Source of the DNA: Candidatus Obscuribacteraceae bacterium
Lineage (GTDB): Bacteria; Cyanobacteriota; Vampirovibrionia; Obscuribacterales; Obscuribacteraceae
Direction: 5' to 3'
DNA length: 64,000 nt
NCBI GenBank assembly: GCA_044226015.1
Contig: JBGAHS010000003.1
Coordinates: 512,001 to 576,000 of the forward strand
Below the pieces are notes generated by a model. That model saw nothing but the letters and a program-made list of their open reading frames with translations, did not search any database and was not told the origin of the DNA. The translations under genes and the position numbers were made by a program. Below, one piece after another: positions 1 through 64,000 of this stretch (its first letter is position 1; every line of letters starts with the position of its first letter).

Positions 1-385
1 CAGCCACAGCTGCTGTTCCGCCGATGCATTCCATCGCAACATCGACAAACATGAGCAAACCCCAGAGCTGCCCGAAGGTCATAGCGGCATAGCTGCCGGT
101 ACTGCCGCTGCGGGAACTGCCGGTGGCAAGCTTAGCAAGACAGAGCGCAGGAGCCGCACAGATGAGTCCCGCCCAGAGGAAGGACTGCCATGCGTGTGCT
201 CCAGCGTAGTTCGTGGCGATGACGCCAGGAGTAGTGAGAATGCCCGCGCCCACGGCTTGAGTCACCGTGAAGAGGAAGACACTCCAGAGTCCGAGGCTGC
301 GAGCGAGTTTTTCGCCGCCATGATGGTCCTCGATGTTGACGGTGAGAGTGGCATCTCGCCACACTCCAGCTAGCCAATTTTTCAT
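1..385 (-). CDS. APC-family amino acid permease (N-terminal part, runs off left edge)
   Basis: Not in the ORF track. My translation from ATG 385 reads MKNWLAG...KLARSLGLWSVFLF...AVGAGILTTPGVIATNYAG...SFLWAGLICAAPALCLAKLA...SGSTGSYAAMTFG, which matches the APC N-terminal pattern (LxRxLGL, GAGI, AG, SGS). The frame is open to base 1. Confidence 0.8.
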   Translation of the reverse strand, partial: MKNWLAGVWRDATLTVNIEDHHGGEKLARSLGLWSVFLFTVTQAVGAGILTTPGVIATNYAGAHAWQSFLWAGLICAAPALCLAKLATGSSRSGSTGSYAAMTFGQLWGLLMFVDVAMECIGGTAAVA

Positions 386-781
386 GCGGAATTCCTGTTA
401 AAGGTTCCATTCCGAGTCGACTTGCTCGGAACGACTTCAAAGAAAAACAGCCCAGCTCACACGAGCTGAACCGTACCTGAACGCCTAACACCTGGTAGGA
501 GACTGAACTGTTCGAGTGATTGATTACCTGGGTGTTTGTCGGGCGCTCGGTGGGGGGGTTGTCGTATACAGTGACGCCTCACTCTATGGTAGGGAAGCAG
601 CGGCAATCAAACGGGCAGCAACAAATGTTTGCGCCAAATCCCATTTATCCAGCAAAAACGCATGGCAATAGCTAGCGCAGATGTTCAGGTAGTGCTTAGC
701 ATTTGAGAGAACTCATATTTGGGAAACGAGAGGATGAAGAAATATTCCATCCTTCGTTTCTTAAACAGTGATCTGATCAAC

Positions 782-1720
782 TCAGGCTTTAGTTGCTTCT
801 TCGTGGGCAGCTTTAATTGCCCGATAGATATGGCTTGTAGCCTGTTCGCCGTCCTCCGGCAATTCGCATGAAGTACTGCCGTAAGTGCAAACGCTGATAG
901 GCTTACCAATCACCGCAACAGTGCGATATTTGTCGCTTGAGAAAAACGGCTCTCCATCGTGCTTGCGGGGCAAGATGAAGTTTGCCAGCAACTTGAGCAA
1001 CTTGAAGGAAATCGGCACTTTGCTTTCGTCTCTCTTACAGTGAATTCCAACCGGCAAGATCCAGAGTTTTTGACCGGCCAGCTCTTCGCCAGCAAGGAAA
1101 GCGATTTCAGCGCATCCTCGCTTGAACAATTCTGGGGCAAGCAACTCTTGCGTATCGAGTTGTCCTTGCGGAAATATTGCAAGAACTGCGTCAAACCCAT
1201 CTTCAACAAGACCCCGTGCTGCGGTCTTCATCGCTCCAATTTTGGAACGCCGTGAAGTCTGATCAACCGGTATTGCTCCTGCGACCGTCATCAAAATACC
1301 TTCGGCTGTTCCTGGCAAAACCTCCAGACTGCTAATGAGAAATCGACCGGCTCTTGCCCCGAGAATTTCAGAGAGAACATCGGTGTCACCAATATCAGTA
1401 TGATTTGCTGCGATGATAAACCGCTCGGAAGGAATGTTTTCACGCCCCGAAACATCAATTCTCACCGACTCTAGTTTTCCTTTGAGCCAGAAGAGAGAAC
1501 GAAGAACTTTGCAGCACGCTTCGCTGGTCTTAGGAGCAAGATAACCAGGAGTCTGAATCTTGAAGGATTCCTCCGACCAGAAGGCTAGCCATTTTACAGT
1601 TCTAACAATACAAACAGGGAGGAATAGAACTAGAGTTAAAACTGCCAGGGAGATGAGCAGGAGAGATGCTCCAAAACTCACATGAGCCCAGCTGATTAAC
1701 CCGAAAATTTGTTGGTTCAT
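782..1720 (-). CDS. PlsC-type lysophospholipid acyltransferase with N-terminal TM helix
   Basis: NHTDIGD (NHxxxxD) and IFPQG motifs, GAIPVD block; GGAG RBS upstream. Confidence 0.8.
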   Translation of the reverse strand: MNQQIFGLISWAHVSFGASLLLISLAVLTLVLFLPVCIVRTVKWLAFWSEESFKIQTPGYLAPKTSEACCKVLRSLFWLKGKLESVRIDVSGRENIPSERFIIAANHTDIGDTDVLSEILGARAGRFLISSLEVLPGTAEGILMTVAGAIPVDQTSRRSKIGAMKTAARGLVEDGFDAVLAIFPQGQLDTQELLAPELFKRGCAEIAFLAGEELAGQKLWILPVGIHCKRDESKVPISFKLLKLLANFILPRKHDGEPFFSSDKYRTVAVIGKPISVCTYGSTSCELPEDGEQATSHIYRAIKAAHEEATKA

Positions 1721-1732
1721 TTATCATTCTTC

Positions 1733-1772
1733 TCCAAAAAAAAGACGGAGCTGCATACAGCGACCCCGTCTT
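1733..1772 (-). terminator. terminator-like hairpin plus U-tract directly before the acyltransferase RBS
   Basis: Minus strand AAGACGGGGTCGCTG-TATG-CAGCTCCGTCTTTTTTTT then GGAG. Confidence 0.55.
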
Positions 1773-1806
1773 AGCCTCTTCTCTGTCAGCGCCTGAACAT
1801 GTGCAA

Positions 1807-3054
1807 TCAGTCGGCGCGATTTCGATCTCGTTCATAGGCGATCCGATCTCGCTCATCGAGCAAGCGGAAATAAGGTTCGCCCGCATCATTGGTCAAAAGC
1901 AAAACTTCCATGGGCAACACCGGATTTGCAAAACCAAAAGGCAACCAGTTTTTCCGGTGCCTGGTGAATGCATCAAAATCCTTGTTGAAGAGTCTTGCGA
2001 GAATTGAAATGACATGTGTTGAACAGAGGTCTGATTCATCTCTTTGCGTGTTGCCTAAGAAGAGCTTCCCGAGACGTGGAAAGCGCATTCTGACACAGGC
2101 GACGAGTCCTTCATAATCAGCGAAAACCATTTTTCCCCAGTTGTAACCTGTGGAACGGAGCCGCCTCGTCAGAGCATCTTTTTGACCAGCAGTGAGAAAG
2201 GGAATTCGCTTAATCAGTATTCGTCGCCTGGCATTCTCGCGAATTGCAGCCAGACGGTTTCGCTTTATCTTGTACATAACGAGCCGATTCAATTTTTCTT
2301 TCCAGGCAGAACCAGATGCTCGAAGAAGCTCTTGCTGCCCCACTTCCGTCAAGCGTGCACAGAACCAGCGTTCGTACCCTTCTTTCAGCCAGGTGTGTTT
2401 CTTGCAGTCCCGAATAACGTCTTCACACGCATGTATGTACGTGCCTGAACCCATTGCACAAGACGAAGCAATAAGAGACTTATTCAGATTGGCTTCTTTG
2501 AACTGACTCCACTCTTGAACGCTGATGGCAACATTCTGCAGCGGCACTGCGTAGATCTCTTCAGAAATTATCTCGCAATGGGCAAAAGCCTGATGAAATG
2601 GCTCCCACCAGACTCCTGTAGTGCCGATTACATCGCCAACCTGAAATGCCTGAGATGGCGGGTCAATCCATGTATCCACAGGCACTACACCGCGCTCAAC
2701 TTTACGGTACAGAAGACGAAGCTTAATCGCTTTAGTGATCAAAAGTGACCATAGAAACATAATCAACATTCCGGCAATCACTTCGCGCAAACACGGTGCT
2801 TTCAGAATTCCAATTGCTGCAGTCAGAGAGCCCAGACCAATGCAGAGCCAGAGCCAACGCTGCTTGCGAGTGTCGAAGAAGACAGGACGCACAAGCTCGT
2901 AGAGCCCGTTTGTTTCAAACAGCCAGAGCACAGACACAAACAAGGGAAACGAAGATTTGAAGGTGCATGGTTCCGACAAAACCAGTGCAGTAGCAAGCCA
3001 AGCCATGACGGAATAAGTTAGTTTTACCGCGTTATCAACTTTGCTCTTTATCAT
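1807..3054 (-). CDS. membrane protein with probable permuted NlpC/P60 (YiiX/YaeF-like) domain
   Basis: About 4 N-terminal hydrophobic helices, then FQVGDVI...FAHCEI (His first) ...GYNW...DLCSTHV (Cys last). Confidence 0.5.
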   Translation of the reverse strand: MIKSKVDNAVKLTYSVMAWLATALVLSEPCTFKSSFPLFVSVLWLFETNGLYELVRPVFFDTRKQRWLWLCIGLGSLTAAIGILKAPCLREVIAGMLIMFLWSLLITKAIKLRLLYRKVERGVVPVDTWIDPPSQAFQVGDVIGTTGVWWEPFHQAFAHCEIISEEIYAVPLQNVAISVQEWSQFKEANLNKSLIASSCAMGSGTYIHACEDVIRDCKKHTWLKEGYERWFCARLTEVGQQELLRASGSAWKEKLNRLVMYKIKRNRLAAIRENARRRILIKRIPFLTAGQKDALTRRLRSTGYNWGKMVFADYEGLVACVRMRFPRLGKLFLGNTQRDESDLCSTHVISILARLFNKDFDAFTRHRKNWLPFGFANPVLPMEVLLLTNDAGEPYFRLLDERDRIAYERDRNRAD

Positions 3055-3069
3055 TGTTGTTCCTCAAGT

Positions 3070-3105
3070 GACAAAAACAAAAAGGCAGTCGCCGAGCGAC
3101 TGCCT
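3070..3105 (-). terminator. terminator-like hairpin plus U-tract in the leader of the 415-aa gene
   Basis: Perfect stem AGGCAGTCGC/GCGACTGCCT followed on the minus strand by TTTTGTTTTTG. Confidence 0.55.
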
Positions 3106-3658
3106 GCTGCACCACACGAGAACGAGCTCGCATAAATGCGTCAACAATTACTATTCAGATTTGGATTAGGGCTAAGGTCTGTCCGATGAACGAGTGAATA
3201 GAGATGTCTATGCGTTTAGTAAATCGTTTCCTTCGAACTCAAAGCAACATTGAAATGCGACTAACCCTTGCTTTCGACCTTTGCGAAGCTACTGCTAGTT
3301 TTTTTTGCCAAGCAGCAAAACCCTTCCTGCTTAACGCGATCACTTCCGCGAATCTAACGAGTTACAAAAGAAACGATCTTGCGAGTTTCTTTTAGCGCCA
3401 ACTTAGTGAGCTAGTTTTGCTCTGGTTTCCCAGAAAGCACTGTTTATTCAGTCCTGCCGGAAGCGCTACAAAAGGGTGTGAAGACATCTTTTTTTTTCAA
3501 TTCAGGCGACCCGCCAAATCAAACTCTAAACCGTTTAACTACTAATCAAAGATTGAGCTTTTGAGCTCGTTTTTCAACACGCATTAAAGCGAAGCAGCCT
3601 GCTTCTATGGACAAGGTCTTTAGAGCATGCTTCTTCGCTTTTTCCTCGAAGGAGCGAT

Positions 3659-3988
3659 ATGAATAAGAACACCATGATGCGAGTATCACTCGCAATAATT
3701 TTCGTTTCTATTACCTTGCTGATCGCCGCTCTGCAGATTCCTCACATTGGTGAAGGCGCTCCTGAGTGGCACACCGTGCGTCGCCCCCGAATACCCACCA
3801 GCACCACATCTGGTACCAGCGACAGTCGCCATGCCGACCGAGAAATCATTCTCTACAAGAGAGTTTGCGTAGACGGGAACTCCCGCAAGATTCGCATAAA
3901 GACAACTGCGTTCTGGATCGGCACTCTTAACTGTTACTGCTATTTCGACGACTACGGAAGGCTTTGTGCCGTTCCCGAACTCCGTTGA
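3659..3988 (+). CDS. hypothetical protein with N-terminal signal/TM segment
   Basis: AAGGAG RBS, hydrophobic N-terminus, four C-terminal Cys. Confidence 0.55.
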   Translation: MNKNTMMRVSLAIIFVSITLLIAALQIPHIGEGAPEWHTVRRPRIPTSTTSGTSDSRHADREIILYKRVCVDGNSRKIRIKTTAFWIGTLNCYCYFDDYGRLCAVPELR

Positions 3989-4032
3989 ACAGACTCCGTA
4001 TCGCTAATCTCCAATCGCAAGAGGTTCCAAAA

Positions 4033-4476
4033 ATGACTCTAGTTAAACCTGTCATTCCTGCTGCTTTGTTCATTTTGCTCGATGATTCAGTACCAGGCTA
4101 CGCCGCTCTTTGTGAAACAGCCCACTCATTGACCGAATCTAAGTCTAGAGATGCTCTGACGCATCTGAGAAAAGCTGTTGTCCTCCAGACCCAGGCAATC
4201 GACAGCTTTTGTGCAGACAATTTCCCCTATCGACCTGCCCTCCTGGTTTTGCGCAAGCGCCTTCTTGCCATTCATTTACTTGAGGCGCTCTATTACATCA
4301 AGGTAAACAATCTCTCCGAGGCAAAAGCAGCGTATGCCAACGCTTTTTCACTTAGCGAAAAAATTCAGACAGACGAGGCAGCAATGCTCGAAACTCTGGA
4401 GGCAATGGGAACTGTAGCAGTGCTAACTCAAATGCTAGAAAGAAAATTGTCGAGGTATCGACCTAGCTGTTTCTAA
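4033..4476 (+). CDS. hypothetical helical protein
   Basis: GAGG RBS before ATG 4033; alpha-helical/TPR-like character. Confidence 0.5.
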   Translation: MTLVKPVIPAALFILLDDSVPGYAALCETAHSLTESKSRDALTHLRKAVVLQTQAIDSFCADNFPYRPALLVLRKRLLAIHLLEALYYIKVNNLSEAKAAYANAFSLSEKIQTDEAAMLETLEAMGTVAVLTQMLERKLSRYRPSCF

Positions 4477-4600
4477 AGTTCCAATAGAGATCGCGGTTGC
4501 GAAGCAGAAGAGAGACCAACTCCTTCTGCTTCACAATTTTGTCCCGCTTTACTATACGCATTCGTATATCAAAAAAAAGAGGCAAACCACCGAAAACGAA

Positions 4601-4630
4601 GGGGAGCAGGTCTTTGCAGACCTGCTCCCC
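4601..4630 (-). terminator. intrinsic terminator hairpin
   Basis: GGGGAGCAGGTCT/AGACCTGCTCCCC inverted repeat between convergent genes. Confidence 0.7.
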
Positions 4631-4659
4631 CCGAAACAAATTACTAGCCGACTACGAAC

Positions 4660-5037
4660 TTAGCGCGCGCGGCGATAGAAGCCATTGCAGTCGTAATACC
4701 AGTAGCCGCCGCGGATGTTATCCCAGTAGGCGCGGACGTAATGCGGATAGGGCGAGCAGAAATCGCTTACCAGAACGGAGATCGAGCCCGCCGGTGCCGG
4801 ATAGGGACGCGGATAGGGGCGAGGATAAGGCTGTGGGTAAGGACGGGGATAGTACCCGCCGTTGTAGCCGCCACGATAGCCGTAGTAGCCATGATGACCA
4901 CCGATATCGACCCGCACGCCGACTCCACCAACACCAACGTAACCGCCGACACGACCGCCAGGTCCGTGAGCGAAGGCCGCGGGTGCCGACACGAACAGTC
5001 CGACCACAAGAGCAGCCGCCATCAACATCTTCTTCAT
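4660..5037 (-). CDS. secreted Gly/Tyr/Pro-rich protein
   Basis: Signal peptide MKKMLMAAALVVGLFVSAPAAFA; YPRP repeats; GC3-rich codons. Confidence 0.75.
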   Translation of the reverse strand: MKKMLMAAALVVGLFVSAPAAFAHGPGGRVGGYVGVGGVGVRVDIGGHHGYYGYRGGYNGGYYPRPYPQPYPRPYPRPYPAPAGSISVLVSDFCSPYPHYVRAYWDNIRGGYWYYDCNGFYRRAR

Positions 5038-5400
5038 AAAGGTTCCTTTTCGAGGCTTGTAGCCACAGTTGGAAGACAGCCAGAGCTCTGTCTCAGTTTT
5101 TGATGCACCTAACAACAACCCCCGTCTGGCAATAGCGCAGACAAGAATGGTCTAAAGATTGGCTCTGGAGATTCTTTGACGATTTTCCTGGGGGGTAAGG
5201 AAAGGTGCAAGAGGATAAGCTAAACTATCAACTAAGTTACGCAGCTATCAATGACTCTGCTCACAGAAATAATTTAAAACCTCAAATAAACCACTATCGG
5301 CTAGCGTGAGCTTTCACTGCGCTTAATCTGCGACAGATTCTACCCATTTGGATGACAGGCATATATACTGTGTCGGTGCTACGAGCAACGGAGAGTAGAT

Positions 5401-6660
5401 ATGTCTAAAACACCTTTCAGCAAGCGCCGAGCAATCATTCTGATTGTCGATGGCTGCGGAATAGGAGCAGCGCCCGACGCCTCTAAATTCGGCGACTCAA
5501 ACACCTGTAATTCGATTGGCAACACAGCCAGCGTCGTAGGCGGTCTGAGCTTGCCCAATATGGAAAGACTGGGTCTGGGAAATATCAACGCAGTTGCGGG
5601 TGTTTCAAATACCAAGGACCCAGTGGGGTTCTATGGAAAACTTGAGGAGCTGTCGGCAGGTAAAGACACTCAGACAGGACATTGGGAAATGATGGGAATC
5701 GTCAGTGATTGCGGCTTCCCGACTTACCCCGACGGTTTTCCCGAAGAAGTAGTAAATCAATTCGTAAGAGAAACAGGTTGCAAGCAAATTTTGTGCAACA
5801 AGCCAGCTTCTGGAACAGCTGTTCTGGAAGAACTCGGAGAAGAGCATCAGAGAACCGGCTACCCGATTGTCTACACGTCAGGTGACAGCGTATTTCAGCT
5901 TGCCTGCCATGTAGACACCATCCCTCTGGAAAAGCAGTATGAATGGTGTCAGATTGCACGTAAGATGTTCAATCAAGGCAAATACAAAATTGGGCGTATC
6001 ATTGCGCGCCCATTTAACGGAACACCCGGCAATTACAAGCGCATGAGTTTCGAAAGAAGAGACCTCGGGGTCAAACCGCCTTCCAAGACGTTTATGGACG
6101 AGTTGATTGACCGTGGTTCAGGCGTTCTTGGAATTGGCAAAATCGAAGACATATTCGACAAGCAAGGTGTCAGCTACGCACAGCATACAGGCTCTAATAA
6201 AGAAGGGCTTGAACTCACGTTGCAAGCGGTGGCAGGCAAATATGACTATACCGGAAGAGCAGTCGGCAAAGAGACACCAGATGCGGTGCAACTCATATTC
6301 ACAAATCTTGTGGACACCGACTCTCTATACGGTCACAGACGAAATGTCGAAGGCTACGCAGGTGCACTTACCGAAATAGACCAGTGGCTCGGAAAAATAA
6401 TGGATGCAATGAACGAGGACGACCTTCTACTCATATCTTCCGACCACGGCAATGACCCTACTGCGCCGGGCAGCGACCACACTAGAGAATATGTTCCGAT
6501 TCTTGCATATTCAAAATCACTTGAAGCTATTGCAAAAGAAAATAGAAATGTAGGAATCAGAAAGGGTTTCTACGACATAGCCGCAAGCCTGTCGGGATGG
6601 TTCGGCATGCCCGCTTCACACGGCGATTCCTTCATTCCGCAATTAACAGAGGTAGCGTAA
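5401..6660 (+). CDS. deoB: phosphopentomutase
   Basis: DGCGIG, GKDTQTGHWEM, YTSGDSVFQ, NLVDTDSLYGHRRN, SDHGNDP, DHTREYVP motifs. Confidence 0.95.
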   Translation: MSKTPFSKRRAIILIVDGCGIGAAPDASKFGDSNTCNSIGNTASVVGGLSLPNMERLGLGNINAVAGVSNTKDPVGFYGKLEELSAGKDTQTGHWEMMGIVSDCGFPTYPDGFPEEVVNQFVRETGCKQILCNKPASGTAVLEELGEEHQRTGYPIVYTSGDSVFQLACHVDTIPLEKQYEWCQIARKMFNQGKYKIGRIIARPFNGTPGNYKRMSFERRDLGVKPPSKTFMDELIDRGSGVLGIGKIEDIFDKQGVSYAQHTGSNKEGLELTLQAVAGKYDYTGRAVGKETPDAVQLIFTNLVDTDSLYGHRRNVEGYAGALTEIDQWLGKIMDAMNEDDLLLISSDHGNDPTAPGSDHTREYVPILAYSKSLEAIAKENRNVGIRKGFYDIAASLSGWFGMPASHGDSFIPQLTEVA

Positions 6661-7194
6661 ATGGCAGAAAACATGAAAGCTGCTTTCCGGGGCGCAAGAA
6701 TGGTCGATTACACCGGAACCCTGCAAGATTTCCAACAGATGCCACACTTTCAGAGTGAATTTGTTGACCTGATCAGAGACACCCGCAACGGTGCTAAAGC
6801 AGTGGTCATTGTTGACCGCGAGATAGGACCTAAGTCTTCCGCTGCCAAGATTGTCACCGACCATATCAATTTGACAGGCGACAATCCTCTTGTCGGTCCA
6901 AATAATCCTATCGGAGAACGATTTCCGATCGTCCAGGGCATTTATCTGAATGAATGTTGGGATAATGCCGAAAGAGTAGTTGTCGCCGGGATAAAAGAAG
7001 GAGTTAAGCCAACTCCGGAAGATTTGAGCCTGCTGCAAGACATAGGTGCGAATGCTTGCTCTTACAATCTTGTGCCATCAATGCTGGTGGCAGCACATGC
7101 AGGCTGGAAGGTTTTGGGAATTGTACTCCCAGAGGGAGTTCAGCTCAACGCAGAGCAGTTGGCCGCAGTAAAGAAACTTACAGGAGCAAAGTAA
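6661..7194 (+). CDS. truncated, probably non-catalytic purine nucleoside phosphorylase-like protein
   Basis: Keeps DHINLTGDNPLVGPNNPIGERFP and GANA...LVP...VAAHAGWKVLGI; lacks GSG, RFHxYEG, NAAGG, YET and GMST. Confidence 0.75.
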   Translation: MAENMKAAFRGARMVDYTGTLQDFQQMPHFQSEFVDLIRDTRNGAKAVVIVDREIGPKSSAAKIVTDHINLTGDNPLVGPNNPIGERFPIVQGIYLNECWDNAERVVVAGIKEGVKPTPEDLSLLQDIGANACSYNLVPSMLVAAHAGWKVLGIVLPEGVQLNAEQLAAVKKLTGAK

Positions 7195-8012
7195 TGGAGA
7201 AAGTAGCAGCAAAACCTGTACAAGAAGCAGTTCAGTTCTTGCGCCAATTTTGCCCCGAAACGCCCTCAGCTGCAATAGTCTTAGGGTCTGGGGTCAAAGT
7301 ACTCGAGAACCTTGAGGAAAGTCGCTCTGTCACATTTCAGGAAGTCTTCGGCATATCGCCTGGAGTCGTTGGTCATTCAGGTGCCATAACCGTAGGTAAA
7401 GTAGATGGAAACACAGTTGCAGTCTTACGCGGACGTTTCCATCTCTATGAAGGGCACTCCTGGGACGTAGTAACATTGCCGACACAAGTCTTAGTTGAAT
7501 GGGGCGTCCCAAATCTTTATCTAACCAATGCCGCTGGTGGTATCAATCAAAATTTTTGCGTAGGCGATCTAATGTTGCTGACGGGCTACCGCGACCATCT
7601 GAATTCTTCCTATCGCACAAGCGGTCTGCTTCCGCAGATGCGAAAAGCAACAGTCAATTGCACTAATCAGCTGACTGACCATATTCTACAAACAGCCAAT
7701 TCCCTCAGCAAAGAAGACAAGCAATTCCGCCTGATGCAGAGCGGAACATACGTTGGGCTACTGGGACCGAACTACGAGACTCTTGCTGAAATCGAAATGC
7801 TGAAATACCTGCATTGCGATGCTGTTGGTATGTCAACCGTTCCCGAACTGCTAACCTGCAACGGAACAAATACTCGAGCCGCAGCAATTTCTGTGATAAC
7901 AAATGTCTGGAAACCTGATGAAGCTGTTGGTGGGCACGAAGAAGTTCTCACTGCCGCAAAAGAAGCATCAGAACGGCTAGACAAGCTGTTTCGCAAAGCA
8001 ATCAAGTCCTGA
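7194..8012 (+). CDS. punA: purine nucleoside phosphorylase (trimeric PNP/PunA type)
   Basis: LGSG, GHSG, GRFHLYEG, TNAAGG, GPNYET, AVGMSTVPE, VITN, HEEV; start overlaps the upstream stop (TAATG). Confidence 0.9.
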   Translation: MEKVAAKPVQEAVQFLRQFCPETPSAAIVLGSGVKVLENLEESRSVTFQEVFGISPGVVGHSGAITVGKVDGNTVAVLRGRFHLYEGHSWDVVTLPTQVLVEWGVPNLYLTNAAGGINQNFCVGDLMLLTGYRDHLNSSYRTSGLLPQMRKATVNCTNQLTDHILQTANSLSKEDKQFRLMQSGTYVGLLGPNYETLAEIEMLKYLHCDAVGMSTVPELLTCNGTNTRAAAISVITNVWKPDEAVGGHEEVLTAAKEASERLDKLFRKAIKS

Positions 8013-9969
8013 TTGACAAATCGCCTGGCTTTAGCGACTTCACTTGCTTAGCTGGAAGCGTAAACCAGAAGACACTGCCTTCGCCAACAACGCTTTCAAA
8101 CCCGATGGTTCCGGCATGTTCTTTGATGATTGCCTTAGAAATAGCAAGACCAAGGCCAGTGCCGCCTTGTTGCCGTGTGTCAGAAGAGTCAAGCTGCTGA
8201 AAGCGTCCAAAAAGCTTATGCGCCTGGCTTTCTGGAATTCCGCTGCCATGATCTTTAACAGAAAATTTGAGTCCTTCATCAATTTCGGAAAGCTGCAGAG
8301 TAACAGTTTCTCCCTCTGGCGAGAACTTGATCGCATTTGAAATCAAGTTATGCAGAACTTGAATTATGCGATCTTTGTCGCAATGCAAAGTTCCTGAAGC
8401 GATCATCGTGTCATTTTTCAACTCGATGCCAAACTCCTTTGCCATTCCATCGATGCCTTCAAGTGCGTCATTTAGAACGTTGATTGCCTCCACGTCATCA
8501 AAACGCAATTCAAGTTTCCCTGCCTCAATTTTCTTGAGATCGAGAATATCATTTACGATACGAATAAGCCGCTCTGTTTCTGTTGTAGCAACATTCACCA
8601 GCGCCAATGCATCATCCGAGACATCACCGGCGATTCCTCCTTCAATGAGGCGCAGAGCGCCTTTTATCGAAGTAAGGGGAGTTCTCAATTCATGCGAAAC
8701 GGTCGAAATAAATTCATTGATACGCTGCTCAGCTTCTTTGCGGGCAGAAATGTCTTGCATAAAGGCGCTAAGCATAATTTTGCCTTCGGATTTGACCTCA
8801 AAGGGAATGCACTCTCCTGGAAATTCAGTGCCGTCTTTGCGAACCATTTGAATTTCGAGCGTCTGGTTCAGCTGCTTGTTAGTGCCAGTTGTCTTGTATT
8901 GATTTACGTTCGCGAGATGAATCTCACGCTCTGAAGGTGCCACCGTAAAATCGAATTTCTTCCCAATCACTTCGTCTCGAGTCCAGCCGAAAAGTCGCTC
9001 AGCCGCTTTGTTCCATTCAATAATGTTTCCCTCCACATCAATCATCGAGAGAGCTACCGGCGAAGCGTCCAATATCGCCTTTGAACTTTGCGCACTGCTG
9101 ATAGCGTCTTCTTGAGCACGAATTCGTTCTTTCTCAGCATGGTCTAGCCAGCCCGCCACACTCCATATTGCGCCGGCGATGCAGCATATTACGAAAAGCG
9201 CGACCAGAGCCGTTCCCAGTGCCACATCATATAGACCACTTTGAAGTCCCAGCAAGAAAATTTTTCCAGAAATCAGCGGCACAAAAATTGCCGGCACAAG
9301 AAAATGTCTCACGAACTTGCCACTCGCGCCCTCTTCACTCAGGACACTAATCATGCCCTTATCAGGCTCCAGAAAGAGAAACGCCCAGGACATCAGTAGC
9401 CCTGCTAGAGCAGAAGGAGTTGCCATCTGAATCAGCGTGCTGATACGCATCAATGAAGGTACTTCAAAGTAATGCGCAGTCAATGCGGTTAGGCACAAAA
9501 CATTGGCAAAAAGCATCAAGAAATCAATTACGCGCTGCTGCTTTGAGCGATTCATGAACATGCAAGAATCAACAATCAAGAACGAGAAGAGAATCGTTGG
9601 AGACATTCGATTTGGACCAAATAACCCCATGCCGGAACCGTTGAAAAATTGATCGAGGTCGAAGGTGCCAATCACATAGTGAGCACAAATGGCACTACAG
9701 ACGAGAATAGAGGCAGCAGAACTACATTTTGCTAGCGACTCTTTTTTGACCCGCATAAAAATTAGCGCCAGCGCGGTCAAAATGAAACACAGTCCTGTAC
9801 TGAAAGCAACGGGTGTTTCGTTAGGAAAGGGATTTTTGAAAAACTCGATTTGCAGTCCCCATCCGAGCAAAACTAAAACCCCCTCGACCAGCACCAAAGT
9901 GGACATTGCTGGCGCCAGGGATAGAATAATTTCCGCTACTGTGATCTTACTTTTCACACCACAAATCAA
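8002..9969 (-). CDS. multi-TM PAS sensor histidine kinase
   Basis: Multiple TM helices, PAS (WNKAAERLFGW), SHELRTPLTSI H-box, NLISNAIKFS, DHGSGI, GGTGLGLAI; start uncertain. Confidence 0.92.
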   Translation of the reverse strand: MICGVKSKITVAEIILSLAPAMSTLVLVEGVLVLLGWGLQIEFFKNPFPNETPVAFSTGLCFILTALALIFMRVKKESLAKCSSAASILVCSAICAHYVIGTFDLDQFFNGSGMGLFGPNRMSPTILFSFLIVDSCMFMNRSKQQRVIDFLMLFANVLCLTALTAHYFEVPSLMRISTLIQMATPSALAGLLMSWAFLFLEPDKGMISVLSEEGASGKFVRHFLVPAIFVPLISGKIFLLGLQSGLYDVALGTALVALFVICCIAGAIWSVAGWLDHAEKERIRAQEDAISSAQSSKAILDASPVALSMIDVEGNIIEWNKAAERLFGWTRDEVIGKKFDFTVAPSEREIHLANVNQYKTTGTNKQLNQTLEIQMVRKDGTEFPGECIPFEVKSEGKIMLSAFMQDISARKEAEQRINEFISTVSHELRTPLTSIKGALRLIEGGIAGDVSDDALALVNVATTETERLIRIVNDILDLKKIEAGKLELRFDDVEAINVLNDALEGIDGMAKEFGIELKNDTMIASGTLHCDKDRIIQVLHNLISNAIKFSPEGETVTLQLSEIDEGLKFSVKDHGSGIPESQAHKLFGRFQQLDSSDTRQQGGTGLGLAISKAIIKEHAGTIGFESVVGEGSVFWFTLPAKQVKSLKPGDLSIRT

Positions 9970-10052
9970 ACGCTCTGAAAATCAATTATTCCAGAATTTG
10001 ACTCAAAAGCACAGAGTTATACTATGTGCTTTAGTATAACAAAAGCGAAAAA

Positions 10053-10103
10053 CAAGTCCACAGAACTGATTGATGCTTTCGCACCAATCAGCCTGTGAAC
10101 TTG
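10053..10103 (-). terminator. long-stem terminator downstream of htpX
   Basis: Minus strand CAAGTTCACAGGCTGATTGGTGC-GAAA-GCATCAATCAGTTCTGTGGACTTG followed by a T-run. Confidence 0.7.
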
Positions 10104-10151
10104 CCGGTTTAATCAAGCCAGTTTGACTTGTTCAGCCAAACCGGAGATTGA

Positions 10152-11189
10152 TTAGACCTTCGGCAGCGGGCAGGGTCCGCCGTTCATGCGCTCGAGCTGA
10201 TACACGCGGTCAGCAACCGGGGGGTGGGTCAGCTGGAGGTACTTCCAGAACGCGACGAGCTTCTGCCAGAGCGACTTCGGAGCCGGCTCTTCCGCGATGG
10301 CGTCGAAGATCGGATCGATGGTCATGCAGACGCGCATGACACGATACGCTTCAGCATCACGCCCCTTCGGACGGTGCTTCTCGACGTAAGCGACGAGCTT
10401 GAGCAGACCGCTGGCCAGGGCGCAGGGGTTGCCGGTGAAGTGCGCACCCGTGGCGTCGGCGCCGGATTCACGCGAACGGACCACGAACATCTGGATGAGC
10501 TTGGTCATCTGCTGGGTCGCCCAGAAGATGACGTACATCAGGATGTTCGAGACGATGGCCGGCAGCACGCGCTGTTCGACACGAATGCCGAGCAGACGCT
10601 TGAACCAGCTCAGCGTGCCGATCCACGCGCGAACACCACTGTCCACGACGATGAAGAAGAACGACGACATGATCGAGATGAGCGAGTTGATGCCGACGTC
10701 GTAGTTGGCGACGTGGCCCAGCTCATGCGCGAAAACAGCCTCGATCTCTTCGTCGGTCATACCGCACTCGAAGAGTCCGGCGGTGGCGGCGACGACAGCC
10801 TTGCGGTGAATCGGGCCCGTGGCGAAAGCGTTCGGCAGCGGGTTGTCCGAGATGTAGACCGGCGGCTTGAACTTGAGCCCCGACTTCTTCCACACGCGGT
10901 CGACGATCTCCAGGAGGCGAGCGTCGCGAGGGTTGTTGGGGTCGGCGGGGGTGCACTTCATGATGTACAGCGAGATCTTGTCGCTGAACCACCAGCCGGC
11001 GACGGTGAGAAGCGGGTAGGCGACCCAGAAGCCGAGCTTGAACTCGAACGACGACTGGAACAGGTAGAGGGCAGCGGTGATGAGGCCGCCCATCATGAGG
11101 AAGCCAGCCAGGGTCATGGCCCAGGTCTCCAGGCGTCGACGACCGATGCCAGGAAGCTCCTCAAAGGGGGTTACGCGATGACGAGACAT
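10152..11189 (-). CDS. htpX: M48 family zinc metalloprotease HtpX
   Basis: PNAFATG, AHELGH, SRESGAD, THPP motifs; AGGAG RBS before ATG 11189. Confidence 0.9.
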   Translation of the reverse strand: MSRHRVTPFEELPGIGRRRLETWAMTLAGFLMMGGLITAALYLFQSSFEFKLGFWVAYPLLTVAGWWFSDKISLYIMKCTPADPNNPRDARLLEIVDRVWKKSGLKFKPPVYISDNPLPNAFATGPIHRKAVVAATAGLFECGMTDEEIEAVFAHELGHVANYDVGINSLISIMSSFFFIVVDSGVRAWIGTLSWFKRLLGIRVEQRVLPAIVSNILMYVIFWATQQMTKLIQMFVVRSRESGADATGAHFTGNPCALASGLLKLVAYVEKHRPKGRDAEAYRVMRVCMTIDPIFDAIAEEPAPKSLWQKLVAFWKYLQLTHPPVADRVYQLERMNGGPCPLPKV

Positions 11190-11738
11190 AACAAATCTCC
11201 TCTTGTTGGTTGAGAGAACGTCTGCAAAACAGGTGCAAGACGCGAAGAAACAACTCAAGTCCACCCAACACAAAAGCCTGTCTTCCGCTACACAGCGAAC
11301 CGCTGAGTATTTAGAGCTAGAGAGACAGGTGCTTGAATGTTTTTACTGAGACGGTGTGTTCAGAAGGTGGATAGAGAGTAACGCCCACACCCTAGTACGC
11401 CCTGCTCTTGATAAGCAAGGGTGTGCGGACCTGCCCGCTTACCCCAGGGATAGAAATTGCTAATCTGGCATGGAATATCTAGCGAAACTGAGCCACTGCG
11501 GCGTCCTGCAATCTTTGCTTACATGTTGCCAAGATAGCGCTAACCTCGCTCTTCCTCTCAGGATCAAGCTTTTTGAGAGCCACTTAAGCAAAAAAATATC
11601 ACTAGGTCCCCTACGGGTCCTTCGCAGCCGGCCCCAGGTCAGGGGTCGCGACAGCAGACAAACGCGATCCTTCGATGCCGGCAGGATGATTTGCCCCGAG
11701 ATCCGATGTCGAAGGGAACGAATATCAGGAGCGAGTAA

Positions 11739-12215
11739 CTAGCAGGACGGCGCTTGAATCTTGGAGACAACATTACTGGTGCTGCGACCAGGCACTAGTT
11801 GCAGAATTACAACCTCTCCACCAAAAGACCGAACAACCGGTGTCTCCTGCAAGTCTTCAGGCTTATAGTCCGCACCCTTAACGTGAATATTGGGCTTAAG
11901 CTCTTTCAGAAACTCAACCGGTGTGTCCTCGTCGAAAATCGTGACATAATCTACCGCCGAAAGAGCTGCCAGAAGTTCAGCACGATCATCTTGCATGTTG
12001 ATAGGTCGCGAAGGTCCCTTCAATTTTGCGACTGAAGAATCGCTGTTCAATCCAACGACAAGCACATCACCCAGAGCCCGAGACTCCGCTAAAATTCGCG
12101 AGTGCCCGACATGCAAAATGTCGAAACAACCGTTAGTACTTACTACCTTTTTGCCCTCGGCTCTGAGTTTTTCACCGAGGGCATTCAGTTCATCCCGCCC
12201 TACGACAGTTCCCAT
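11739..12215 (-). CDS. rfaE2: D-glycero-beta-D-manno-heptose 1-phosphate adenylyltransferase (RfaE domain II)
   Basis: TNGCFDILHVGH, GLNSDSSV, KGPSRPI, FDEDTP, KGADY, STS. Confidence 0.92.
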   Translation of the reverse strand: MGTVVGRDELNALGEKLRAEGKKVVSTNGCFDILHVGHSRILAESRALGDVLVVGLNSDSSVAKLKGPSRPINMQDDRAELLAALSAVDYVTIFDEDTPVEFLKELKPNIHVKGADYKPEDLQETPVVRSFGGEVVILQLVPGRSTSNVVSKIQAPSC

Positions 12216-12217
12216 TC

Positions 12218-13414
12218 TTACTGAGTCTTGCCTTTCTTACCCTGGAGAAACACCAGCCGCTGACGAGCATCTTCACTGTACTCGGAATCGCTGGAGATCT
12301 TCAAAGATTCTTTGAACTGCTCAGCTGCTTCTTCCATCTTGTGCTTGCGCTCAAGAATCAGACCCATGCGGTAGTATGCTTCACCGAGCCTGTAGTCATT
12401 TTTCACTGCAAGTCTGTAAGAACCGAGCGCCTTGTCGTAATCTTTATCGATTTCGTAGGCAGTTCCAAGATTGTAGTGGGCTGTAGCGAGCTTCTGGTCA
12501 AGCGAAACAGCGGTCTGCCAGTTCTTGATTGCGCCTTGCAAATCATGCTCGGCTCTGAGAGCAGCACCAATGCCATTATATGTGATGGCATCTTTAGGAT
12601 TGATAGCCAGTGCCTTTCTGAACTCAGAAAGTGCCTGTGCATAGTTATGTTGTTGGTTGAAAATCAGACCAAGGTTGCTGTGAGCTTCAGCCAGATTAGC
12701 GTTTACTTCAAGCGCTTCCTTGTACGCAGAAATTGCATCATTGAGCTTTCCACTAAGATGCAATTGAACAGCCTTGTTATATCGCTTGACGGACTCGAGC
12801 TTAGCGTTTACGACTTTTCCGTCTTCTAATTTTACGGTTCCATTTTCGCCCGGAGTAACGCTCGTGGTGTTATCAGCAGTGGCATTCTCTTTGTCTGGTT
12901 TCGGACTGTCGACTGCTGGCGCTGGGTCAGCATCTTGCAGGCTAGCCACTGGAATGGGCTGATCGGAGAATCCGACCACTACAACACCCTCTTCAAGTTT
13001 CACCACACGTGGTTTCACTTTAACTTCTTCTGGAAGCGCTAAAACGATGCGTGCAGTAGGCTTGGGGGCATTCTCAAGCTCTTGGTAGCGAACTGCCTTA
13101 ACGAAAGGAATCGCTTTCGAAATCATTTTTGTCAGCTCTTCCGGAGATGCAACAGTACCCTTGTCGAGCTTTGCGTCTCCAAGGTCAATGACTACGCGGT
13201 GATTGGGACCTGGTACATCAAGCACCATCGGTGTAGTCGGAAAAGACTTGGCAGCGAATTCGATGACAATTTCTTGACCAGCCCCTGCAGAAATCTTTTT
13301 AATTGGTAACACAGTTCCGTCTGCAGCCAGAACGGCTTGAGCAGCCAAAAGAGTTGTCATGCTGGCAAGCGTTGTTTTAATTGTCTTTTTAATTGCCTTT
13401 CGGTTCATGGTCAA
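12218..13414 (-). CDS. exported AMIN-like plus TPR repeat protein
   Basis: Signal peptide, PNHRVVIDL...ARIVL (AMIN-like), several TPRs (AEAHSNLG, AITYNGIG, ATAHYNLG, GEAYYRMG). Confidence 0.8.
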   Translation of the reverse strand: MTMNRKAIKKTIKTTLASMTTLLAAQAVLAADGTVLPIKKISAGAGQEIVIEFAAKSFPTTPMVLDVPGPNHRVVIDLGDAKLDKGTVASPEELTKMISKAIPFVKAVRYQELENAPKPTARIVLALPEEVKVKPRVVKLEEGVVVVGFSDQPIPVASLQDADPAPAVDSPKPDKENATADNTTSVTPGENGTVKLEDGKVVNAKLESVKRYNKAVQLHLSGKLNDAISAYKEALEVNANLAEAHSNLGLIFNQQHNYAQALSEFRKALAINPKDAITYNGIGAALRAEHDLQGAIKNWQTAVSLDQKLATAHYNLGTAYEIDKDYDKALGSYRLAVKNDYRLGEAYYRMGLILERKHKMEEAAEQFKESLKISSDSEYSEDARQRLVFLQGKKGKTQ

Positions 13415-13715
13415 AGTTACTCCTAACAGTGCATCTGGAAAGCTTTTAAGATTCCAATCAAATTTCCAAATATGAAGCCGAATCTCTCAAAGTCGCTTGA
13501 CTACTGCGAGTCGGCCCGCTGACACATAGGAAAGTTTACCTGCTTAATGGCAACCTTACACGGCCAACCTTTTAAGATTGCGATTAAACCTGCTCCCTTT
13601 TTCGGCGAAACCATCGTATTATTGTTGGAGATATCCCCGCATCAATTCTTGAAAACCGGTGCCAGGAATTTACCTTTAGCTCTCATCACTTTCCTAGAGA
13701 AAGGAACTTACTAAA

Positions 13716-14138
13716 ATGATTCGCAGACTGCTTACCCTAACGTTTACCGCACTGTCTCTTTGTTGTGCCAACGGAGCAATTGCTGCGGGCATCACTTATC
13801 CGGAAGCCCCGGGTCCAAACCCAGATCACTTGATCACACCGCCTTCGGAAAATCCATACTTCTATGTCCGACCAGATGGTCAGGCATATACGCTGCAAAT
13901 CGACAGCACAAATAACCTGACTGATTACCTAAACCGTCATTACTATGATTACAAGTGGCGCGGTCAACAGTGGTCTCCGTGGGACACAGTATCAAACGTA
14001 GAAAAGCTGGCTCGAGCCAGCGTCCTCTGGCCAGAATACAACGAAGCTAACCAATGGCATTTGTTCAACGGCTGGAACCAAGCGTGGGAAAGATATTCCG
14101 GTTTTGGACCAGGACCAGCTCGTGGTGGTCTTCCATAA
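13716..14138 (+). CDS. hypothetical secreted Trp/Tyr-rich protein
   Basis: AAGGA RBS, signal peptide ending AIA-A. Confidence 0.7.
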   Translation: MIRRLLTLTFTALSLCCANGAIAAGITYPEAPGPNPDHLITPPSENPYFYVRPDGQAYTLQIDSTNNLTDYLNRHYYDYKWRGQQWSPWDTVSNVEKLARASVLWPEYNEANQWHLFNGWNQAWERYSGFGPGPARGGLP

Positions 14139-14147
14139 ACTGAAGCC

Positions 14148-14558
14148 TTGAAACGATTAGATCATATCGCCATTGCAGTCCCGAACCTGGAAGAAGCGCT
14201 CAACTTCTATCAGAAGTCTCTGGGACTGCCTTGCATTTCTATAGAAACTGTCGAAGAACAAGGTGTGCGCGTAGCTAAGCTGGACACCGGCAATACACAC
14301 ATTGAGTTGCTTGAACCCATATCAGCCGATAGCCCGGTCGGCAAATTCATTGCTAACAAGGGTCCCGGACTACATCACATTTGCATGGGTGTTGATGATA
14401 TCCATGGCGAACTGGCGACAATGAAATCTGCCCAGGTCAAACTCATCAATGACGAGCCCAAAATCGGCGCAGGTGGGGCTGAAATTGCATTCGTTCATCC
14501 GAAATCAACAGGCGGAGTTCTGCTCGAGTTGTCAACCGGCGAAAAAGGCCGGCACTAA
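14148..14558 (+). CDS. mce: methylmalonyl-CoA epimerase
   Basis: LDHIAIAV, EEQGVRVA, IELLEP, GPGLHHI, AFVHPKSTGGVLLEL. Confidence 0.9.
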   Translation: MKRLDHIAIAVPNLEEALNFYQKSLGLPCISIETVEEQGVRVAKLDTGNTHIELLEPISADSPVGKFIANKGPGLHHICMGVDDIHGELATMKSAQVKLINDEPKIGAGGAEIAFVHPKSTGGVLLELSTGEKGRH

Positions 14559-14665
14559 ACAAACAATCATTAAGTAGAAAATTGAACTATTGTGATCATC
14601 CGGCGTTCCGGCTGACCAATGTTGTAGTCTGTCAGGAATTCCTATGACAGACGGAGTCGTCGCAC

Positions 14666-15733
14666 ATGCCAGTTATGACAGAAATGAACAGTATTGAAAA
14701 AGCACTCGGAGACAAGGCTAAATATTACCTTGAACACAACAGCAAGACCGTTTCCAAAGACCTTCTGCATTTGCCAGGAGCTGACTTTGTAGACAGAGTG
14801 GTCTCTCAGTCTGACAGAAATCCGCGTGTATTGATGAGCCTGCAAACCCTCTTCAATTCAGGACGCCTCGCAGGCACCGGCTATCTCTCAATTCTTCCAG
14901 TTGACCAGGGCATCGAGCACTCTGGTGGTGCTTCTTTCGCTAAAAACCCAATTTACTTTGATGGAGAAAACATCGTCAAGCTCGCCATCGAAGGCGGATG
15001 TAACGCAGTTGCTTCAACCTTCGGCGTTCTTGGATCGGTCGCGCGTAAATACGCTCACAAAATTCCTTTCATCGCTAAGTTGAACCACAATGAGTTCCTG
15101 ACCTACCCAAACAAGTTCGATCAGATTCCTTTCGGAAGCGTTCGTGAAGCATGGGAAATGGGTGCAGTAGCTGTTGGAGCAACAATCTACTTTGGTTCAC
15201 CAGAGTCAACACGTCAGATTCAAGAAATCGCTAAGGCGTTCCATGAAGCTCATGAACTCGGAATGGCAACAGTTCTCTGGTGCTATCTTCGTAACGGCTC
15301 GTTCAAAGTTGGCGATACCGACTACCATGTCGCCGCTGACCTGACCGGCCAAGCTAACCACCTCGGCGTCACCCTCGAAGCTGACATCATCAAACAGAAG
15401 CTTCCAGAAAACAATGGCGGCTTCAATGCACTGAAGTTTGGAAAGACCGACGCACGCGTTTACTCTGAACTTACAACAGACCACCCAATCGACTTGACCC
15501 GCTACCAGGTAATTAACTGCTACATGGGACGCGCTGGCTTGATTAACTCTGGTGGCGCATCTGGTAGCAACGACCTCAATGAAGCAGTAACCACGGCTGT
15601 AATCAACAAGAGAGCTGGCGGAATGGGCTTAATTTCAGGACGTAAGGCTTTCCAAAAACCAATGAAAGATGGAATCAGCCTGCTAAACGCAATTCAAGAT
15701 GTTTACCTCTGCGACGAAGTAACCATCGCGTAA
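14666..15733 (+). CDS. fbaB: class I fructose-bisphosphate aldolase
   Basis: [42 protein letters not shown]. Confidence 0.95.
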
Positions 15734-15756
15734 GCCTGATAATAACCGGCATTCAT

Positions 15757-15788
15757 AAAAGAGCAGGAATTCGTTCCTGCTCTTTTTC
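15757..15788 (+). terminator. intrinsic terminator (possibly bidirectional)
   Basis: AAAAGAGCAGGAA-TTCG-TTCCTGCTCTTTTT. Confidence 0.85.
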
Positions 15789-15991
15789 AATGAACACTGT
15801 CTTTGTTCTTTCATCAATTAGATGAGGTAATTCAAAAAAGACAGAGCCAAAATGACAACAGTCATGAAGCTTTTGGGGATCAATCTTGCGATTACTTTAT
15901 CAGAAACAGAAAGTCCACCCAAAATGGATGGACTACAATTCGAGCAATTTGCCAGAACCAATGAAAGTTAATTTGTGCGGAGATAGTAAGT

Positions 15992-16168
15992 TTAACGCTT
16001 GATGGAATCTGGCTTCCAGGTAACTACACATACACCAGAGGCGCAGTCTAAATTTTTACCTGTAACCTTTTCCGATTGATCTAAATTGCCACCACTTCTG
16101 GTGTTAGCTTGAGTTTGCAGTTTATCGCTCATTTCGTTAAGCTCTGATTTGCTGCGCTTCTGCTTCAT
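15992..16168 (-). CDS. 58-aa small protein with C-terminal CxxGVCxVxWKP motif
   Basis: Below the ORF-track cutoff. MKQKRSKSELNEMSDKLQTQANTRSGGNLDQSEKVTGKNLDCASGVCVVTWKPDSIKR; GGAG upstream. Confidence 0.55.
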   Translation of the reverse strand: MKQKRSKSELNEMSDKLQTQANTRSGGNLDQSEKVTGKNLDCASGVCVVTWKPDSIKR

Positions 16169-16514
16169 ATTAGTTCCCGAGTCTCCAACGGATATTCACC
16201 GGACATAATTATGATCTAAGTTTGTGATTTTGCACCTCTTGACTTATTTATTTTCTAAACAAATCCGCAGCGCATTTTCCGAAAAGCTATTAAAAGCAGC
16301 CACAGAAACGTAACAAGCCAATAGCTCAAGTGCATCAATTTTATATACCGATTGCAATTGAGACTAGCGTCGGAAATTGAATCATTCTATATATCCAAGT
16401 TATCAGCCCGCTGAAGCAATGTAGACAAGGGTTTTAAGAATCAAACAAAATAATAAAACCGTGCATTGCAATTCAAAGCCCGTTACAATCAAGAGAAATG
16501 TTGAGGATCATTCA

Positions 16515-17018
16515 TTGAAATCGTGTCCCTTTTGCGCAATTCAACTCAAAACCGTGGAAATCGGAGGACGCAGTCGCATAGCCTGCGCCTCATGTGATTT
16601 TGTGCACTGGAATAATCCAAAACCAGTTACTGCGACAGTCATTCCTCTTAATGGTGGCATCGTTCTGGTTCGTCGAAAGTTCGAACCATTTATCGGCGAT
16701 TGGTGCTTGCCTGGTGGTTTTATTGAAGCTGCTGAACACCCGGCAGAGTCAGCATGCCGTGAAGTCTTTGAGGAAACCGGGCTAGAGGTTCGCGTCTCGA
16801 GATTGCTTGATGCTGGTGCTCCGGGAAGGGGCATCAACGTCGTAATTATGTTCTACGAAGCGTTGCCCACTGGTGGAAAACTAATGGCTGGTGATGATGC
16901 AAGTGAAGTCGGCTGCTTTAAACAACATGAATTGCCAGCAAATATTGCTTTTGACTTACACCGACAAATTATTCAAAGCTGGTTCAAGCAAGCTTCCGAA
17001 CACGGCAGCCCACGCTGA
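16515..17018 (+). CDS. NUDIX hydrolase with N-terminal zinc ribbon
   Basis: CPFC...CASC, LPGGFIEAAEHPAESACREVFEETGL Nudix box; TTG start after GAGG (alternative start 16461). Confidence 0.9.
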   Translation: MKSCPFCAIQLKTVEIGGRSRIACASCDFVHWNNPKPVTATVIPLNGGIVLVRRKFEPFIGDWCLPGGFIEAAEHPAESACREVFEETGLEVRVSRLLDAGAPGRGINVVIMFYEALPTGGKLMAGDDASEVGCFKQHELPANIAFDLHRQIIQSWFKQASEHGSPR

Positions 17019-17024
17019 GCGCTC

Positions 17025-17930
17025 TTACCCTGCCTTTTTGACCAGATTCACATGAGCTCTTATCTCTTCACAGAGTTCGTCAAAACCCTCTAGAGCACTG
17101 GAGACCAGGTACTTCTGCTTCTTGGAGCTAATGAATACACCATCCGGATAGAGGATGCCAGCCGGGTGAATGTCGCTAATTTCATTCCAGGAAAGCAGGC
17201 GTCCTTCAGCCTTGCTAAACGCTGGTTTCATGAGCAACCCAAGCGGACTCGACTCCACCTGGTGCGGAAAACGAAAGGTCTGCGCAATTTTCCAGATAAC
17301 GGAAGCTACAAACGCTAAAGCCGCAATCGCCACTATCAGCAAGTCTTCTTTAGAGCTAGTGCCCGATTTTAACTGCGAAAAGAAAAAGCAAAAAAACAAG
17401 ATGGAAAACACAGCCTGCAAGAAGAGCTTTCCTAGCTCGAAAGCGAAGCCCATCATTGGCAAACAAAATACCTGTGCATCACCTGTGATACTACGCCCAC
17501 GATTGGGCAAACGACTGCGAATTTCATCAAGCAGCTCTTCAATCTTTCCAAACATACAGGGGAAGCTAAGTTCGCCCTCAATACACCTTATTTGATATCG
17601 CCTGAATCCAATCTTGCTACCCTGCCTCAAGGTAAGCATCTTTTCCCATTCCATACGCTCTCTTTTAAACAGAGCGATTGTGCTCAAGGCAGAATCATCA
17701 AGCACAAGCTTGAACGGAATTTGACCAAGCCCCCACATACCAAGCAGCGCCAGGGGCGCCAGAATGCAGACGGTGATTTGAACCAGCACGTGCAGATTAA
17801 AAAACTGATTTGCTAGTAGAAGCCCTGGGGCCAGCAATACCAAAATAAGCAGCACAGTCAGTTCAGCCAGCCCTCGAGCCAGAACCATTGATTTCAGCAG
17901 ATAAGTTTTGCTTTTAGCTTGACCCACCAT
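17025..17930 (-). CDS. membrane protein with two TM-hairpin plus bacterial-PH-like units
   Basis: Two repeats of 2 TM helices followed by a beta-rich segment (MEWEKM / LSWNEI). Confidence 0.6.
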   Translation of the reverse strand: MVGQAKSKTYLLKSMVLARGLAELTVLLILVLLAPGLLLANQFFNLHVLVQITVCILAPLALLGMWGLGQIPFKLVLDDSALSTIALFKRERMEWEKMLTLRQGSKIGFRRYQIRCIEGELSFPCMFGKIEELLDEIRSRLPNRGRSITGDAQVFCLPMMGFAFELGKLFLQAVFSILFFCFFFSQLKSGTSSKEDLLIVAIAALAFVASVIWKIAQTFRFPHQVESSPLGLLMKPAFSKAEGRLLSWNEISDIHPAGILYPDGVFISSKKQKYLVSSALEGFDELCEEIRAHVNLVKKAG

Positions 17931-18164
17931 TCGATTTTCCCATGATTGCTTTTACCAGCCAAGTTAGAGCAAAAGCGATAGACTATATGACTATCGTTAA
18001 GGAATTCTGCCTCTGGGCAGCTAATCCTGACCGCTTGCCCATGAATTTTCAATAAGCGGGCTAATTGCAACGACTTTTCCGTAAAGCTCAAAATAGGTAA
18101 AACGTCAAACTTAAACCTGCCTAACGTTTCATCTAATATCCCTTGCCCTACGCAGGACAAAACC

Positions 18165-19991
18165 ATGCTCGCAAACACAAGCCAACGTCTACTGTGCGCA
18201 ATTCTGAGCCTTTTGAGCTGTTTTCTTTTGACAACACACAGCACAAAGGCGGCGGACTTGCCACCTCTCGAGCAGACCTCGCCCACTCCGGTGAGTAACG
18301 TGAAAGAGTCGAAGGGCAATAACCGCCCTTCAGACGAAAAGGCGTTCGAGGCAGACAAGCATACAAAAGATTCCTCTGGGGCAGGTGGAGAAGAAATCGG
18401 CACCGACAATCAGCGACCGCCCGACCGCTCAGGGCAACAAATGGGGCAATCGGTTCGAAGTGCCTCGACAGGACAGCAAATCAAAGAAAAAAATCAGTCA
18501 AGCACAAAAACAAAACCCTGCAGCGCTATTGTTAAAGGCAAGGGACTCTCGATTTGTACCATGATTTCCGCTTTCGGTACCACAATCGAGAGCAAACCGT
18601 TTTTGGAACAGAGCCCAAGAATCGGAACTGCCGAAGATGTAGAACACAATCTCGGCGCCATCGGTAACACACTGGTGCCGGCAGGGCTCGAACTAGGCGC
18701 ATCCGGGCAATCAGCACACGGATCGTCAGTTGCAGCATCTCAGCTGATTCCCGTTGCCAGCCAGGAAGCAGGAATTGAAGCTGCTAATGCAGACAACTTT
18801 GCACAAAAAGTTCCGAACCCGAGAGGATGGGCGAAGGTAGCAAAAGGCGTGCTGCAATCGCAGAATGCACAAAACTCCGACAACCAGGCAAATTGTGCTC
18901 AGCAAAACACCGAGAATGCTTTCACCCAAATGAAAGTTCCACTCATTAATGTTGCCAACGAAGACGCAGCAGTCCCATGTTCCTCATCTCAAGCATTCAA
19001 GGAAGAATCGAATGTGATTTGGATGGTTCAGCAAATGTACAAAAAGTGCTACATCCCTATGGCGGTTTTGTTCTTGCTGCCTGGGGCAGTACTCACTCAA
19101 GTCAAGTCGTTGATCGCATTCGGCATTTTGAATATTCAAGATGATGACACGGCAAGCCCCTTCATGGGAATTTTCAGAGCCATTATGGCAATCTTCCTGA
19201 TTCCCGCAACCCAGCTAGCTGTGAGCTATTGCATAGACATTGGGAATGCCCTGACAGATCCAGTCGCAAAACGTGTTCAAGTTGAAACACTGATGGATTG
19301 GGTCAAAGAACAAGCTTACGCTAGTGACCCAAAGAACAATGATGGCTGCATCAAAAATGTCTCTGCCAATCAAGGAAAGCTGATGGGCACATCAGCAAAG
19401 TCAGTAGTGCAAGAACGGCAGAATGACTTAAACGTAACTGTTCAAAATACATTCAACACCATCAACGCCATGCTCTCGCAGGGGCTTGAAGTCCTGGGCG
19501 GATTTCAAATAGTAATGATGTGCTATCTCTTTCTGATGGGTCCCATTGCCGCTGCGCTCTACGCCTGGCCGGCAGCTGTTGGGAGAGACCTATTCAAACG
19601 AGCTTTTGGAAGTTGGCTTGATGGCGTAATCGTACTTTCGCTATGGAAATTCTGGTGGTGCATAGTTCTTATGTGTATGGCCATTCGATTGCAAAACGGC
19701 ATAGATGCTACCAGTCACTACGAAATGTACTATTACACAGCATTCATGGGCATTCTCGTTATGGTGCCTTTCCAGCCGTTCGAGTTTAGACCAGGAGAAG
19801 TTGTAAGCCAGGTGCTGGACAAAGCCCAGCAAGGCGGTGGCGGTGGCGCTGGCGGCGCCGGCAAAGGTGGCTCGAAAGGTAAGGGAGGAAATCCGCAGGG
19901 TGGCAAAGACACCGGAGGAAATTCAACTGCAACCGATGCCGGAGGAGAAGAGCCAGGCGGAAGTCACGGACCAGCAGGTTCTCACTACTAA
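18165..19991 (+). CDS. exported polytopic membrane protein, VirB6/TrbL-like core (paralog 1)
   Basis: Signal peptide; PMAVLFLLPGA...RAIMAIFLIP...GPIAAALYAWP...AFGSW...LWKFWW core; Gly-rich tail. Confidence 0.55.
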   Translation: MLANTSQRLLCAILSLLSCFLLTTHSTKAADLPPLEQTSPTPVSNVKESKGNNRPSDEKAFEADKHTKDSSGAGGEEIGTDNQRPPDRSGQQMGQSVRSASTGQQIKEKNQSSTKTKPCSAIVKGKGLSICTMISAFGTTIESKPFLEQSPRIGTAEDVEHNLGAIGNTLVPAGLELGASGQSAHGSSVAASQLIPVASQEAGIEAANADNFAQKVPNPRGWAKVAKGVLQSQNAQNSDNQANCAQQNTENAFTQMKVPLINVANEDAAVPCSSSQAFKEESNVIWMVQQMYKKCYIPMAVLFLLPGAVLTQVKSLIAFGILNIQDDDTASPFMGIFRAIMAIFLIPATQLAVSYCIDIGNALTDPVAKRVQVETLMDWVKEQAYASDPKNNDGCIKNVSANQGKLMGTSAKSVVQERQNDLNVTVQNTFNTINAMLSQGLEVLGGFQIVMMCYLFLMGPIAAALYAWPAAVGRDLFKRAFGSWLDGVIVLSLWKFWWCIVLMCMAIRLQNGIDATSHYEMYYYTAFMGILVMVPFQPFEFRPGEVVSQVLDKAQQGGGGGAGGAGKGGSKGKGGNPQGGKDTGGNSTATDAGGEEPGGSHGPAGSHY

Positions 19992-20042
19992 TAAATTGTG
20001 ATTCCCAGTAATAAAAGTAACCAGAACATCAGGACCACAAAA

Positions 20043-23876
<3,834 letters not shown>

Positions 23877-23904
23877 CTTGAGCCCTGCTCTAAAGCCCCG
23901 AATT

Positions 23905-23932
23905 AAAAAGGGACCGCTAATGCGGTCCCTTT
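23905..23932. terminator. bidirectional intrinsic terminator
   Basis: AAAAAGGGACCGC-TAAT-GCGGTCCCTTT between convergent genes. Confidence 0.85.
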
Positions 23933-23953
23933 CCATTATTGCTTGCGCTTGAC

Positions 23954-25129
23954 TTAGAGTCCTAGCTGACGAGCGATGAGCAATCTTTGAATTTCAGATG
24001 TGCCTTCGCCGATTTCGCAAAGCTTTGCATCACGCAGGAAGCGCTCTGCCGGGAAATCTTCAATGTAGCCGTAGCCACCGTGAATCTGAACGCAGAGATT
24101 GCAGACCTTGCTTGCGATTTCAGAAGCAAACAATTTCGCCTGAGACCCCTCAAGTGTAACTCTCTTGCCGTGATCCTTCATCCACGCAGCATGATAGAGC
24201 ATCAAACGTGCAGCACTAACTTGTGTAGCCATGTCAGCCAGATAAGCTTGAATAAGCTGGAACTTGCCGATAGGCTGACCGAAAGCTTCTCTTTGTTTGG
24301 CATACTGCAAAGCCGCATCAAGAGCTGCCTGAGCAATACCCAGCGCTAATGAGCCGATGGAGATGCGACCGCCCTCAAGCGTCATCAAAGCTTGCTTATA
24401 GCCTTCTCCTGGTGAGCCGAGAATATTGCCGGCTGGAATTTTGCAATCTTCCATGGTCAAACTGGCTGTCGGAGAACCGCGCATTCCAAGCTTCTTCTCG
24501 ACTTTGCTTACGTAGAAACCTGGTGTGCCTTTTTCGACCACGAATGCCGAGATACCCTTGCTGCCTGCGCCGGGGTCGGTCATCGCCATGATAATGGAGA
24601 TATCGGCATCAGTTGCATTAGTGATGAACTGCTTGGTTCCGTTCAAAACCCATTCATTGCCGACTTTCTTTGCAGTCGTTTTTTGAGCTGATGCATCAGA
24701 GCCAGTACCTGGTTCTGTCAGCGCCCAAGCACCGATGTACTCGCCGGTAGCGAGCTTCGGCAAATACTTTTTCTTTTGTTCATCGCTGCCGAAGAGCACG
24801 ATTGGCTTGGTGCCGAGCGAACAATGAGCAGCATAGCTCAAACCGGTAGAACCACATGCGCGCCCAATTTCTTCAACTGCGATAGCATAACTGCGGTAAT
24901 CAGAGCCTGTGCCGCCGTATTCTTCAGGAACCAGCAAACCCAACATGCCCAATTCACCTAGCTTTTTGAAGGTTTCAGCAGGAAATTTAGCTTCCTTGTC
25001 CACTGTAAAAGCTTTCGGTGCAATTTCGTTTGTAGCGAACTCGCGAATTAAATTGCGAATGTCCTGGTGTTCACCTTCAAGGAATTCGGCGTAAGGCAAA
25101 ACCTCTTTTTCAGACGCTGTAGTAGTCAA
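23954..25129 (-). CDS. acyl-CoA dehydrogenase (short/branched-chain type)
   Basis: [56 protein letters not shown]. Confidence 0.93.
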
Positions 25130-25267
25130 GATCTATTCTCCTTCAAAACCCCTCCCAAGCAGAAGCTATCGCTGCCTGTAGGTAGATAGAGATCATAGCG
25201 CCTGCAGCGACACTAAATCTTTTCCTTAGCATTTCCTTTTGCTTGCTGAATGCTTCTTTCAACCTGG

Positions 25268-26407
25268 TCAGCAGCTTGGCACTGCCTCGCCCAGAAGGAA
25301 AGACTCTGCAGCTTTTACTATACGCTCTGCCGCTTTGCCGTCCCCAAAAGGGTTCACAGCCGAGGACATCTTGGAATAGCTGGCAGGATTTTCCAGAAGA
25401 TCACGAGCCGCCTCGAAAATACCTTCACGCTTCACGCCAACAATGCGAGCCACTCCGGCATCTGCTGCCTCCGGACGTTCGGTGTTCGTCCTGAGAACCA
25501 GAACAGGTTTGCCCAGGGTCGGCGCCTCTTCCTGAATGCCGCCACTGTCTGTAAGAACAAAATGACAGCGGCGCATAGCCTGCACAAAAGGGACATAATC
25601 AAGCGGTTCAACCAATATCAAACGGGGATGCCCTTCAAATACAGGCAGCATTGATTCTCGAACAATCGGATTTTTGTGAATGGGGTACAAAATCTGCACT
25701 TCCGGAAACTGGTCGGCAATGCGACGCAAAGCATGAGCGATTTCCGACATGCTGTCGCCCCAGTTCTCCCGTCGATGTGCTGTTACTAGGAGAACCTTGT
25801 ACTTCTCGAAATCGGCAGCACCGTACAAACTCTCGTCAACTTGTGTGTGGTCAAGCTTTTTCACAGTTTCGAGCAAGGCGTCGATGACAGTATTGCCAGT
25901 CATTACAACATTGTGGACGATGTTTTCCTTGCGCAGATTAGCAACAGCCCTTTCAGTCGGAGCAAAATGAATTGATGCCAGCTGAGTAGTAAGGCGGCGA
26001 GCCATTTCCTCCGGAAACGGATTATAGCGATCATCTGTGCGCAAGCCAGCTTCGACGTGACCCACTGGTACCTTCTGGTAATGGGCAGCCAGAGAGGCTG
26101 ACATTACCGTCGTGGTATCTCCCTGAACCAGCAGTAAATCTGGTTTCACTTTTTGAAGAATTTCGTCAACACCCACGACAACCCTTGAGGTTAACTCCGC
26201 CAGAGTCTGCCCATGCTTCATAATATCCATATCGAAATCAGGCTCGATTTCGAACCAGCGAAGCATTTGATCGAGCATCTCGCGATGCTGCGCTGTCAAG
26301 ACCACAACAGGTTCTACTTCTGTCGATCGCTTCAACGCGTGGACGACGGGGGCTAGTTTTACTGCTTCGGGACGCGTACCAAAGACGCACATAACTCGTT
26401 TTTTCAT
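25268..26407 (-). CDS. wecB: UDP-N-acetylglucosamine 2-epimerase (non-hydrolysing)
   Basis: FGTRPEAVK, QGDTTT, HVEAGLRT, TAHRREN, TDSGGIQEEAP, TERPE. Confidence 0.95.
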   Translation of the reverse strand: MKKRVMCVFGTRPEAVKLAPVVHALKRSTEVEPVVVLTAQHREMLDQMLRWFEIEPDFDMDIMKHGQTLAELTSRVVVGVDEILQKVKPDLLLVQGDTTTVMSASLAAHYQKVPVGHVEAGLRTDDRYNPFPEEMARRLTTQLASIHFAPTERAVANLRKENIVHNVVMTGNTVIDALLETVKKLDHTQVDESLYGAADFEKYKVLLVTAHRRENWGDSMSEIAHALRRIADQFPEVQILYPIHKNPIVRESMLPVFEGHPRLILVEPLDYVPFVQAMRRCHFVLTDSGGIQEEAPTLGKPVLVLRTNTERPEAADAGVARIVGVKREGIFEAARDLLENPASYSKMSSAVNPFGDGKAAERIVKAAESFLLGEAVPSC

Positions 26408-26766
26408 GGGTTCAATTCTAACTCAGGTAGTTTCGCTTTGGGACTCTTGATATGGTTCAGGCAACATTGATAATGCGTGATACCGTGGGCGACACCACCA
26501 GCATGTCGTCAGCAGCAGGGGACGGTTCAAGAAGATGCGCTTGCAGCCAGAGGTAAAGCCATTTCCGAAGAACGATACAAGCAAGAACTCAAGCTAGACG
26601 ATTCTGTCAATTGCAAACGAAAGACTCAAAACTGTTTTTCAGCAAGCATCTAGCAGAGTTAACCTGAAGTATATACACAGTATCGAAAGATCTGGAACCA
26701 GTGGCGATGCGCCTGGAAGATCAAAAAGCTTCGAATCTGGGAACCTTTATCAGACCCAAGTTTTAA

Positions 26767-26857
26767 TTGACAGGTAGCTAGTGTTTAGATTAACCTCAAG
26801 ACCAGATCGTGACACTATATCTAGTGTCGCAAAGTCCAGAAAAACCATCTTTTGTTG
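26767..26857 (+). promoter_or_regulatory. sigma70-like promoter with NrdR box(es) upstream of the RNR gene
   Basis: TTGACA at 26767, TAACCT at 26791; ACACTATATCTAGTGT (26812-26827) matches the NrdR consensus acaCwAtATaTwGtgt; weaker second box AAACCATCTTTTGTTG at 26842. Confidence 0.75.
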
Positions 26858-26958
26858 AGTTCCTCACCGCGACATGTCAAGAGCAACAGCCCTTGATCCT
26901 CTTTAATTCGTCTCGTATATCCGAAATTTAGATATAATCTAACTAGAAATGGGCGCAA

Positions 26959-29900
26959 ATGTTCACTATCAAGTCCTCAAAAAGGGCAATATCTCCTGTT
27001 AAATCAGATTCGATGCAGCAAACCGAAATAGAAAACGACAAACTAAGCCGCTTTGGCGACTATACAGATTCATACTGGGAGTCAACCCAGGAAACGCTCG
27101 TAGGCTTGTATGCAAAACGGCATCCTGAAACGGGGCTGCCAATTGAAGATCTCAATGGAATTATTCATCGTGTCGCGTTTGCAAACGCAATCGCAGAACT
27201 CAAATACGCTCTGAGTCCAAGTGAGCTTGTAGCTCTCAGTTTCGAAGAAGCTATTATTCACCCATCCGTGACTGACTGGGCTAAAACCTTTGCAGAGTGC
27301 ATAGGCAAACAACGCTTCTGGGCAAACACCCCAGGGAACATAAATGCGGACCCCGAGATTTCCTTGAGAGTTCTGAAATACTGGGCGCACGGCCAACTTG
27401 CAGGCATGAAAGAGGATGAAATCTGGCTTCGTTCAGATGAGCTTTCACGCGCATACAGCAAGAAATCACTAAAAGTTGTTGATAAAGAGGGAAAGGCGAA
27501 AGGCTCGGAACATGAGCTTGCTATGGGCAAGCTCGCCACCGAACTTAAAGGAAAAGGTTGCCTCGCGGCTTGCGGTGTGGCCTTTGTCGAAGACAGCCTT
27601 GAAGGCATTCAAACGACTGCTGAAATTGAAGCGCTTGCAGCGAAAGCTGCCATGGGCATGGGCTTGAACACCTCAAGCTTACGTCCCTGGTCAAGCATAA
27701 TTTCTAATGGTGCTGCTGCTTCTGGACCAGATAGATTCTACGAAAAATCTATAGCAAAAGCCGTGGAAGCAGTAGCGCAGGGCGGTCGCAGAGGTGGCGC
27801 TTTGATTGAGTTGCGCAACTCAGATCATCCCGACATTTTGTTTTTTATCGAAAAGAAACGCCTGGTGCCGCGCCCGAGCCTGGCTCAAATATTCAAAGAG
27901 CTTCGTTTGCAAATAAAGCAGGCTCCTGGCGAAGCAAATATGGACTATAAGAAACGGTTACTTACTGAAGCAGAGCACCGTTTCGGGCAGCAATACGCAG
28001 AATTTGTCGAAAAACAAAACTATTTAAAGAACACCAACATCACCGTGCTTGCAATGCCCGGTTTTATGGATGCTGTGCGCGATGGGCTTTTTTACCCAGT
28101 CAAATTCAACAATCAGATCTGGAATGGTGCAGTTTACGATCCCCGAAAGCCTGTAAAAGACGAGAAAAGCGGACAGGTAAAAGTAAACAAACTAAGCAAA
28201 GAACTAGTCTACGAGGAATATTCCGTCGACTTGAATATTTACCCGGAAGCAAGAGAAGCAGCTCGCAGACTTGATTACGCTCAGGTCGAACTTAAAGAAA
28301 GCGAACTGACGGTGCGTGGTCATTTGTATGCGCCTGAAGTGTTCCAACGCATCATAGATGGTATGCAAAGCAGCGGAGAGCCCGGCATTGCATTCTACGA
28401 TCACGTCAATGCAGCAAATGCAAACAATCACATTTATGATTTGAACACCTGCAACCCCTGCGGCGAACAGTTTCTGCCAGCAGGAAAAGGTAGCGATGGC
28501 CGAGTTTATATGGGAACCTGCAACTTAGCATCGATGCACGCTGCGCACAAAGAACTTTTCAATGAAGACGGCAGTTTTAACACCCAGCGCATGAAAGACA
28601 TTGCGAAGATCATGCAACGATTCATGGACAATGTCTCAGATGTAAGCTGGTATCCAATTCCAGCACAAAATATGACCACTCGAATGGAGAGGCGCAACGG
28701 CGGTGGTTTTGCTGGAATAGCAGAATATCTGTCGCGACTCGGACTGGAATTTGGTGATTCCATGGCGCTTTCAAGCGTGGAAGAGCTCTACAAACAATTC
28801 ACGCGCGCCTCTGTTGAAGCATCTGAGCAACTGGCAAAAGAACGTGGTGTGTATCCCTTATGGGAAGGAAGCCGCTTTGCAAAACGCGGCTTGAAAGTAC
28901 GCAACTCCTGCATGACCAACAATGCTCCAACCGGAACCCTGGCGCAAGCACTGCAGACAAGCTGGGGCGTTGACCCCCATAACGGAATAGTTTTTTCACG
29001 CAAAGTGCGCTCACGTTACGTTGACTTTGTAGCACCAGGCTTCCGCGAAGCTATGGCTAAACACAAAGCATGGCCGGCGACAGAAGACGAACAGATTCAG
29101 CTGATGAAACGCATTCGCAGCAATAACAAATCTTGCAGAGGTGTTGATGCTGTTCCTGCGGCGGTGCAACGGGCATTTCCAATTCGAATTGAAATCGAGC
29201 CAGAAAAATATATCAAACATCTTGCAGCAATCCACAAGGGAGCTGAGGAGTTTCCCGAAGCCTTCAACTCCGTCTCAAACACCTGTTCAATCCCCGCGGA
29301 CATGAGCGACCAATCCATTGGCGAAGCCGTGATGCTGGCGTACGAACTGGGAGTTAAGGACGTTACCTTCTACCCTGATGGCAGCCGCCTCAGCCAACCA
29401 GTTGAACAAATTGCAGCTGATAAGATGGCACCAGAAGCTGATTTACTCTCACTTCTGGGGCACCAGGAACAACGCCCTATCAACATAGAAGAAACCTCTG
29501 GGCTCACATACAAGATTCGCGTTGGTTCTCCTGGCGGCGGTTCCACGCTGCATGTCAGCCTGAATCACGAGATAGATCATCCTGGTGAACTTGTAGAAGT
29601 CTATGCTCGCATGGGCAAACCAGGAGCCATCGAAGCAGGCTTGTTTGAAGCTGTAGGACGCCTCGCATCTGCGTTTTTGCAGTATGCAGCACAGTTTGGA
29701 GAATCAGAGCGGGCAATTGCTGAAAACACAATAGTTCAACAGCTAATCAATATTCAGTCTGGCTACCCGGCATTTTTCAAATTTGGCGATGCCAACAAAC
29801 CAGCTGTAATTCAATCGCCATGCGACGGGCTAGCTAAAGCCATACTTGAATATCGAAAAGGGTATAGCAAGATTGCCCGACGACTGACACCCACTGATAC

Positions 29901-30054
29901 CGCCAATGATGCCGGCGATCTATCTGCACCTACAACTTTTGTTGACGAAGAGGAGTTCAAAATGGGCGCCTGCAGTCACTGTGGGCAAGATGATTGGGCA
30001 AAAGCAGATGGCTGCTACATGTGCCAATCTTGCGGCTATTCGAAGTGCGGCTAG
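26959..30054 (+). CDS. nrdJ: class II (adenosylcobalamin-dependent) ribonucleotide reductase, divergent
   Basis: AQGGRRGGA, HPDI, SGEPG, CNPCGEQ, GTCNLAS, APTGT; C-terminal IQSPCD (TSCPD-like) and CxxC...DGCYMCQSCGYSKCG; no ATP cone; no adjacent beta subunit; NrdR box. Confidence 0.85.
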   Translation: MFTIKSSKRAISPVKSDSMQQTEIENDKLSRFGDYTDSYWESTQETLVGLYAKRHPETGLPIEDLNGIIHRVAFANAIAELKYALSPSELVALSFEEAIIHPSVTDWAKTFAECIGKQRFWANTPGNINADPEISLRVLKYWAHGQLAGMKEDEIWLRSDELSRAYSKKSLKVVDKEGKAKGSEHELAMGKLATELKGKGCLAACGVAFVEDSLEGIQTTAEIEALAAKAAMGMGLNTSSLRPWSSIISNGAAASGPDRFYEKSIAKAVEAVAQGGRRGGALIELRNSDHPDILFFIEKKRLVPRPSLAQIFKELRLQIKQAPGEANMDYKKRLLTEAEHRFGQQYAEFVEKQNYLKNTNITVLAMPGFMDAVRDGLFYPVKFNNQIWNGAVYDPRKPVKDEKSGQVKVNKLSKELVYEEYSVDLNIYPEAREAARRLDYAQVELKESELTVRGHLYAPEVFQRIIDGMQSSGEPGIAFYDHVNAANANNHIYDLNTCNPCGEQFLPAGKGSDGRVYMGTCNLASMHAAHKELFNEDGSFNTQRMKDIAKIMQRFMDNVSDVSWYPIPAQNMTTRMERRNGGGFAGIAEYLSRLGLEFGDSMALSSVEELYKQFTRASVEASEQLAKERGVYPLWEGSRFAKRGLKVRNSCMTNNAPTGTLAQALQTSWGVDPHNGIVFSRKVRSRYVDFVAPGFREAMAKHKAWPATEDEQIQLMKRIRSNNKSCRGVDAVPAAVQRAFPIRIEIEPEKYIKHLAAIHKGAEEFPEAFNSVSNTCSIPADMSDQSIGEAVMLAYELGVKDVTFYPDGSRLSQPVEQIAADKMAPEADLLSLLGHQEQRPINIEETSGLTYKIRVGSPGGGSTLHVSLNHEIDHPGELVEVYARMGKPGAIEAGLFEAVGRLASAFLQYAAQFGESERAIAENTIVQQLINIQSGYPAFFKFGDANKPAVIQSPCDGLAKAILEYRKGYSKIARRLTPTDTANDAGDLSAPTTFVDEEEFKMGACSHCGQDDWAKADGCYMCQSCGYSKCG

Positions 30055-30211
30055 ACTGCAATCTAAGAAAAATCAGTCAACGTGGAGAGCATTCCTGGAA
30101 TTCAGGGATGTTCTTTACTTGATATTTCACACCGAATTGCTAAGCTATTCTCGCTGACACGCTTAATTTACAGGGCTGTAGAATATAACTCAGCAGTTTC
30201 TTGGATAACAC

Positions 30212-31204
30212 ATGGACTCTAGTAAACAACAACAGAGCGGCGCAAAAGACTATTACTACATTCTCGGCATATCTCCGGATGCAAGTCCCCAGCAGATTCA
30301 AGCCGCCTTTCAGGAGCTGTATGACAAATACGGTCCTCATGTGACTTACACGAGCCAAGACTCCGACGCCATGGTGAAGCTCTACAAAGACATCACCGAG
30401 GCCTGGGAAACGCTGGGCGACCCGCAAAAGAGAGCAGAATACGACCAGGCGCAGATGCCACTTTTGCAAAAAAGTCATTTGCGAAACCTCTGGGGAAAGC
30501 TTACAGGAGCAAAAACTGGCGAAGAACCAAAACTAAAAGATGATCTTGCTGATACTCACACAAGCGTCGAGGTTACTCTGAGAGAAGCCGTCAAAGGATC
30601 ACGCAAGCAAGTCAAGGTCGAGGATTTCAAACCTTGTGAAGCCTGTCTCAGCAAAAAGCCAGTTGATCGAATCAAGTGCTTGCAATGCCATGGTTCCGGC
30701 CAGGTTAAAGCCGACCGGGTAGAAGTTTTGGAAATAGCTCCGGGAACCTTCGAAAAACAAGAGATTAAGCTACTCGGAAAAGGTCGCTATGATGCCAGGC
30801 TTCGTCGGCACGCAGATTTAGTCGTGGAGGTGCAATTCCAGCAGCACCCATTTTTTAGCGTTCACGGAAAGGATGTTTCCTGTACAGTTCCGGTCAATCT
30901 GTACGAAGCTATTCTCGGAGCCGAAATCGAAGCACCAACGCCGGCCGGCAAGGTAATGATGAAAATTCAGCCTCTCACACAGAGAGGACGCGTCTACCGA
31001 CTAAAAGGTCTGGGCTTGGGAGGCGGAGACTTGCTTCTATCCATAGAAGTAGTAATTCCCTCGCAACTGCATGCCGATGAAGTAGAACTCTTCAGAAGAT
31101 TGCAGAAAGTGTCCTCCCAACCTAACCCGAGGACAGATTTATTTGGCAAGTTGCAGGCCTACAATCAGGCTCAACAAATTCCTGGGTCAGATCAAAATAG
31201 ATAG
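30212..31204 (+). CDS. DnaJ/CbpA-like protein with non-canonical J-domain
   Basis: KDYYYILG...KYGPH...EAWETLGDPQKRAEYD; one Zn finger (CEAC/CLQCHGSG); C-terminal DnaJ domain (EAILGAEIEAPT, RLKGLG). Confidence 0.85.
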   Translation: MDSSKQQQSGAKDYYYILGISPDASPQQIQAAFQELYDKYGPHVTYTSQDSDAMVKLYKDITEAWETLGDPQKRAEYDQAQMPLLQKSHLRNLWGKLTGAKTGEEPKLKDDLADTHTSVEVTLREAVKGSRKQVKVEDFKPCEACLSKKPVDRIKCLQCHGSGQVKADRVEVLEIAPGTFEKQEIKLLGKGRYDARLRRHADLVVEVQFQQHPFFSVHGKDVSCTVPVNLYEAILGAEIEAPTPAGKVMMKIQPLTQRGRVYRLKGLGLGGGDLLLSIEVVIPSQLHADEVELFRRLQKVSSQPNPRTDLFGKLQAYNQAQQIPGSDQNR

Positions 31205-31820
31205 AAAATCGCATCATTCTAATGGGCCAATTGAAAATTGAAAAGGATTCGCTCGAAAGGTAGCCAAGCGCTAGCGGGCGGCTGCGAGATGACACAAAAA
31301 CACTGTAGCCAAGAGGTCCGAGGTTAGCGCTTTTGTTAAGCTTCCCAGAACACGCTCACGAGGCTGCGCTAAGGGTGAAAACCCTTACCATCAGGGAATC
31401 TTAGCGACTTGTAATAATTACAGGCCACGGCACTTACTACCCCAAAAAGCACCCCTTTAATAACTACCGTTACACAAGTCAAGATAAACATTTGCAAGGC
31501 TAGAGGGCGTTTCGTCAAAAGCTTCATCAGCATAGGATACGGGCTGTCAAGAGTTATGAGTGCAGGTCAAACAGCACACTAATGATCGTTGAACCCATAA
31601 CGGCGTATGCACTAGGGTCAGGTACACCCTTTTGTTCCCTCTAACCGCGAACCCACAAGCTTCTAACCCCGCAAAACAAAGAAGAAAACACCGAGAAGAG
31701 ACCCTGTTCAGTCCCGCGAACAAGAGTAGCTTCTGGCTTCTTTCCTAGCGATAGGAATTCCCAGCCGAACACATATCGTGAACGGCTCTTCTAACTTTCG
31801 CAAAAGCGAAGGAGACCAAC

Positions 31821-32750
31821 ATGACTACCAATGACAAGTCCATCCGGGACGGAGTGCTGCGCGCTATGTCCGTCAGCGCTCTCGGAACCCGCGAGAGTTT
31901 CTTAACGTATTCGGGCATCCTTCCGGTCAAGCTGCCGGACGGTACCCGATTCATCATCTACCCCGACACGCACATCCCGGCGCATCATCGGCGCCTCTTC
32001 TGGGCTGTGCTCCGTTTCGCTGCCGACTACAAGCCGCACGTGAACATCGCCATCGGCGACTGGCTCGACGTGTTCGCTCTCAGCCGGCATCCCAGCCAGC
32101 TCCGCGCGGTCAAGAAACCGCAGGACGAGTTCGACGAAGGCAAGCGCATCTGGGACGAGCTGATGGATGTCACAGGCGCTGCCTGGGGCTACATCATCGC
32201 CGGCAACCACGAAGACCGCATCTACCGCTTCCTGCAGGATCTCGCGCCCGCGCTCGGCAACATTGTTACGCCGAACAATCGCGAACCGCTGAACTTCCAC
32301 AACCTGATGGGTTTCACCCCGAAGGACAACACGACCTTCCTCTACGGCGTGGAAGAGCGTGGTGGTTTCGAAGGCGGCATGGTCATCAACAATGACCTGA
32401 ACCTGCACCACGGCATCATCGTGAAGCCGCAGCCCGGTGGTTCGGCGCAGGCCGACATGATGAAGTGGCAGTGGAACATCGGTCACGGTCACACGCACCG
32501 CATGGGCCACTCCGCCATCGGCAACCTCCGTTCGTACGAGTTTGGTCACCTGGTCGACCCCGACCACTCCTATCTCTCGTATGCGAAGTCGATGTTCCCG
32601 AACTGGGCTTTCGGTCTGGCCGCCGGCGTCGTTTACAACGGCAAGGTGCACGTCCAGCCGATTCCGGTCATCCCCATGTCCGATGAGACCGGCACGACGC
32701 GCCTCGGCTTCGTGTGGGATGGAAAGGTCTACCTCGAGTCGGACCGCTGA
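31821..32750 (+). CDS. calcineurin-like metallophosphoesterase (phage-type)
   Basis: All five metal motifs present: DTH, GDWLD, GNHEDR, HHG, GHTHR; AAGGAG RBS. Confidence 0.88.
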   Translation: MTTNDKSIRDGVLRAMSVSALGTRESFLTYSGILPVKLPDGTRFIIYPDTHIPAHHRRLFWAVLRFAADYKPHVNIAIGDWLDVFALSRHPSQLRAVKKPQDEFDEGKRIWDELMDVTGAAWGYIIAGNHEDRIYRFLQDLAPALGNIVTPNNREPLNFHNLMGFTPKDNTTFLYGVEERGGFEGGMVINNDLNLHHGIIVKPQPGGSAQADMMKWQWNIGHGHTHRMGHSAIGNLRSYEFGHLVDPDHSYLSYAKSMFPNWAFGLAAGVVYNGKVHVQPIPVIPMSDETGTTRLGFVWDGKVYLESDR

Positions 32751-32832
32751 TCCTTCTGCAGGCGGAAGTGGGGCATAACGCACGCTTCCGCCTGCCTGGT
32801 TTTTCATTCACAATTCACAAGGAGCTCAGACC

Positions 32833-33600
32833 ATGAGTACCAAACTCAGCAAGCGGTTCATTACCGCCGCGGCAGCCCTTCCTCTGGGATGGCCGCCGAA
32901 AAATCTGCTCGCGCAGAAAGAAATGTTCGTGAAGAAGGTCGTCTTCGACCTGCACGGACCGATCCTCGACTTCAACGGTCCCTTCCTCGCTCACCTCGCC
33001 GGCCTCTACAACAAGAAGCTGGACGTGTCGATGCTGGACCACTACAACATGGGCTACAACGTCGGCATGCCGATCACCCCGCACCAGTTCCAGCGTGGGC
33101 TGCAGAACTTCGGGCGTCTGGCGCACGGCGGCTTCCGAGACCTTCCGGCGATGCCTGGCATCGTCGAGGCTTTGAAGCAGATCCAGGACGCCGGCATCAA
33201 GGTGGAAATCTGGACCTATGCCCCTGGCGCCACCGACTACAGCCATGACACGCTGTTGTCGAACGGCACCGGCATCGCCCAGCTCGCCACGCTGGAGTGC
33301 ATCGAAGCTCTGGGCATCGTCAAGGACGTGCACAAGCAGGTTCGCTTCATCAAGCCGGAGGCGAAGGCTCCCGGCATGGCAGCGGAACACATCCCGCTCA
33401 TCGTCGAAGACCACCCCGTCACTGCTGTGACTGCGGGTGCGGCCTACGGCAACGCAGCGATCCTCGTTCCTGAGCACTACAACCGGGGCGTCAGCGCTCC
33501 TGGTGTTCTCAGGCTGGACAATCGGGCCGACCTGGCTCCCGCCATCATCAGCTTCTTCGCGGAGCTCGAGAAGGCGGGTTGTCTCATCGGCGGGCGCTAA
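32833..33600 (+). CDS. HAD hydrolase, 5'(3')-deoxyribonucleotidase (NT5C)-like
   Basis: VVFDLHGPILDF, FRDLPAMPGIVEAL, IWT, K, LIVEDHP, ILVPEHYNR; AAGGAG RBS. Confidence 0.7.
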   Translation: MSTKLSKRFITAAAALPLGWPPKNLLAQKEMFVKKVVFDLHGPILDFNGPFLAHLAGLYNKKLDVSMLDHYNMGYNVGMPITPHQFQRGLQNFGRLAHGGFRDLPAMPGIVEALKQIQDAGIKVEIWTYAPGATDYSHDTLLSNGTGIAQLATLECIEALGIVKDVHKQVRFIKPEAKAPGMAAEHIPLIVEDHPVTAVTAGAAYGNAAILVPEHYNRGVSAPGVLRLDNRADLAPAIISFFAELEKAGCLIGGR

Positions 33601-33732
33601 GCCCTTTTCTGAAGGTTCCGGCTGAGCTGTTTATCACGCGTATCCACGCAATAGCGTGCAGGCAGTCGCTTGCACGCTATCTACTTTTAACGCTCAGTCG
33701 GACCTGAGCACTACTCACAGGAGAAAATAGCC

Positions 33733-34953
33733 ATGGGACGACCCTTACGTAATGGCGGTAATTCCTTCCAGGTGGCGATTCGCCCTCTGGTCAAGACCTG
33801 CCCCGAAGAGACTGGCATCAACCGCCTCAGTCTGCCGGACGGCACCAAGATTCTCGTTCTCGCTCACGCGTACTTCCCGAGTCACGACCGTGAGCTTCAC
33901 ACCGCGATCACCAAGCTTCTCAAGTCCGAGAAGCCGGAGGTCACGATTCTTCTCGGTGGCATGATTCACGAGGAAGCCTTCAAGGCTGTTCTCGATGACG
34001 AAGACACCGTCACCAAGCTCACCAAGGCCTACGTGCCGCCGGAAATCCAGAAGATCATGGCGGAGCACACTGGCGTCGAGAAGCGCTTCCTCGAGCTGGC
34101 GAAGATGGGTGGACAGTACATCGCCGAGTTCCAGAAAGCTTCTGGCGGGCACGTGTACTACATCCCGTCTGTCACCGGCATGCTCCCGAACGAAGTCGAC
34201 ATCATGCGCTTCGTGCTCGAGCAGAAGGAACGCCTGGACGCCTGGGCGGACAAGCATCCGGATGAAGCCGTCATCGGCCCGGATATCCCGAAGGACTTCG
34301 CGACCTTCCTGGGACTGAACAGCAACCCGAACATCACGGTGCTGCCGTTCGGCTCGTCGCTGGTGGTCAACGACAGCTCGATGTTCGTCATCGGCGATTT
34401 CCGTCGTCGCAACCCGCTCACCGCAGCGCGCACGCAGGGCGCCAACTACCCCGACATGGATGTGGTCGTGGTCGGCTTCGACGGCAAGTCGTCGTCGGCT
34501 TACGAGACCTTCCCGCTGAACACGATGCCCGAGCCAACTCGTCGCTTCCGTGCCTACCACGAAGTGGGCAACCTCTTCGACCTCAGCAAGGGCATCGGCT
34601 ACCTGCGCAACTACGACCTCCGGGCCAAGGGTGTGGTCTACGGAGAAGTTCGCAGCGGACGCTATCACGCCTGGTCGGTTCCGGCTCTGGCTGGTAACGA
34701 CGGACGGCGTGCGTTCAACATCTACAACCGCATCTACCAGGAAGATGACTTCAACCCTGGCATGCGGAACATCGCGCTTCCGACTCCGGCTTCCGTCAAC
34801 GGACTGGCGAAGAAGCCTGCTTCGGCTGCGGCTCCTGCGAAGGTCACCGCGAAGAAGCCTGCTTCGGCTGCGGCTCCTGCCAAGGTCACCGCGAAGAAGA
34901 AGCCTGCCAGCAATGCCACCAAGGCGAAGCCGGGCAGCAAGAAGAAGAGCTAA
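33733..34953 (+). CDS. inactive metallophosphoesterase paralog with histone H1-like Lys/Ala/Pro tail
   Basis: Colinear with the 31821 protein but metal ligands replaced; AKKPASAAAPAKVT repeats; AGGAG RBS. Confidence 0.75.
   Translation: MGRPLRNGGNSFQVAIRPLVKTCPEETGINRLSLPDGTKILVLAHAYFPSHDRELHTAITKLLKSEKPEVTILLGGMIHEEAFKAVLDDEDTVTKLTKAYVPPEIQKIMAEHTGVEKRFLELAKMGGQYIAEFQKASGGHVYYIPSVTGMLPNEVDIMRFVLEQKERLDAWADKHPDEAVIGPDIPKDFATFLGLNSNPNITVLPFGSSLVVNDSSMFVIGDFRRRNPLTAARTQGANYPDMDVVVVGFDGKSSSAYETFPLNTMPEPTRRFRAYHEVGNLFDLSKGIGYLRNYDLRAKGVVYGEVRSGRYHAWSVPALAGNDGRRAFNIYNRIYQEDDFNPGMRNIALPTPASVNGLAKKPASAAAPAKVTAKKPASAAAPAKVTAKKKPASNATKAKPGSKKKS
34807..34905 (+). repeat. 42-bp coding tandem repeat, 2 copies plus a partial third
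   Basis: gcgaagaagcctgcttcggctgcggctcctgc(g/c)aaggtcacc. Confidence 0.9.
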
Positions 34954-34979
34954 TCCCTAGCCCAGCGGGACACTGGCTA

Positions 34980-35075
34980 CGCACATCCCGGGTGCCGGCA
35001 AGCAAAAGCAGAAATGCTAATGCTTGTTCGGCGCCCGGGATCTTGTGCGGGGATTCAGCTCTTCTTTCTTTTTTG
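34980..35075 (+). terminator. long imperfect hairpin followed by U-rich tract
   Basis: CGCACATCCCGGGTGCCGGCAAGCA...TGCTTGTTCGGCGCCCGGGATCTTGTGCG then TCTTCTTTCTTTTTT. Confidence 0.6.
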
Positions 35076-35179
35076 CCTCGCCTTCTACTATTAGCCTTAG
35101 TATCTCACAAGGCGAAAAGGGTGAACACTTTCACTGCCGAATGAAATGATTCAACAGCGGCTGCCTGCTGAAAGCTAGC

Positions 35180-35626
35180 TCAATACCGGCTTTCGTCACA
35201 CTGCAAACACATGAGCCCGAGCGATCTCCATCCTTGAACAGCCGTCTCTCGATCATCAATCACAAGCCAGGGCTCAAATCCGTGCTTGTGCATAAGGCTC
35301 AGCATTTCACTTTTCACAGTTCCATCCGCACGACGGTCAGAGTCTCCGCGCAAATATATCTTCTCGTACGGCACATCATATTTGCCGAGCCAGGCTTCTG
35401 TCGCCTTTCGAAGCCTCTCCGGCCGTCCGCTTGCAATAAGAATGGCATTGTTTTTTGCAAGCTCTTGCGCCAGTCGAACTATTTGCTGACGTGGCAAGTC
35501 TTCAGCACAAGCAGCAAAAAACCGCTCCCAATCTTTTTTCTGTCGCTGAACAAAATGCAGCCTGTGAGTGCAATCTGCTAGAGTTCCATCAACATCAAAA
35601 ATTACAGCAGCCTTTCTCATTTCCAC
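35180..35626 (-). CDS. HAD phosphatase resembling the 3'-phosphatase domain of phage polynucleotide kinase/phosphatase
   Basis: IFDVDGTLA, SGRPE, LRGDSDRRADGTVK, VIDDR...WRSLGLMCLQ; no kinase domain. Confidence 0.8.
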   Translation of the reverse strand: MEMRKAAVIFDVDGTLADCTHRLHFVQRQKKDWERFFAACAEDLPRQQIVRLAQELAKNNAILIASGRPERLRKATEAWLGKYDVPYEKIYLRGDSDRRADGTVKSEMLSLMHKHGFEPWLVIDDRETAVQGWRSLGLMCLQCDESRY

Positions 35627-35708
35627 CTACGCCACCGCTGGCGACACCATTCAACAATCACTAGACACTGATGTATTATATCTTCTATTGCAGCGGCGGA
35701 GAATAATC

Positions 35709-36149
35709 ATGACTACAGACGAACATATGAATGAAGCCATTCAGCAAGCGCGAAAAGGCTTCGCAGAAGGCGGCATACCCATCGGCTCTGTCTTAGTCAG
35801 AGCTGGAAAAATCATCGGAAAAGGTCATAACAGGCGCCTGCAGCATGGTGACCCTACGGCCCATGGTGAAATTGACTGCCTGCGCAATGCCGGTAGACAG
35901 AGAAGCTACAAAGACACAGTAATATACTCAACCTTAATGCCCTGCAACATGTGCGCCGGAGCCATAGTTCAGTTTGGAATACCGAAGGTGATTGCTGGAG
36001 AAGATAAGACGTTTCCCAGCGCTAGAAAATTCATGGAAGCCAACGGCGTCGAGGTCATAGATCTCAACTTAAGCGAGTGCTACGAATTGCTGCAGGAATT
36101 CAAAAGACTGCATCCAGAAGCCTGGGACGAAGACATAGGCGTCGACTAG
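35709..36149 (+). CDS. cytosine/nucleoside deaminase (yeast FCY1-like)
   Basis: EGGIPIG, AHGE, STLMPCNMC, WDEDIG. Confidence 0.9.
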   Translation: MTTDEHMNEAIQQARKGFAEGGIPIGSVLVRAGKIIGKGHNRRLQHGDPTAHGEIDCLRNAGRQRSYKDTVIYSTLMPCNMCAGAIVQFGIPKVIAGEDKTFPSARKFMEANGVEVIDLNLSECYELLQEFKRLHPEAWDEDIGVD

Positions 36150-36661
36150 TCTTTAAGGAAACTTCTGCTTAGCTCATCTTGACTTAGACTTGCTTTGACG
36201 CCCTCATGCTTCAACTCAGCAGCCAGAAAGGCATCGCGCCGGAAAGCACCAGTCACAGACATCGTTAGAATACGCCTTTCATCAAGAGCAATCTCAAAAC
36301 TAATCTGCCTGCTGTCCGGCGAGACATTGAACCCGCTCGTCAGATCTATCGCCAGATAATCCCTAAACAAAGACTCAATCGCCTGGGCATAGTCAAGGAG
36401 ATACGCATCGTCAGCTTCTCGAACACAATTTTTCATACTCTGACCAAGGGCACGCATTCCATTTCGGAAGATCTTGCTGACGGCGTTTTTCGCCTCCACA
36501 GCAGGGTCGGCGCAGATATTTCGTGGCACTCGCCGCGCAGAATTCTCAAAACCGCTGCAGATATCAACAGCCTCTAGAGAGCCGTCAATTTCGTACTGGG
36601 GAGCCTCCCGAAGGATGTCGGAAGCTTTCACTAGCTCATTTCTCAACTGCTCAAATTTCAT
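36146..36661 (-). CDS. hypothetical protein
   Basis: GGAG RBS before ATG 36661; stop overlaps the deaminase stop. Confidence 0.55.
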   Translation of the reverse strand: MKFEQLRNELVKASDILREAPQYEIDGSLEAVDICSGFENSARRVPRNICADPAVEAKNAVSKIFRNGMRALGQSMKNCVREADDAYLLDYAQAIESLFRDYLAIDLTSGFNVSPDSRQISFEIALDERRILTMSVTGAFRRDAFLAAELKHEGVKASLSQDELSRSFLKD

Positions 36662-36873
36662 GCGGTATCTCCGGCGTAATAGCATATTAAAGCCAGCGGT
36701 CTGAAAATTTCTTGAGAACCCAGGAGATACTTTATAAGTGCTGAATCAGAATATCAGCCGTAAAGAGAGCTAGAAGAATAGTCATTATCTAGAAAATTCT
36801 GCGAGAATTGCCTAAACTCCATTATGTTTGCGGGTATAGATAAAGCAGGCGGGCTAAATCTGCAAGGCATTTC

Positions 36874-39234
36874 ATGACAAGCTTTGACAATCAATTCCAG
36901 GACCTGAAAGTTCAATTCGTCGCGCGCTCGAAAGATCGCCTCGCCGCGATTGAATCTCTTCTTACTAGATTGCAACAAAATCCCGCAGATATCAGCATCC
37001 TGCGTCAGGTCATGCAACATTTCCACTGGCTTGCAGGCTCTGGAGGCACCTACGGCTTCAATGACATCACGCAGTGGGGAACTTATGGAGAAGAACTCTG
37101 CGACTACCTTCTGAAGCTACAAGCACCAGTGACAGCAGCAGATCACGAAAAGCTTATGACGGCTTTAAGCACAGTCGAGCAACTTTTTGCAGCTCAAGTA
37201 GCACCGCCCACTCATTCGATGACAGGCGAAGTTCAAACAAAAATGAAAGGCACTTCTGAGCTTCTCATTCCTCCGGGCGCATTGATGAACTCCATTCAGG
37301 AAGCCGGAAACAGAACAAACCCGAATGCCTTTAACCAGTTGAGTTCAATGGGAAGCACCAATAATTACACAAAGCCAGACCCGGGCGCAGGCGCGCAAAC
37401 GACGGGATACACTGACCCTGGCTATACATCGAGCCAAAAGAACCCCGGCTATCAATCGAGCGATTCGAGCTATAACACCGGAGCCCAAGCAGGCAAGCCT
37501 AGTTCTGATTACAACACCAGCGGATATCAACAAAGCAGGCAAACTAACTCCTACAACAAAACCGGCGGCGAAGCTTATGGACAAAATCCTTCCGGTGCAG
37601 CCTATCCGAGCGCAAATACTGGCTATGGCACTGGCGCTGCCCCGGCAAGCAATCCTCCTATCACAGGACAGCCAGGTTATACAGCGCCCGCCAGCTCTGG
37701 AAATGCGATTCCTCCGTCGACCGGCGCTCCCCCGCAGAAGGAAACCGGCGCTTTTCCAATAAATCAAACAGTTGATAGCTACAGCAGGAATACCTCGCAA
37801 CAACAGCTTCCTCCAAAGACCTCAGGTCCCTATGACACAAGAGTCATAGAGAATCAGGGAGTCGCACCACCACTTTCGTTTCAACCACAAAATGCAACGC
37901 AAGATTCCACTCTGCTGAGCGCAAGACCAGGCACAGCTGAAGCACGTAAACCCTCACGGTTAGCGCATATACCCGCAAACCGAAAATTTGCCATTTTTGT
38001 TGATAACAACCTGGCGAATTTAGCACCACTTAAACAAACGGTTGAAGAGCGAGGGCTAATCGTAGAGGGCTTTTCTAGTGCGTCCGAAGTAAAAAACGCT
38101 TGCGTCGAACGCCTTCCCGACTTGCTTATCATCGGCGCTCCGCTAATAGATAATAATGGCTATGAACTAGTTGAACACATACGTGCTCTTGAAGCTGGAC
38201 ACAAACCAATAGTGCTTCTGCTGACTCAACAGGCTGCATTCCTGGACAAGGTTCAAGCCATTAGAGCGGGTGCTGATGCCTTTTTTGAATATCCAGCTGA
38301 GCTATCTGATCTCATAGACAAAATACATACACTTCTTGAACGTGACAAAAACGAGAGCTATAAGATCCTCTCTGTAGAGGACGACCCCGACCAGGCAAAC
38401 TTCATAAAGTTGACACTGCAATCAGCCGGCTACAACGTTTTGCACATCTCAGACCCAAAACAGTTTGAAGAGCACTTCCTTTCCTTTGAGCCAGATCTTG
38501 TTACGCTCGACGTTTTACTTGGCGATTTGACGGGCTTTGAATTAGCCAAATATATTAGACAGAATGACCGTTTCGCCACCTTGCCAATCATATTTTTGAC
38601 CACACAAAACAAATTGCATCAACACATCAGAAGTGCCATCGCCGGTGGTGACGAGCACCTCATCAAACCAGTTCCGCCCCAACTGCTGATTGCAACGGTA
38701 GCAAGCCGACTAGAGAGAGCACGAGCCCTTAAACGCTTGATTGATCGCGACGGACTGACTCGATGTTTGAACTATGGCAGCTTCATGGAACGAGCCCAGA
38801 AACTGGCTACGCCTGAGGGATACCGCTCGGCTCCTGCAATGATGATGATCGACATAGATAATATGAAACGCATCAACGAAAAATTGGGTTACGCAGCTGG
38901 TGACCGCATCATCTCAAACATAGCAAACATGCTGCTTAAGGGCTTCCGCAATACCGATTTGATCGCACGATTTAGCAACGATGAATTTGCTATAGTCCTG
39001 GAACATTTGAACGTCCAACAGCTACAATCGTTGTCCTCGCAAGTATTGGGCGCCATCAGCGGCACACCTCAACTAGTGCGCGGTCGCTCTGTTTCCGTCA
39101 CATGCAGCGGCGGCGTAGCAGTATTAGAACAGGGCATGTCGATTCAAGAGTGGCTGAGTTCGGCTCAAGATGCACTGAAACGAGCGAAAGAAGCGGGCGG
39201 CAATAGAGCCATCGTCAAAGCAGCTTCGAGGTAA
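36874..39234 (+). CDS. Hpt - low-complexity linker - pseudoREC - REC - degenerate GGDEF protein
   Basis: FHWLAGSGGTYGF; REC2 VEDD...VTLD; RNTD I-site with SNDEF. Confidence 0.85.
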   Translation: MTSFDNQFQDLKVQFVARSKDRLAAIESLLTRLQQNPADISILRQVMQHFHWLAGSGGTYGFNDITQWGTYGEELCDYLLKLQAPVTAADHEKLMTALSTVEQLFAAQVAPPTHSMTGEVQTKMKGTSELLIPPGALMNSIQEAGNRTNPNAFNQLSSMGSTNNYTKPDPGAGAQTTGYTDPGYTSSQKNPGYQSSDSSYNTGAQAGKPSSDYNTSGYQQSRQTNSYNKTGGEAYGQNPSGAAYPSANTGYGTGAAPASNPPITGQPGYTAPASSGNAIPPSTGAPPQKETGAFPINQTVDSYSRNTSQQQLPPKTSGPYDTRVIENQGVAPPLSFQPQNATQDSTLLSARPGTAEARKPSRLAHIPANRKFAIFVDNNLANLAPLKQTVEERGLIVEGFSSASEVKNACVERLPDLLIIGAPLIDNNGYELVEHIRALEAGHKPIVLLLTQQAAFLDKVQAIRAGADAFFEYPAELSDLIDKIHTLLERDKNESYKILSVEDDPDQANFIKLTLQSAGYNVLHISDPKQFEEHFLSFEPDLVTLDVLLGDLTGFELAKYIRQNDRFATLPIIFLTTQNKLHQHIRSAIAGGDEHLIKPVPPQLLIATVASRLERARALKRLIDRDGLTRCLNYGSFMERAQKLATPEGYRSAPAMMMIDIDNMKRINEKLGYAAGDRIISNIANMLLKGFRNTDLIARFSNDEFAIVLEHLNVQQLQSLSSQVLGAISGTPQLVRGRSVSVTCSGGVAVLEQGMSIQEWLSSAQDALKRAKEAGGNRAIVKAASR

Positions 39235-39240
39235 GCACCC

Positions 39241-40881
39241 GTGTCTGTTCATGAGTGGCAAGAAAAATTCGGTGCCCTGCGCGATAAATTCCTCAAGCGT
39301 TCTCACGAAAGACTTCCCGCTTTGCTTGAGATGCTGGCTTTTCTCGAAGAACACCCTGCAGATGAAGAATGCCTGAAAGAAGTGAGACAGTTATTTCACT
39401 GGTACGCAGGTTCTGGCGGCGTCTATGGCTATGACCAGGTAAGTGATTTGGGACTGCAAGCAGAGTCTTTATGCGACGCTAATTTGCATCAAAACAGCCC
39501 CCTTTCACAAACTGATCAGACAACGCTCAAGAACATTGCTTTGTCAATTCAATCGCAAATGGACTCTAGCGAAGAACCAGCACTGCCTGCGGTTCCGATT
39601 GCACAGTCAGCGAAAACAGACAATAAAGATTACATCTTGCTGCTTGCTCAGAGCTCCAACAACATCGAGAAAATTCTTAGCGGTCTTCAAAAAAACGGAA
39701 CAAGAATAGAACAAACAAGCGACTCAGCACACGCCACAAGCCTTATTAACAGGCGCTTACCCGAGGCTTTTATCGCATCATTACCGCTCGACGACTGCGA
39801 TGCTTGCAGTATGGCCAGATTGATTAGAGATTGCCCTGGAGGTGAACGTCCTCCGATCATTTTTCTCAGCCGCCAATCGGGCTTTCTCGATAAGGTAGAG
39901 GCGATAAAAGCAGGTATAGACAGCTTCTTTGAGCACCCGCTTGACGAAGAACAAATACTCCAAAAGCTCAACCATCTTCTTGAAAGAGACAAGCCTGAAA
40001 CCTTCAAAATACTATCTGTTGAAGATGACCCCGACCAGGCTGAATTTATCAAACTTACGCTCGAATCTGCTGGTTACACAGTAGTGTCGCTTCAGGATCC
40101 GACAAAATTCGAAGAAACTTTTTTGAAAACTGAGCCCGACCTTGTTTTGCTAGACGTGATGCTAGGCGCAATGACCGGGTTTGAACTAGCCCAGTACATC
40201 AGGCAGCAAGACAGATACGCAGCACTTCCAGTAGTATTTTTGACCACCGAAAATGCGCTCGATATGCATGTAAAAAGTGCGCGTATCGGTGGTGATGACC
40301 ATCTTATCAAACCCATTGCGCCACAATTACTTGCAGCTGCAATCTCCGGACGGCTCGAGAAGGCACGCATACTGCGCAAACTAATTGAAAGAGATGGCTT
40401 GAGTGGATGCCTCAGCTTCGGGGCTTTCATGGACAAAGCCATAGCATTCACTCAGAGTAAAACAGAAGAAGATAAGCTTATCTTGCTCTTGTTCGACATT
40501 GATTCTATGCGCATCATAAACGATAGATTTGGATACGCAGTCGGCGATAAAGTCATCTCATCAGTTGGAAGAAAAATCAGCAAAATGCTGCGCAATGCCA
40601 GCTTGTTGGGCAGAGTATCTGGCGATCGTTTCGCGGCTATCATCGAAGGACTGTCGATTTCAGCAGCAATCAAGCTCAGCTCGGAAGTCATTGACGACCT
40701 CAGCAAGCTTCAACAATACGCAGCCAATGGTAACTTTCATTGCACAACAAGCGCAGCCTGCATTCCTCTGCAAAAAAATGAAGAGTTTCGCAGTCGCTTG
40801 AGCTTTGCTGAAAGTCAGCTCAAAGAGGCGAAAGAACGAGGCGGAAATCAGGTCGCTTGCGAGAAAGTTTCAACACTCTGA
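39241..40881 (+). CDS. Hpt - pseudoREC - REC - degenerate GGDEF protein (paralog)
   Basis: FHWYAGSGGVYGY; VEDD...VLLD; RVSGDRF. Confidence 0.85.
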   Translation: MSVHEWQEKFGALRDKFLKRSHERLPALLEMLAFLEEHPADEECLKEVRQLFHWYAGSGGVYGYDQVSDLGLQAESLCDANLHQNSPLSQTDQTTLKNIALSIQSQMDSSEEPALPAVPIAQSAKTDNKDYILLLAQSSNNIEKILSGLQKNGTRIEQTSDSAHATSLINRRLPEAFIASLPLDDCDACSMARLIRDCPGGERPPIIFLSRQSGFLDKVEAIKAGIDSFFEHPLDEEQILQKLNHLLERDKPETFKILSVEDDPDQAEFIKLTLESAGYTVVSLQDPTKFEETFLKTEPDLVLLDVMLGAMTGFELAQYIRQQDRYAALPVVFLTTENALDMHVKSARIGGDDHLIKPIAPQLLAAAISGRLEKARILRKLIERDGLSGCLSFGAFMDKAIAFTQSKTEEDKLILLLFDIDSMRIINDRFGYAVGDKVISSVGRKISKMLRNASLLGRVSGDRFAAIIEGLSISAAIKLSSEVIDDLSKLQQYAANGNFHCTTSAACIPLQKNEEFRSRLSFAESQLKEAKERGGNQVACEKVSTL

Positions 40882-41488
40882 TTGTTAGCGCTAGTTGCGT
40901 CGGCAGCCTCGCATCGCAAAACACTTAGAGGAGCGCCAACAGTCCAATCCTTCTTCTTGCAGCTGACTCTCGAATAAACTGAAGATAGAGTTCTCGTGCC
41001 CCGTTGAATTTCTTCTGCAAGAAACCAGATTAACAAGCATTAAAAACCAACTTGAGCAATTGAAAGCAGCCAACAGCGCTGACCGAAAGCTTCAAATCCT
41101 TAAAACCAGGCTCTCTGACCCACTCGTGAATCGAGCGAAAAGCCAAGCCTGCTCAACTTCTGCAGAATTGCGACAAAAGTGAATGTCTTAAGAATTTTCT
41201 TGAGACAGGCATCAAATAGAAAGTGCCAGAGCGGCTCTTTTAGCGCAAGCTTGCAAAAGCTTTTCGGGCACAAATGCGGTATTTCCCACCACACATCGCC
41301 ACAAGCCTTGTGAACAGACAGTGCCATTGCGCAGGCTGAGAATCATCTTCTCCACCTACTCTGACTACTGCAACCAAACAACCACAGACGTTTCCCATCA
41401 AGCAACACTTTTCGCGCGACACCAAATATGGTGCCGCGCTGATTCTACATTGTCAATTAGCCAGTAAGAATTGGAGTCGAAAAAAAAT

Positions 41489-41854
41489 ATGCAGGTAGAT
41501 TGGTGCACCCAACCCACGGGTGCTATAGCTCAAGCAATCGAGATTTTCAAGCTAAAGTCACTTGGCTGGCGTGGCTTTGAAGAACTCGATTGGGTAAAAG
41601 CTATTCACTTCAAGTACCCTCTCGTCCGTGAAATCGCCTTGAAATGCTCTTCCATCAGGGGCACGATGATTGAGGAGGTTTTGCAATTGATTGCTTCAGC
41701 AAAGCCCGAGGATAAACCGATAATTCAAAGTTTCTTCGTTTGCAAACTTGCCCTCGAAGAACTGAGCTGCAGAATGAACGGAGCCGGGGCAGGCATGTGC
41801 GACAAACGCGCCGCCTACATGGAAATTTTTCATACCCTGGCAAAGTCCGTTTAA
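41489..41854 (+). CDS. hypothetical protein
   Basis: Open frame with GGAG upstream; no family recognised. Confidence 0.45.
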   Translation: MQVDWCTQPTGAIAQAIEIFKLKSLGWRGFEELDWVKAIHFKYPLVREIALKCSSIRGTMIEEVLQLIASAKPEDKPIIQSFFVCKLALEELSCRMNGAGAGMCDKRAAYMEIFHTLAKSV

Positions 41855-42100
41855 GCAGCAATAGCAAAGGCGGAACAGAGCACCACTCTGTTCGCTTTTG
41901 CATTTTAAAATGTTCTACTACGGCACTTCGTAAAGCAAGCAAATAACGAATAACAAAGACCAGAGGAAGGAAAAAGCGAGCTTGCGAAAAGCCCCAGTCC
42001 AGAATGCAGCAACAAACAGTGGCTGCTGTTCAACTCACACTGTTAATGGCAAAGCGAAGGGCTTACAGTTTTGGCTGGCCCGCAATTTTGGTGGATTGCT

Positions 42101-42361
42101 ATGAATTTGGAAGATCGCAAAGATACAACTTCCTCAATCGATGAAGGAAGCACAAACGCTCTCAGCCAGGAGGCACAGCGCCTGCAGCTAGCCGCTGCCA
42201 AAGCTGATTTACCTGACAAAGTAAGAATTGACCCAATTCCTCCGTGGAAACCAGACCCGCCATGCAACGGGCCTTTTGACCCATTTTGCAAACCAGACGA
42301 CCTACCCATGCCGTGGGACCCAAAACCAAAACCGAAACATCCTCCTAAGCGCAAAGGCTGA
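42101..42361 (+). CDS. small Pro-rich hypothetical protein
   Basis: Acidic/helical N-terminus, Pro/Asp/Lys-rich C-terminus with 2 Cys. Confidence 0.5.
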   Translation: MNLEDRKDTTSSIDEGSTNALSQEAQRLQLAAAKADLPDKVRIDPIPPWKPDPPCNGPFDPFCKPDDLPMPWDPKPKPKHPPKRKG

Positions 42362-42456
42362 TAGCGGCAGAAACCTACTAATACCAATCGTAGCTCGTCC
42401 ACAAAAACGGCGAGCCAGAAAAGACGCAAGAGTGCGTCAGTTCTGGCCCGCGAAGT

Positions 42457-42825
42457 TTAGAAGTTGATCTGGTTATTGATGACCATCGAAGCGACAGTCA
42501 TAATCAGAGAAGCCCAGCATGCCGAGCCAAAGCTGCGCACATACAAGACCTCAGGCATGATCTCAGAAGCCAGCACGAAGGCTGTGCCATTGATCAGCAA
42601 GCCAATCAAACCGAAGAGAAGGACATTTGCCAGAATCGCCACTCCGAGAGTGGTGAGACCGACGATCATCCAGAGCCCAGTGTTCAGAAGCCCCACAAGA
42701 AGGAGGGTGAACAGGGCCCGGAAGAATCCTGCATTGCGAATCCTGACACCACCATCGGTGGCAGCAGGAACCACAACCAGCAGGACCAAGACCATCAGAA
42801 CGAGGCGTACAATCAGAGTTTCCAT
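42457..42825 (-). CDS. 4-TM phage-holin-family/YvlD-like membrane protein
   Basis: ALFTLLLVGLLN...LFGLIGLLING...VRSFGSA pattern; AAGGAG RBS. Confidence 0.75.
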   Translation of the reverse strand: METLIVRLVLMVLVLLVVVPAATDGGVRIRNAGFFRALFTLLLVGLLNTGLWMIVGLTTLGVAILANVLLFGLIGLLINGTAFVLASEIMPEVLYVRSFGSACWASLIMTVASMVINNQINF

Positions 42826-42856
42826 TTGTTCTCCTTTGGATCGGGTTAAGCCGTTT

Positions 42857-43543
42857 CTAGGCGGCTGGAGTTTGGTCCGCATCACATTGACTGTGTGAGC
42901 ACGAACAGATTGAACTCAGAACCTTAGTTAGAAGCGTATCTTGTGCGTCCATGAGGTAAAACCGTTGGAGAATTTCCTCCACAACCATGCACTTATAAAC
43001 ATGGTCGACTGCAGGGGCTAGATAGGCCAGGAATAGCACATCGAGCTCCTGCACACCCTCACCAGTTCGGTTAGGGACGATATACTCCATTGAGCGACAG
43101 AGACGCTTGAAGCCGAGTCTTTTGTAGAAACCAAAACGACGTGCGCGAATCGCAGTTTCATCCTGGCTGAGTTCAGAGTGCCGGGGATGAGTTGATTCGA
43201 TTTCCAGAACCATTCCGAGATGTTCAGGATAGTCGTTTTTGAGGCGCTCGATGAGCGCTCTCATGTGTTTGCTTCCATAGCCACCAGACCTCTGATTAGG
43301 GTCCACAGCAATGTAAGCAAGGAAGGCAAAGTTCGAAGCGAGAGAAACCATTGAAAAACACAGCAGCTCACCTTTTTTGCCAATCGTTTTGTGCAATAAC
43401 AAACGACCTTCATCGATGAGCTGTTGAAGTTTTTCCTCTGGCTCGCGCTCCGACTCGGGAAAAGCACTTGTGTAAAGAGCACGCCAGCTATCGTCGAGGA
43501 CAGAGCTGAGCTCACACAAGAGCACATGGCCGTCGGTACTCAT
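42857..43543 (-). CDS. GNAT family N-acetyltransferase
   Basis: LYTSAFPESERE, YIAVDPNQRSGGYGS, RRFGFYKRLGF. Confidence 0.85.
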   Translation of the reverse strand: MSTDGHVLLCELSSVLDDSWRALYTSAFPESEREPEEKLQQLIDEGRLLLHKTIGKKGELLCFSMVSLASNFAFLAYIAVDPNQRSGGYGSKHMRALIERLKNDYPEHLGMVLEIESTHPRHSELSQDETAIRARRFGFYKRLGFKRLCRSMEYIVPNRTGEGVQELDVLFLAYLAPAVDHVYKCMVVEEILQRFYLMDAQDTLLTKVLSSICSCSHSQCDADQTPAA

Positions 43544-44145
43544 GGTGACTCCTCGCTCTCATGAGAGAGCTTTGGAACAACCAGCACCACTTTCGGGCCG
43601 AATTCACACGGGCGCCTGAGGCGTCTTCTTGGCTGCACTGCAGCAGGTAATCTGGAACTTACTTAGTTGGGCTGGGGACCGTGAGTGCGAGAAAGTGTGG
43701 CTGGAAAGAAAAATGCAACCTAACCTACTCAAGCAGACAGGCAAAGTAAACAGCAACACGGCAAAAATTCGGAAAAATCAGCAGGACAGAAAGTTTCAAA
43801 GCGCAACACACAGATAGCGCAACTTTGAATTCTTTGCAACGACAATTTGCGAAGCTAGTCCATTGGTTCGCTCTAAGCTTTCATACGAGACGCGCTAGGT
43901 ATTGGCAATAATGAGACCCATCAAACCCTTGCGGTGTTGCAGACCCAGAAGCCCACGCCTTAGTTTGAAGCCCTGCATCCTCATATCCACCTACCAAGGC
44001 TAGAAAACACACCTCCAAAGCCACTTCTACAGCCAGTTCGCCTCTGAGTACGCCCGTGGTGCGTATCGGCAACATGTAGCTCTTCTGGATGCAGCAGTTT
44101 CTCATCGGGCTACGCTCGGTACCTCCAACACGAAAGAACATCACT

Positions 44146-45912
44146 ATGTGGTTCAAAAGCTTTCTCATCGCACTTTGTGCGATCGGTTTCAGTTCCGTTT
44201 CCTCTAGTGCAGCAGAGCAGGTAGACTGCACGGTCATCGTCGATCAGAACAGTGTCCAACCCGGTCACACTGCCAAGATTGGCGTTGAGCTCACTATTCC
44301 TCAAGGGCAGCACATCTACGGTCGCGAGCCCGGAGACACCGGGTTCCCAACCTCCATCGAATGGATTCTTCCCGAAGGAGTGCAGGTCGAAGGGCTCAAC
44401 TGGCCCCAAGCACAGCGCTTCGAAGAAGAAGGACTGGTCAGTAATGGCTACCTGAAAAAGGTTTTGCTCTGGACGAATTTGCACGTGTCCGAACGCTACA
44501 ACTCGGCTGAAATCAAGATTCAAGCTCGGGTTAAGTGGCTTGCCTGCGGCGAAGGTCACTGCATTCCAGGACAAAAAGAACTAGTCTTCGTGCTTCCAGT
44601 CAGCTCCTCAGCTCCAGTTCCGAGCCAAGCAGCAAGCAGCTTTCCGGCATCGACAGCTCCCGCAGCTCAGACTCCGGCCGGCTCGACAGGAACGCTATCA
44701 CTGCCTTACTGCATCTTGCTGGCGTTCGCGGCAGGGCTCTTGCTCAACTTGATGCCATGCGTTCTGCCTGTTCTGGGGCTCAAAGTAATGAGCCTGGCGA
44801 AACAATCGCAAGGAAGCCGATTGAAGAGCATACAGCTCGGGCTGGCGTACTCGGCAGGAACAATCGCCACCTTCGCAGTGTTGGCGACCTTCATCCTAGT
44901 CGCTCGCTCTTCAGGAGTGACGCTCGGCTGGGGCTTCCAATTCCAATCGCTGACCTATCTGGTAATGATGTGCAGCATCATTTGCTTGATGACGCTCAGT
45001 CTTTTCGGCATGTTTTACGTGCAAATTCAGACAGGCGTGCAATCGCTAGAAGATGTCGCCTCTCGCGGAGGACTCATCGCAGCGTTCGCCCGCGGAGCAT
45101 CTGCCACACTTCTCTCGACACCATGCAGCGCACCGCTGCTCGGTACCGCACTGGGTTTCGCCCTGGGACAGCCTGCCATCTGGGTTGTATGCGTGCTCTT
45201 GAGCGTGGGCGCAGGGCTAGCATCACCATATATGGTGCTGAGCTGCTTCCCCTCGTGGCTTAAGTTTCTGCCAAAACCAGGCGACTGGATGGAACGCTTC
45301 AAAGAAGCGATGGGCTTCTTGATGCTCGGAACTCTGGTTTGGATGCTCTCAGTCATTTTGAATGTCGCCGGAGGAGCGGCTTTGATTGGATGCATCATGT
45401 TCCTCTTCACCCTTACGCTTGCGACCTGGGGCGTGGTACGTTTCGCCTCCGCAGAAAGTACGCTACTCAGGAAGTCTATCGTCTGGGCATTAGCTGCAGC
45501 CCTCTGCGCTGGTAGCTTCTACAAGAATGTCTACTCTGTAGACAGTTCCGCGCCAGCAGCTAGCGAGCATTCTGGGCTAGCTGTATATAGCGAAGCGAGC
45601 CTGGAATCGCATCTGGCGCAGGGCAAGACCGTCCTGGTGGATGTAACTGCAGAGTGGTGCCTGACCTGCAAGCTGAACGAGAGCATTCTCGCCAGCACCG
45701 CAGTCACGGAAGCGATGCAGAAAAACAACGTCCTGATGATGAGAGCTGATTGGACACGCGGCGATGAAAACGTCAGCAAGTTGCTGAAACGATTTTCGCG
45801 CCCCGGCGTACCGATGTACGTCATCTTCCAGCCCGGCAAAGAACCAGTCGTTCTTCCTGAACTACTGACTCCCAGCATCGTCATCGATGCAATTGAAACT
45901 ACGAACAAATAG
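44146..45912 (+). CDS. dsbD: thiol:disulfide interchange protein DsbD family
   Basis: alpha WLACGEGHCIPG; beta LNLMPCVLP, TPCSAP, LPKPGDWM; gamma AEWCLTCK, ADWT. Confidence 0.9.
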   Translation: MWFKSFLIALCAIGFSSVSSSAAEQVDCTVIVDQNSVQPGHTAKIGVELTIPQGQHIYGREPGDTGFPTSIEWILPEGVQVEGLNWPQAQRFEEEGLVSNGYLKKVLLWTNLHVSERYNSAEIKIQARVKWLACGEGHCIPGQKELVFVLPVSSSAPVPSQAASSFPASTAPAAQTPAGSTGTLSLPYCILLAFAAGLLLNLMPCVLPVLGLKVMSLAKQSQGSRLKSIQLGLAYSAGTIATFAVLATFILVARSSGVTLGWGFQFQSLTYLVMMCSIICLMTLSLFGMFYVQIQTGVQSLEDVASRGGLIAAFARGASATLLSTPCSAPLLGTALGFALGQPAIWVVCVLLSVGAGLASPYMVLSCFPSWLKFLPKPGDWMERFKEAMGFLMLGTLVWMLSVILNVAGGAALIGCIMFLFTLTLATWGVVRFASAESTLLRKSIVWALAAALCAGSFYKNVYSVDSSAPAASEHSGLAVYSEASLESHLAQGKTVLVDVTAEWCLTCKLNESILASTAVTEAMQKNNVLMMRADWTRGDENVSKLLKRFSRPGVPMYVIFQPGKEPVVLPELLTPSIVIDAIETTNK

Positions 45913-45980
45913 GTCTGATGCCGGGAAGCAGGTTAGTTCCCGGCCATTTCCACAAGCACTTCGATCTCGAAAGAAAAGTC

Positions 45981-46427
45981 ATGTCTCTATCAAAGAAACT
46001 CTTCACCCTGTGCATGCTAACGCTTGCGATTCCGTCCAACGCCACCTTACTCGCGCAGACTAGCACGGTTCCGAGCTCTGAGCTTCAACAGGCGAGCGAC
46101 TCGTCTCCGGTGAAGCAGCTGAGCTCAGTAAACTTCAAATCAGAAGTCGAGGACTCCGACATCCCAGTCATCGTCGACTTCTACGCTAGCTGGTGCGGTC
46201 CTTGCAAGATGCTCAAGCCGAACCTGGAAACAATTGCCCGCGAATTCAAGGGCAAGGTAAAAGTCGTGAAAATCGACATTGACCAGTGCCCAGACCTCGC
46301 GCAACGATTCAACATCACGCAGGTTCCCTCCTTGCTTATCTTCAAAGATGGCAAAGTTAAAGAGCGCAAAATCGGCTTCCAATCGGTCGATAAGCTCCGC
46401 GGAACCTGCAACGATCTGAGCAAATAA
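45981..46427 (+). CDS. thioredoxin with N-terminal signal peptide
   Basis: VDFYASWCGPCK; hydrophobic N-terminus. Confidence 0.9.
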   Translation: MSLSKKLFTLCMLTLAIPSNATLLAQTSTVPSSELQQASDSSPVKQLSSVNFKSEVEDSDIPVIVDFYASWCGPCKMLKPNLETIAREFKGKVKVVKIDIDQCPDLAQRFNITQVPSLLIFKDGKVKERKIGFQSVDKLRGTCNDLSK

Positions 46428-46463
46428 TTTGCAAACACGATGCAAATCTGCTTGCAGATTAAA

Positions 46464-46512
46464 CCGAAAGCGATGCGAAGCCAACCACTTCGCATCGCTT
46501 TTCGGCCTTTTT
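46464..46512 (+). terminator. intrinsic terminator
   Basis: CCGAAAGCGATGCGAAG...CTTCGCATCGCTTTTCGG plus T-run. Confidence 0.75.
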
Positions 46513-46600
46513 GACTCAGAACTACTAAAAGCATCGAACCAGAGAAAAAGAAAAATCCCCGCACTAGGACGGAGATTTTTTCGTCTTTTTGTATTTTAAA

Positions 46601-47272
46601 TTACATCTTGGAAGTAAGCTGAGGACGGGCGTCGTCTCTGACGTTTTGGACTTCGTTTACAGGCAAGAATTGTCCTTTTTCTTCATCGTAGGCGAACACT
46701 TCACCACTCTGGAATTTATAAACCCATCCATGGAGATTCAGTACACCACGAGCAAGAGCTGCTGCTACAGCGGGATGCGTCTTCAAATTTTCCAGTTGCA
46801 CCAAGACATTTTCCTGAATTGCAACGTTCAATGTTTGACCTTCATCCAACTTAAGGTCGCAATAGTTTTCGTCAACAATCCGCTTTGCCGCATGCGCGTG
46901 AGACAGCCACGAGCGAACCGAAGGCAATCTGTCGAGCGACTCTGGATGCAACAGTCCGTTTACGGCTCCACACAAAGAGTGTCCACAAACAATGATGTCG
47001 CGCACACCAAGCGCCGCAATCGCAAACTCGATTGTCGCGATTTCGCCACTAACCACAGTTCCATAAGCAGGCACGATATTGCCGGCGTTTCTGAGAATGA
47101 ACAGATCTCCTGGATTAGCTTGCGTTATCAGGCTTGGGTCCACTCGCGAATCCGAGCAGGTGATGAACAGCGCATCTGGAGACTGCCCCTCTGATAATCT
47201 GGAAAACAGTTCTTTCTGCTTAGAAAAAACGTTCGACTGAAAATGGTGAAAACCAGCTATGAGTTTCTGCAT
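46601..47272 (-). CDS. beta-class carbonic anhydrase
   Basis: [27 protein letters not shown]. Confidence 0.95.
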
Positions 47273-47580
47273 TTCTACTCCTGAGCTTATGACGATGGAT
47301 CGATCTTACTTCACCAATCTTTCGCCTAACCGTCGTGAATGCCAACAGAAGCATGAATTAAGGGGATCTTTCTACCAAAAAAATATTCAGAAAGTCTTGT
47401 CGTAATCACTTAACCACTGGTAACAATTTCGTTTGGATTGACTCCTTGCCTTGCATCGACCACTTCCTGCAAACAGCATTTATACTATATATATGAATAG
47501 AACACCGCAGCAAAAAAGGTTCTGGGAGAAGAGCATCACTGCCCCTTCCCCCAGAACAAATCTTGTCCGCCAGACATAGT

Positions 47581-48951
47581 CTAGCGACGAGACATCAGCG
47601 ACTCGATTTCCGCAACAGATTTAGGAACTGCGGCAGTCAGAACTTCATTGCCATCGCTTGTGATAACAATGTCGTCCTCGATGCGAATGCCGATGCCACG
47701 GTAACGAGCTGGAACACGCATCTCGTCTTTCTTAATGTAGAGCCCTGGTTCAATCGTGAGAACCATGCCCGGCTCAAGGATGCGACGCTTGGGGCAAGCG
47801 AGACTCTGCTGTTCAGAATCGTTTTTATCGTTGTAGTCGCCCACATCGTGAACATCGATTCCAAGCCAGTGGCTGGTTCCATGCGGCATGAAGTCTCTGA
47901 AACTGAGCCCTTTGCCGTCCGAGCTAGCGCCCAGAAGACCAAGCTTTTTCAGACCATCGAGCAAAACTTGCTTCGCCGCTTCATGCACATGAATCAAGCG
48001 CGCCCCAGGCTTTGCAGCGTTGATGGCAGCAACTTGAGCACTGAGCACAAGCTCATAGAGCTCTTTTTGTGCTTCGCTGAACTTACCATTGGCAGGAAAA
48101 GTGCGCGTGATGTCGGCCGCATAGCCTCCATTGCGAGAACCAAATTCAGCCCCGGCATCGATAAGCACCAACTGCCCATCCTGCACAATGTCCGTGTTCT
48201 CGACGTAATGCAGAACGCACGCATTGCTGCCCGAAGCCACTATAGTTCCATACGCAGGTGCAGTTGCGGCAGCAGCCTTGAAGACGAACTCCAGAACCGC
48301 CTGCAATTGGAACTCTCCCACGCCGGGACGACATGAAAGCATGGCTTGCTTGTGCGCCTCAGCTGAGACATCAGCCGCATGGCGAAGCAGGTTCAACTCT
48401 TCTGCGTCTTTGAACAGTCGCATCTCATTGAGAATGCTCTTCGGATCAAAAAGCGGCTTCTGATTTTCCTTCCACAACTTGCGGAATTTCTTGTCGAAGC
48501 TGCTGTTGGAGCCAAAGCTGTAGTAGACCTGTTCAGCCTTTTTCAAGAAGGCGCCTACAACTTGCTCAAAGTTGGCGATGGGATGAGCTTCATCAGCAAG
48601 GTACTGATTCTTTGCTCCCTCAACGCCAAATCTGATTCCGTGCCAGGTCTCCTGCATCAAATCCTTTTGCTGAACAAGCATTGTGACTTGCTTGTTGCCG
48701 CCGAACTTAGTGATGATGAGAACTGAATCGGGTTCGGGAAAGCCGTTCAGATAGACGATCTCTGACGACTGCCTGTAAGAGAAACGAGTGTCATTGCTGC
48801 GTGTACATTCGGGATTGCTCACAAGAATGCATACGGAATTGTCAGCCATCTGTTGCCAGAGCCGGCTCAAACGAGACTCGTAATTGGATTTTGAGATGAC
48901 AGGAACTGCCGAACAAGTCGGCAGCCTGGCAAATAGTTTCTTGTTGCTCAT
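47581..48951 (-). CDS. pepP: Xaa-Pro aminopeptidase
   Basis: RSNDT, CVLHY, LIDAG, ADITRT, HWLGIDVHD, TIEPGLY, GIRIEDD. Confidence 0.93.
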   Translation of the reverse strand: MSNKKLFARLPTCSAVPVISKSNYESRLSRLWQQMADNSVCILVSNPECTRSNDTRFSYRQSSEIVYLNGFPEPDSVLIITKFGGNKQVTMLVQQKDLMQETWHGIRFGVEGAKNQYLADEAHPIANFEQVVGAFLKKAEQVYYSFGSNSSFDKKFRKLWKENQKPLFDPKSILNEMRLFKDAEELNLLRHAADVSAEAHKQAMLSCRPGVGEFQLQAVLEFVFKAAAATAPAYGTIVASGSNACVLHYVENTDIVQDGQLVLIDAGAEFGSRNGGYAADITRTFPANGKFSEAQKELYELVLSAQVAAINAAKPGARLIHVHEAAKQVLLDGLKKLGLLGASSDGKGLSFRDFMPHGTSHWLGIDVHDVGDYNDKNDSEQQSLACPKRRILEPGMVLTIEPGLYIKKDEMRVPARYRGIGIRIEDDIVITSDGNEVLTAAVPKSVAEIESLMSRR

Positions 48952-49494
48952 GTTAAGCCTCCGGAAAGGGGCGCAGCAAGCGTCCCTCGCCATTCGTGTT
49001 TATGGATCTGTTAGGTAGACATACTCCTTCAGCCAGATGAAGCCGAACAGAAAACAGAAACCAGGACGACAACAAACTCAGCGAAAGTTTTCGCTGGCTC
49101 ATTGCGCGAGTCTGTCTGTTTATGAGGTCGGGGGTCTCTTGTTGCGGGTTGAGGGAATTTGTTCGGACACTACGGCATTGGGCACCTGCAATTCCAGCAT
49201 GGAGCTTTAGATTTCACTGAGAAAAGAACCCGGCACCTTTCTACAGCGACTTTTCTAGCAATGAGCACAAGGGCAAAAGCCTGACAGCAAGCTGCTTTCC
49301 GAGCATCCATTCGCAATTAGCGCAACTAAAACAAGCTTCACGAGCTAAGCCACTAAGCAAAAAAAAAAGACTGCATCGAACTCCACTGCAGCACCACACA
49401 CCGCTAATGGTGGCAAGAAAACGATGATTTAAAATGCAAAAAGAGAACAAGAATTCGAGAGCATTTGCTTGTTGGAGCTTTTAAAAAAGAAAAA

Positions 49495-49558
49495 GCCTCA
49501 GTGACAGCTTGTGTTAGGCGTCCGGTAAAGGACACAAAACACTCACTATCACTGAGGC
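49495..49558 (-). terminator. long-stem terminator downstream of pmbA
   Basis: GCCTCAGTGA...TCACTGAGGC closing stem; minus strand followed by TTTTTCTTTTTT. Confidence 0.65.
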
Positions 49559-49665
49559 AGTTCTTCACCAGGAAGGTGCGAGGATGTGCAGCATTTCTGC
49601 CGCATCACCCCCGCACTCTCCCAGTTCAGACTTGCGGTTGAAACGCCGGACTAGCCGGTATTTCC

Positions 49666-50994
49666 TTACTCGCCCGCGAGCATCATCTTGTTGATCTTGA
49701 GGGTCGGCGAGTTGACCGACGACCTGAACACCAAATCGTTGCCCACCGCATCGATGCCTTGCAGCATACCGATGATGTGGCCAGCAACTGTGATTCCTTG
49801 CACCGGGAACGCGAACTTGCCGTTCTCGATCCAGATGCCGGAAGCACCAACCGAGTAATCCCCGGTGGTGGCGTTGAAACCGAGCCCCGAAGCGCTGGTC
49901 AGGTAGAGGCCGCTTTCGACCGAGGCGATGAGCTCCTCGACCGGCGTCTCACCATTCTGCACGTAGAGATTCGAGGTGCTGCCGCCGTTCGGAGTCTCGC
50001 CGAGCTTGCGCGCGGAATAGATGCCGAGGAGGTAGCACTCCAGAGTGCCCTTGTCGACGATGACGCGCTTGCGCGTGGGCAGACCCTCGGAGTCGATCGG
50101 ACGCGAAGCCAGACCGCCGATGATATGGGGGTCATCGACGATGGTGATGAGCTTCGACGCGACCTGCGTGCCACGCTTGTCCACCAGGAAGGACGACTTC
50201 CGGTAGATCTGCGCACCAGAGGCGGCGCCGACGAGCTGGCTGATGAGCCGAGCAGCGGACTGCGGGTCGTAGATGACCGGGCAGGTCTGCGACTTCACAC
50301 GGCGCGGGTTGAGCTGCCGAACGGCATGCTCAGCCGCGATGCGACCGATTTCATCCGCCGACTGCAAGGTCGACAGCTTGCGGCTCGAAGAGCCCCAGCC
50401 GCCAATCTGCATGACTCCATCGCCCGCGGGGTCCGAGGCGATGACGGCGGCCGACAGCGAGCAGGCGCTGGTCTCGTAAGCGACCGAGAGCCCACGCGAA
50501 TTCGCCCGAACGATGATGTTCATCTCGTCGGAGAAGCCGCAGCCGCGGGAGTTGGCGACGCGCTTGTCGGCTTCCATGGCAGCCTTCTCGGCAGCCAGAG
50601 CGAGCTCGACCTTCTTCTCGACCGGAAGCTTGGAGGCCTCGTCATCGAAAAGTCCGAGGTCCGGCACGTTGTTGGAGTAGGCGGAAGCATCGGCCAGACC
50701 TGCGGTCGGGTCTTCCGGCGCAAGCTTGGCGACTTCGATGGTGTCCCCGATGAGCTTCGTCAGCACGGACTGATCGAGGTTGCTCGTGGAAATGGAGGCG
50801 TGCCGCTGACCGACGAAGGCGCGGAACTCGAGCTCCTGGGTCTGTGCACCCTGAAGTTCCTCGACATTGCCCACACGAACGCCGACCTCGACGGACTCCC
50901 CGACGCCGATCGTGACTTCACAGTCCGTCGCGCCGAGGCGTTTGGCTTCAGCGACCACGAAATCCGCGATCGCTTTCAATTGCTGCTTATTCAT
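49666..50994 (-). CDS. pmbA: TldE/PmbA family protein
   Basis: YRKSSFL, DDP...DSEG, TGDYSVGASG...IENG...PV; GAGG RBS before ATG 50994. Confidence 0.9.
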   Translation of the reverse strand: MNKQQLKAIADFVVAEAKRLGATDCEVTIGVGESVEVGVRVGNVEELQGAQTQELEFRAFVGQRHASISTSNLDQSVLTKLIGDTIEVAKLAPEDPTAGLADASAYSNNVPDLGLFDDEASKLPVEKKVELALAAEKAAMEADKRVANSRGCGFSDEMNIIVRANSRGLSVAYETSACSLSAAVIASDPAGDGVMQIGGWGSSSRKLSTLQSADEIGRIAAEHAVRQLNPRRVKSQTCPVIYDPQSAARLISQLVGAASGAQIYRKSSFLVDKRGTQVASKLITIVDDPHIIGGLASRPIDSEGLPTRKRVIVDKGTLECYLLGIYSARKLGETPNGGSTSNLYVQNGETPVEELIASVESGLYLTSASGLGFNATTGDYSVGASGIWIENGKFAFPVQGITVAGHIIGMLQGIDAVGNDLVFRSSVNSPTLKINKMMLAGE

Positions 50995-51034
50995 AGCATT
51001 GTCCTCTTTTGAGTTAGAAGGTGAAAGGAGCGGA

Positions 51035-52471
51035 TTAGTTGGCGGAACCGCCAACCGTAACCTTGTCCATGCGGATGGACGGCATGCCGACGCCGACGGG
51101 GACGCCCTGGCCATTCTTGCCGCAGGTGCCGATGCCGGTGTCCAGAGCCATGTTGTTGCCCACCATGGACACATTGTGAAGCGACTTCGGCCCATTGCCG
51201 ATGAGCGTCGCACCCTTGACCATGCGCGTGAGCTGACCATTTTCGATCAGCCACGCACAAGTAGCCGTGAAGGTGTAATCACCGTTGGTGATGTTCACCT
51301 GTCCACCGCCAAAAGTCTCCGCGTACAGTCCGTACTTGACCGAGCGGATGATTTCGTCGTGAGTGTGTTGCCCGCCCGACATGAACGTGTTCGTCATGCG
51401 GGGCATGGGGACGTGCCGGTAGCTCTCGCGCCGACCGTTGCCGGTGAGCGCCGCCTTCATGAGGGTGGCGTTCTGCCGGTCCTGCATGTAGCCGACGAGC
51501 CGCCCGTTCTCGATGAGCGTCGTGGTGCCGGTCGGCGTGCCTTCGTCATCGAAGTTGAGCGAGCCACGGCGATTCGCCATGGTGCCATCATCGACAACCG
51601 TGACGAGCGGCGAGGCGACCTGCTGGCCCATCAGGCTCGAGAAAGCCGACGAACCCTTGCGGTTGAAGTCACCTTCCAGCCCGTGCCCGACCGCCTCGTG
51701 GATGAGGACGCCCGGCCAGCCGTTGCCCAGCACAACCGTCATCTCGCCGGCGGGAGCCGCCACAGCGGACAGCATGTCCACCGCCTGCTTCGCAGCAGTG
51801 TTGGCGTGATACTTCCACATGGAGTCCGCGGCGAGCGCCGAGAATTCCATGCGACCACCGCCACCAGAGCCGCCGTTCTCACGACGCTCACCTTCAGCAG
51901 CGATGCAGCCGACGTTCAGGCGCACAAGCGGGCGCCGGTCGTGGAGCAGACCACCAAGGCTGTTGGCGATGATGATCTCGTAGTCCTCGGCGGTGATACT
52001 GACCGAGACGTTCTCGATGCGCGAGTCGTAGGCACGAGCTTCGGCATCGATCTTGGTGAGCAGCGCAATGCGATCGAGCAACCCGACGGTGGTCGGCGAG
52101 ATGCCGATGTCGTAAAGGTTCAGGGTCGGCGGATTCGCAGCGACCGGCTCGGTCACGACGCCGTTGGAGTAGTTCGCGATGGCACGAGCGATGGTCGCTG
52201 CCTTGCGAAGGTTCTCGATGGTGACGTAGTCGGTGAACGAGTAGCCGACCTTGTCGCCGATGACGACGCGGACGCCAGCGCCATTGACGATGTCGCGCGA
52301 GGTGGACTTGAGCTGCTGCTGGTCATAAGCGAGCGATTCGCTGCTACCAGCCTGGAAGTAGATGTCACAGTAGGCGCCCGGCTGACCATGAATGGCCTGA
52401 GCCATGACGCTTTCGACCTGATCGGTGCTGAGACCGAAGAGACGATGAAGATCTTTTGCAACGTTACGCAT
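51035..52471 (-). CDS. tldD: TldD metalloprotease
   Basis: GWPGVLIHEAVGHGLEGDFNRKG, TGNGRRESY, PMPRMTNT, GTCGKNGQGVPVGVGMP. Confidence 0.95.
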   Translation of the reverse strand: MRNVAKDLHRLFGLSTDQVESVMAQAIHGQPGAYCDIYFQAGSSESLAYDQQQLKSTSRDIVNGAGVRVVIGDKVGYSFTDYVTIENLRKAATIARAIANYSNGVVTEPVAANPPTLNLYDIGISPTTVGLLDRIALLTKIDAEARAYDSRIENVSVSITAEDYEIIIANSLGGLLHDRRPLVRLNVGCIAAEGERRENGGSGGGGRMEFSALAADSMWKYHANTAAKQAVDMLSAVAAPAGEMTVVLGNGWPGVLIHEAVGHGLEGDFNRKGSSAFSSLMGQQVASPLVTVVDDGTMANRRGSLNFDDEGTPTGTTTLIENGRLVGYMQDRQNATLMKAALTGNGRRESYRHVPMPRMTNTFMSGGQHTHDEIIRSVKYGLYAETFGGGQVNITNGDYTFTATCAWLIENGQLTRMVKGATLIGNGPKSLHNVSMVGNNMALDTGIGTCGKNGQGVPVGVGMPSIRMDKVTVGGSAN

Positions 52472-53072
52472 GATTTTCTCCTAGTTTCTCCTGGGTTAGA
52501 GATTCAATTGCGCATCTAACGAGAGACGCGCGTAAGGAACTGAGCAGCTAAATCCGAGATGGATTTCAGAGCGGCTCTATACCAAGCTCACCAACGACCC
52601 GAGAATATGACAGAACTCAATATTGAGGGCAGATTCTCCGGGTGGGTTGGGGAAATGGGTAACGAATTCACCCTGACAATATCCGGACCCCATATCAATG
52701 CACCCACGAGCACATGGACGAATTCTAATACCTACTGCCTCAGCCCTACCACTCCGTGCCACCGAGCATTGCACCCTTCCTGAGACGGCACTCACCACAG
52801 TCCCAACCACCAATACGTATAGCGCCTCTCCGCTAAGCCCGACGTGCTTGACATGAGCGAGTGCACACGAGCGACTGTGGTATGCCACTGTCCGCATGGG
52901 ATACAGCCGAGTAGTCCGCCACCACCAGTTCGCACAAAGGCTATGTGCATGGTGATCACGGGACACTCCCAGGCTACACCGAACCAGGTGAATGCTGCCC
53001 TGAAGTGGTGAGCAGAGAAACGCCATACACCCTACAGGATGCATGCACCTCACATCATACCGAAGGGGGTCA

Positions 53073-53175
53073 GAGTCGAGTGCCCAGTTCGGATTCGGCA
53101 TGGGTCCGAGTCAAGTGCCCAGTTCGGATTCGGCATGGGTCCGAGTCAAGTGCCCAGTCCGGATCTGGCCATCCG
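53073..53175. repeat. 35-bp intergenic tandem repeat, about 2.8 copies
   Basis: gagtc(g/a)agtgcccagttcggattcggcatgggtcc at 53073 and 53108, degenerate copy at 53143; no spacers. Confidence 0.9.
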
Positions 53176-53428
53176 TGCCCTCCTTTGTCCCAAGGCGCTA
53201 AGACCGAGCCCCTGATGTCGTCTACAAGCGGTGTCCCTCAGCCGCTCGATGAGGCGCCGACGAGGGAGAAATCAAAAACAGGAGCAGTCAACATGACACC
53301 ATATACGGTGGCACGCATCCACTCCTGAAGTCCAGAATATTTGAAAACGCCCCAGGGTATAGCATTTCAAACTCTTTTCAGAAACGGCAAATATACTCGT
53401 TTGCGGTTAGGGCAAAAGGGTTTTAAAA

Positions 53429-54004
53429 ATGAGCATTATCAATCGGGTTTACGTCGATGATCTAATCGATACCTATTTCGAGATGGGCTGCAATGCGCTT
53501 GAACAAAAGCAATATGCTATTGCTCAAAAAATGTTCAAAGCTGTATTCGACGAGCCGAGTTCAAAAGTTCAAAAGGAAAGGCTGATGCTTCCTCTCCTCA
53601 TTAAATCGGCAGAGGCGCATGAAGGGCTTAAACAGCTGTATAAGGCGAAACTCCTATACATTCGAGCCCTCGCACAGCGAAAGAAGCTAATGCTTGCTGA
53701 TGATATGCAAGCTGTAGAAATACTGCTGCGCCTGGCTCATCTAACTGCCAGACAGGGTCTATACAAGCAAGCCCTCGACTTCGCCCTGGAAGGTTTCGAA
53801 ATTTATCGTCGATGCATGGACAAAGATGCAATTGAATTTGTAAAAGCACTACGCCCTGTAGAAAACATCATGATGCTCAAGGGGCGAGCCGTTGAGCGCG
53901 AAAAGCTGCTTGGTGTTCTTCAGTGTGTTAAGAACGAAGCCCTGCAAAGTATTCCTAACATTCCTGGCTTTGTTCCAAGCCTTCCAGTAGCTGTTTCAAT
54001 GTAA
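53429..54004 (+). CDS. TPR-like protein
   Basis: Helical repeats (AKLLYIRAL, QGLYKQALDF). Confidence 0.7.
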   Translation: MSIINRVYVDDLIDTYFEMGCNALEQKQYAIAQKMFKAVFDEPSSKVQKERLMLPLLIKSAEAHEGLKQLYKAKLLYIRALAQRKKLMLADDMQAVEILLRLAHLTARQGLYKQALDFALEGFEIYRRCMDKDAIEFVKALRPVENIMMLKGRAVEREKLLGVLQCVKNEALQSIPNIPGFVPSLPVAVSM

Positions 54005-54076
54005 TCAAAAGTACTTGAATCGACCGATGATATGGGTGAAAATTGCTTACTTCCCCATTTCAAAGGTCTTTTCATC

Positions 54077-54622
54077 ATGCGCAGTCAGTTACTGATCACA
54101 TCAATCGGTGAGGATCGTCCCGGAATAGTGGCTCACATTACCGAGGTATTTGTCGCTCACGGAGCAAACCTAGAAGAGAGCCGAATGGCGATTCTTGGGG
54201 GCGATTTCGCAGCAATTATGCTAGTTAGCATACCTTCCGAAAAAGTTCCTGGGCTGGAAAAAAACCTTGCTAAGTTGCAGAGTGAAGGAATTTCGGTTAC
54301 TTGTCGCAACACCGAGGCGCATGATGCATCAAAGTTCAAGAATTACGCCACTTGCGAAATACTGCTGAAAGGCGCTGACCATGAGGGAATTGTTCACTCA
54401 GTGTCATCACGATTGAAAGAATTGAAGATTAATATCCAGAGCGTTGAAACGATGCTTGTTCATGCGCCTGTCACAGGCTCACCTTTGTTTCAACTCAAGG
54501 CTCTGATTCAAGTACCACCCTCGATTTCGCAGAAAGAACTTGAGAACATTTTGGATAAGATTGCTGAGCAAGAGACGGTCGATATCGATCTTAAGCCGGT
54601 AAAGGACAGCGTTCCTGCATAA
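54077..54622 (+). CDS. GcvR-like double ACT domain protein
   Basis: IGEDRPGIV, NLEESRMAILGGDF, GADHEGIV, APVTGSPLF. Confidence 0.88.
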   Translation: MRSQLLITSIGEDRPGIVAHITEVFVAHGANLEESRMAILGGDFAAIMLVSIPSEKVPGLEKNLAKLQSEGISVTCRNTEAHDASKFKNYATCEILLKGADHEGIVHSVSSRLKELKINIQSVETMLVHAPVTGSPLFQLKALIQVPPSISQKELENILDKIAEQETVDIDLKPVKDSVPA

Positions 54623-54684
54623 TTGAACTGTCACAGTTCGCGATTCAGCGGGTAATATTAGGCAAGTAATGGAGCCTTGCTGCA

Positions 54685-56022
54685 ATGCAACTTGCTGGTG
54701 AACTCTCAAAAATGAATCTCGCAAGCCTCATCAGGCTTGTGAGAAATGGCGAGCTTACTGGTAAAATTTGTATTGCTCAGGGTGTGAATTCCGCCTTCAT
54801 TTTCTTTGAAAACGGGCAACCGATTCATGTGGAATCTGACCGTGGCATTGGAAGGCGCGCTTTATTGGAGCTTTTCGCCTGGCAGACAGGTACGTTTTCG
54901 TACGTTGAATGTGATGTTAGCGAGCAAGCACATTCAATGGCATCCGATGAGCCTCTGGAAAAACTTCTCAAGGAAGGGCTTGCGTTCCAAGACTCATTGC
55001 GCTACCTCGAGCAGTTGAGAGTAAATGCGCGAACCATTTTTCGCCAATCACGCAGTGAAAAAAGTGACGCATTTCTTTCTTGTTTCGACGGAACGAATTC
55101 GCTGGCAGACGTGGTGAGAATACTCAGCCTGAGCAGGAGCGAGTACGTCCCTCTTCTTCACAAAGCACTTGTGGACGGAAAACTAGTTGTAAGTGAAACA
55201 GCTCAGAAAGCGGGTGAAATCAAACTTCCTGATTGGGTTATTTTGAGACTAAAGCAAGAGAATCTTGATGTTTCACAAGCAATTGTCGACCTCGTGGTTT
55301 GGGCTGACCGAGTCAAATGCTGGCTCTATCAGGCTGATGTTGATATGCATCGCATAATCACAAAATTTGATGAGGGTGAAGAGCAAAACGAGCCAGAGAC
55401 CCGAGAGGACAATTCAAACTCACAAGATTATACTCAAGCTGCATACGAAGCCGAAGAGGCAGCTGAGTATCCGCATACTGAGCCGACCGAGCCAACTTTC
55501 GAGCAGAGAAGCTCCGGAGATTTTTCCGACCAGCCATGGAATATACCACCTGGACAGTCTGATGCATTTTTAGAAGACAACACCGAGCAACCGTGGTCCG
55601 AGCCTCCGCCGGAGCTATCTGGCGCATTGCCGCATGCCGCTCCGTTGCACCCGTCGCAAGCTTGGTTCGACAGCGTTTCAGAACTAGACGATCCGGTCCC
55701 TGTGCCAGTGCAAGACCCTCCATCGCAAATTCAAGACACAGTTGAATCCGGCTTACAGCCTAGACAGAATTCGGCTGCCGTTCATGCCAAAATTCCTTTG
55801 CGAGGAGATTCGTCAAGCGCGATACCTTCGCTGAGAAATTCAATGCCGGTAAAAATTCCGCTACGGGGATCTGAGCAAACAGCGAGTCCACCACTGCCAA
55901 AACCTCCTTCAAGACCGCAGGCTCCAGTTCCGCCGAGCAAGCCAACACCGCCCAATCGACCCGATAGAACCAAGCCCTCTGCGCCAGCAAAAGTTGCGCA
56001 GCCACCTAGCTATGATTTTTAA
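54685..56022 (+). CDS. DUF4388/PatA_N-like domain protein with Pro-rich tail
   Basis: LAGELSKMNLASLI...TG...IFFENG...FAWQTGTFSY. Confidence 0.75.
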   Translation: MQLAGELSKMNLASLIRLVRNGELTGKICIAQGVNSAFIFFENGQPIHVESDRGIGRRALLELFAWQTGTFSYVECDVSEQAHSMASDEPLEKLLKEGLAFQDSLRYLEQLRVNARTIFRQSRSEKSDAFLSCFDGTNSLADVVRILSLSRSEYVPLLHKALVDGKLVVSETAQKAGEIKLPDWVILRLKQENLDVSQAIVDLVVWADRVKCWLYQADVDMHRIITKFDEGEEQNEPETREDNSNSQDYTQAAYEAEEAAEYPHTEPTEPTFEQRSSGDFSDQPWNIPPGQSDAFLEDNTEQPWSEPPPELSGALPHAAPLHPSQAWFDSVSELDDPVPVPVQDPPSQIQDTVESGLQPRQNSAAVHAKIPLRGDSSSAIPSLRNSMPVKIPLRGSEQTASPPLPKPPSRPQAPVPPSKPTPPNRPDRTKPSAPAKVAQPPSYDF

Positions 56023-56822
56023 GCCTTCGCCACAGCGTCAACCAGATTTCTGACTTTTCCGATATCAACTGGGTTTTCCAAAATACCCTGGCGTTTTACA
56101 GAACTGGCAACGATAATTCCATTCGCGATGTTTAGTAGCTCTGCAACATTGTCCTTGTTGCTTCCGCTTCCCACTAAGATTGGCGTAGATGGAAGAGTTT
56201 CGCGAACAGCTTGAATGTCAGCGAGGTTTGGCGCAGCGCCAGTCGCCTGCCCGGTTACGATAATCGCATCTGCGAGTGCTCGTTTTACTGTATCGGCAGC
56301 TTGCATTTTGATATCAGACCACTGTCCTAGCGGGACGGCGTGCTTGACCATGACGTCCGCGAAGACTTTCACTTTCTTTTCTAGCCCGAGCTGCCTGCGA
56401 TAGAGCATGAGTTCATGAGCTTCGCCTTCAATGATGCCCTGGTCGCACAACATTGCACCGCTGAGAACATTTACTCGAATAAACTGAGCATCTACAACTC
56501 CCGCAATTGCTAAGGCAGTTCTCGCATCATTCCTCAAGACATTGATTCCCAGGGGCAGTCCTGAGATTGCTTTTACTCTTTGCGCTGCGATAGTCATTGC
56601 GCAGGCTGTCGAAGTGTCGACACGTCCTTTGGTAAACGGTACATCAAAGAAGTTCTCAATAATGATGCCGTTGACTCCGCCGCTAGCAAGCGATGCTGCT
56701 TCCTGTTCTGCTCGCTCGAATGCTATGTCCAGCTGTCCGTTGAAGCCAGGCGAACCCGGCATCGCGAGAAGGTGAATTACTCCAATGACTGGTTTCTTGG
56801 CGCCAAAAAGTTCTTCGATCAT
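56019..56822 (-). CDS. BtpA/SgcQ family TIM-barrel protein
   Basis: IGVIHL, ENFFDVPF, GINVLRND, FIRVNV, ADVMVKH, IVTGQATG. Confidence 0.92.
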   Translation of the reverse strand: MIEELFGAKKPVIGVIHLLAMPGSPGFNGQLDIAFERAEQEAASLASGGVNGIIIENFFDVPFTKGRVDTSTACAMTIAAQRVKAISGLPLGINVLRNDARTALAIAGVVDAQFIRVNVLSGAMLCDQGIIEGEAHELMLYRRQLGLEKKVKVFADVMVKHAVPLGQWSDIKMQAADTVKRALADAIIVTGQATGAAPNLADIQAVRETLPSTPILVGSGSNKDNVAELLNIANGIIVASSVKRQGILENPVDIGKVRNLVDAVAKA

Positions 56823-56940
56823 GTTAAAACCCTCAAGGTATGCAGCATACCAGGCAGCACATCGCTTGACCATTGCTTCTGGCTTATGTAAAGATCATCG
56901 GCTATCACGAAAGCGAATACTGGCAACAGGAAGAAAAGAC

Positions 56941-58047
56941 ATGTCGAAAATGGCTCTGGTCCACAAGGAAGAGTTTCAACGTCACTTGACCCCCGAATCT
57001 CATCCGGAATCACCTCAGCGTCTAAAAGCCATTGACGAAGCTTTGCATCGCTCTGAGTTGCTGCAGTCAATGCCTCGCATCGAGCCGGTAGCTGCAAATG
57101 CTACTGAGCTGGCTTCGGTTCACACGGCAGCTTACATCGATGAGCTTGAAACAAAGGGCGAGCAGGCGCAAAAGAACGGAACATTGCTTCGCCTTGACCC
57201 GGACACATGGATGAGCGCCGAGTCTTATTACACCGCAAAACTGGCGGCAGGTGCTGGGCTAGAAGCGGTTCGCGGAGTTCTGAAAGCCGGGTACAACCGC
57301 GCCTTTGTTGTCGTACGTCCCCCCGGGCACCATGCGCTTCCGGACGCTCCAATGGGATTTTGTCTTTTCAACAACGTAGCGATTGCAGCCAGACAAGCGC
57401 AAAAACAGTTCGGCTTGAAACGAGTGATGATCATCGACTGGGACGTGCATCATGGAAATGGCACACAAGACATGTTTTATGATGACCCTTCTGTGCTGTT
57501 TGTGTCATTCCACCAGTTTCCTTTCTGGCCGCCTGACCTTGGCTGGTATACACAGGATGGCAACGGTGAGGGAAAGGGCTACAACCTCAACATTCCGTTG
57601 CCCGCCGGCACAGGCGACCGAGGTTATTTGCACGCTTGGGATCAGCTAGTTAAACCAGTCTGCCAGGAATTTGCGCCCGAACTTATTTTGCTGTCTGCTG
57701 GTTATGATGCGCACCAGGCCGACCCACTTGGCCAGCAGCAAATTTCTACCCGGGGTTATTTCATGCTCGCTAACCGTTTGGCAGATCTGGCTGAGTCAGT
57801 AAATGCACCAATTATCGGTTTTCTCGAAGGTGGATATAACACTAGAAGCCTCGCTGATTCCGTTGTTGCCACAGTTAAAGTGCTCAATTCGCAATCTGTT
57901 GCTGAAAGGGAGAACATTCAAGCCTTCGCCGGAATTTATGGCGCTGAAGTTAGCCCCGCAACAAAAGACAGAAATAGCCAGATGGTGGACGAGAGAATCA
58001 ACGACATAAAACGGCACTTCGCGAAATACTGGAGTTGCTATCGCTGA
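56941..58047 (+). CDS. histone deacetylase family protein
   Basis: HPESPQRL, RPPGHHA, MGFCLFNN, DWDVHHGNGTQ, SAGYDAH, LEGGY. Confidence 0.95.
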   Translation: MSKMALVHKEEFQRHLTPESHPESPQRLKAIDEALHRSELLQSMPRIEPVAANATELASVHTAAYIDELETKGEQAQKNGTLLRLDPDTWMSAESYYTAKLAAGAGLEAVRGVLKAGYNRAFVVVRPPGHHALPDAPMGFCLFNNVAIAARQAQKQFGLKRVMIIDWDVHHGNGTQDMFYDDPSVLFVSFHQFPFWPPDLGWYTQDGNGEGKGYNLNIPLPAGTGDRGYLHAWDQLVKPVCQEFAPELILLSAGYDAHQADPLGQQQISTRGYFMLANRLADLAESVNAPIIGFLEGGYNTRSLADSVVATVKVLNSQSVAERENIQAFAGIYGAEVSPATKDRNSQMVDERINDIKRHFAKYWSCYR

Positions 58048-58345
58048 GCAATCCAACCTGAGATTGTCCAAAAAAGCAATGCGCAAAAACCTATCGGTCG
58101 ATCCAGGTCGAATAGTCAGTTCAACTTTCCCGAACTGAAAAGCTTGGTGCGTTTCCAATCCTTGAACAGATGGATCGCAGAGAGAGATTCCGCCCAACAC
58201 GCTAGCACACCATCACGAATCTTATCGACTAACGCTAATGTTGCCGCTAACCCTTAGGATTGTCGGCAACCGCAAAAGCATGACCTGCTTTAATCTACAA
58301 GAACATTAACGTGAACACATGTGTTCACAGTTGCCAAGTTTCACG

Positions 58346-61300
58346 CTAGAAAGTACCAGCTAGTACAGTGAGCATTCGCTCTGGATGCAAGTACTTTTGG
58401 ATGACTTGATCCACATCGGTTTTCCGGACAGAAAGAAGCCGTTCAACATGGCGATCAACTCCCTCGACACCCAGACCAATAACTTCAAACCGGGTGAGAA
58501 CTCTGGCAATAGCCATGGAAGATCTCATGGACACGGTAAAGAGTCCGGCCGCGCCAGTAGCTTCGCGCTGAAGTTCATCGTTGCTAATTCCAGTTTTCTT
58601 GTAATTATTGAGGACCTCTGACACAAGAGAAAGGGCTCGGCTAGCATTCTGCGGATTCACACTGAGTGAAACTGTCCAGGGTGCAGCACCATGAACATTG
58701 TCTCCAAGTCCAGAATAAATGCCGTAGGTCAATCCATTTTCTTCGCGCACACATTTGCCCAGGCGCGCAATAATCGTGTCGCCCCCCAGCGCCAGATTCG
58801 CCAGATGCAAGGGATAGAATTCAGCATCTTTGCGTTTTATTGGCAGGGGATATCCCATCAAAATATCCATGCTCGATTTATCTGGCATCCTGATTTCAAT
58901 ACGCTTTCCTTCAGCTGGCATATCGACAGGTGGAATTGAAATTTCCCTTGGAACTGGTCCTCTCCAATTGCCAAAAGTATTCTCAACATTTTCGAAAGCG
59001 GTATCGAATTCAATATCACCAACCACAGTAACAATTGCTCTAGCCGGGCTGTAAATTTCATGGAAAGAGCGCAAGTCTGATTGAGTTAACAATTGCATTT
59101 GAGCCGACTGCTCATCAAACTCAATCTGATGAAAAAGATGTCCATCAGGATAAAGCTCACGGTAAAGCCGATTCATCGCCATTGGACCAGTGTTGTTTTT
59201 CTGCTCCAGAATTCTCGCACTCCACTCTTGCTTCAATCTGTGCAATTCTGAATCCAGAAACAATGGTGTCCTCAAAACACGTGAAAGCAGTTGGAGATAA
59301 GTGCCAAAGTCTTCTTTTACAACAGTGTTTCCAAGGCTAGCCGCAAAGGCATCAGTATGTAAGTTGAGCCCCTCAGTCAACCCCAAATCCTTCAACGTAA
59401 ATGCGAGCTGCTCTTTGCTCAGCCCTTCAGATCCACGAGTCAACATTTCAGATACAACGTCGGCAACACCGTGTCTGTCCACAGGCTCAAAATAATTCCC
59501 AGCCGGAACATACATAGAAACTGCTATCGAACCCGTTCCAGGATTGTTCATGTAAATGAACCGCAAACCATTTTCTAGCTGGCGACTTTGCACTTGGGAC
59601 GAAAAGCTCGCCTTCTTAACAGCTTTTGCTGGCGATAGAATTTTGTCCAGCTCCTTGGCACTGAGAATCGGGACCTTTTTCTTTTTAGGAGCCTTGCCAC
59701 TGCTAACCGTTGCTTCTAACTCTTCTTCCTCTGAAGAATCAGCTCCGTGCTCGTGCTCGTCGTCATCACAACAATGTTCTTCTTCCAAAGAAGAAGGAAA
59801 GAAGCAACCAACAGTGCGATTTTCTTTTACCAGATAGTCGCTACTTACGCGACGTATGTCTTCCGGAGTGACGGCTTCAAACTTCTCATCGAACTCAGCT
59901 AACCATCGCCAGGTGTCGCGCGACTCAGCTTCACCCAAAGCAAAAGCCAATTCCATTTGGTCCGCTCTTGCGAGAATGCTTCCTTTACGGTTAGCGCTTC
60001 TTATCGGAGCCAACTCATCATCACCAACTAACTCTGTCTGAAGCTTTTCGAGCTCTCCAAGAATTATTTTTTCGACTTCAGCAGGCTCAGCATCTTGAGT
60101 CAAGGTAGCGGCAATGATCATCAAAGCGGGATCTCGGAGCTCATCATGGCGACAAGCAACATCCATTGTGAGTCCAGTATCCATAAGCGCCGTGTACAGA
60201 CGACTTCCTTTGTCGTGCGAACCTCCGAGAAGATGCGATACAACATTAATCGCATAATGATCCGCATGACTAGATGCAGGCGTTCTATGCCCAATCCAAA
60301 CTCGCTTAAGGTCACCGACTCGACTAACTTTGTATCTGCGCTCTCCTTCTTGCGAAGGTTCGCGAGTGTAGACTTCTGGTATCGGATGCGGTGAACCTGG
60401 AATCTTTCCGTAATATTTTTCCATCAGCTTCAAGGTCTTGTCGGTATCAAAGTCTCCGACAATGAGCACTGAGCAGTTATTAGGCCAATAGAAAACGTCA
60501 TAGAATGCTTTCAGACGCTCCATAGGAATGTTCTCTACATCAGACCGCCAGCCAATCGTTGGGTGATGATAGGGGTGCTCTCTGTAAGCAATAGCGTACA
60601 TCTCTTTTTCCATTGCTTCATCTGGACTATTTTCACCTCGCTCAAGCTCGTTTCGCACAACGGACATTTCAGCATCGCGATCACTTTCGCGCAGTTGCAA
60701 ATTACGCATGCGGTCAGCTTCTATCTTTATGCAAAACTCCAAATATTGAGCAGGTACAGCTTCGAAATAATTGGTTCTATCAAACCAGGTCGTTGCATTT
60801 GAAACTGCTCCGATACGATTAAGCAACTCGGTAGAATCGAGCCCATTTAGCGGGTCAAATTTCTTTGTCCCCTTGAACATCATATGCTCAAGGAAATGAG
60901 TTGCACCGGTGTGACCGACACCCTCGTCGCGACTACCAACCCGGAACAATTGCATGTACGTCACAACGGGTGCTGAATGATTCGGGGCCAAAATGACTTT
61001 CAATCCGTTAGCCAGACGGTACTCAGTCACACCCATTTGAGAGGCGCCAACCTGACTGATGGCCGGCACACTTTTCTTTGAACTTCTACTGGCCGTTTTT
61101 TTAGTAAGACCAGAAGCAGATTTTTGACCTTTTTTAGAGGTCTTTTTGCTATCGAATTTAGCGACAGATTTCTTCGCGCTGACCTTTTTGGAACTGGACT
61201 TTTTGCCAGCCTCTTTAGATGCAAGCTTTCGCGTCGTTGATTTTTTTGCTGACGTCTTCTTGCTTGCTACTTTTTTGATAGCTTTGGAATTTTGCTTCGC

Positions 61301-61684
61301 TGCTGTTTTCTTGCTGGTCGACTTTTTACCGGTCGCTTTTTTGCTCGATGTTTTGGACTGAGCAAGCTTCTTATTAGCAGTCTTTTTAGCAGACAATCCT
61401 GATTTTTTTGCTTTGGCTTTCGGAGTAGTTTTCTTCTCAATCTTTTTTGCAACAGCTTTTGCTGCTGATTTTTTTACGGTCTTCTTGGACTCACGTTTTT
61501 TGGCAACAGGTTTGCTAGCTGTTTTTTTGCTTGCCGCTTTCTTGCTCGATACCTTTTTTGAGCCTGCTGCTTTATCGCTTTTTGCTTTTGTCGTTGCTTT
61601 CTTTCCAACAGATGAAGCTTTAGACGGCTTCTTCTTAGCGCTTTCTTTTTCCACTTTGCTGGATTTCTTTTTGTTTGTCTTCAT
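58346..61684 (-). CDS. M16 (pitrilysin-like) zinc peptidase with about 205-aa Lys-rich N-terminal extension
   Basis: LANGL, GATHFLEHMMFKGT (HXXEH), NATTWFDRTNY, second M16 module ENGLTYGIYS. Confidence 0.92.
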   Translation of the reverse strand: MKTNKKKSSKVEKESAKKKPSKASSVGKKATTKAKSDKAAGSKKVSSKKAASKKTASKPVAKKRESKKTVKKSAAKAVAKKIEKKTTPKAKAKKSGLSAKKTANKKLAQSKTSSKKATGKKSTSKKTAAKQNSKAIKKVASKKTSAKKSTTRKLASKEAGKKSSSKKVSAKKSVAKFDSKKTSKKGQKSASGLTKKTASRSSKKSVPAISQVGASQMGVTEYRLANGLKVILAPNHSAPVVTYMQLFRVGSRDEGVGHTGATHFLEHMMFKGTKKFDPLNGLDSTELLNRIGAVSNATTWFDRTNYFEAVPAQYLEFCIKIEADRMRNLQLRESDRDAEMSVVRNELERGENSPDEAMEKEMYAIAYREHPYHHPTIGWRSDVENIPMERLKAFYDVFYWPNNCSVLIVGDFDTDKTLKLMEKYYGKIPGSPHPIPEVYTREPSQEGERRYKVSRVGDLKRVWIGHRTPASSHADHYAINVVSHLLGGSHDKGSRLYTALMDTGLTMDVACRHDELRDPALMIIAATLTQDAEPAEVEKIILGELEKLQTELVGDDELAPIRSANRKGSILARADQMELAFALGEAESRDTWRWLAEFDEKFEAVTPEDIRRVSSDYLVKENRTVGCFFPSSLEEEHCCDDDEHEHGADSSEEEELEATVSSGKAPKKKKVPILSAKELDKILSPAKAVKKASFSSQVQSRQLENGLRFIYMNNPGTGSIAVSMYVPAGNYFEPVDRHGVADVVSEMLTRGSEGLSKEQLAFTLKDLGLTEGLNLHTDAFAASLGNTVVKEDFGTYLQLLSRVLRTPLFLDSELHRLKQEWSARILEQKNNTGPMAMNRLYRELYPDGHLFHQIEFDEQSAQMQLLTQSDLRSFHEIYSPARAIVTVVGDIEFDTAFENVENTFGNWRGPVPREISIPPVDMPAEGKRIEIRMPDKSSMDILMGYPLPIKRKDAEFYPLHLANLALGGDTIIARLGKCVREENGLTYGIYSGLGDNVHGAAPWTVSLSVNPQNASRALSLVSEVLNNYKKTGISNDELQREATGAAGLFTVSMRSSMAIARVLTRFEVIGLGVEGVDRHVERLLSVRKTDVDQVIQKYLHPERMLTVLAGTF

Positions 61685-61701
61685 ATCAACCTCAAGGGAA
61701 A

Positions 61702-64000
61702 TTACTTAATTTTGGAAAGCGTTCCAGCCAGAACAGTTAGAGAGTTTGCAGGGCTTATGTATCTATGAAAAGCCTCTTCCACATCCTTCTTTTTCACAGC
61801 CATAAATTCATCTGCGATTCGGTCCATTGCTCCGATACCAAGACCTATGTATTCGAATCGGGTGAGAGCAGCGGCAATACCATCAGAACTTCTGAGGGAA
61901 ACAAGGAATGACCCTACTGCCCTTCCGGCTTCATCTTCGAGTTCTTCTTTGGATATTCCAGTCTTGATATAGTCTGTTAGAACTTCGTCAACCAATTGCA
62001 GAGCTTTGCTAACGTTTGCAGGATTCACAGAGAGACTGATCATCCAGGGAGTGCCACCGAATGAAGTGTCATCAAAGTAGCTGTATATTCCGTAAGTCAA
62101 ACCATGTTTTACTCGCAAGACTTTACCAAGCCTGGCGGAGATAGTGTCTTTGCCTAATGCAGCGTTTGCCAGTTGAGCGGCAAAAAAATCAGAGTTCTTG
62201 CGAGAAAGATTGGTGGTGTGCCCAATCAAGATGTCGACATTCGCTTTGTCATCCAAGTTGATCTCGACTTTTCGTTTCCCTTCGACCAGTGGCACATTGT
62301 CCACATGAATTTGTTTCACTTCGCTTCCGGTCCAGGAAGAAAAATTCTGAGTTAAAAGCTCTGTTGCATCTTCAACGGAAATGTCACCCACTACTGAAAT
62401 AACCGTGCCCGAAGGCGTGTAATGAGCAGAGTGAAAACTCTTCAAATGGTCAGTGTTGATATGCTCGAGTTCTTTCAATCTGTCCTCATAACTGGGCTCG
62501 TAAAATGGATGCCCTTGAGGATAGAGATTTTGCATCAGTGCGTTGCTCGCCCGACGCCCAGTGTCATTCATTCCACGAGTTAAGCCAGCTCGCATTTCTT
62601 TTTGCACGAGGGCAAACTCTTCTTCAGGAAACAATGGATTGCAAATCAGGTCGCGTATGACCGGCACCAATTTTGCAAAATCTTCTTTAGTGACTAGCGC
62701 ACCGAAGCCCACCTTGAAGCGATCTGCGCCAAAGCCAAATCTAATGCCCATCTCCTCAAGGGTTTGGGCCAGTGCTTGTTTTGAATAGTTCTGCGAACCT
62801 CGTGTAAGCATCGTCGCAGTGAGAGTTGAGAGCAGAGATTGTTCGTGCGAGGTAAAATAATCACCCGATGGAATTGCTCCATTAATGGCTACAGATCCAG
62901 TGCCTGGATTTTGAAGCAGCAGCAAAGTGAGTCCATTATCTAGAACTCGCTTAACGACCTTTTCCTCAAACTTCGATTCACTTGCGCCAGGCTTTGCTAT
63001 TTGAAGACGGTGTTTCTTGGGCGAAGCCTTCTTTGGCTTCGCCATTTTCTTTCCAGACTTCAATGGTTCATTGCCAGGTGGCATTGAGTCATAGTCCACT
63101 TCAAAGAGGGGTTTCTTTGCAGCAACATTTTTTTCAGATGGCAGAAAATGCCCAACTGTACGATTAGATTCATCAAAATAGGTTTTTGCAACACGCTGAA
63201 CATCTGCCGCACTGACTTTGTCGTAAAGATCATCATATTCAACCAGCCATTTCCAGGTCGCTACAGACTCTGCACCACAAAGCATGTTTGCAAAGGTTTG
63301 CGGATCTGCGCTACCAAGGACGGTGCCTTTTCGGTTAGCCGCTTTGACTCTGTGCAGCTCTTCGTCCTGAACTGGCTCTTCAGCGAGGCGTTTGATTTCA
63401 GCATAAATTGCCGCTTCAACTTCGCCAAAGGAATGACCCGGAGCAAGAGTGGCTCCGATGGTGAAAAGAAATGGGTCACGAAATTCGCCATTGCTGCAAT
63501 AAGCTGAACTAGCCAAACCTTTTTCCAGCAAAGCCTTGTGCAAGCGGCTAGAGCGCTTACCTGTATCACCCAAGATGGCATGCATGACAGAAAGCGCATA
63601 GGTGTCTGGATGCAGCGCCTCTGGAGTGTGGTAAGCGATGAGCAATTGAGGCAAATCTCCAGCCCTACGCAGTTCCACTCGCCTTTCACCTTCCTGTGGA
63701 GGCTCAAAGGTATAGACTTCAGGAATTGCATGCTTCGAAGCTGGAATTTTTCCAAATTCAGCATGAATCATCTTCAGCGTCTGCTCAGCATTGAAGTCAC
63801 CTACAACGATTACTGTTGCGTTGTTTGGCCAGTAATATGTGTCATAAAATTCCTTCAGCTTCTCGAGCGGTACGCGCTCAACATCAGACCGCCATCCAAT
63901 CGTCGGATGGTGATAAGGGTGCTCGCGAAATGCAAGTGCACTGACTTCCTTTGAAAGAGCGCTGCCCGGGCTATTTTCCCCGCGCTCAAACTCATTGCGA
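61702..64000 (-). CDS. M16 zinc peptidase paralog (N-terminus beyond the window)
   Basis: Frame stays open past 63771 to the edge (RNEFERGENSPG...REHPYHHPTIGWRSDVE); colinear with the downstream paralog. Confidence 0.9.
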   Translation of the reverse strand, partial: RNEFERGENSPGSALSKEVSALAFREHPYHHPTIGWRSDVERVPLEKLKEFYDTYYWPNNATVIVVGDFNAEQTLKMIHAEFGKIPASKHAIPEVYTFEPPQEGERRVELRRAGDLPQLLIAYHTPEALHPDTYALSVMHAILGDTGKRSSRLHKALLEKGLASSAYCSNGEFRDPFLFTIGATLAPGHSFGEVEAAIYAEIKRLAEEPVQDEELHRVKAANRKGTVLGSADPQTFANMLCGAESVATWKWLVEYDDLYDKVSAADVQRVAKTYFDESNRTVGHFLPSEKNVAAKKPLFEVDYDSMPPGNEPLKSGKKMAKPKKASPKKHRLQIAKPGASESKFEEKVVKRVLDNGLTLLLLQNPGTGSVAINGAIPSGDYFTSHEQSLLSTLTATMLTRGSQNYSKQALAQTLEEMGIRFGFGADRFKVGFGALVTKEDFAKLVPVIRDLICNPLFPEEEFALVQKEMRAGLTRGMNDTGRRASNALMQNLYPQGHPFYEPSYEDRLKELEHINTDHLKSFHSAHYTPSGTVISVVGDISVEDATELLTQNFSSWTGSEVKQIHVDNVPLVEGKRKVEINLDDKANVDILIGHTTNLSRKNSDFFAAQLANAALGKDTISARLGKVLRVKHGLTYGIYSYFDDTSFGGTPWMISLSVNPANVSKALQLVDEVLTDYIKTGISKEELEDEAGRAVGSFLVSLRSSDGIAAALTRFEYIGLGIGAMDRIADEFMAVKKKDVEEAFHRYISPANSLTVLAGTLSKIK

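Follow-up and report, generated by a model that had tools for sequence, protein, structure and literature searches.

Metallophosphoesterases of the PHROG 221 family are known from actinophages, with Bxb1 gp47 and A10ZJ24 Gp48 as directly assayed members. The gp47 protein is needed for replication of the phage's DNA, and its gene sits among primase, helicase, and polymerase genes. A limited 3′ exonuclease activity of gp47 was reported; it was weak, and contamination was not excluded by the authors (PMC11795197). The accessible part of the study on A10ZJ24 Gp48 describes degradation of linear, plasmid, and genomic DNA, toxicity, a requirement for D10, D41, and H175, and an alignment with the Bxb1 protein (PMC12287305). 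In the accessible portion of an EMBO Rep introduction, gp47 is presented as lacking phosphoesterase activity and D29 Gp66 as cleaving monoesters, diesters, and cAMP. The archaeal PolD subunit DP1, a proofreading exonuclease, and the inactive eukaryotic polymerase B subunits (PDB 5ihe, 3e0j) represent an active phosphoesterase and a retained, inactivated descendant. The PUA-Calcineurin-CE-HAD system joins a calcineurin-like phosphoesterase and a HAD protein with a DxDx(T/N) motif in one locus with nucleotide-directed chemistry, according to the available part of its preprint (bioRxiv 10.64898/2026.01.15.699771). The NT5C-type 5′(3′)-deoxyribonucleotidases (PF06941) and PHROG 420-like phage HADs have an Asp in motif I, a Thr in motif II, a Lys in motif III, and an acidic pair in motif IV.

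Here, three adjacent genes were analyzed in a 64-kb window, meaning the whole stretch of DNA under study; they encode an intact metallophosphoesterase (gene 1), a HAD phosphatase (gene 2), and a catalytically dead paralog of the gene 1 product (gene 3). The parts of this trio are familiar, and their combination appears to be undescribed; a literature search covering few subscription papers gave no paper on Melainabacteria together with metallophosphoesterase and none with 4 of 5 pseudo-enzyme terms. Gene 1 resembles the PHROG 221 phage enzymes (PMC12287305, accessible part; PMC11795197) in length of alignment, PHROG assignment, and the residues required in Gp48. In contrast to them, it is chromosomal, appears vertically inherited, has an N-terminal extension of approximately 40 residues, and has as its partners an inactive paralog and a HAD protein, neither of which was found next to the phage genes in the 35 viral loci examined. 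With DP1 and the B subunits, which gave the best structural matches of the gene 1 and gene 3 models, the trio shares the theme of an active phosphoesterase retained together with a dead descendant; it differs in its identity of about 13% or less, its single-domain proteins, the adjoining of active and dead forms in one operon, and the lack of a polymerase partner among 140 proteins of the same codon class. Compared with PUA-Calcineurin-CE-HAD as described in the available preprint text, the calcineurin-like enzyme and the HAD protein recur in one locus, whereas a PUA sensor is missing (no Pfam PUA match), the locus is fixed and vertical, a dead-paralog gene is added, and the HAD motif is DxH. 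Gene 2 keeps the residues of all four NT5C motifs, yet it differs from that type by a His in place of the second Asp, a score under the Pfam cut-off, and an N-terminal extension.

Layout of the locus and properties of the three proteins

The three ORFs share the same orientation on the forward strand of the window at 31821–32750 (gene 1, 309 aa), 32833–33600 (gene 2, 255 aa), and 33733–34953 (gene 3, 406 aa), and each is preceded by AAGGAG or CAGGAG 6 to 9 nt 5′ of the ATG. Their GC content is 0.60 to 0.61 versus 0.47 to 0.49 in the flanks, with GC3 values of 0.83, 0.82, and 0.79 for genes 1, 2, and 3, respectively, whereas the two genes upstream have values of 0.46 and 0.49. The first-pass annotation, made from the letters of the DNA alone, had described three co-oriented, GC-rich genes with strong ribosome-binding sites, in full agreement with these data. 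The spacer between genes 1 and 2 (fold of 32751–32832, −32.2 kcal/mol, z −3.79) contains a GC-rich hairpin followed by a short U-run (32758–32795, + strand) that may be terminator-like or mRNA-stabilizing, a putative function in either case. Between genes 2 and 3, the terminator-like scan located a 13-pair hairpin within a longer stem (33651–33680, + strand; fold of 33601–33732, z −6.15). A long hairpin with a subsequent U-rich run 3′ of gene 3 (34980–35053, + strand, limits approximate; fold of 34954–35080, −61.1 kcal/mol, z −5.52) is probably a terminator. The genes, separated by strong hairpins, may or may not be co-transcribed. A promoter scan gave one site versus 1.2 expected. Short contigs of one RNA run fell on gene 1 (31723–31966), gene 3 (34251–34668), and the upstream reductase gene (27097–27267), which is no demonstration of transcription; one DNA run, which may be the source sample, tiles the window with few differences.

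Both upstream neighbors on the + strand belong to the ordinary codon class. The DnaJ-like gene (30212–31204; Pfam DnaJ and DnaJ_C; GC3 0.49) is conserved and marks the locus, probably without belonging to the module. Two genes upstream of gene 1 lies a ribonucleotide reductase gene (26959–30054; Pfam Ribonuc_red_lgC, 9.5e-68, and TSCPD; GC3 0.46), whose architecture reads as that of a class II enzyme; it is a frequent but inconstant neighbor, and in several loci the 6 kb upstream do not contain it.

Gene 1 was assigned to the gp47/PHROG 221 family of metallophosphoesterases. PHROG 221 was its best library match (E 1.1e-28, residues 43–287), the same family that Bxb1 gp47 itself matches at 4.5e-116, and profile–profile alignment (hhalign) with gp47 ran end to end (99.5%, 235 columns, 28% identity). 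The calcineurin-like metal motifs recognized in the first-pass annotation are all intact (five motifs), and each of the eight ligands D49, H51, D80, N129, H130, H197, H224, and H226 was present in 32 of 32 orthologs. Gene 1 thereby retains a complete two-metal site. Residues D10, D41, and H175 of gp47, which coincide in number with those required in Gp48, correspond to D49, D80, and H224 of gene 1, as counted on the gene 1–gp47 alignment without the Gp48 sequence itself. The structural model (pLDDT 84.9) comprised a single phosphoesterase domain covering nearly the whole protein. Its best solved fold was DP1 (5ihe; Z 15.5, rmsd 3.2, 221 aligned), 2.7 Z above the next entry; SbcD and Pol delta B subunits were also among the best folds of the gene 1 and gene 3 models, and YfcE, Rv0805, and 5′-nucleotidases matched gene 1 at Z 10 to 12, 3 to 5 Z under DP1. 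Sequence searches of solved structures with genes 1 and 2 gave no significant match (best E 0.058 and 0.27). By analogy with its phage relatives, gene 1 probably encodes a metal-dependent DNA phosphodiesterase or nuclease. A crude hydropathy scan of the module proteins revealed neither a signal peptide nor a membrane helix.

Matches to gene 1 were found in 999 phage records, 791 of them from mycobacteriophages, and its nearest outside relatives were viral. The PHROG 221 and gp47 profile matches thus bear out, for the ancestry of gene 1, the earlier suggestion of a domesticated phage module; the kinship to Bxb1 gp47 and A10ZJ24 Gp48 had been overlooked there. A phage origin of the whole trio was rejected: the gene 2 profile matched in 0 of 35 viral loci, the gene 3 profile only cross-matched gene 1-like ORFs, and no phage records were obtained for gene 2 or gene 3. 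The pattern scan of viral and genome collections was run for gene 1 only, from a closer 11-sequence alignment. Among 129 listed neighbor ORFs of 21 viral loci, 68 were annotated (helicase, primase, resolvases, nucleases, methylases, virion, and lysis genes); HADs and nucleotidases were absent at E ≤ 1e-8.

Gene 2 was identified by its motifs and its NT5C and PHROG matches as an NT5C-like HAD phosphatase with a D39-x-H41 motif I, T128, K178, and E192-D193. HAD motifs I to IV (D39, T/S128, K178, E192, D193) were found in 32 of 32 orthologs; instead of the canonical DxD, motif I has a His at position +2 (DxH) in 31 of 32. A DxD motif I occurs in the distant members L039, L040, L184, and L185, and also in L024. 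The score of the single protein against NT5C was weak (E 0.054, 13.8 bits, cut-off 24.8), but 8 of 19 family members matched NT5C at E ≤ 0.1 (best 7.4e-5) and 14 of 19 matched PHROG 420, so that the earlier assignment as an NT5C-like protein stands. Since DxH departs from the canonical HAD motif, the enzyme may be slow or altered. Atlas neighbors of gene 2 were nucleotidase clusters (score 0.85 to 0.87), which is to be taken as a lead only.

The core of gene 3 (33733–34782, + strand, approximately residues 1–350) is a paralog of gene 1. Pairwise BLASTP was firm over 72 N-terminal columns only (29%, E 3e-8), and hhalign profiles extended the alignment to 272 columns (probability 99.5%, E 8.6e-23). 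The motif pairs proposed in the first-pass annotation fall in register there. In 32 of 32 orthologs no Asp was found at the D49 and D80 positions and no His at those of H51, H197, H224, and H226; at the H130 position a His is present in 5 orthologs (column register approximate for all of these positions). This supports the postulated pair of an active and an inactive phosphoesterase. The place of gene 1 H197 is taken by a conserved, basic GDFRRR motif with two Arg in 32 of 32 orthologs. The gene 3 model (pLDDT 80.1) has the phosphoesterase fold, with DP1 (Z 13.8, rmsd 3.5, 215 aligned) and a Pol delta B subunit (Z 13.1) tied as best matches; Foldseek gave 110 matches at E ≤ 0.001, those listed being calcineurin-like. 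Gene 3 forms a sister clade to gene 1 (support 0.90), its dN/dS was approximately 0.15 to 0.25 versus three relatives, and its profile had no match in a draw of 300 other genomes of the phylum. As judged from these alignments and substitution ratios, gene 3 is shown to be a duplicate under purifying selection that has lost its metal ligands.

The C-terminal tail of gene 3 (34783–34953, + strand) contains a two-copy repeat and has 56 residues with 14 K, 17 A, and 7 P, and pLDDT below 50 over most of residues 365–406 predicts disorder. Across the 32 orthologs the ends were basic in 11, acidic-then-basic in 10, acidic in 6, and short or neutral in 5. The Lys/Ala/Pro tail itself, first described as H1-like, is present; its role as a defining tether was not supported, as charge and length vary (21 of the 32 ends are basic and 6 are acidic). 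Basic tails were no signal of the codon class as a whole (2 of 139 same-class versus 30 of 4932).

Conservation and codon class in the Obscuribacterales

The Obscuribacterales are uncultured, non-photosynthetic relatives of cyanobacteria. Of 44 related loci, 36 carry all of genes 1 to 3 in one and the same order, and contig ends cut the remaining 8; the order was also seen in 6 of 7 more distant loci. The neighborhood conservation search proposed in the first-pass annotation shows that the three genes are a fixed unit in this order, always travelling together. The trio was syntenic and intact down to 30% identity. The DnaJ-like gene was found upstream in 41 of 44 loci; in genome G354 it lies approximately 150 kb from the operon. 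Patristic distances of genes 1, 2, and 3 correlated at 0.90 to 0.93, and the module trees were largely congruent with that of the DnaJ-like flank (0 to 2 supported conflicts among 15 to 19 splits), so that the trees fit a vertical inheritance of the trio alongside a flanking host gene. Profile matches were obtained in 59 of 107 genomes of the order. Gene 1 was matched in 55 of 60 genomes with the DnaJ-like gene, and 3 of the 5 that lacked a match have a contig end no more than 400 bases away; in G016 (8 contigs, 92% complete), the flank is present and an operon match absent. As the dnaA control was present in 88 of 107 genomes, a missing origin contig does not by itself explain where the operon is absent; its absence tracks the local flank. 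A recent horizontal island or prophage would be patchy and mobile with virion genes nearby, and instead a fixed locus with congruent trees was found.

The operon belongs to a second codon class of approximately 170 SD-led genes with GC3 near 0.8 and avoidance of A-ending codons, which in three genomes clusters within about 600 kb of the replication origin. Relative to the flanks, GC3 was raised in nearly every locus, including an AT-rich genome (0.37 to 0.42 versus 0.25). GC-richness is thus the mark of a genome-wide gene class and not of a recent import or a foreign island, which had not been recognized in the first-pass annotation. Usual high expression as the source of the excess was rejected, ribosomal protein genes being of the ordinary class. 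Among 140 scanned same-class proteins, 72 matched Pfam, with 16 peptidases and 20 proteins of lipid breakdown, acyl transfer, or fatty-acid transport (raw counts for this class only); no polymerase, primase, helicase, capsid, or terminase was found. A shared codon class alone is no proof of co-expression. Type IV export was not supported (no VirB4-family match in G000, which is 92% complete; three VirD4-like matches; no signal peptides). The literature search, with its coverage of few subscription papers, returned nothing on Obscuribacter codon classes among the papers listed.

Candidate functions of the trio

Tentatively, and with somewhat less than an even chance of being right, we favor an old, vertically inherited, cytoplasmic module, domesticated for the breakdown of DNA to nucleotides and nucleosides, with gene 3 as partner or brake. 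Gene 1 would cut DNA as a metal-dependent phosphodiesterase or nuclease like its phage relatives, and gene 2 would remove phosphate from the released (deoxy)nucleoside monophosphates, its His possibly acting as general acid/base where the second Asp would otherwise do so. Gene 3 would pair with gene 1. It would then either hold DNA through the conserved arginines, together with a basic tail in most lineages, or restrain a toxic nuclease. It is conceivable, with less weight, that the module is switched on together with the approximately 170 same-class genes degrading protein and lipid, in a bulk-digestion state; the cells might then be feeding on prey or necromass, starving, or lysing as a step of development. 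This reading is based on the action of gp47 and Gp48 on DNA, the DP1 fold, the nucleotidases as nearest families of gene 2, the conserved gene order, the correlated gene distances, and the degradative same-class genes without replication genes among them. Against it count the non-uniform activity of the gp47 family, the weak exonuclease result for gp47, the gene 1–gp47 identity of only 28%, the DxH motif of gene 2 with its NT5C score under the Pfam cut-off, and the strong hairpins between the genes. The reading must also presume, for a cytoplasmic DNase, either that foreign DNA can enter or that the cell has a death programme. In a speculative and rather improbable extension, the trio would be the DNA-digesting arm of an undescribed life stage of the Obscuribacterales. 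In it, the approximately 170 genes of the second codon "dialect", rich in peptidases, lipases, and beta-oxidation enzymes, would have a compartment or cell of their own for expression, either a daughter compartment trapping the origin or a prey or host cytoplasm receiving the origin region; there, a phage-derived host-killing nuclease, restrained by its dead twin up to its release, and the DxH nucleotidase would turn the chromosome into nucleosides.

An accessory role in replication or repair is unlikely, with gene 1 as an editing or end-trimming exonuclease in the style of DP1 or Mre11, gene 3 as a scaffold like the inactive polymerase B subunits, and gene 2 as a dNTP-pool sanitizer. It would account for DP1, SbcD, and Pol delta B subunits as best folds, for the requirement of gp47 in phage DNA replication amid primase, helicase, and polymerase genes, and for the ribonucleotide reductase two genes upstream, and inactivated DP1 homologs offer a precedent (PMC7544198, accessible part). 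However, no polymerase, primase, or helicase was met in the 140 same-class proteins or noticed among the locus ORFs listed, the reductase gene has the ordinary codon use and is inconstant in its adjacency, genes 1 and 3 are single-domain without the DP1 OB domain as judged from length and model, and at least one genome (G016) has the flank and no operon match.

The signalling branch of the first-pass annotation, by which gene 1 opens cyclic nucleotides or 2′,3′-cyclic phosphates, gene 2 removes the remaining phosphate, and gene 3 acts as an allosteric nucleotide-sensing subunit in small-molecule or RNA-end processing, is improbable. The calcineurin-like fold serves many such activities (YfcE, Rv0805, 5′-nucleotidases), cAMP cleavage was reported for D29 Gp66 (EMBO Rep introduction, accessible portion), and a conserved basic patch lies near the dead site of gene 3; yet those folds scored below DP1, no linked cyclase, ligase, or sensor gene was found in the neighborhoods examined, and gp47 and Gp48, the two family members considered here with direct assays, act on DNA, so that the kinship of gene 1 to these phage proteins favors DNA over signalling nucleotides.

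Doubtful to a still greater degree is anti-phage defense by nucleotide depletion or abortive DNA destruction, with gene 3 as a sensor or lock replacing the PUA domain. The combination of calcineurin-like enzyme and HAD equals the effector pair of PUA-Calcineurin-HAD in the available preprint text (bioRxiv 10.64898/2026.01.15.699771), and toxicity is possible in the gene 1 family, as for Gp48. PADLOC gave 0 matches for the three proteins and 20 gene 1 orthologs (PADLOC-DB 2.0.0, a library that may or may not hold PUA-Cal-HAD), as had been expected in the first-pass annotation, NCBIfam gave none for the trio proteins, and gene 1 is one domain without a PUA fusion. Defense systems are usually patchy and mobile in distribution; the trio is single copy at one locus with largely host-congruent trees and no sensor gene, which speaks against the defense or counter-defense role first envisaged. 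A recent or decaying phage remnant without host function is highly improbable, and the data on conservation go most of the way to refuting it: a GC content and codon use that depart strongly from the mean of the genome, the viral closest outside kin of gene 1, and the matches in only 59 of 107 genomes would agree with it, but the trio is syntenic and intact to 30% identity, dN is well below dS, the GC3 excess persists in nearly every locus, and operon absence tracks absence of an ordinary flank gene.

On present evidence, the operon is a well-conserved set of familiar folds with predicted roles. If the favored DNA-breakdown reading is true, a bacterial order would have domesticated a phage nuclease family that serves phage replication and host-genome destruction. 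Duplication would have given it an active and a dead form, and it would work together with a nucleotidase whose active site is non-canonical. The gene 1/gene 3 pair would offer a direct test of the role of a widespread, poorly assigned phage family and of pseudo-enzyme control. The origin-centered second codon class with its mostly degradative enzymes provides a testable clue to the lifestyle of the Obscuribacterales, and may outweigh the operon itself in importance.

Architecture and inheritance of the operon

The operon comprises the phosphoesterase gene 1 (31821-32750), the DxH-HAD gene 2 (32833-33600) and the dead phosphoesterase paralog gene 3 (33733-34953), all on the + strand and each preceded by a strong SD motif. 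The patch has a GC content of 0.60-0.61 versus 0.47-0.49 around it, with GC3 values of 0.83, 0.82 and 0.79 for genes 1, 2 and 3 versus 0.46 and 0.49 in two upstream genes. The first-pass annotation, which had described three co-oriented, GC-rich genes with strong ribosome-binding sites, was thus accurate in coordinates, strand, SD motifs and GC content. Co-transcription of the trio is likely, as judged from the gene spacing, but a strong hairpin lies 3' of every gene (fold z −3.8, −6.2 and −5.5 for genes 1, 2 and 3). Immediately downstream, Pfam identified a PNKP-type HAD phosphatase (35180-35626, − strand) and a nucleoside deaminase (35568/35709-36149, + strand). Both have ordinary codon usage and are common to one close relative only among the loci compared; they therefore probably lie outside the module.

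Record titles or synteny placed 44 of the 62 genome loci compared in the Obscuribacterales lineage. The trio was complete and in order in 36 of the 44; the other eight are cut off by the contig edge, either inside genes 1-2 or shortly behind them. Six of seven further distant loci carried it as well (the seventh lies near a contig end), so the neighbourhood search proposed earlier did find the three genes together in other genomes. The 18 loci from other taxa contained a gene 1-like ORF alone. A DnaJ-like gene (30212-31204, + strand) precedes the operon in 41/44 loci. Among 107 genomes of the order Obscuribacterales, profiles matched gene 1 in 59, gene 3 in 58 (53 judged true gene 3 from the match table) and the DnaJ-like flank in 60; gene 1 was matched in 55 of those 60, and in three of the other five a contig ends ≤400 bases from the flank. 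One genome of the order (G016) has other genes at the operon site and no operon match, and has probably lost the operon. When 300 further genomes of the phylum were searched, the gene 3 profile matched none, and the trio was not seen in the viral loci and phage records searched. Protein searches retrieved 49 relatives of gene 3 and 65 of gene 2, the named ones all from this lineage. Across 32 loci, the trio gene trees correlated with each other at r 0.90-0.93 and with the flank at 0.74-0.78, with 0-2 supported conflicts against the flank per 15-19 splits. The GC excess over flanking genes is kept in nearly all loci, an AT-rich genome included; the GC-richness is therefore maintained and is not a relic of recent import.

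Two very divergent operon copies (L182 and L183, from genomes G419 and G420) differ in that gene 3 carries a long helical insertion and the GC3 excess is small (0.52-0.62 vs 0.51); they still lie directly after the DnaJ-like gene.

The intact phosphoesterase, its dead paralog and the HAD protein

Gene 1 matched Pfam weakly (Metallophos, E 0.055) and PHROG 221 with E 1.1e-28; 999 phage records matched, mostly actinophage metallophosphoesterases. Its family profile aligned with Bxb1 gp47, itself assigned to PHROG 221, over 235 columns (99.5%, 28% identity). The best fold match of the predicted model (pLDDT 84.9) was DP1, the proofreading subunit of PolD (Z 15.5, rmsd 3.2, 221 aligned), followed by SbcD (Z 12.8), and a viral structure library yielded phage phosphoesterases (best E 1.8e-19). 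Eight catalytic residues are invariant in 32/32 orthologs. Bxb1 gp47 is described as required for phage replication, with limited 3' exonuclease activity for which contamination was not excluded (PMC11795197). A10ZJ24 Gp48 is described as a toxic phosphodiesterase; it breaks down DNA in linear, plasmid and genomic form and depends on D10, D41 and H175 (PMC12287305). By profile alignment and residue count, D10, D41 and H175 of gp47 correspond to D49, D80 and H224 of gene 1; the residues needed by Gp48 appear to coincide with those of gp47, the two being equated by residue number. As the introduction of PMC12287305 describes gp47 as lacking phosphoesterase activity and D29 Gp66 as cleaving cAMP, the phage family of gene 1 is not uniform in activity.

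With BLASTP, the firm part of the alignment between genes 3 and 1 was confined to the N-terminus. Profile-profile comparison extended over 272 columns (99.5%, E 8.6e-23), confirming the end-to-end alignment claimed at first pass. The expected phosphoesterase fold was recovered in the predicted model (pLDDT 80.1), whose best matches, DP1 (Z 13.8) and the Pol delta B subunit (Z 13.1), were tied. The reported loss of ligands holds for the whole family, in which the metal ligands are absent; two arginines beside the position of the lost H197 are kept in 32/32, and dN/dS versus three relatives was ~0.15-0.25. A phylogeny was built from 104 sequences, with three near-duplicate viral loci omitted: 20 of gene 1, 7 of the 18 of gene 3, 11 close representatives, 2 phage references and 64 that were distant or viral. 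In it, support was 0.999 for the gene 3 clade, 0.978 for gene 1 with its close representatives and 0.90 for the two as sisters. This sister position suggests that gene 3 arose by duplication after the acquisition of gene 1, its long branch calling for caution. The C-terminal tail is predicted to be disordered and differs between family members: among 32 tails, 11 are basic, 10 acidic-then-basic, 6 acidic and 5 short or neutral. The H1-like tail of the first reading thus stands insofar as a basic end is common, but given this variation it cannot be an essential tether.

In gene 2, HAD motifs I-IV are invariant among 32 orthologs, and the second Asp of motif I is replaced by His in 31/32; DxD occurs in few members, mostly distant. 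The proposed NT5C likeness was borne out in part: NT5C is among the nearest families (8/19 members, E≤0.1), but gene 2 lacks two of its membership features. PHROG 420 matched 14/19 members, and the atlas neighbours were nucleotidase clusters (score 0.85-0.87), a lead only. We infer that gene 2 may act like a nucleotidase.

A divergent operon branch (L039, L040, L184, L185) has a canonical DxD in the HAD. The genome carrying L040 (G020, contig C531) has two operon copies, one beside small unrelated genes, representing a second copy or bin contamination.

A second codon class around the replication origin

In the genome containing the window (G000, window on contig C6), 168 of 5315 called genes, the operon among them, form a second codon class with GC3 0.79 versus 0.47 and 4.5% versus 27% A-ending four-fold codons. 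SD-like motifs precede 103/145 class genes versus 60/218 neighbours, and intergenic GC is 0.533 versus 0.436. Ribosomal protein genes belong to the ordinary class. Class blocks lie at C6 ~395-850 kb, C1 1.14-1.21 Mb, C8 714-735 kb and C9 1-36 kb, with examples inside the window at 10152-11273 and 49666-52471. From 177 ORFs near or above threshold, 140 were scanned with Pfam (omitting 3 of the operon, 23 by size and 11 outside the stretches covered) and 72 matched. By counts among these Pfam-matched members alone, the class is dominated by peptidases (16) and by lipid-breakdown, acyl-transfer or fatty-acid-transport proteins (20). Others include an EEP-family nuclease/phosphatase, MoxR/VWA/DUF58 sets and PrkA-DUF444-SpoVR; no polymerase, primase, helicase, capsid or terminase was found among the 140.

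Three alike clusters (C1 1.163-1.179 Mb, C6 649-658 kb, C9 6.8-14.4 kb) contain acyltransferase, patatin, enoyl-CoA hydratase, AMP-binding and acyl-CoA dehydrogenase genes; for the C9 copy this was read from the starts of the sequences alone. At C10:356333-358584, 18 tRNA genes, many for A-ending codons, form a compact array reminiscent of the inducible tRNA arrays of cyanobacteria.

The second class surrounds the replication origin. The skew minimum (C6:817812) lies beside dnaA (C6:816854). In hand-chosen sampled stretches (L195-L234) of two single-contig genomes from other genera (G375 and G354), class genes numbered 29/121 and 23/161 at ≤600 kb from dnaA and 0/157 and 0/146 outside; one stretch per genome had been selected to hold PrkA, and without it the near-dnaA counts were 21/110 and 18/147. 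Against a simple origin rule, the end of C8 and the start of C9 in G000 carry 36 class genes that precede a skew maximum, and 7/21 class genes of the two single-contig genomes have an ordinary-class best match in G000.

Across the order, dnaA was found in 88/107 genomes and the DnaJ-like flank in only 60/107; blocks near the origin were often absent from bins rated ≥90% complete.

Proposed function and alternatives

Each part of the trio belongs to a known family or is a close variant of one. The mostly open-access papers searched did not describe the combination, in which an active/dead pair and a DxH HAD form a host operon passed on by inheritance. Ancestry, folds, residues, linkage and inheritance are demonstrated. 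We favour, at somewhat less than an even chance, a cytoplasmic module breaking DNA down to nucleosides. Gene 1 would cut DNA, gene 2 would then dephosphorylate the products, and gene 3 would bind gene 1 as a DNA-holding subunit or as a brake, the trio being deployed together with the degradative class genes.

A replication or repair accessory would follow the DP1/B-subunit precedent described in PMC7544198, but no polymerase partner was found, and this role is rather improbable. Processing of cyclic nucleotides or RNA ends by the trio is unlikely. Even less expected is a defence function like that of PUA-Calcineurin-CE-HAD, as described in bioRxiv 10.64898/2026.01.15.699771: the trio is without PUA, its locus is vertically inherited, and PADLOC gave no match, as the first-pass annotation had anticipated. 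That the operon is a remnant is very improbable.

Beyond the cytoplasmic breakdown module, a wider setting may be considered. Vampirovibrio, a predatory relative in the same class, is proposed in PMC4451040 to digest prey with exported hydrolases, but G000 yielded no VirB4-family match and a crude scan detected no signal peptides in the three trio proteins. It is conceivable, though doubtful, that the trio would serve to digest DNA within a programme that is centred on the origin and takes place in a separate cell or compartment.
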